Origin: a virus
DNA length: 10,456 nt
Virus record (IMG/VR): IMGVR_UViG_3300000494_000001
Location: 1 to 10,456 of that record
Reading direction: 5' to 3' (one strand)
In this document: positions 1-10,456 of the stretch, one piece after another
Numbering within the stretch: the first letter of the stretch is position 1
Layout of the letters: every line of letters begins with the position of its first letter
Program-made: the position numbers and the translations under genes
The notes under the pieces: model-generated
The model's database searches: none
What the model was told of the DNA's origin: nothing
Seen by the model: the letters and a program-made list of their open reading frames with translations, nothing else

Positions 1-15
1 ACAAAATAATTTCAT

Positions 16-25
16 CAAATATTTG
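16..25. repeat. 10-bp perfect palindrome CAAATATTTG inside the left ITR (mirror copy at 10432..10441)
   Basis: Read directly: the sequence is self-complementary and, being part of the ITR, is present in both ITRs. Confidence 0.85.
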
Positions 26-36
26 CAACTAAAATT

Positions 37-50
37 GTTTCACGTGAAAC
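37..50. promoter_or_regulatory. 14-bp perfect palindrome GTTTCACGTGAAAC inside the left ITR; candidate protein-binding site and/or 3' hairpin of the long transcript
   Basis: Perfectly self-complementary. It lies 1 nt downstream (in transcript sense) of the endolysin stop codon and is followed in that sense by AATTTTAG. An identical copy sits at 10407..10420. Confidence 0.6.
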
Positions 51-51
51 A

Positions 52-654
52 TTATTTATTTTTTACTTCAACTATAAAATTATCATAACCTAATTTTTTT
101 AATTCATTAGATAGTTTAATTGCATTTTCTTTATTTTTAAATGCACCAACTTGAACACGATATAAAATATTATTTTCAGTAGTTTTATTGTTTTTTATTC
201 TATCAATAAATGTATTCCATGTAATAGGTTTACCACTTCTAATATTAGCAGGGCAATTTTTACCACTCCATTTATTATGTTGAACAACATTCTCAATAGA
301 TATATTATGTTTATTCATTAGATATTTTACTAATTCAATAGTATTTTCAATAGTTTTATTAAAATCACCATCACTATTTACACACATTTCAATTCCTATA
401 CTATTTAAGTTACCATCACCCCTGCCATCTCCACAATGCCAACATTGAACACTATCCTCATAATGTTGAATAATCTGCTTATCATCTACTGTATAATGCC
501 ATGTAGCATTACTACCATTATTAATATATTTAGCATGATTTAAAGCATTAGCACCTTTATTTATGTTACCTGTTTCATGTATGGTAATATATTTACATTT
601 ATTAATTCCTGTATAGTGATTTTTATTATTAGATAACATTTTGGTAATTTTCAT
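52..654 (-). CDS. Endolysin: N-acetylmuramoyl-L-alanine amidase (Amidase_2/PGRP fold) with C-terminal SPOR peptidoglycan-binding domain
   Basis: N-terminal motifs ITIHETGN, WHYTVDD, WHCGDG and NSIGIEMC, plus HNKWSGKNC (His-x7-Cys, the Zn-ligand spacing of T7-lysozyme-type amidases). C-terminal YRVQVGAFKNKENAIKLSNELKKLGY is a classic SPOR signature. ATG at 654 follows a GGGGTG RBS and overlaps the upstream stop (TAATG). The last 3 codons and the stop lie inside the ITR. Confidence 0.9.
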   Translation of the reverse strand: MKITKMLSNNKNHYTGINKCKYITIHETGNINKGANALNHAKYINNGSNATWHYTVDDKQIIQHYEDSVQCWHCGDGRGDGNLNSIGIEMCVNSDGDFNKTIENTIELVKYLMNKHNISIENVVQHNKWSGKNCPANIRSGKPITWNTFIDRIKNNKTTENNILYRVQVGAFKNKENAIKLSNELKKLGYDNFIVEVKNK

Positions 655-1667
655 TATACAAACACCCCATTTCTTAATAAATTTTTAATTTCTTCTTGTT
701 CTTGATTAGTTGCATTAGTTTCCAATACTATTTTATCACATTCTATATAGCCTGCATAATCTCCAATTCTACCATATTCAACTACTGAACCACCAAAAAT
801 ATTATTATCTTTAGTATATGGTATATTTCTATTTACTTCTATAAAACATCTATTAATTTTATTCTTATAAACATTACTAATACTATTAATAACATTACCA
901 TTAGATTTTTGAATAAATGGTATATTCATACCTATTAAGCCTTGAACACTTGCAACTATTTCATTATTAAAACTGCTTTTAATATTAGCTGTTAAAGTAC
1001 CACTATATAATTCTATGGTAAATGTTATAGTCAATTTTTGTCCTATAACATATTCAGTATTTAGATAAACCTTATCTAAAAATGGTAAATGTAAAATACA
1101 TTCAGTATTAATAAAATCATATATATTATTATATTTTAAAGGTACTTCAATTTCTCCACCGTCAATATCGAATGAATAAGTTGATATTAAGGTACTTTCT
1201 ACCCCACTATCAAAAGTACCTAATAATATATTGCTTTTATCACCTAAAATATCATTAGGAATATCAAAAGGCAATATATATAATGAAGTAATAAACTGTC
1301 CATAATCTACAATTTGCAACCCATCTGTATAAAAGCGTGCTTTAGATAATTCTGTTAGTTCTGATTGATTAGTTTTATATAGATTAACAAAAGTTCCTAA
1401 CTGTTCAACATCTTTAGTGGCAATATAATCATCATCTAAATAAAAATTAAAATTTAAATCACTTGTTCCAATTGATTTTTGTAAATAAGTTCCATAGTTA
1501 TTAATTTCATAAGTAAACCCGCCCCTTCTATAACTATATGCACCCTTAAAAGTATAGCCATCATTAGCAGTTATAATAATATTTTTACCTGCTTCTAAAA
1601 AATCACCATTTGAATAATTACAAGTAGCATTAACAATAGTTCCTGTTATATAAACCCTTCCTGCCAT
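654..1667 (-). CDS. Tail knob/tube protein, C-terminal portion (phi29 gp9-like); may be fused to the upstream ORF by a frameshift
   Basis: C-terminus GYIECDKIVLETNATNQEQEEIKNLLRNGVFV resembles the recalled phi29 gp9 C-terminus ([32 protein letters not shown]). I prefer the ATG at 1667 (MAGRVY...) because it follows an AGGGGG RBS and sits just after the upstream stop. The ORF-track start at 1691 lies inside the upstream gene. Confidence 0.5.
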   Translation of the reverse strand: MAGRVYITGTIVNATCNYSNGDFLEAGKNIIITANDGYTFKGAYSYRRGGFTYEINNYGTYLQKSIGTSDLNFNFYLDDDYIATKDVEQLGTFVNLYKTNQSELTELSKARFYTDGLQIVDYGQFITSLYILPFDIPNDILGDKSNILLGTFDSGVESTLISTYSFDIDGGEIEVPLKYNNIYDFINTECILHLPFLDKVYLNTEYVIGQKLTITFTIELYSGTLTANIKSSFNNEIVASVQGLIGMNIPFIQKSNGNVINSISNVYKNKINRCFIEVNRNIPYTKDNNIFGGSVVEYGRIGDYAGYIECDKIVLETNATNQEQEEIKNLLRNGVFV

Positions 1668-1669
1668 TA

Positions 1670-2101
1670 TTATACGCCCCCTATAGTACATAAAATAGTT
1701 GTTTTAACATCTTCAAAAACAACATTTGAATTATATATATTACTCTCTTTTCTTACTTCACTTGAATAATCAAAATCATAATAATTATTATAATTTGTAT
1801 GTCTTGTAATATTACCGTATGAATTTAATATATCATCTTTAAAACTCATTAGTACATCACATTTTAAAGTTAAATGATATATTTTATTAGGAAATACTTC
1901 AACTGTTTCAATAAAATAATATCTTTTAAATTTATCTATATATACATAATTAAAATTTATTAAATCATCATATTTTAGTACTATTATAGGATTGTAAATA
2001 TTAACTTCATCTTTAAATTTAACATCTATATCAGTAACAAAATCAATAACCTTGTTTATAGTATTTACACTACTTTCAGTATTATAAGCCTTAACAATCA
2101 T
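1670..2101 (-). CDS. Tail knob/tube protein, N-terminal portion (phi29 gp9 N-domain-like)
   Basis: FNYVYIDKFKRYYFIETVEVFPNKIYHLTLKCDVLMSFKDDI parallels the recalled phi29 gp9 N-terminal segment (SYIMFQN..WFYAFVTELEF..VTYVHFEIDVLQTWMFDI). The ORF-track start at 2110 is a GTG. The ATG at 2101 (MIVKAYN) is preceded by a TAGGAGTGG RBS at about 8 nt. Confidence 0.45.
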   Translation of the reverse strand: MIVKAYNTESSVNTINKVIDFVTDIDVKFKDEVNIYNPIIVLKYDDLINFNYVYIDKFKRYYFIETVEVFPNKIYHLTLKCDVLMSFKDDILNSYGNITRHTNYNNYYDFDYSSEVRKESNIYNSNVVFEDVKTTILCTIGGV

Positions 2102-2115
2102 TAATACCACTCCTA

Positions 2116-2156
2116 TATTAAAATAGGGTAGTAGTGATTGTTAATCACCACTACCC
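2116..2156 (-). terminator. Rho-independent terminator/attenuator downstream of the capsid gene
   Basis: In minus-strand sense: GGGUAGUGGUGAU-UAACA-AUCACUACUACCC, a 13-bp stem followed by UAUUUUAAUAU. The one non-Watson-Crick pair is G.U in the minus-sense RNA but A.C in the opposite sense, which supports function in the sense transcript. Confidence 0.6.
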
Positions 2157-2172
2157 AAGTTCAATTTATTTA

Positions 2173-3381
2173 CTACTCCCCATTTACATTTCCATTTTTA
2201 TCTTCATATGCCATAAAGAATACTACAAAATTTTCGTTCAAGTCATTAAAATAACCTGCGTCAAATTTGAAATAGTTGTTGAAAAATTCTGCTTTAGCAT
2301 TATAGTTAGTTGTTACCCTTCTATCCAAATTAGTAACACCTAATGCCTCTCTATCAAACATTACTGCTAAAATACCACTAATATTAACTATTCTATTTTT
2401 AGTTCCATCTTTAGTCAGCTTTACATTGATAGATGAAATATCTTCAAATGAATAGTTTTGTCCACTACCCTGCCAATATGGTATAGTATCAGCTTTAGGC
2501 AACTCAACCAATTCTTTATTAAATGTATTAGCCTGTAGATAAACATTTGCAGCAGCTTTAAAATCTGAAAGCATAACAATATTCAGCTTATCTTTAGGCG
2601 TAAATCTCTCTTTACCACCAACATTAAATAGAGTTGAAATTTTAGTCAGTCTATCAGCATAAAGGTTAATGGTATAGGTAGCATATTTTATAAAACCTTC
2701 ATCTGACAATGCTTTATCTGGCGTCAGAGTAGTTCCGTTCAAATCATTATATTGTTTCAACAGGTTTACTGCTTTAATTCCTGTTTTATCTGCGTATGTT
2801 TCCCCAACACCCAATGGAATATCATGGTAAACAGTTTCAGCAATCATATTATTGATAGTTCTCATAATCAGACTATCAATTTTAATAGTCATGCTGTTTT
2901 CAACTGCATTATAAAGCATTGACAAAAAGCCATTCAATTGATTAGCATTTGTAAAACTTTCTTTAACCTGTCTTTCTGTAAAACTCATAGGTACTTCAAA
3001 AGTAACTCTCTTATTGAAGAATTTAGCACTTACAGAAGGTTTATAAAAAATATCTTGATTATAGGTTTCACCATTTACCAAATCCCAACTATCATTTTCT
3101 ATAGCCTGTGGAATATCTGCCTGTATTTTCTCTAATACACTTCCAAATTCCCAACTGTCCATTAGAACACTAGGAATATTACCGCTATATGGACGGTTAA
3201 CAAAAACAGTTTTACCTACTTTATTTACCAATGATTTTACATAGTTGTCAACACTCACATTATCAAATAGTTCTGTTCCTACATCTACAACATTAGATAA
3301 ATCTTCCTGAAGCAAATCCGATTTTCCCAGCAATTCATTTGTAATACTATTCACCAAATTATAAATTTGTTCAACTTTCAT
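2173..3381 (-). CDS. Major capsid protein (phi29 gp8-like, HK97-fold expected)
   Basis: Size (about 402 aa), its position between the morphogenesis genes and the tail knob, the terminator immediately downstream, and an N-terminal pattern resembling phi29 gp8 as I recall it. The ORF-track start at 3399 is a TTG overlapping the upstream stop. The ATG at 3381 (MKVEQIYN) follows an AAAGGAG RBS at 8 nt. Confidence 0.7.
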   Translation of the reverse strand: MKVEQIYNLVNSITNELLGKSDLLQEDLSNVVDVGTELFDNVSVDNYVKSLVNKVGKTVFVNRPYSGNIPSVLMDSWEFGSVLEKIQADIPQAIENDSWDLVNGETYNQDIFYKPSVSAKFFNKRVTFEVPMSFTERQVKESFTNANQLNGFLSMLYNAVENSMTIKIDSLIMRTINNMIAETVYHDIPLGVGETYADKTGIKAVNLLKQYNDLNGTTLTPDKALSDEGFIKYATYTINLYADRLTKISTLFNVGGKERFTPKDKLNIVMLSDFKAAANVYLQANTFNKELVELPKADTIPYWQGSGQNYSFEDISSINVKLTKDGTKNRIVNISGILAVMFDREALGVTNLDRRVTTNYNAKAEFFNNYFKFDAGYFNDLNENFVVFFMAYEDKNGNVNGE

Positions 3382-3395
3382 CTTAATAACTCCTT

Positions 3396-3941
3396 TCAAT
3401 TTAAAATATTTAAAGTAACAACACTATTTACATCCGTTATCATTATATTATAAATATTAAAATCTGTCAAATACCTATTGACTTTATCATAGAAGTCCAC
3501 TTCTTTTATTTTAGTTCTTATAATTTCTTTATTACCTTCATTACCTGTTACTATGTTTTCAACTGTAGTATTTTCATCATTATTAATAAAATCTTCATCA
3601 TTATAAGCACTTACTTTATTAGTATCAGTTCTAGTATTATCAGTAGTCATATTACTAGTTGATAGTTCTGTAATAGTTTCCTTATAATTTGTTAGTAGAT
3701 TTTCACTATCCAAATAATTTAATATAATGTTATTCCACTTATGCATAAATTGATTATTTAAAATACTAGCAAGTTCATTAAGTTCTAGGTTTTCAACTAT
3801 TTCTGCAACTTCTCTATTGCCATACATATTAATATAGTATTTATCTAGTAACTTACTATCTACAAAATTAAATATATCCTGCCCCGGCTGTAGTTCATCC
3901 ATAGTTTCAAATAGATTAGTTAAACATTCTTTTACTTTCAT
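3396..3941 (-). CDS. Hypothetical morphogenesis protein (candidate scaffolding protein by position directly upstream of the capsid gene)
   Basis: 181-aa ORF with a helical N-terminal half and an acidic, N/T/D-rich low-complexity centre. Its ATG overlaps the upstream stop (ATGA) and follows a TAGGAGTGAG RBS. I recognise no family. Confidence 0.55.
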   Translation of the reverse strand: MKVKECLTNLFETMDELQPGQDIFNFVDSKLLDKYYINMYGNREVAEIVENLELNELASILNNQFMHKWNNIILNYLDSENLLTNYKETITELSTSNMTTDNTRTDTNKVSAYNDEDFINNDENTTVENIVTGNEGNKEIIRTKIKEVDFYDKVNRYLTDFNIYNIMITDVNSVVTLNILN

Positions 3942-4429
3942 CTTCTCACTCCTATTCTTAATTTTCTATTATTAATATCAATCATCATTTTAAATACTTG
4001 TAATTCATTCTTTACCTTTACTATATTAGGTATAAATCTTCTTAAACTATCAGCACTTAAAAAATATGTTAGGAAAAATTCCATGCTTTCAGCTATTTTA
4101 TATAGGGTATATAATTCAGTTGCCATTATTGATAGTCTTTTTAAATCACTTGATAACATATTTAGTTTCATAATCATATCATTAGTTTTATTATTAAATT
4201 CACTAAAAAATATATGAAGTTCAGCCCTGTTTACTTTTAACATTCTATCAAAATTTCTTTTTACTGTATTCAAAGGAAATTCAATAGTAGAAATATATTG
4301 ACTTACAATGTATGCGTTGCTATCATCAACACTATTTAGAATATTTATTAATTGATTTAAACTATTTTCTAATATAGTACATGATGAATAGGATTGATAC
4401 ATATTATTTTTTACTGCTGTTAAACTCAT
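3938..4429 (-). CDS. Hypothetical structural/morphogenesis protein (predicted largely helical; possible head-tail adaptor/lower-collar substitute)
   Basis: 163-aa ORF preceded by an AAGGAGAGGG RBS and translationally coupled to the next gene. I recognise no motif. The functional suggestion rests only on its position after the portal gene. Confidence 0.5.
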   Translation of the reverse strand: MSLTAVKNNMYQSYSSCTILENSLNQLINILNSVDDSNAYIVSQYISTIEFPLNTVKRNFDRMLKVNRAELHIFFSEFNNKTNDMIMKLNMLSSDLKRLSIMATELYTLYKIAESMEFFLTYFLSADSLRRFIPNIVKVKNELQVFKMMIDINNRKLRIGVRR

Positions 4430-4483
4430 TTAGCCCTCTCCTTTTCATCTTCTTCATCTTCTGTTTCTTTATCTTCTGTTTTT

Positions 4484-5467
4484 TCATCTTCTTCCAGCAG
4501 GTGCTTCATCAGCAGGTGCTTCATCAGCAGGTGCTTCATCAGCAGGTGCTTCATCAATGTTTTCTATATTAGTATCTTTATCTTGATTTAAACTAGTTAT
4601 ATAACTAATATTTTCAAGGCTTCTAATATTCCAACTACTATTAAAATCTACTGTTATATCTAAACCAAATAAACGGTTTATTTCTTCTAATGCCCTTCTT
4701 CTACTGTTTAGCATATCATCAACTAATGGATATAAACTATCTGAATTAGTTGTAAATTCTTCTTTAGTAATTCTTTCTTTTTTCATGTTATAGTTAGCAC
4801 TTAAACCAATTTCATTATAAAAACTTGCTTTTATATATTGCTCAAATTCAATTAAATCTCTTAATGTTCCTCTATAATCTGTATTAGGATTGACTTTTAA
4901 GCCATCGAATAATTTAGTTTCAGCTATTACCCCTTGTTTACCATCAAATATATTTTTTAAGAATAGTTCGGCACTCCTAACAGTATTATCATCATTAGCA
5001 CTAATTAAAGTTGTATATCTTTTATTAACATTTGCTAATATCATTGTTATCATATTTTCATTTAGTATAAATGCATATCTTTGAAACAATGGTAGAAGTC
5101 CAACATTACAACTATCATTACTAATAACAATACAATCTTTATTAATATCTAATGTATTATTATAGTTCAATGCAGGTATAGAAACAGTTGCTTTAGTTGG
5201 TCTATTATATACATCAGGCTCTCCACCTAAACCACCATTTACAACATAAAAATCATTACCAATTTTTAGAAATATAGCAAACCCATTTGTTTGCAATAAT
5301 ATCTCAAGTTCTTTAGAAGGTATTGTTTCTGGTAAATTATTATACTTAAACATAGCATTAGTACGATTAAGCATATAAGCAATAGTATTTTTAATATTTG
5401 TTTCTTTATCCATATAATCAAAATCCCTTGATTTACTGCCTATAAAATACTTATCTACTTTAGCCAT
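4484..5467 (-). CDS. Portal / upper collar (connector) protein, phi29 gp10 family
   Basis: Collinear motif matches to phi29 gp10 as recalled: YNNLPETIPSKELE (W.NLPPTI..LE), GEPDVYN (QRDVYN), ISNDS, LISANDDNTV (LIRANDNNQ), NMKKERITKEE (NLEKKERMVTDE) and INRLFGLDITVDF (INELYGLNVKVKF). The ATG at 5467 (MAKVDKY) follows an AAGGGAG RBS and overlaps the holin stop. The ORF-track start at 5494 lies inside the holin gene. Confidence 0.85.
   Translation of the reverse strand: MAKVDKYFIGSKSRDFDYMDKETNIKNTIAYMLNRTNAMFKYNNLPETIPSKELEILLQTNGFAIFLKIGNDFYVVNGGLGGEPDVYNRPTKATVSIPALNYNNTLDINKDCIVISNDSCNVGLLPLFQRYAFILNENMITMILANVNKRYTTLISANDDNTVRSAELFLKNIFDGKQGVIAETKLFDGLKVNPNTDYRGTLRDLIEFEQYIKASFYNEIGLSANYNMKKERITKEEFTTNSDSLYPLVDDMLNSRRRALEEINRLFGLDITVDFNSSWNIRSLENISYITSLNQDKDTNIENIDEAPADEAPADEAPADEAPAGRR
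4496..4555. repeat. Perfect 15-bp tandem repeat x4 (AGCAGGTGCTTCATC on plus strand) encoding (DEAPA)4 at the portal C-terminus
   Basis: Four identical head-to-tail units at 4496-4510, 4511-4525, 4526-4540 and 4541-4555. The unit length is a multiple of 3. Confidence 0.95.
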
Positions 5468-5669
5468 TTTTTGTACTCCCTTCTTTATTTTCAAGTCTTA
5501 CACATAATTCTTTTAATGTTAATGTATTATTTTCAATTACTTTAGTTAGTTCCTTCATTTGTTTATCATATCTTTCGTCTTGCTTCCAGTTCTGATAGAA
5601 TAATGCTATTGATACGGCAATAGGAAAACCTAGCCCGTTAATTAGTTGCATGATTGTTTCAAAATTCAT
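5460..5669 (-). CDS. Holin-like protein, BhlA/UviB family
   Basis: 69 aa with a single N-terminal TM segment (GLGFPIAVSIALFY) followed by a charged coiled-coil tail. The LFY...K...E.Y pattern and the roughly 70-aa length match BhlA/UviB holins of Bacillus and Clostridium elements. RBS is AGAGGGA. Confidence 0.6.
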   Translation of the reverse strand: MNFETIMQLINGLGFPIAVSIALFYQNWKQDERYDKQMKELTKVIENNTLTLKELCVRLENKEGSTKNG

Positions 5670-5681
5670 TTAAATCCCTCT

Positions 5682-6782
5682 TTATAAGTTTTTACATATT
5701 TTTAGGTAGTTGTTAATAGCATCCCCAACTTCATTATTTTGATAAAATACTTTATCATTAACAAAAAACCATAATAATCTTTTCTGTAAAGTATTTATCG
5801 GCTTGTATATACTTCTATTATAATTCAATTTATGAGAAGGTTCAAGGCTATAAATTAAATCATTATCTTCATCTTGTATATCTGTAGTTTTAATATGAAT
5901 ATAGGTAAACATTTCGCCATCAACTTCTATGACATTACATTGATATATTTTATCATTAAATTTTATAAAATACCTAAATAAAACATCTTTAGGCTTATAT
6001 TTTACGGGTAAATGAGGATATAGATTTAATTCCCATGCCCCGCTTGTAATCATGTTTAATTTAGGATTGTTAAAGGCAAAATAATAATTATTTTCTTTAC
6101 TGCCTTTCATACTTTCACAATATTCAACTGCTACTGTCAATTCACTTGTTCCATAAGTATAAACATCTATAGTACCTTGTTTCATTTTATCAATATGCGT
6201 TAAACCCATTTCAGCAAAATAAGGGCAATATTTATTAACTGTATTGCCCAACATAAAGATTTTTACATTAGTTCTTTGTCTTATTATTGTGCTAATTGTA
6301 TTCATAAATAATACAAACTCATCTTGTAAATAGGTAAATTTAGTTAGAAATTCATCAAATAATATAGTAGTAACTCTAGGATATGATATACTTTTATTAT
6401 GTTCTGTATCTGATAAAGCAAAAACATAACCTATACAATCATTATCAGAATATAAAGGTTTTCCATTATCAGCATATTTACAAACATAGAATTTACCTGC
6501 ATAATAAGTAATACCTTCATATTCTCCATTACTTGCTTTTTTCACTTCTCCATTATAATTTAAGGCACTAAACATATCACTAGCCCTTTTACCTGTAATA
6601 TCTTCCTTCCACCTTCTTATAATTGCCATTTGTCCACCTGTTTTAAAATATTGTTCAATACCATATTTTAAAACTGCATAAGTTTTACCATTACTTCTTT
6701 CACCAAATATAACATTGTAAACACAATTCTTTCTTAAAATATTATCTAAACTATAATATTTTAGTTCCTGTTTTCTAGCCAT
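5682..6782 (-). CDS. DNA encapsidation (packaging) ATPase, phi29 gp16 family
   Basis: Walker A is FGERSNGKTY and Walker B is VTTILFDEF, followed by IFMLGNTVN..PYF. These are collinear with phi29 gp16 (GARGIGKSY / STIVFDEF / CLSNAVSVVNPYF, as recalled). Confidence 0.9.
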   Translation of the reverse strand: MARKQELKYYSLDNILRKNCVYNVIFGERSNGKTYAVLKYGIEQYFKTGGQMAIIRRWKEDITGKRASDMFSALNYNGEVKKASNGEYEGITYYAGKFYVCKYADNGKPLYSDNDCIGYVFALSDTEHNKSISYPRVTTILFDEFLTKFTYLQDEFVLFMNTISTIIRQRTNVKIFMLGNTVNKYCPYFAEMGLTHIDKMKQGTIDVYTYGTSELTVAVEYCESMKGSKENNYYFAFNNPKLNMITSGAWELNLYPHLPVKYKPKDVLFRYFIKFNDKIYQCNVIEVDGEMFTYIHIKTTDIQDEDNDLIYSLEPSHKLNYNRSIYKPINTLQKRLLWFFVNDKVFYQNNEVGDAINNYLKICKNL

Positions 6783-6784
6783 AA

Positions 6785-8911
6785 TTAAACACCCTTTCTA
6801 TTTTTAAATAAATAACCTTCTCTAAAATCTTTTAAAAATTTACCATATTGTTTACTAATTGATAAAGTAAATTCACACTTATCTAAATGAATACATGAGG
6901 GTATATAAATATCTTCAACATTTCCCTGATAATCTATTGATTGTATTCTCATTTCTTCATCAATATAAGTATGAGTATTTTTACCTGTTTCATCAGCAGG
7001 TATATAAAGTTCATCATTGAACATATCAAACACCTTTTCATAATCATTATTACATACCCTTTTCATATATTCAATGCCATTCTTTTTAGATAGTCCAGCA
7101 ACAGTTAAAGCTAATTCCCCATTATCATATCTAACTAAATATCTTTTAGCACCTAATGTTTTAAAATGCGTATAATGTCCGTCATAATCCCATACCCCCA
7201 TCATTTTTTCAATTCCTTCTTTAGTTTTAGGCTTCATTAAATTAAAATCAATTTTTCTAAAATTACACATCTTTTTTAACTTCTCAACTAAATTTTTATT
7301 ATACCATTCAATATATGGTATATGTTTTTCATAGTTTAATAATTTAACACTATCAGTATCACTATATACATAATCTTCCCCAATGTTTAAAATACCACTC
7401 CATAAATTACGCCTTGCATATGCTGTAACCCATACACCCCACGGATAATATAAAAACCTGTTCGGACTATTATTATATGTTTCTATCTGTTTTTCAATTT
7501 CTCCATCACTAGGTTTAATAATATTCCATTCTTCATTATATTCTATTAATTCCCTTACTATATCAGTAACCGTCATTCCATAAACACTATTAAGCATACC
7601 TTTAGATAATAAATATTCTACTTCATATCCTTCAACCCCTTTTAAAGTTGTTTTATTCTGATATAACTCTAATATGCTTTCTATTATAGGTTTAGGTAGA
7701 TACTGCATATAAAATTTATAGCAATTTGCTATTTCTACACTATCCCATGAATAACATTGTTTTAATATTTTATAGTCTATATCGGTAATAGTTGTTATAA
7801 TTTCATCTGCTTGATATATCCTGCCATTGTTAACTATTGCATTTTTTTGACTAAAACATTTACTTTCACTTAAATAGCTTTCATACGTTAGTTTAGAATG
7901 TAACCCCTTAATTTTAATATCAAACATTAACCCAACATCTTCATTCCTTACTAAATCTTCAAAATTTTCCTTTCTTAAATCAACTTTTATCGGTTTACTC
8001 ATTGGATACTTTTCAGCTAACATAACGCTAGGATAACTACTTGTAAAATCTATACTTGTAACATCTTCTAATGTTTTACCTACATACTTTAAACTAGCAT
8101 GAGTAAACCCGCCCATAAAACACCTTTTTAGCATTACATATTCATCTAATGATAGTGTCAGTTCTTTCATTAATTCTCTATATCTGTTATACTTCCCTTT
8201 ACTGCTTTTATTATGATTTTTGTCTGTAAAGTAACATTTCTCTTTTACGAATTTTCTCACCCTTCCTGTATTAGTTAAAGGTATTTTAGTAATGTTATTA
8301 TCATATAATTGTATCTGCTCATTGATATAATATAGAATAATTAAAATATCATTCTTACAATATGCCATTTCTTCATCTGATAAAACAGTTTTACTATTTC
8401 TTATTAATGAATAATCTAAATCACCCACTAGCTTTTTAATCTTATGTTTAGTTAAATTTTTAGCCAAATTAGCCAATGAATAGCCGCTTAATATATAACT
8501 ATCTCTAAATTCTACACCTTGTTTTATTACTGCTTTTATTGGTTTTCTTTCTTCCGTTGAAAATACATTTTCCCATTCAAAAAATTTTCTCATGAATTGA
8601 AATTCATAGCCTAAATTATGAACATATATAATTAGCCTATTATATAAATTGAGTTCTAATTGATTAATTAACATCTGCATAAATTCGCCAAACTGTTCCC
8701 ATGTTCTACCATAGTAAACAGTTTCACCAATTCCAAACATCCATATATACATATAGGCACACTTTTCACCATTATATAACTGTGAAGTTGTTTCTATATC
8801 AAAAGCACATTCAATATTATAATACTTAATTACCTGTTTGCTATGAATATTATAATATGATACTGTTTTATAATCTTCTTTATTTAATTTCATATTCTGA
8901 TACCATAGCAT
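6785..8911 (-). CDS. Protein-primed family-B DNA polymerase
   Basis: Exo I AFDIETT, Exo II YVHNLGYEFQF, Exo III YCKNDILI, YxGG-like FMGGFTH, motif A DFTSSYPS, motif B KGMLNSVYG, motif C YVYSDTDS and KxY GAKRY. All are in the canonical order and match the phi29/PRD1/adenovirus-type protein-primed subgroup. GAGGTGG RBS. Confidence 0.95.
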   Translation of the reverse strand: MLWYQNMKLNKEDYKTVSYYNIHSKQVIKYYNIECAFDIETTSQLYNGEKCAYMYIWMFGIGETVYYGRTWEQFGEFMQMLINQLELNLYNRLIIYVHNLGYEFQFMRKFFEWENVFSTEERKPIKAVIKQGVEFRDSYILSGYSLANLAKNLTKHKIKKLVGDLDYSLIRNSKTVLSDEEMAYCKNDILIILYYINEQIQLYDNNITKIPLTNTGRVRKFVKEKCYFTDKNHNKSSKGKYNRYRELMKELTLSLDEYVMLKRCFMGGFTHASLKYVGKTLEDVTSIDFTSSYPSVMLAEKYPMSKPIKVDLRKENFEDLVRNEDVGLMFDIKIKGLHSKLTYESYLSESKCFSQKNAIVNNGRIYQADEIITTITDIDYKILKQCYSWDSVEIANCYKFYMQYLPKPIIESILELYQNKTTLKGVEGYEVEYLLSKGMLNSVYGMTVTDIVRELIEYNEEWNIIKPSDGEIEKQIETYNNSPNRFLYYPWGVWVTAYARRNLWSGILNIGEDYVYSDTDSVKLLNYEKHIPYIEWYNKNLVEKLKKMCNFRKIDFNLMKPKTKEGIEKMMGVWDYDGHYTHFKTLGAKRYLVRYDNGELALTVAGLSKKNGIEYMKRVCNNDYEKVFDMFNDELYIPADETGKNTHTYIDEEMRIQSIDYQGNVEDIYIPSCIHLDKCEFTLSISKQYGKFLKDFREGYLFKNRKGV

Positions 8912-8924
8912 TTAGCCACCTCAT

Positions 8925-9509
8925 TTATATTTTTATAAAATCCCAATCCTTAATACCTTCTTTAAATCCTTCTTGATTATCTTCTACTTGGACAACCTTT
9001 TCTAGTTCTTGTATAAATATCTGTAGTCTTTCTTCTGTGCTTTCCACACCTGTTAAATCTAATATACCTTGTTTAATTTGAACATTAATTTGTTCCCATA
9101 TTTTTTGATAATCTAATGCTAATGCATTTAATTCACTCATTTTATAGTATTCTTTAATTTTATCTGCTAATCTAAAAAATTCCTTTGATTTAGCTTTTAA
9201 TTCTGCTAAACTGTTATATTTAATACCTGTATTTTCTGCCATTTCTCTTAAATATTTATTTGCTTCTCTTACTAGACTTGTTTTATTATCCAAAAATCTT
9301 TTTAATCTCCAAAATTCTGCTTGTAATTGATTATAGTCTTTACCTTTAACACTGAATTTAATTGCCCCACCTTTAACCCATGATTGATATGCAGGTAAAT
9401 CAGTTAATTCATTTCTTTCAAGTCTTTTTAATCTCTTATTTGCCATACTTGCCATTCTGCTTACTTCTTTCTTTAGTTCTAAATACTTTTTACTTGCTAA
9501 TTGTGTCAT
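8925..9509 (-). CDS. Candidate terminal protein (TP)
   Basis: It lies immediately upstream of the polymerase, as in phi29 (gene 3 then gene 2). It has a basic N-terminus (KRLKRLERN..DLP). DYNQLQAEFWRLKRFLDNKTSLVREANKY resembles the phi29 TP segment FETRAQFNKWKEQASSFTNRANMRY (recalled). ITRs and a protein-primed polymerase require a TP. Confidence 0.5.
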   Translation of the reverse strand: MTQLASKKYLELKKEVSRMASMANKRLKRLERNELTDLPAYQSWVKGGAIKFSVKGKDYNQLQAEFWRLKRFLDNKTSLVREANKYLREMAENTGIKYNSLAELKAKSKEFFRLADKIKEYYKMSELNALALDYQKIWEQINVQIKQGILDLTGVESTEERLQIFIQELEKVVQVEDNQEGFKEGIKDWDFIKI

Positions 9510-9534
9510 TATTAAACCCCCTTTAACCTTTCAA

Positions 9535-9765
9535 TTATTCTTTAATCATTTCATAGAATAGTTTATTGTATAATACTTCTAATTGATATATATTTGATTG
9601 TTTCATATACATATATAGATATTTAATATTGTTAGCCCTTCCTTGCTCAAATGCGTGTATATTCTGCAAGTTTTCATTATTAAGTTTAGCAAAATTAGTT
9701 AAAGATAATTTCAAAACATTAATTCTATAATCTTTACATATTGCACCTATTTTTTTAATATCCAT
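9535..9765 (-). CDS. XRE-family helix-turn-helix transcriptional regulator
   Basis: LSLTNFAKLNNENLQNIHAFEQGRANN fits the HTH_3 pattern (helix, turn, recognition helix, then E.G). The protein is small (76 aa). AAGGTGGTGA RBS. Confidence 0.6.
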   Translation of the reverse strand: MDIKKIGAICKDYRINVLKLSLTNFAKLNNENLQNIHAFEQGRANNIKYLYMYMKQSNIYQLEVLYNKLFYEMIKE

Positions 9766-9780
9766 TATTTCACCACCTTA

Positions 9781-9815
9781 TTTTAAAATAGGGCAGGGTA
9801 TTTAAACCCTACCCC
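9781..9815 (-). terminator. GC-rich hairpin with short U-tract: candidate leaky terminator/attenuator after the first early gene(s)
   Basis: Minus-sense GGGGUAGGGU-UUAAAU-ACCCUGCCC(U) followed by AUUUUAAAA: a 9-10 bp stem with G.U wobbles only in the sense RNA. The stem contains the last codons and the stop of the 121-aa ORF. Its design is similar to the hairpin at 2126..2156. Confidence 0.4.
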
Positions 9816-10167
9816 AATTTACTGAATACCCTTTTTTCAATTCTTTACCTTGCCTGTACTCATATTCATAAATTTTGAATACAAACTTACCTTCATTAAT
9901 TAGTTTTACATATTCTTCATTGTTTACAATCTTTTTAACTGTTTCTGTTAAATGTTTAGGTAAATTAATAATGTAATCATCTGTTACAACTACTTCATTT
10001 TCACCATACAAAGACTTTTTATTAGTGTAGAACATTCTTACAATATATACACCGTCTTTATTTTCTTTGTATAGTTCTTCTAACTTTTTGTATTCGTGCT
10101 TATCTGTTAGTTCATAGTCAAATTTTTTAGTACCTTTGTTTAACCCATCAATCAAATTAAATTTCAT
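9802..10167 (-). CDS. Hypothetical early protein (possible DNA-binding/SSB-type replication accessory protein, by position and size only)
   Basis: 121-aa ORF with an AGGGGTG RBS, the first substantial gene after the end promoter. Its size is comparable to phi29 p5/p6. The family is not recognisable by eye. Confidence 0.55.
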   Translation of the reverse strand: MKFNLIDGLNKGTKKFDYELTDKHEYKKLEELYKENKDGVYIVRMFYTNKKSLYGENEVVVTDDYIINLPKHLTETVKKIVNNEEYVKLINEGKFVFKIYEYEYRQGKELKKGYSVNWGRV

Positions 10168-10168
10168 A

Positions 10169-10297
10169 TTAATACACCCCTTTATTATTGTTATAGTATT
10201 CTTTCAAACCTTCCCAACTTGCTACAATGTTTTTACTCTTACATAGTTTTACATAATCAAATAGATACTTAACATTCAAGTAAACCACTCCCTTCAT
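10169..10297 (-). CDS. Possible small early ORF (42 aa from the ATG; 36 aa if it starts at the in-frame TTG at 10279)
   Basis: Not in the supplied track because it is too short. It translates as MKGVVYLNVKYLFDYVKLCKSKNIVASWEGLKEYYNNNKGVY. The in-frame TTG is preceded by AAGGGAGTGG at about 5 nt. The stop lies 1 nt before the next ATG. It could equally be an untranslated leader. Confidence 0.3.
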   Translation of the reverse strand: MKGVVYLNVKYLFDYVKLCKSKNIVASWEGLKEYYNNNKGVY

Positions 10298-10316
10298 TTA
10301 TTTAATTTCTATCCAC

Positions 10317-10345
10317 ATTATAAACCATAAATATTTTATTATCAA
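10317..10345 (-). promoter_or_regulatory. Sigma-A-type promoter: TTGATA - 17 nt - TATAAT, reading into the genome from the right end
   Basis: The reverse complement reads ttctaTTGATAataaaatatttatggttTATAATgtggat. The -35 is 10340..10345 (5/6), the spacer is exactly 17 nt, and the -10 is 10317..10322 (6/6). It is the only noncoding stretch upstream of the whole gene train. Confidence 0.6.
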
Positions 10346-10362
10346 TAGAAAATCTAAAAATT

Positions 10363-10391
10363 TTATGTTACATTATGTTAAATTTATGTTA
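10363..10391. promoter_or_regulatory. Three direct repeats of TTATGTTA (minus-sense TAACATAA), spaced 10 and 11 bp, between the right ITR and the -35
   Basis: Exact 8-mers at 10363-10370, 10373-10380 and 10384-10391. Copies 1 and 3 extend to TTATGTTACA. The spacing is helical, and the repeats sit at about -40 to -75 relative to the predicted start. Confidence 0.5.
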
Positions 10392-10394
10392 CAC

Positions 10395-10456
10395 AAAATA
10401 AATAATGTTTCACGTGAAACAATTTTAGTTGCAAATATTTGATGAAATTATTTTGT
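10395..10456. repeat. Right inverted terminal repeat (62 bp)
   Basis: Exact reverse complement of 1..62. It contains the mirrored palindromes at 10407..10420 and 10432..10441. Confidence 0.95.

Follow-up and report, generated by a model that had tools for sequence, protein, structure and literature searches.

Very probably a near-complete linear genome: a very small phi29-like podophage of an uncultivated low-GC sublineage related to Astrithrvirus

Is a viral contig that begins and ends in a perfect inverted repeat a complete phage genome, and does it stand for a lineage not yet described? A sequence-only reading of the window (the whole stretch of DNA analysed here, a JGI contig of 10,456 bp in its entirety) had answered yes to both and had placed the phage at the lower size limit for tailed phages. 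We consider it highly likely that the window instead represents a nearly complete linear genome, that of a very small phi29-like podophage belonging to an uncultivated low-GC (~25-27%) sublineage related to Astrithrvirus.

The window has a GC content of 26%, is ~96% coding and carries 14 credible ORFs, all on the minus strand (a one-strand layout had been read from the letters); every one of the 14 starts with ATG, and 13 are preceded by a Shine-Dalgarno-like motif (Table 1). The genes follow a conserved order, which runs from small early genes through the terminal-protein (TP) candidate, the protein-primed PolB, the gp16-type ATPase and the holin-like protein to the gp10-type portal, p163, p181, the Phi29-type capsid, a two-gene tail knob and a lysin cassette adjoining the inverted terminal repeat (ITR). 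Family matches confirm the earlier assignment to phi29-like podophages with a protein-primed-type PolB and ITRs, and replication, virion and lysis genes are all present among the 14, as claimed.

Table 1. Positions of genes, repeats and candidate regulatory sites in the window
Feature	Position	Strand	Evidence or remark
Left ITR stub, inner part of longer ITR	1..62	.	Complement of right arm; L011 alignment
parS, left copy, TGTTTCACGTGAAACA	36..51	.	Abuts lysin stop codon; chance expectation 0.00
Endolysin, N-acetylmuramoyl-L-alanine amidase	52..654	-	Amidase_2 3.9e-23; C-terminal SPOR 4.1e-7
Distal tail (knob C-part) protein, short 337-aa form	654..1667	-	Orthology to Astrid gp10, Phanie gp10
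Tail-knob N-part protein, 143-146 aa	1670..2101	-	Profile matches to tail-knob N-termini
Terminator-like hairpin	2126..2156	-	After capsid gene; 14-pair stem, then T-rich tail; consensus match only
Major capsid protein, Phi29_MCP family	2173..3381	-	Phi29_MCP 1.7e-58
p181, 181 aa, putative short lower collar or tail tube	3396..3941	-	Position
Sigma-70 consensus 12/12 (TTGACA-17-TATAAT)	3442..3470	-	Upstream of capsid gene; consensus match only
p163, 163 aa, scaffold candidate	3938..4429	-	Homologues in closest loci only
Out-of-frame acidic portal tail (EEDEKTEDKETEDEEDEKERAK*)	4426..4495	-	Comparison with relatives
Portal, gp10-type connector	4484..5467	-	Phage_connector gp10 4.4e-19; ends in (DEAPA)x4 repeat
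Holin-like protein, 69 aa, one hydrophobic segment	5460..5669	-	PHROG 4898 holin, E 1.6e-5
DNA encapsidation ATPase, gp16 type	5682..6782	-	Podovirus_Gp16 8.7e-22
Protein-primed family B DNA polymerase	6785..8911	-	DNA_pol_B_2 (PF03175), phrog_1907
TP candidate, 194 aa, all-alpha	8925..9509	-	Synteny: directly upstream of PolB
Putative HTH regulator, 76 aa	9535..9765	-	Weak HTH_3/HTH_19 match in L127 orthologue
Conserved early protein, 121 aa	9802..10167	-	Homologues in 70 loci
First ORF, 42 aa	10169..10297	-	phrog_11749, E 1.9e-8; conserved in L011
Early promoter-like site, TTGATA-17-TATAAT	10317..10345	-	Consensus match only
Three ~10-11 nt copies (TTTATGTTACA)	10362..10393	.	Between parS and promoter-like site
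Right ITR stub	10395..10456	.	Complement of left arm; L011 alignment
parS, right copy	10406..10421	.	~60 nt outside -35 of early promoter-like site

PolB scores 7.5e-16 against PF03175 and E 7.9e-81 against phrog_1907, and its best PDB sequence match is the phi29 DNA polymerase 1xhx (E 9e-8); the ATPase and the portal find phi29 gp16 and the phi29 connector, respectively, as their best PDB sequence matches. Synteny is what makes the 194-aa protein a candidate TP: 77 relatives have it directly upstream of PolB, T77-S78 is nearly invariant, and its AF2 model consists of helices throughout, while sequence and fold comparisons revealed no link to the phi29 TP. Comparison of the 121-aa early protein with phi29 SSB likewise gave no link, and the 76-aa protein has homologues in Phanie, DU_PP_III and Entb_47. 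By analogy with phi29 and PRD1, the genome ends would carry covalently bound TP, TP-PolB would initiate at GGG... termini with sliding-back, strand displacement would replicate the genome, and the ATPase would drive TP-DNA through the portal independently of any pRNA of the phi29 type; no such pRNA was found in the window in an Rfam search that detected the phi29 positive control.

The portal gene contains a 15-nt tandem repeat at 4495-4556. Its acidic tail is out of frame here and in-frame in the portals of all relatives, where in the close ones it terminates in DKKKV[IV], which indicates a 1-nt indel at 4494-4495. Downstream, p163 gave no match in family searches and appears confined to this sublineage. 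The gene for p181 lies between those for portal and capsid, as in relatives; a PDB search returned no match, and the best of six phi29 profiles was gp11 (E 0.04, not significant). Its putative assignment as lower collar draws on this position and on HHpred/AlphaFold results published for Astrid and Phanie (PMC11476376). The same position-plus-analogy argument suggests that the 337-aa protein is the C-terminal part of the knob. Its longest ORF extends to 1691, with MAGRV the likely start; it is 33% identical to Astrid gp10/Phanie gp10 (BFVD Foldseek E 6e-28), its AF2 model has a pLDDT of 81, and a PDB search found no match. Short and long forms of this protein both recur among relatives, and the form seen here carries fewer Ig-like domains than any other in the group. 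The N-part of the knob matches profiles of 4eo2 (1.3e-3), 8egs (0.01) and phi29 gp9 5fb4 (0.047), and aligns with gp9 residues 60-131 at E 8e-4 (hhalign).

The proposal of an undescribed lineage does not hold: the ICTV genus Astrithrvirus and allied isolates share the gene order and have core proteins 49-67% identical to those of the window, and the 11-14 kb group was already described in a 2024 review (PMC11476376). Judged by sequence, the window represents a species new to this known, metagenome-abundant group, within an uncultivated low-GC sublineage. Metagenomic relatives of 10.6-12.9 kb number in the hundreds (335 in IMG/VR), and contigs from ENA, Logan and NCBI are 82-94% identical in DNA over most of their length. 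Those named here are IMGVR_UViG_3300025589_000230 (L011; 10,973 bp; 88-90%), the ENA wastewater contigs L123-L125 (11.5-11.8 kb; 82% for L123-L126), the Logan contigs L137-L143 (91% for L137, 94% for L138-140) and NCBI JBJSVV010036386.1 (L144); none of the named uncultivated relatives reaches 95% identity over a complete genome. The uncultivated relatives have the same gene set, p163 and p181 included, and the inner ITR sequence with parS; they differ from the window in their in-frame portal tail, in the long tail protein of L011 and L123 (534-542 aa, against 337 aa) and in the full 230-nt ITRs of L011.

The expected amidase-bearing endolysin and holin were matched by the Amidase_2-SPOR protein and the PHROG holin, the latter with homologues in 86 loci; by the same analogy with phi29 and PRD1, lysis would use this one-TMD holin with the amidase-SPOR enzyme. 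The lysin cassette is present in L123-L127, with the same lysin as the window in L123-L126, and missing in L011, L091 and L137. This patchy distribution bears on an unlikely alternative, in which the phage is a helper-dependent satellite of the Phanie type, unable to infect alone, whose minimal tail attaches to a contractile tail supplied by a helper, an unrelated myophage. Acinetobacter phage Phanie is related (PolB 56%, capsid 60% and knob parts 33-34% identical) and requires the helper Aci01-1, according to Pourcel et al. 2024 as relayed in PMC11476376 and PMC13587820; the tail is minimal, with a split knob and no fibre or spike gene found among the window proteins by family searches; and the lack of a recognisable lysin in L137 and in L011, which runs from ITR to ITR, makes more sense if a helper lyses the cell. 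On the other hand, dependence has been demonstrated in one member only and has no known sequence signature, a helper contig is not linkable with the tools used, a holin-like protein and a lysin are encoded in the window itself, and with so few Ig-like domains on the distal tail protein the docking surface may be missing. Dependence on a helper would be compatible with a near-complete podophage genome.

Each ITR stub holds a perfect copy of the canonical chromosomal 16-bp parS palindrome (PMC5450999), and 71 of 137 relatives have parS close to their termini, whereas the Gammaproteobacteria-grown isolates of the Astrithrvirus group lack it even with up to 3 mismatches allowed. This is a new observation, for which the sole precedent is phi29, which segregates its genome into the prespore via parS/Spo0J (PMC2731898), a form of spore entrapment. 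The ITR sites most likely recruit host ParB/Spo0J as the phi29 sites do, which would couple an unintegrated genome to host chromosome segregation, in a carrier state or by spore entrapment. These sites, their retention in relatives, the phi29 precedent and the presence of relatives in many MAG bins might be taken to mean that the phage is not strictly lytic but is maintained chiefly as a TP-capped linear episome, in a carrier or phage-plasmid-like state, partitioned by host ParABS. We regard this as quite improbable: repressor, integrase, ParA and ParB genes are all missing from the 14 ORFs, binning of 10-kb contigs into MAGs is unreliable, and isolated relatives act as lytic phages.

The status of the ends decides whether the genome is complete. 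The two arms are 100% complementary and sit exactly at the window ends, as had been reported; the runner-up inverted repeats in the window are at most 34 nt long and 70-86% matched. Yet window 1-65 aligns to positions 157-221 of L011, and in relatives 82-90% identical in DNA the 62-nt repeat corresponds to positions 157-218 inside a 230-nt ITR. The full L011 ITR begins GGGTTATCC, a start shared with Phanie and DU_PP_III. Beyond the last base of the window, five contigs that represent two types of relative (L011, L091, L123, L124 and L126) continue with the same sequence, and relatives also continue outward past base 1. The description as complete is therefore rejected, on homologous contigs that pass both ends. 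We found no contig of this exact phage running beyond either end, and the case for truncation is thus built on relatives and on assembly logic: as a de Bruijn unitig, the contig would end a fixed overlap into the repeat, and ~150-200 nt are very probably absent per end. The sequence comparison indicates that the 62-nt repeat forms the inner portion of a ~220-230 nt ITR and that its outer edge is an assembly stop, not the genome end. The sequence beyond would start CAATATTTGT, and the full genome is probably ~10.8 kb long, small, yet no outlier: the smallest ITR-bounded relative has 10,656 bp, the 91%-identical L137 is smaller and lacks the lysin gene, and the view of Mycoplasma phage P1 as the sole small outlier is outdated.

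That the window is nevertheless a complete 10,456-bp genome with true 62-bp ITRs, and hence both a record low in size among tailed phages and a lineage of its own, seems very unlikely to us. The exact placement of a perfect repeat, the variable ITR length across the group (60 to 1050 nt) and the missing longer contig speak for it. Against it stand a terminus that falls 156 nt within the ITR of a close relative with a conserved end, the contigs that run past it, and an equal truncation of both arms, as expected of graph overlap. Similar stops recur in relatives, with apparent ITRs of exactly 55, 119 or 141 nt and arbitrary starts in IMG/VR and MAG sequences and Logan contigs that end exactly 30 nt into the repeat; moreover, the window begins ACAAAA, without the repeated terminal base used in sliding-back initiation. 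Chimeric reads can yield short perfect inverted ends, but a foldback or chimeric artefact is hardly credible, given that homologous ITRs recur in dozens of relatives assembled independently, as well as in isolates whose terminal repeats are annotated, and that the ITR sequence is conserved at 95% in L011 and ~93% in L123.

The truncated, near-complete genome that we favour is best compared with the Astrithrvirus group, which with its allied isolates forms 'cluster 23' of Evseev et al. 2024: Salmonella phages astrithr, Astrid and assan, Acinetobacter phage Phanie, Pectobacterium phage DU_PP_III, Enterobacter phage Entb_47, Shigella phage vB_SHGBLB0004 and Vibrio phage K58 g2 (11.2-11.9 kb). Identities to the window are 49-57% for PolB, 54-60% for capsid, 59-67% for ATPase and 37-52% for the TP candidate. 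Both have the TP candidate, PolB, ATPase, a small TM protein and the portal in that order, followed by a ~180-aa protein, the capsid, a ~145-aa knob N-part, a variable knob C-part and a lysin slot; both have ITRs and lack fibre genes and pRNA. DNA similarity is nearly nil (5% of the window, at 73%), and the isolates have a GC content of 32-40%, an opposite-strand early block at the far end that the window lacks, and no counterpart of the additional 163-aa gene. Their lysins are CHAP, peptidase, glucosaminidase or plain amidase rather than Amidase_2-SPOR, and their knob C-parts (386-854 aa in eight isolates compared) all exceed that of the window.

The Amedibacillus phages AD70P2 and AD70P3 (Guelinviridae, 12.3 kb), of sewage origin and with a Gram-positive anaerobe as host, are also small, low-GC (26.7%), ITR-bounded and phi29-like, with most genes on one strand, but their capsid and PolB are just 31-33% identical and their gene order differs, the portal lying downstream of the capsid gene. 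Bacillus phage phi29 (Salasmaviridae) shares the protein-primed PolB, connector, gp16 ATPase, Phi29-type capsid, knob N-terminal fold, ITRs and host-type parS sites. It differs in its 19.3-kb genome, of which the window is about half, as had been estimated, in its 6-bp ITR, as quoted earlier, in its pRNA (Rfam detects it in phi29 only), one-piece 599-aa knob, 293-aa lower collar, appendages and head fibres, and in having genes on both strands. It also has Spo0A boxes, none of which occur in the window, and its four core parS matches are internal, outside the ITR, whereas those of the window lie within the ITRs.

The window comprises an entire JGI contig of 10,456 bp, with a GC content of ~26% and a GC skew that is negative throughout. 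Its arms, at positions 1-62 and 10395-10456, are perfectly complementary, and the next inverted repeats reach at most 34 nt at 70-86% identity. The minus strand carries every long ORF; its 14 genes, all with ATG starts picked by Shine-Dalgarno-like motifs, give a coding density of ~96%. Pfam and PHROG searches assigned 7 of the 14 genes (see table), and a gp10-type connector, a gp16-type ATPase and a Phi29-type capsid protein are all present. The polymerase is of the protein-primed family B type, and its sole match in the PDB sequence search was the phi29 DNA polymerase (E = 9e-8). The sequence-only reading had described a 62-nt perfect ITR at the exact window ends together with a phi29-like gene set; the repeat search, the Pfam and PHROG assignments and the PDB comparison agree, and this sequence-level observation is confirmed because the arms, the family matches and the phi29 PDB matches all hold. 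A search for the packaging RNA (pRNA, RF00044) found none in the window at E ≤ 10 and none in the relatives L011 and L123 or in Phanie at E ≤ 1; phi29, run as a control, scores 145 bits in the same search.

Annotated features of the window
Feature	Position	Strand	Basis
Amidase_2+SPOR lysin	52-654	-	Pfam/PHROG
Capsid protein, Phi29_MCP	2173-3381	-	Pfam/PHROG
gp10 connector (portal)	4484-5467	-	Pfam/PHROG; best PDB sequence match phi29 connector
Holin-like protein, 69 aa	5460-5669	-	Pfam/PHROG
gp16 ATPase	5682-6782	-	Pfam/PHROG; best PDB sequence match phi29 gp16
DNA_pol_B_2 polymerase	6785-8911	-	PF03175, E 7.5e-16; phrog_1907, E 7.9e-81
42-aa first ORF		-	PHROG family without known function
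Promoter-like early site	10345-10317		Consensus match only
Promoter-like site ahead of capsid gene	3470-3442		12/12 consensus; consensus match only
Hairpin after capsid gene	2156-2126		Consensus match only

Comparison with relatives indicates that the window's ends are not the genome's ends and that the 62-nt repeat is part of a longer ITR. The closest full-length relative, L011 (IMGVR_UViG_3300025589_000230; 10,973 bp), is 88-90% identical over nearly the whole window and has a perfect ITR of 230 nt; window positions 1-65 align to L011 157-221, the inner portion of that ITR. Five contigs (L011, L091 from JGI, and L123, L124 and L126 from ENA) continue past base 10456 with a shared sequence, passing from ...ATTATTTTGT directly into CAATATTTGT..., and both window arms stop at this same ITR position, as a graph overlap would produce. 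The repeat that the sequence-only reading relied on is thus real, being homologous to the inner part of L011's ITR; its claim of a complete genome is not supported, because the window end maps inside that 230-nt repeat and these five contigs from relatives extend past it. With an L011-like outer ITR, the genome would measure 10,456 + 2 × 156 nt, roughly 10.77 kb (~10.8 kb). Pattern scans of the ITR in IMG/VR and JGI metagenomes returned relatives only, and exact-protein look-ups returned no longer version of the window's own contig.

Repeat lengths elsewhere in the lineage point to the assembler. ITRs of exactly 119 and 141 nt recur among IMG/VR relatives, as do ITRs of 141 and 55 nt among MAG contigs, with arbitrary start sequences (119 nt in L015, L033, L046, L048, L055 and L076; 141 nt in L038, L078 and L096; 55 nt in L119 and L007), and the Logan contigs L138-L140 end exactly 30 nt into the repeat. 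MEGAHIT uses k values of 119 and 141, SPAdes one of 55 and Logan k = 31. The repeat lengths of many ITR-bounded contigs in the lineage thus coincide with common k or k-1 values; these ITRs are assembler-clipped, and the sizes of the genomes are underestimated. On this basis the window's 62 nt would fit k-1 for k = 63. True termini fall into two conserved types, GGG[T/A]TATCC leading into a C-rich stretch, and AAAGGTA[CT][GA]C..., exemplified at positions 1-20 of L011, L003, L004 and L028 and of L020, L024, L031, L043, L068, L069 and others; contigs of the AAAGGTA[CT][GA]C type begin at ragged positions. L011 starts with GGGTTATCCCACC..., Phanie with GGGTTATCCGCC and DU_PP_III with GGGATATCCGCC, a shared start consistent with the conserved terminus expected at a protein-primed origin. 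Tandem repeats also occur in the outer ITR, where L123 (~10700-10844) and L126 (~5350-5454) have about nine copies of CCACAAAGTTTT and L011 has several TTGACA[C]AAAAT-type units at 60-156. Possible roles are as binding sites or promoters, and such repeats probably cause assemblies to break. More generally, when a protein-primed phage genome from a metagenome looks complete because it is ITR-bounded, the assembler has often cut it off within the repeat, at a distance set by k, so minimum sizes and ITR lengths read from contigs of this kind are underestimates.

The inner ITR boundary also shifts among close relatives, and the lysin cassette, which in the window lies flush against the ITR, is involved: at both ends, the ITRs of L137-L140 take in 30-63 nt from the 3' part of the lysin gene. 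Among near relatives, the lysin is present in the window and in L123-L127 and absent from L011, L091 and L137. L011 is complete from ITR to ITR and has no recognisable lysin (L011 10704-10753 compared with window 66-623), and L137 keeps only a 40-63-nt lysin remnant (9865-9908) that is now part of its ITR. By these alignments, among relatives that are 82-94% identical the lysin forms a cassette at the ITR boundary that is either present or absent. The Acinetobacter phage Phanie, a relative, is reported to depend for infectivity on a helper myophage's tail (Pourcel et al. 2024, as reported in PMC11476376 and PMC13587820). The window encodes homologues of Phanie gp9 and gp10 at 33-34% identity and no fibre genes; by analogy, the absence of fibres and the existence of lysin-less close relatives are compatible with a Phanie-like helper dependence.

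The most interesting feature of the window is embedded in the ITR. An exact TGTTTCACGTGAAACA occurs inside each arm, at 36-51 and 10406-10421, against a chance expectation of 0.00 in the window; this 16-bp palindrome is the canonical chromosomal parS site, in which variants at position 5 or 12 are tolerated (PMC5450999). L011 carries parS at 192-207, and most IMG/VR relatives carry it ~150-280 nt from each end. Across the lineage, parS or a position-5/12 variant (TGTTCCACGTGAAACA) is found in 71 of 137 loci, over a GC range of 25-44%; of the 194 sites, 169 are no more than 450 nt from a contig end, frequently as pairs spaced 42 bp apart, and the site falls inside the ITR in 27 of the 37 genomes whose ITR is at least 150 nt. 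None was detected in the seven isolates grown on Gammaproteobacteria, even with three mismatches allowed. Enterobacterales are not known to have a chromosomal ParABS system. In phi29, which has four exact matches to the parS core, parS sites bind Spo0J and help segregate the genome into the prespore (PMC2731898). A 2024 review of phi29-like phages (PMC11476376) mentions neither parS nor Spo0J nor ParB, and our literature search found no paper linking parS to the ITRs of such phages, phi29 being the only precedent that it turned up.

Pfam, PHROG and related searches detected no ParB gene among the window's ORFs, which would leave the host's ParB to bind the sites. As a general parS binder, the small HTH protein p76 was considered and rejected because its homologues occur in too few relatives (9 loci). 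Spo0A boxes (TGTCGAA) are absent from the window. Between parS and the early promoter-like site, at 10362-10393, lie three copies of a ~10-11-nt unit, TTTATGTTACA, a candidate operator that the 76-aa HTH protein, for instance, might bind. Drawing the parS, lysin and helper observations together, we propose, at somewhat less than an even chance, that the ITR parS is functional, that host ParB/Spo0J loads both TP-capped ends and the genome is partitioned, that the trait is lineage-wide and was lost in the branch that moved to Enterobacterales, hosts not known to have chromosomal ParABS, and that, given the lysin-less relatives, silent carriage may alternate with possibly helper-assisted release. 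In this carrier state, the unintegrated linear genome would accompany the host's chromosome as it passes to daughter cells or spores. The presence of parS in ITRs across much of the lineage would extend Spo0J-mediated genome trapping, known only from phi29, to many uncultivated mini-phages; it also implies hosts with ParABS and provides a testable handle on lifestyle and host range.

Other clues to the host are the 26% GC, the strong Shine-Dalgarno usage, a lysin architecture of catalytic domain plus C-terminal wall-binding domain (SPOR in the window, CW_7 in homologues), and Tissierellia labels on two MAG proteins or contigs of close relatives. Along with the presence of parS, several of these are compatible with a host among the low-GC Bacillota that lives anaerobically in wastewater or digesters, none of them being decisive. 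Assigning the host from MAG labels was rejected, since relatives are binned with many unrelated taxa; only the Tissierellia labels, a weak lead, concern close relatives. Whole lineage genomes also occur among GTDB genome contigs (L092-L122), in MAGs of Prevotella, Phocaeicola, Bifidobacteriaceae, Omnitrophota, Gastranaerophilales and others; such binning into unrelated taxa is probably contamination and an unreliable guide to the host.

To assign the remaining structural genes, we used profile, PDB and fold comparisons. The N-terminal part of the tail knob, p146, gave profile matches to phage C1 4eo2 (E = 1.3e-3), 8egs (E = 0.01) and phi29 gp9 5fb4 (E = 0.047), and hhalign against gp9 gave E = 8e-4. 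In a six-profile hhalign panel the expected partner was best or joint best for the terminal-protein candidate TP194, p181, p146 and the tail protein, and only the p146-gp9 pair was significant. The 337-aa distal tail protein (AF2 pLDDT 81) is a structural orthologue of Astrid gp10 (BFVD Foldseek, E = 6e-28), its only other BFVD match being a 'major tail protein'; it has no PDB sequence or fold match, the best Foldseek hits (E = 0.04, TM ≤ 0.16) being lectin-like noise. Profile, PDB and Foldseek comparisons likewise showed no link to the phi29 gp9 C-terminus. The distal tail protein recurs in many samples in two natural forms, a short one of 334-347 aa and a long one of ~500-556 aa; the window has the short form, 337 aa from its likely start (window 654-1691 compared with L011 9074-10678 and L123 8373-10001). 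The ~190 additional N-terminal residues of the long form look, from the model, like added copies of the beta-rich, Ig-like/beta-sandwich domain at AF2 residues 1-85.

TP194, a 194-aa ORF directly upstream of the polymerase gene, is conserved in 77 loci. Its AF2 model (pLDDT 76) is all-alpha and rests on a shallow alignment, every homologue in the list being at least 75% identical. Within the family, T77-S78 is nearly invariant in a KTS[TL]V motif, accompanied by a basic N-terminal helix (alignment A2, window 8925-9509), which makes S78 or T77 a candidate priming residue. Comparison with phi29 gp3 alone and with an eight-genome Salasmaviridae gp3 profile gave hhalign E values of 0.09-0.17 (0.09 for the Salasmaviridae profile); a PDB profile search returned generic helical proteins, and AF2 with Foldseek nothing below E = 0.9. 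Synteny, conservation, the all-alpha model and T77-S78 thus lend soft support to a putative terminal protein, for which no sequence or fold link to the phi29 TP was found. Two further assignments gained no significant match: p181 as lower collar (nothing significant against phi29 gp11 or the PDB) and p121 as single-stranded DNA-binding protein (no significant match to phi29 gp5 or the PDB).

The portal shows a frame break just after four perfect 15-nt repeats. Its acidic C-terminal tail is in frame in every relative and ends DKKKV[IV] in the closest ones; in the window an extra base at 4494-4495 (region 4426-4560) puts the tail (EEDEK...KERAK*) into the following frame. The break appears to be a 1-nt indel; either the portal is truly truncated or the 15-nt repeat region contains an error.

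What the window shows directly is its gene set, its ITR and the sequence of parS. On the model of phi29 and PRD1, the TP-PolB pair would initiate at both GGG... termini by sliding back and replicate by strand displacement. Transcription would probably run one way from the early promoter-like site, a consensus match only. The ATPase would move TP-DNA through the portal with no pRNA involved, p181 (a putative short collar or tube) and the two-part knob would make up the tail, and release would proceed via the holin-like protein, with its one transmembrane domain, and the amidase-SPOR lysin. ParB at the ITR parS would tie the genome to host segregation.

A megablast search of 50,697 phage records found only 571 nt at 73% identity, in DU_PP_III. 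The sequence-only reading had proposed an undescribed lineage; the protein searches it had called for instead recovered a coherent set of small related phages and place the window in the Astrithrvirus-related 'cluster 23', which a 2024 review (PMC11476376) treats as phi29-like phages of 11-14 kb and describes as having a TP, a lower collar of short form, a two-gene tail knob and no fibres. The broad sense of phi29-like protein-primed podophages used here is that of Evseev et al. 2024. The isolates are Salmonella phages astrithr, assan and Astrid (11.6-11.7 kb; ICTV genus Astrithrvirus), Pectobacterium DU_PP_III (11,504 bp), Acinetobacter Phanie (11,885 bp), Enterobacter Entb_47 (11,593 bp), Shigella vB_SHGBLB0004 (11,151 bp) and Vibrio K58 g2 (OZ195715.1). 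The last, a 10,390-bp record lacking an ITR, runs from within the ATPase gene to a point inside PolB; we rejected it as evidence for a 10.4-kb genome, as it is a permuted or incomplete assembly that cuts PolB. Elsewhere in the literature, Astrid or astrithr (11.6 kb) is given as the smallest tailed phage among isolates. The claim that the window sits at the lower size limit of tailed phages is not supported; the corrected length is ~10.8 kb, and the limit is not moved.

Uncultivated relatives are numerous: IMG/VR holds 335 capsid relatives, and most of the 80 retrieved are ITR-bounded contigs of 10.6-12.9 kb. Closer ones are plentiful in ENA, Logan and NCBI. L123-L125 (11.5-11.8 kb), sampled from wastewater and elsewhere, match the window's gene order on one strand, with p163, p181 and the Amidase_2+SPOR lysin in place; DNA identity to the window reaches 91% in L137 and 94% in L138-L143. 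TP-candidate homologues at least 75% identical to the window's form more than 120 distinct 90%-identity clusters. Similarity to Astrithrvirus astrithr falls below the ~70% nucleotide intergenomic similarity that marks the genus. Because isolates and metagenomic relatives share gene order, protein identity and DNA identity with it, the window is, on this evidence, a new species rather than a new lineage, in an uncultivated, low-GC, genus-level group outside the genus Astrithrvirus itself. With it, a group already known to comprise the smallest tailed phages gains one species. The Salasmaviridae (phi29) have a pRNA gene, whereas the window has none. The isolates carry an opposite-strand early block of two to four genes that the window lacks, a trait of the isolates and not a formal criterion, and the window differs from them by an additional gene, p163 (163 aa), which lies between those for the portal and p181. 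Compared with the isolates, the window's proteins are 49-57% (PolB), 54-60% (capsid), 59-67% (ATPase) and 37-52% (TP candidate) identical, and gene order, including the split tail knob, is common to the window and the Astrithrvirus-related isolates.

Follow-up and report, generated by a model that had tools for sequence, protein, structure and literature searches.

A tail knob split between two genes was described in Astrithrvirus-like phages by Evseev et al. (2024; PMC11476376) and, as cited there, by Pourcel et al. (2024, J Virol, doi 10.1128/jvi.00667-24). The known cases are Salmonella phages astrithr/Astrid (gp09 and gp10), Acinetobacter phage Phanie (gp9 and gp10) as well as Pectobacterium phage DU_PP_III. 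HHpred and AlphaFold results were reported for the knobs of Astrid, Phanie and DU_PP_III, together with AF3 6+6 models for DU_PP_III and Astrid (PMC11476376). Further, Ig-like domains were described at the N-terminus of the C-part of the split knob, and a Gram-negative host was proposed as the context of the split (PMC11476376).

Here we analyzed a pair of adjacent ORFs, ORF1 and ORF2, in a stretch of viral DNA of 10,456 bp (the window, by which we mean this whole stretch). We conclude that the window is an ordinary further case of the split already described, and not a frameshift or a sequencing error.

Gene layout of the locus

The window appears to be the complete 10.5-kb genome of a protein-primed podophage belonging to the Astrithrvirus-like branch of the phi29-like phages. 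The record has inverted terminal repeats and a GC content of 25%, and genes for PolB, the packaging ATPase and the upper collar are also present in it. When the whole window was compared with GenBank phages by megablast, only a 5% match was obtained, in the packaging ATPase gene. ORF1 follows the Phi29_MCP gene (3399..2173), and ORF2 is followed by an endolysin gene of the Amidase_2+SPOR type (654..52), whose ATG at 654 has one base in common with the ORF2 stop codon. The features of the locus are as follows.

2126..2156, minus strand: terminator-like hairpin (14-bp stem and T-rich tail) in the gap that separates ORF1 from the major capsid gene
2101..1670, minus strand: ORF1, 143 aa from ATG 2101; stop TAA 1672..1670
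1677..1682, minus strand: AGGGGG, the Gly-Gly codons of ORF1 (GGG GGC) and Shine-Dalgarno sequence of ORF2
1665..1672, minus strand: stop-start junction TAA TA ATG, read from the sequence
1667..654, minus strand: ORF2, 337 aa; start ATG 1667..1665; stop TAA 656..654
1398..1667, minus strand: all-beta (Ig-like) module at the N-terminus of ORF2 (aa 1-90), in the AF2 model
654..1385, minus strand: conserved C-terminal part of ORF2, aa 95-337, from tblastn and alignments

The terminator-like sites amounted to two overlapping calls on the one hairpin (2126..2156), compared with 0.2 expected in shuffles. This putative hairpin may reduce how strongly the knob and lysis genes are expressed compared with the capsid gene.

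ORF2 is in the -1 frame relative to ORF1 and its ATG lies 2 nt past the ORF1 stop, just after which ORF1 has a second in-frame TAA (1669..1667). The ORF listing of the minus strand also holds alternative starts, namely GTG 2110 for ORF1 (146 aa) and ATG 1691 for ORF2 (345 aa). Both frames are open across 1670..1691 (22 nt), and the minus strand reads GGGGG at 1681..1677. The first-pass annotation had reported ORFs of 143/146 and 337/345 aa, their overlap at 1670..1691 and the G5 run at 1677..1681, all of which were confirmed from the sequence, as was its remark that one extra G at the run gives a continuous reading (...CTIGGRIIMAGRVY...). However, the 22-nt double-open stretch carries no weight, because no ribosome-binding site (RBS) was found ahead of ATG 1691, unlike ATG 1667, and because ORF2 homologues start at MAGRV... 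and not at the upstream extension from ATG 1691.

The AGGGGG motif sits 9 nt ahead of the ORF2 ATG 1667. ORF1 has its own RBS, AGGAGTGG, 5 nt ahead of ATG 2101, and a similar G-rich motif was present ahead of the start codon in every gene of the window. The GGG GGC within AGGGGG encodes Gly-Gly in the conserved ...TIGGV C-terminus of ORF1, in which alignment A1 shows G141, and alignment A4 both G141 and G142, as nearly invariant. The G5 run had been regarded as a rare homopolymer, but the window contains three GGGGG compared with 3.65 +/- 2.33 expected from dinucleotide shuffles, and another of the three (9521..9517) lies 7 nt ahead of a start codon. The run is statistically ordinary in this window and is fully explained by the RBS and the Gly-Gly codons.

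Similarity of ORF1 and ORF2 to tail knobs

Pfam and PHROGs scans of ORF1 gave nothing useful, and a PDB search with the single ORF1 sequence gave no match. The ORF1-family profile (alignment A1) matched residues 43-152 of PDB 4eo2_A, the tail-knob N-domain of phage C1 (E 6.4e-4), and this was its sole PDB match at E <= 10. Using hhalign, ORF1 residues 45-91 were aligned to residues 70-121 of gp9 (E 0.017). Foldseek with the AF2 model of ORF1 (pLDDT 78; residues 1-95 above 87) detected 5fb5, 5fb4, 4eo2 and 8egs at probability 0.57-0.97, the values for 5fb5, 5fb4 and 4eo2 being 0.96-0.97. The top Foldseek matches were the SaPI1 neck protein and XkdH; therefore, the fold of ORF1 is common to tail-tube, terminator and stopper proteins generally. 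A Pfam scan of 29 members of the ORF1 family yielded a single Caud_tail_N match (the Phanie homologue, E 0.004, below the cut-off), and none was found in a six-frame search of the genome with PF16838 (Caud_tail_N). The relation of ORF1 to Caud_tail_N is best described as a predicted remote homology, not as membership by the curated Pfam threshold. At this remote-homology level, the resemblance of ORF1 to the gp9 N-domain proposed in the first-pass annotation is borne out by the 4eo2, Foldseek and hhalign matches, and we assign ORF1 as the probable counterpart of that domain, a firmer assignment than that of ORF2 below.

For ORF2, tblastn matched residues 95-337 to the gene that follows the N-part in the Astrithrvirus group (E 3e-25 to 4e-31). 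When its AF2 model (pLDDT 83.5) was compared with BFVD using Foldseek, the Astrid 568-aa protein (E 1e-28) and a 'Major tail protein' (E 4.5e-4) were detected. Further, hhalign placed ORF2 residues 198-228 on gp9 343-373 and residues 307-335 on gp9 553-581 (E-values of 0.04 and 0.36), and four hhalign segments of ORF1 and ORF2 were collinear with the gp9 family, in the expected order. Pfam, PHROGs and PDB sequence searches of ORF2 gave no match, nor did a search of the PDB with the ORF2-family profile. A six-frame search of the genome with PF20934 (phi29_gp9_C) found none, and Foldseek of the ORF2 model against the PDB returned only chance lectin-like matches. The earlier claim of a gp9-like C-terminus for ORF2 gains from the collinear segments, the BFVD match and the published results (PMC11476376), but taken by itself the link to the gp9 C-domain is weak. 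We assign ORF2 as a putative tail-knob C-part ('major part').

Residues 4-82 of the ORF2 AF2 model consist of strands only (pLDDT 87-95). Relatives are longer at the N-terminus by 0 to about 210 residues, with the ITGT..NCTCNYSDGE module repeated in some of this extra length, and the copy number of the predicted Ig-like module appears to differ among relatives. The C-terminal part is common to Astrithrvirus gp10 and to fused proteins (P0297 207-380 and P0001 235-539 align), and it holds invariant and nearly invariant columns in the ORF2-family alignment. In alignment A2, ORF2 and its close relatives show a gap where P0001 and L013 carry a Gly/Ala/Val-rich insertion of ~60 residues.

The fused proteins P0001 (539 aa; L015, 2252-3871) and P0297 (382 aa) occur naturally. 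In each, an ORF1-like N-domain (E 1e-12 and 3e-28, respectively) precedes an ORF2-like C-part (E 9e-8 and 1.5e-27), as in gp9. A Phi29_MCP gene lies upstream of the P0001 gene, and a single 200-aa ORF separates the two. That both parts are held in one chain in this order argues against reading ORF1 and ORF2 as two unrelated tail genes, the former a tail-tube, stopper or adaptor protein of a generic kind, the latter a receptor-binding tail protein, with neither derived from gp9. Such a reading would fit the lack of Pfam matches to Caud_tail_N or phi29_gp9_C, the SaPI1 neck protein and XkdH as top matches of ORF1, and the lack of a PDB match for ORF2. We consider it unlikely, however, since the sole PDB match of the ORF1-family profile is the C1 tail-knob N-domain, the four hhalign segments follow gp9, BFVD offers a 'Major tail protein' for ORF2, and the published HHpred and AlphaFold analyses of the Astrid, Phanie and DU_PP_III knobs (PMC11476376) also speak against it.

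The junction in related phages

ORF1 homologues formed 159 clusters at 90% identity, nearly all of 142-147 aa, and 4002 cluster representatives were obtained at 50% identity (E <= 1e-3); among the best 149 of these 4002, 140 were stand-alone proteins of 120-169 aa. More than 100 close homologues, independently assembled, all ended at about 143 aa, at the same residue as ORF1. The gene order MCP, ~145-aa gene, abutting larger gene and endolysin was found in Salmonella phage astrithr, Acinetobacter phage Phanie and Vibrio phage K58 g2, and the junction between an ORF1 homologue and an abutting gene was found in about 80 metagenomic loci. The split thus appears to be an old, lineage-wide arrangement common to thousands of related tiny phages. 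The first-pass annotation had taken the two ORFs for one protein cut in two: they do jointly equal one tail knob, but the word 'cut' is misleading for a split that seems ancient and lineage-wide.

Three mechanisms had been offered for the junction, namely a programmed -1 frameshift, a genuinely split gene in which translation begins anew at ATG 1667 with AGGGGG as the RBS, and an under-called homopolymer, with conservation of the G-run and of the frame in relatives as a check. In 71 distinct junctions, the downstream gene was in frame 0, +1 or -1 in 16, 26 and 29 cases, respectively, and the gap ranged from -8 to +13 nt. An SD-like motif was present 4-18 nt ahead of the downstream start in 66 of the 71. 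A run of at least five G was present in 27 and absent in 44; it was also seen where the two genes are in the same frame and a slip would fuse nothing (8 of 16 such junctions). The TAA-TA-ATG junction was shared with close relatives (L008, L019, L020, L021, L022, L025 and L029); the nearest relatives also have it, with GGA GGT, GGT GGT or GGG AGT in place of G5. The first two are synonymous in the ORF1 frame and the third changes Gly to Ser, and the extension in the ORF2 frame is altered.

These observations bear on a programmed -1 frameshift, in which some ribosomes would slip on A GGG GGC and produce a ~483-aa fusion beside the separate proteins. ORF2 is indeed in the -1 frame and open from 1691, the G5 run is inside the overlap, and the naturally occurring fusions show that a knob can work as one chain. 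However, A GGG GGC departs from the canonical X XXY YYZ heptamer in having A ahead of GGG (zero frame ATA GGG GGC), and the A-site triplet is G-rich. Further, the downstream 87 nt have an MFE of -12.2 kcal/mol compared with -11.6 +/- 2.3 for shuffles (z = -0.25), that is, no stimulatory fold. The genes of relatives are separate, their frame relation varies, the G-run is not conserved and is missing even from the nearest relatives with an identical TAA-TA-ATG, the extension in the ORF2 frame lacks conservation at the protein level, and the RBS and Gly-Gly codons leave nothing of the G-run to be accounted for. We therefore regard a programmed frameshift as very improbable. We give just as little credence to the narrower proposal that, in the sub-lineage combining the -1 frame with G5 (the window, L020, L021 and L025), a minor slip on GGG GGC adds a few fused knob subunits.

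The remaining mechanism, a sequencing or assembly error hiding a true G6 and a single ~483-aa gene, draws on the error-proneness of homopolymers on some platforms and on the continuous frame that one added G restores. Against this, the more than 100 homologues ending at the same residue were assembled independently, close relatives without the homopolymer (GGAGGT, GGTGGT or GGGAGT) have separate genes with the same stop and downstream start, and the run is followed by a double TAA TAA and a well-placed RBS and ATG. An error of this kind is hardly credible. Restart from the AGGGGG RBS and ATG 1667 was thus the only one of the three mechanisms that fitted the data.

A probable two-gene tail knob

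Considering the observed gene layout, its conservation, the RBS pattern and the remote tail-knob homology, ORF1 and ORF2 are very probably two separate genes that jointly form a two-gene tail knob, with ORF2 translated from ATG 1667. The role of the single phi29 gp9 protein would be shared out between two adjacent genes, in which ORF1 (143 aa) would provide the N-terminal tail-tube-like ring domain, and ORF2 (337 aa) a single Ig-like module and, after it, the conserved distal knob domain. Each would be made as a protein of its own from a single late transcript, with ORF2 initiated at ATG 1667 through the AGGGGG Shine-Dalgarno sequence inside the Gly-Gly codons of ORF1. We infer translational coupling at the TAA TA ATG junction and a 6:6 assembly; the coupling would favor equimolar subunits and thereby a 6+6 knob, in which the disordered C-terminal 45 residues of ORF1 may fold against ORF2.

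The lineage was found in anaerobic-digester and fermentation metagenomes, and the best matches of its endolysin in bacterial genomes were almost all from Bacillota. These relatives of the endolysin, together with the GC content of 25%, point indirectly to a Gram-positive host, probably a low-GC member of that phylum. Since this lineage probably infects low-GC Bacillota, the split knob may not be confined to phages of Gram-negative hosts, a proposition that we consider likelier than the minor slip product discussed above. Adaptation to Gram-negative hosts would thereby become a less persuasive explanation of the split.

For annotation of these very small phages, the ~145-aa gene behind the capsid gene and the one that follows it should be named the N-part and C-part of the tail knob, and pairs of the ORF1/ORF2 type should be neither merged nor 'repaired' nor marked as frameshifts. 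The published picture, drawn from a handful of isolates, is now extended to thousands of protein clusters, and the free variation of the junction frame and an RBS built into Gly-Gly codons are added to it. The known picture of the mechanism is unchanged by these results.

Comparison with known systems

The locus resembles phage tail -1 frameshift sites (e.g., lambda G/GT) in that the tail ORFs are adjacent, the second is in the -1 frame and the open frames overlap briefly. Unlike the lambda G/GT type, it has no canonical slippery heptamer, stimulatory structure or conserved frame or site, and ORF2 has its own RBS and start codon.

Like phi29 gp9 (5FB4/5FB5), gp12 of streptococcal phage C1 (4EO2) and the knob of Staphylococcus phage Andhra (8EGS), the locus is predicted to encode an N-terminal tail-tube-like domain, here in ORF1. 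The C-terminal motif ...Y.Q...C.I.G..NN.DL.EI...F..GI.. of the phi29 gp9 type has its putative counterpart in the ORF2 C-terminus, and the position in the late operon after the capsid genes is shared. In contrast, the phi29 gp9, C1 and Andhra knobs are single polypeptides of ~580-600 aa, whereas the window has two genes split by TAA TA ATG, and Caud_tail_N and phi29_gp9_C of Pfam are below threshold for ORF1 and ORF2. Further, ORF2 lacks the long hydrophobic Gly/Ala-rich loop that is present in P0001 and L013 and resembles the membrane-penetrating loop of gp9. The fused relatives P0001 and P0297 likewise have an ORF1-like N-domain and then an ORF2-like C-part, but as a single chain with no Ig-like module between the parts, and P0001 adds the hydrophobic loop.

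The window differs from the Astrithrvirus-like phages in being much more AT-rich (25% GC) and in its probably Gram-positive host, whereas the literature links their split to Gram-negative hosts. ORF2 is the shortest C-part seen, with 337 aa and one Ig-like module, the astrithr and Phanie counterparts having 568 and 854 aa, respectively. Otherwise the locus is like their split knob: the gene order (MCP, ~145-aa N-part, abutting C-part and endolysin) is the same, the C-part has one or more Ig-like modules at its N-terminus, ORF2 residues 95-337 are 29-33% identical to the C-terminus of the large protein, and ORF1, whose homologues include astrithr gp09, Phanie gp9 and K58g2 gene 0006, is 26-29% identical over its full length to the N-parts.

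Genome organization around ORF1 and ORF2

The window, a complete IMG/VR virus record of 10,456 bp, has inverted terminal repeats at its ends and a GC content of about 25%, and all of its substantial ORFs are located on the minus strand.

Features of the window (minus strand)
9521..9517: G5 run, followed after 7 nt by the ATG of a 194-aa gene, candidate terminal protein
8911..6785: PolB, protein-primed type
6782..5682: packaging ATPase
5494..4484: upper collar/portal (Phage_connector, E 4e-19)
Between upper collar/portal and major capsid in the gene list: two small ORFs
3399..2173: major capsid protein, Phi29-type (Phi29_MCP, E 2e-58)
2156..2126: strong terminator-like hairpin in the capsid gene/ORF1 interval (14-bp stem, 6 GC pairs, T-rich tail)
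Between major capsid and endolysin in the gene list: ORF1 and ORF2, an adjacent pair
654..52: endolysin, Amidase_2+SPOR

The ORF2 stop codon and the endolysin ATG overlap by one base (TAATG, 656..652). The hairpin lies inside an otherwise single-looking, co-oriented operon, and it may lower expression of the distal block (ORF1 onward).

Each inverted terminal repeat contains one copy of a perfect 14-bp palindrome, GTTTCACGTGAAAC (37-50 and 10407-10420; 0 expected), and further copies are found in loci of distant relatives.

Copies of the palindrome in distant relatives
L011: 890-903 and 2944-2957
L031: 669-682
L066: 1144-1157
L191: 922-935

Internal copies lie immediately 3' of the stop codon of the ORF1 homologue in L011 and L066, and the L031 copy lies 19 nt upstream of the start of the ORF1 homologue. 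Because copies are also internal in distant relatives, the distribution of the sequence points to a protein-binding or regulatory site that is conserved in the phage group and is more than an origin element.

ORF1 and ORF2 as probably separately translated genes

ORF1 starts at ATG 2101, encodes 143 aa and ends with TAA at 1672..1670. ORF2 starts at ATG 1667, encodes 337 aa and lies in the -1 frame, which is open upstream to an ATG at 1691. The minus-strand junction reads ...TGT ACT ATA GGG GGC GTA TAA TA ATG GCA GGA AGG GTT..., with GGGGG at 1681..1677, and insertion of one G would give CTIGGRIIMAGRVY. The first-pass annotation, which proposed a single gp9-like gene cut in two, was therefore right about the two-frame layout and the G5 run; the run itself was statistically ordinary (3 GGGGG in the window vs 3.65 +/- 2.33 in shuffles). 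It offered a programmed -1 frameshift, an under-called homopolymer (G6) or a real split in which the second gene restarts from a ribosome-binding site of its own.

The same gene order, namely a capsid gene, a 144-147-aa gene, an abutting 386-854-aa gene and an endolysin, was found in the phages astrithr (Salmonella), Phanie (Acinetobacter) and K58 g2 (Vibrio). A search of 5.8 billion proteins yielded 159 ORF1 homologues, and the 120 listed were 51-95% identical, with lengths of 142-147 aa in nearly all cases. When 1.84 billion cluster representatives were searched exhaustively with HMMER, 4002 matched at E <= 1e-3, with a length of 120-169 aa in 140 of the best 149. None of the best 120 ORF2 homologues possessed an ORF1-like N-terminus. 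The split is no local accident of the window genome.

We compared the junctions of the window, three GenBank phages, IMG/VR loci and 80 metagenome loci, which comprised 71 distinct sequences. The downstream gene was in the same frame in 16, the +1 frame in 26 and the -1 frame in 29, and the intergenic gap ranged from -8 to +13 nt. Runs of at least five Gs were present in 27/71 junctions and were just as frequent in same-frame junctions (8/16), where slippage could fuse nothing. The nearest relatives (ORF1 84-95% identical) keep ...TIGGV TAA TA ATG, and Gly-Gly is spelled GGA GGT in L008, L019 and L022. It is GGT GGT in L007, L017 and L018, where the junction is in the +1 frame, and GGG AGT in L029, which changes Gly to Ser. 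Except for that in L029, these spellings leave the ORF1 protein unchanged, and the changes alter the extension that would be read in the ORF2 frame. An under-called homopolymer was rejected because the same stop exists in relatives in which no homopolymer does. A programmed frameshift was likewise rejected because it requires a conserved frame and site, neither of which was found; further, A GGG GGC does not match a canonical slippery heptamer, and the 87 nt downstream did not fold more stably than shuffles (z = -0.25).

The remaining proposal, a genuinely split gene, was correct, as indicated by the varied frames among the junctions and by the G-rich motif (AGGGGG) located 9 nt before ATG 1667. 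G-rich Shine-Dalgarno motifs precede every gene start in the window genome (AAGGGGT, AGGTGG, AAGGGGG, GAGGTGG, AGGAG...), and none was detected upstream of the alternative ATG 1691. The run at 9521..9517, one of the other two in the window, serves the 194-aa gene as a ribosome-binding site like that of ORF2. Among the 71 junctions, 66 have an SD-like G-rich motif 4-18 nt upstream of the downstream start. In alignments of the ORF1 family, G141 (A1) or both G141 and G142 (A4) are near-invariant, and relatives without Gly-Gly at the ORF1 C-terminus have GGAGG or GGGGG in a 10-13-nt spacer instead. ORF1 and ORF2 are most likely subunits of one structure that are produced by ordinary translational coupling. 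Ribosomes terminating on ORF1 would meet the ribosome-binding site within the last ORF1 codons and would then initiate ORF2 at the ATG 2 nt past the ORF1 stop.

In the distant loci L011 (2501-3097), L066 and L091, a 146-aa ORF1 homologue precedes the palindrome and a 51-aa ORF, no large C-part gene follows, and the C-part must be elsewhere or missing. In a minority of the ORF1 family (243-511 aa; P0308, P0354, P0363, P0367, P0373 and P0379), extra domains lie N-terminal to the knob N-part, including an internal tandem repeat in P0308 and GWY-type repeats in P0354. Either knob half can thus carry accessory domains.

Similarity of ORF1 and ORF2 to tail-knob proteins

Neither ORF had a direct sequence match in Pfam, PHROGs or the PDB. 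At the family level, ORF1 profile A1 matched residues 43-152 of the C1 tail knob (4eo2_A) at E 6.4e-4. In the AF2 model of ORF1, residues 1-95 form a beta core predicted with confidence, and the C-terminal ~45 residues are disordered. Foldseek matched this model to the SaPI1 neck, XkdH, phi29 gp9 (5fb5, 5fb4, 5fei), C1 gp12 and the Andhra knob, with probabilities up to 0.97 and weak E-values. Profile-profile alignment with the gp9 family (27 members) yielded four short segments, collinear as a split gp9 predicts.

Segments aligned with gp9
ORF1 45-53: gp9 70-78
ORF1 61-91: gp9 91-121
ORF2 198-228: gp9 343-373
ORF2 307-335: gp9 553-581

The ORF2 model (pLDDT 83.5) had no match in the PDB, and in BFVD it matched the Astrid protein of 568 aa (E 1e-28) and an entry named 'Major tail protein' (E 4.5e-4). 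Two homologues, P0001 (a 539-aa ORF in L015, with a Phi29_MCP gene upstream and one 200-aa ORF between) and P0297 (382 aa), contain both knob parts in a single chain, ordered as in ORF1-ORF2. The identification of ORF1 as a remote homologue of the N-terminal part of gp9 is thus firmly supported by family-level evidence, Foldseek and profile alignment. That of ORF2 as a gp9-like C-part is supported less strongly, through weak profile signals, the fused relatives and the literature. The assignment of both to the tail knob is reasonable.

Domain architecture of ORF2

With 337 aa and one Ig-like module, ORF2 is the most compact C-part among those compared; close relatives have additional or duplicated modules and are 424-556 aa long. 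Those that are 44-88% identical (P0003-P0121) form four length classes, of about 337, 424-440, 470-510 and 525-556 aa, which differ by N-terminal extensions, some being tandem copies of the same ~90-aa module (ITGT..NCTCNYSDGE...). This array looks fast-evolving and is probably receptor-binding. In P0001 and the L013 C-part (2055-4100), a ~60-residue Gly/Ala/Val-rich hydrophobic insertion sits between an IPFIQ motif and a FIEV..R motif and resembles, at the same position, the membrane-penetrating loop of phi29 gp9. In contrast, ORF2 and its close relatives do not possess an equivalent hydrophobic Gly/Ala-rich loop; pLDDT is below 50 in the insertion region (aa ~255-337; window 654-900).

Comparison with known split-knob phages

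The nearest bacterial-genome matches of the endolysin are almost all Bacillota, the best being a Clostridiaceae MAG (60% identity), followed by Oceanobacillus, Paenibacillus, Lysinibacillus and Oscillospiraceae. Because of these matches and the GC content of 25%, the host is probably a low-GC Gram-positive bacterium. No appendage or tail-fibre gene was seen in the window genome. The cultivated relative Phanie is described as a satellite, with virions that have to bind the tail of a helper myophage (Pourcel et al. 2024, via PMC11476376); since the window similarly shows no such gene, helper dependence is worth considering by analogy.

The same arrangement was already described by Evseev et al. 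2024 (PMC11476376), who extended the work of Pourcel et al. 2024. In their account of Astrithrvirus-related phi29-like phages, the knob is apparently a hexamer of a two-protein unit, in which one protein is the counterpart of the p9 N-terminal part and the other, after a variable number of Ig-like domains, that of the C-terminal part. The split is proposed there to have arisen with insertion of these Ig-like domains in an ancestor infecting Gram-negative bacteria (PMC11476376). This kind of split knob is therefore already published, and the window adds a new uncultivated member with the most compact C-part of those compared. Its differences are modest: ORF2 lacks the hydrophobic loop, and, unlike the cultivated Astrithrvirus-like phages of Gram-negative hosts, the phage probably has a Gram-positive host.

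Follow-up and report, generated by a model that had tools for sequence, protein, structure and literature searches.

The 54 nucleotides that separate the portal gene from the next gene in the phage genome IMGVR_UViG_3300000494_000001 are, with a probability that we put at about 90%, the distal end of the acidic tail of the portal itself, displaced from its frame. This reading comes from the reading frames at the junction and from the equivalent junctions of relatives. An earlier note on this DNA had proposed that the spacer is a detached acidic portal end lying one base out of frame, and the in-frame tails of the relatives strongly support that proposal. Frame and position, set against those of the family, identify the out-of-frame remnant as former portal coding sequence, as judged from the sequence comparison. 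A net +1 frame break near 4493..4495, exactly where two period-15 repeat arrays meet, would have displaced the distal 22 codons of the tail. The portal frame would then read a GAA-GAA-GAT-GAA tract as AGA-AGA-TGA and stop 54 nt early. The earlier note had pointed to the GG at 4494..4495 and to the removal of one G. The position is right, but one extra G is not required, as a deletion of 3n+2 bases is equally possible.

Portal gene, acidic tail and the 54-nt gap

The window, that is, the whole stretch of DNA analysed, is a complete virus record of 10,456 bp, classed as 100% complete, with inverted terminal repeats at its ends and all genes on the minus strand. The portal ORF (4484..5467, minus strand) encodes an upper collar connector of the phi29 gp10 type, 327 aa long from the ATG at 5467. 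The ORF listing also gives an alternative upstream start, a TTG at 5494; the portals of database cluster-mates start with MAKVDKYF. The protein matches Pfam PF05352 with 69.5 bits (cut-off 25.6) over profile positions 20-277 of 281, and phrog_2038, upper collar connector, with an E-value of 6.6e-37. It also matches the phi29 connector structures PDB 1h5w/1fou (E about 1e-15; query 39-305 against chain 29-304) and GA1 gp10, PDB 7pv2 (E 5.5e-14). Neighbouring genes carry PF03175 (PolB), PF05894 (gp16-type ATPase) and PF25622 (phi29-type capsid protein), a set of genes typical of a protein-primed podovirus. This portal clearly belongs to the phi29 connector family, and its tail to the class of acidic tails seen in miniature Astrithrvirus-like phages.

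In the alignment to 1h5w/1fou the homologous portal core ends near residue 305, and a repeat tail is added after that point. The tail, FNSSWNIRSLENISYITSLNQDKDTNIENI-(DEAPA)4, is D/E-rich and of low complexity, and begins right after FNSSW...QDKD. Its proximal repeat array consists of four perfect 15-bp units, GATGAAGCACCTGCT (GAT GAA GCA CCT GCT), at 4496..4555 on the minus strand, which encode (DEAPA)x4; Tandem Repeats Finder reports the array at 4495..4556 with a period of 15, 4.1 copies and 100% matches. The C-terminus therefore reads ...NIENI-DEAPA-DEAPA-DEAPA-DEAPA-GRR-TGA, and both the sequence and Tandem Repeats Finder confirm the earlier note's description of this end as four perfect units followed by GRR and TGA. 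The frame break and premature stop, GGA AGA AGA TGA (G-R-R-stop; 4484..4495, minus strand), lie at the join of the two period-15 arrays, with the stop codon itself at 4484..4486 on the minus strand.

The gap between the portal stop and the next gene spans 4430..4483. It had been described as the largest spacer among the late genes, which is not the case, since 62 nt separate positions 2110 and 2173 in the structural block. The downstream gene (3938..4429, minus strand; start codon ATG at 4427..4429) encodes a protein of 163 aa, MSLTAVKNNMYQSY..., with no Pfam match and no PHROG match, and it is kept in relatives (98 homologues). The +1 frame across the gap holds the remnant, EEDEKTEDKETEDEEDEKERAK followed by TGA (4426..4494, minus strand), and its stop at 4426..4428 overlaps the ATG of the 163-aa gene as ATGA. 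The earlier note was thus right that this acidic frame is open and ends in an ATGA overlap, but the frame starts at 4494, 11 nt inside the portal ORF, and not at 4483. The remnant holds an imperfect period-15 array of its own at 4450..4492 (2.9 copies, 89% matches), 2 nt from the DEAPA array.

Across both strands and every frame of the genome, only 4 of 20,780 66-nt windows lack a stop and have a D+E content of at least 60%, and each of the four is the remnant in the +1 frame. The acidic +1 frame is therefore not due to chance, and a 3n-periodic array that is also the sole such stretch in the genome argues for a displaced tail. Openness by itself is weak proof, because GAA/GAT-rich DNA is expected to be open in the +2 frame as well, and the +2 frame of the gap is indeed open (KKMKKQK...). 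The codons of the gap match the preference of the genome, as had been claimed (GAA 217 against GAG 18, and GAT 181 against GAC 13). ATGA overlaps occur at two other junctions, 3941/3938 and 3399/3396, again in agreement with the earlier note. TGA accounts for 3 of the 14 stops in the genome, and the annotated TGA of the portal is the only one outside an ATGA overlap. Reading the tail in the +1 frame would give this junction the ATGA overlap that the other two TGA stops have and that is a normal junction of the family, which also supports a displaced tail. The Shine-Dalgarno sequence of the 163-aa gene, AAGGAG (4438..4443, minus strand), lies inside the remnant, 8 nt upstream of the ATG; relatives have AAGGTGAT or AAGGTAG at the equivalent place, within the last portal codons. 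An antisense ORF of 63 aa (4381..4572, plus strand) was dismissed, since all genes run one way and the repeat itself gives rise to this ORF on the non-coding strand.

Portal junctions and tails in relatives

Relatives of the portal number in the hundreds, are uncultured, and come mostly from anaerobic-digester, biogas and fermentation metagenomes. The junction was surveyed at every locus in which the end of the portal and the beginning of the conserved downstream gene are both present. Within the close clade (portal core 73-97% identical; about 27 with a readable junction, from biogas and digester metagenomes), the in-frame tail ends between -4 and +6 nt from the next ATG without exception, and the 54-nt gap was found in IMGVR_UViG_3300000494_000001 alone. 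The homologous portals thus carry acidic tails that stay in frame to the next gene, and the noncoding spacer that the earlier note had named as evidence against its proposal is absent from this place in close relatives. That tails run in frame to the next gene and that the gap is unique to this genome are both reasons for reading the gap as displaced tail. Endings among close relatives include ...EEDDKKKVI-TAATG, ...EDKKKVV-TAA-t-ATG and ...EDEKKVV*, as well as ...DEDERR-TAA/TAG-tttaat-ATG and ...EETKRR-TGA-tttaat-ATG. Endings with the ATGA overlap are ...KKEGSLI and ...DERGNLI, and this type of junction is seen in L018, L036, L039 and L040.

Tail length and charge were measured from the conserved FNSSW anchor, which is present in 122 of 122 portal sequences examined. 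The tails of 120 intact relatives are 56-132 aa long (median 108), with net charges of -16 to -53. As encoded, the portal described here has a tail of 53 aa with a charge of -8, which is below the family range in length and less acidic than all 120. Followed into the +1 frame from 4494, the tail is 72 aa long with a charge of -19, within both family ranges. The return of length and charge to the family range suggests that the +1 frame holds the missing end of the tail.

The units of the tail repeats differ by lineage (DGPE, EDKEP, DADV, EENI, EEVQ, EPTDEEI, TED, PDTD and others), and the period is divisible by 3 in 106 of 109 tandem arrays from 28 distinct tail sequences, the two arrays of this genome included. 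Tail length differs in 879 of 1309 portal pairs whose cores are at least 98% identical; L018 and L036, for example, are one DDTDAG unit apart, plus other changes. Copy-number variability that preserves the frame, which the earlier note had suspected from the perfect repeats, is therefore borne out at the level of the family. The three arrays with periods not divisible by 3 (duplications of 11, 11 and 29 nt) all lie at the extreme end of the tail, where they give K/R-rich shifted endings, in L070, L072 and L085. In L085 a change from A7 to A6 gives an early AGA-AGA-TGA stop, at least 56 nt of out-of-frame tail remain, and the break is near the end of the contig.

Further searches brought up no second copy of the tail described here. 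The DEAPA unit is carried by no other IMG/VR contig, and the junction pattern, with or without the extra base, had as its only IMG/VR match an unrelated acidic gene (L015). Among 1379 homologues there was no portal of about 349 aa with DEAPA. The 90% cluster of the portal holds two other proteins only, both with other tails, and for a neighbour protein of 181 aa no exact copy turned up elsewhere. Nor do the collections searched contain another, independent assembly of this strain.

Origin of the frame break

We favour, at roughly even odds, the view that the break is a real indel in the low-complexity tail. It would be a genuine and recent mutation in a hypervariable, weakly constrained sequence that changes through replication slippage. 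No other frame anomaly turns up in the rest of the 10.5-kb genome, which favours a mutation over an error, and so does the variation in tail length between near-identical portals. The frame-changing events in L070, L072 and L085 indicate that the distal tail tolerates changes of frame. The phage would accordingly make a short-tailed portal, with only the encoded 53 aa and net charge of -8 beyond the FNSSW anchor. We infer that the short tail would be tolerated, and that the tail would be a disordered polyanion within the capsid. The closeness of the portal stop to the next ATG in relatives points to translational coupling; in this genome ribosomes would terminate 54 nt upstream, and the AAGGAG makes independent initiation of the 163-aa gene plausible, so that the gene would be translated from this strong site of its own.

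An artefact of assembly or sequencing is a distinct possibility, although we rate it below an even chance. The true portal would then be continuous and about 349 aa long, ending in ...DEAPA-EEDEKTEDKETEDEEDEKERAK with an ATGA overlap, and the break would exist in the contig only, either as an extra base or because paths of different strain variants were wrongly joined in the repeat region. Such a read-through product suits the family in length, charge and junction type. The truncated tail falls outside the family range, and a tail shorter and less acidic than that of every intact relative is what an artefact would be expected to produce in a functional gene. The remnant has not decayed (it has no stop and uses preferred codons), which fits a very recent event and an error equally well. 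Tails of this family are hard to assemble: contigs end within the tail in L003, L005-L007, L009, L019, L024, L025, L062, L063, L066, L068, L071 and L073, and of the nine short Logan contigs L044-L052, eight (L045 being the exception) start 78 nt ahead of the next gene. L030 is chimeric at the tail, and in L085, the other frame-broken relative, the break is in an A-run near the contig end. Together with the lack of an independent assembly in the collections searched, this difficulty weighs against a real mutation. However, the break lies at a GG and in no long homopolymer, the collapse of a 15-bp repeat would alter the copy number and leave the frame unaffected, and the contig is a complete genome bounded by inverted terminal repeats with no further frame anomaly. 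Single-base consensus errors are rare in short-read assemblies, which would count against an artefact if this assembly is of that kind. The "split tail knob" at 1670..1691 was considered as a second frameshift and a sign of homopolymer errors, and was rejected, as the two-gene arrangement is conserved in L001 and L012; the G-run there is a ribosome-binding site.

The remaining explanations give the two-frame layout a function or take the gap out of the portal altogether. A programmed or otherwise efficient +1 shift at AGA-AGA-UGA-A would yield two isoforms, ...APAGRR and ...APAGRR-EKTEDK...ERAK. The geometry is permissive, since skipping the U of UGA enters an open acidic frame that ends in a family-type ATGA, the UGA-A stop is present at the putative shift site, and UGA is a minority stop in this genome. 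We nevertheless consider such a shift very unlikely. P-site re-pairing is impossible, because tRNA-Arg on AGA cannot pair with GAU, and there is no slippery site. Among the Arg codons AGA is the most frequent (79 of 109) and not a hungry one. Upstream there is no convincing SD-like stimulator, nor any AGGAGG-like element just 5' of the shift site, and RNA structure was rejected as a stimulator, as the local fold is no more structured than shuffles (z = -0.70). The A6 run (about 4478..4483), the only such run, sits downstream of the portal TGA, so transcriptional slippage would be unable to rescue the frame. The layout is also not conserved, as the roughly 27 close relatives have a single continuous frame, and L085, the only other broken relative, is broken elsewhere by the change in its A-run; in that frame, DNA coding for EEDE simply reads AGA-AGA-TGA. 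The site resembles that of prfB (RF2), CUU UGA C with an upstream SD, in having a UGA at the place where shifting by +1 would lead back into a long frame, but it is without the slippery P-site codon, the correctly spaced SD stimulator and the conservation in relatives. Genetic codes in which TGA is sense (tables 4 or 25) were rejected, as the zero frame meets a TAA five codons on. Even less probable is that the break is real and used, with a +1 shift giving a mixed dodecamer of short- and long-tailed portals and with tail indels acting as a contingency switch. Least probable of all is that the gap is a true noncoding spacer or regulatory element, or encodes a separate acidic peptide, MKHLL-EEDEK..., from an in-array ATG and unrelated to the portal. 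The +1 ORF at 4426..4557 does have TTG and ATG codons within the repeat, but the in-array ATGs have no preceding SD. More distant relatives (L064, L065 and L074-L077) have true spacers of 71-198 nt after the portal; these were rejected as parallels, because they follow complete tails and are acidic in no frame. Close relatives have no spacer at the junction, the fold gives no Rfam-style structure signal, and both the composition and the 3n periodicity of the gap match the codons of family tails. Of the three mechanisms offered in the earlier note, then, the programmed frameshift is disfavoured, which leaves the indel and the error. Whether it comes from a small indel or from an error, a frame-broken tail with an intact remnant is an ordinary kind of event for coding DNA of low complexity, rather than a new recoding signal.

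Acidic portal tails in phi29-like phages

The portal shares its fold family with the connectors of phi29 (gp10; PF05352; PDB 1h5w, 1fou, 6qyj), GA1 (gp10; 7pv2) and phiCPV4 (gp17; 7pv4). The C-terminus of the portal forms the crown, on the side of the capsid interior; in phi29, GA1 and phiCPV4 it is flexible or disordered over 22-24 residues, and the crown is in contact with the packaged DNA as well as with inner capsid proteins (PMC8703570). In phi29 gp10 the C-terminus, ...ENVSRGTSDGETNE, is short, non-repetitive and mildly acidic, whereas a repeat tail is added here and is broken by the shift of frame. The earlier note had ascribed flexible acidic C-termini to phi29-type connectors; this does not fit the short, mildly acidic end of phi29 gp10, but long acidic tails do occur in Astrithrvirus-like phages.

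Connectors of that kind are found in Salmonella phage astrithr (YP_009857582.1), Astrid and assan, Acinetobacter phage Phanie and Pectobacterium DU_PP_III. The portal core described here is 41-45% identical to them, and on both sides a long acidic low-complexity C-terminal tail follows. The genomes also share a size of about 10-12 kb and the order ATPase, small gene, connector, small gene(s), capsid. The tail of astrithr is about 150 aa long and Q/N/D/E-rich, has no perfect tandem units, and stays in frame to end 2 nt before the next gene. The clade described here differs from astrithr in coming from anaerobic digesters, in its 26% GC, and in having two genes between portal and capsid. Its host is probably a low-GC Firmicute, and one homologue lies in a MAG bin of Tissierellia. 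Relatives from digesters and fermenters (for example IMGVR_UViG_3300010327_000061, 3300002166_000088, Ga0209409_1003206 and Logan ERR3486050_15195) have portal cores 81-97% identical to this one, the same downstream gene, and a tail that starts from the same FNSSW...NQDKD anchor. They differ in their repeat units, all of which are in frame to the next gene, and have neither DEAPA nor the 54-nt gap.

A review of phi29-like phages (PMC11476376) does not contain the words 'acidic' or 'low-complexity', and our literature search found no paper on the function of acidic portal tails. We infer that the twelve copies of the tail would surround the inner opening of the portal as a polyanionic brush.

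For annotation, the gain is that the 54 nt can be labelled as the displaced end of a frameshifted or truncated portal, and not as intergenic or regulatory DNA. If the break is real, the phage that is dominant in its sample has a tail that is shorter and far less acidic than that of any intact relative, and the distal part of a tail that is conserved in kind but hypervariable would be dispensable. Were the indels to act as a contingency switch, changes in the repeat tract would tune the amount of polyanionic tail in the capsid. The wider feature, which extends beyond this window, is that portals throughout a lineage of 10-13-kb phages carry long polyanionic repeat tails towards the capsid interior, and what these tails do is a more interesting question than the frame break itself.

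Reading and assembly of the portal tail

Within this phage group, a large fraction of the metagenomic contigs break off in the repeats of the portal tail (L003, L005-L007, L009, L019, L024, L025, L062, L063, L066, L068, L071 and L073). Among the short Logan contigs L044-L052, eight of the nine begin exactly 78 nt upstream of the gene that follows the portal (163 aa; window 3938..4429, minus strand), the exception being L045, which begins 59 nt upstream. The portal tail is a systematic assembly breakpoint, and the tail lengths recorded in databases are therefore probably skewed towards short values. In the related contig L030:1..1364 (ENA UOOK01045083), the tail (...EEDVEDDTKE) is fused in frame to a bacterial protein resembling MreB, with the join located in the low-complexity portal tail; this contig is chimeric. 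In L038:1150..1330 (Logan contig ERR11420259_17180), the tail ends ...EEVPEEVPEDEDKE-TGA and is followed directly, in a different frame, by what is left of the 163-aa gene, its final ~20 codons (NELQVFKVMIDVNNRKLREG). Since the tail abuts these codons, L038 lacks ~430 nt, corresponding to most of the downstream gene, owing either to a deletion in this variant or to mis-assembly of the contig.

The extreme end of the portal tail carries 11-nt (AAGAAGATAAA or AAGAAGATGAA) and 29-nt duplications in the related loci L070, L072 and L085. These change the reading frame and give K/R-rich endings (...KKRIQRKKQIKRR, ...KKKIKRR and ...MLKMKKMKRR), a type of ending also found in several database portals (P0012, P0013 and P0015-P0017). 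On the opposite strand of the window, a 63-aa ORF (4381..4572, plus strand) spans both the out-of-frame tail remnant and the (DEAPA)x4 array, and reads …FIFFIFCFF…QQVLHQQVLH…. The plus strand is otherwise without genes; we rejected this ORF as a gene, considering it a by-product of the repeats whose annotation is unwarranted.

Other gene junctions in the window

The tail-knob region consists of a 146-aa ORF (1670..2110) and a 345-aa ORF (654..1691), both on the minus strand, with GGGGG inside their overlap. A frameshift as the cause of this apparent split (window 1640..1740, minus strand) was ruled out because the related loci L001 and L012 carry the same two genes, their junction reading ...CTIGGV-TAA-TAA and then ATG-MAGRVYITG. 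The G-run in the overlap (GGAGG in L001) is a ribosome-binding site, and the ATG at 1667 is the most likely start of the second gene. A 69-aa gene (5460..5669, minus strand) separates the packaging ATPase from the portal; it shares 8 nt with the start of the portal gene and is found at the same position in L039, L085, L086 and the cultured Salmonella phage astrithr. It weakly matches the holin family phrog_4898 (E 1.6e-5); should it be a holin, this interval would be an odd place for one.

Spacers in distant relatives and a possible host

More distant relatives (L064, L065 and L074-L077, IMG/VR 3300045988 contigs; portal identity 52-65%) have a complete portal tail and then a true spacer of 71-198 nt before the next gene. 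These spacers are conserved within subgroups and not acidic in any frame, and could therefore accommodate a short gene or some regulatory element.

P0149, a homologue of the 163-aa gene, is listed at NCBI under a contig that was binned into a Tissierellia bacterium MAG (GX981_02235). This binning, the 26% GC and the digester origin common to all relatives give a hint that the host is an anaerobic Firmicute of low GC content.
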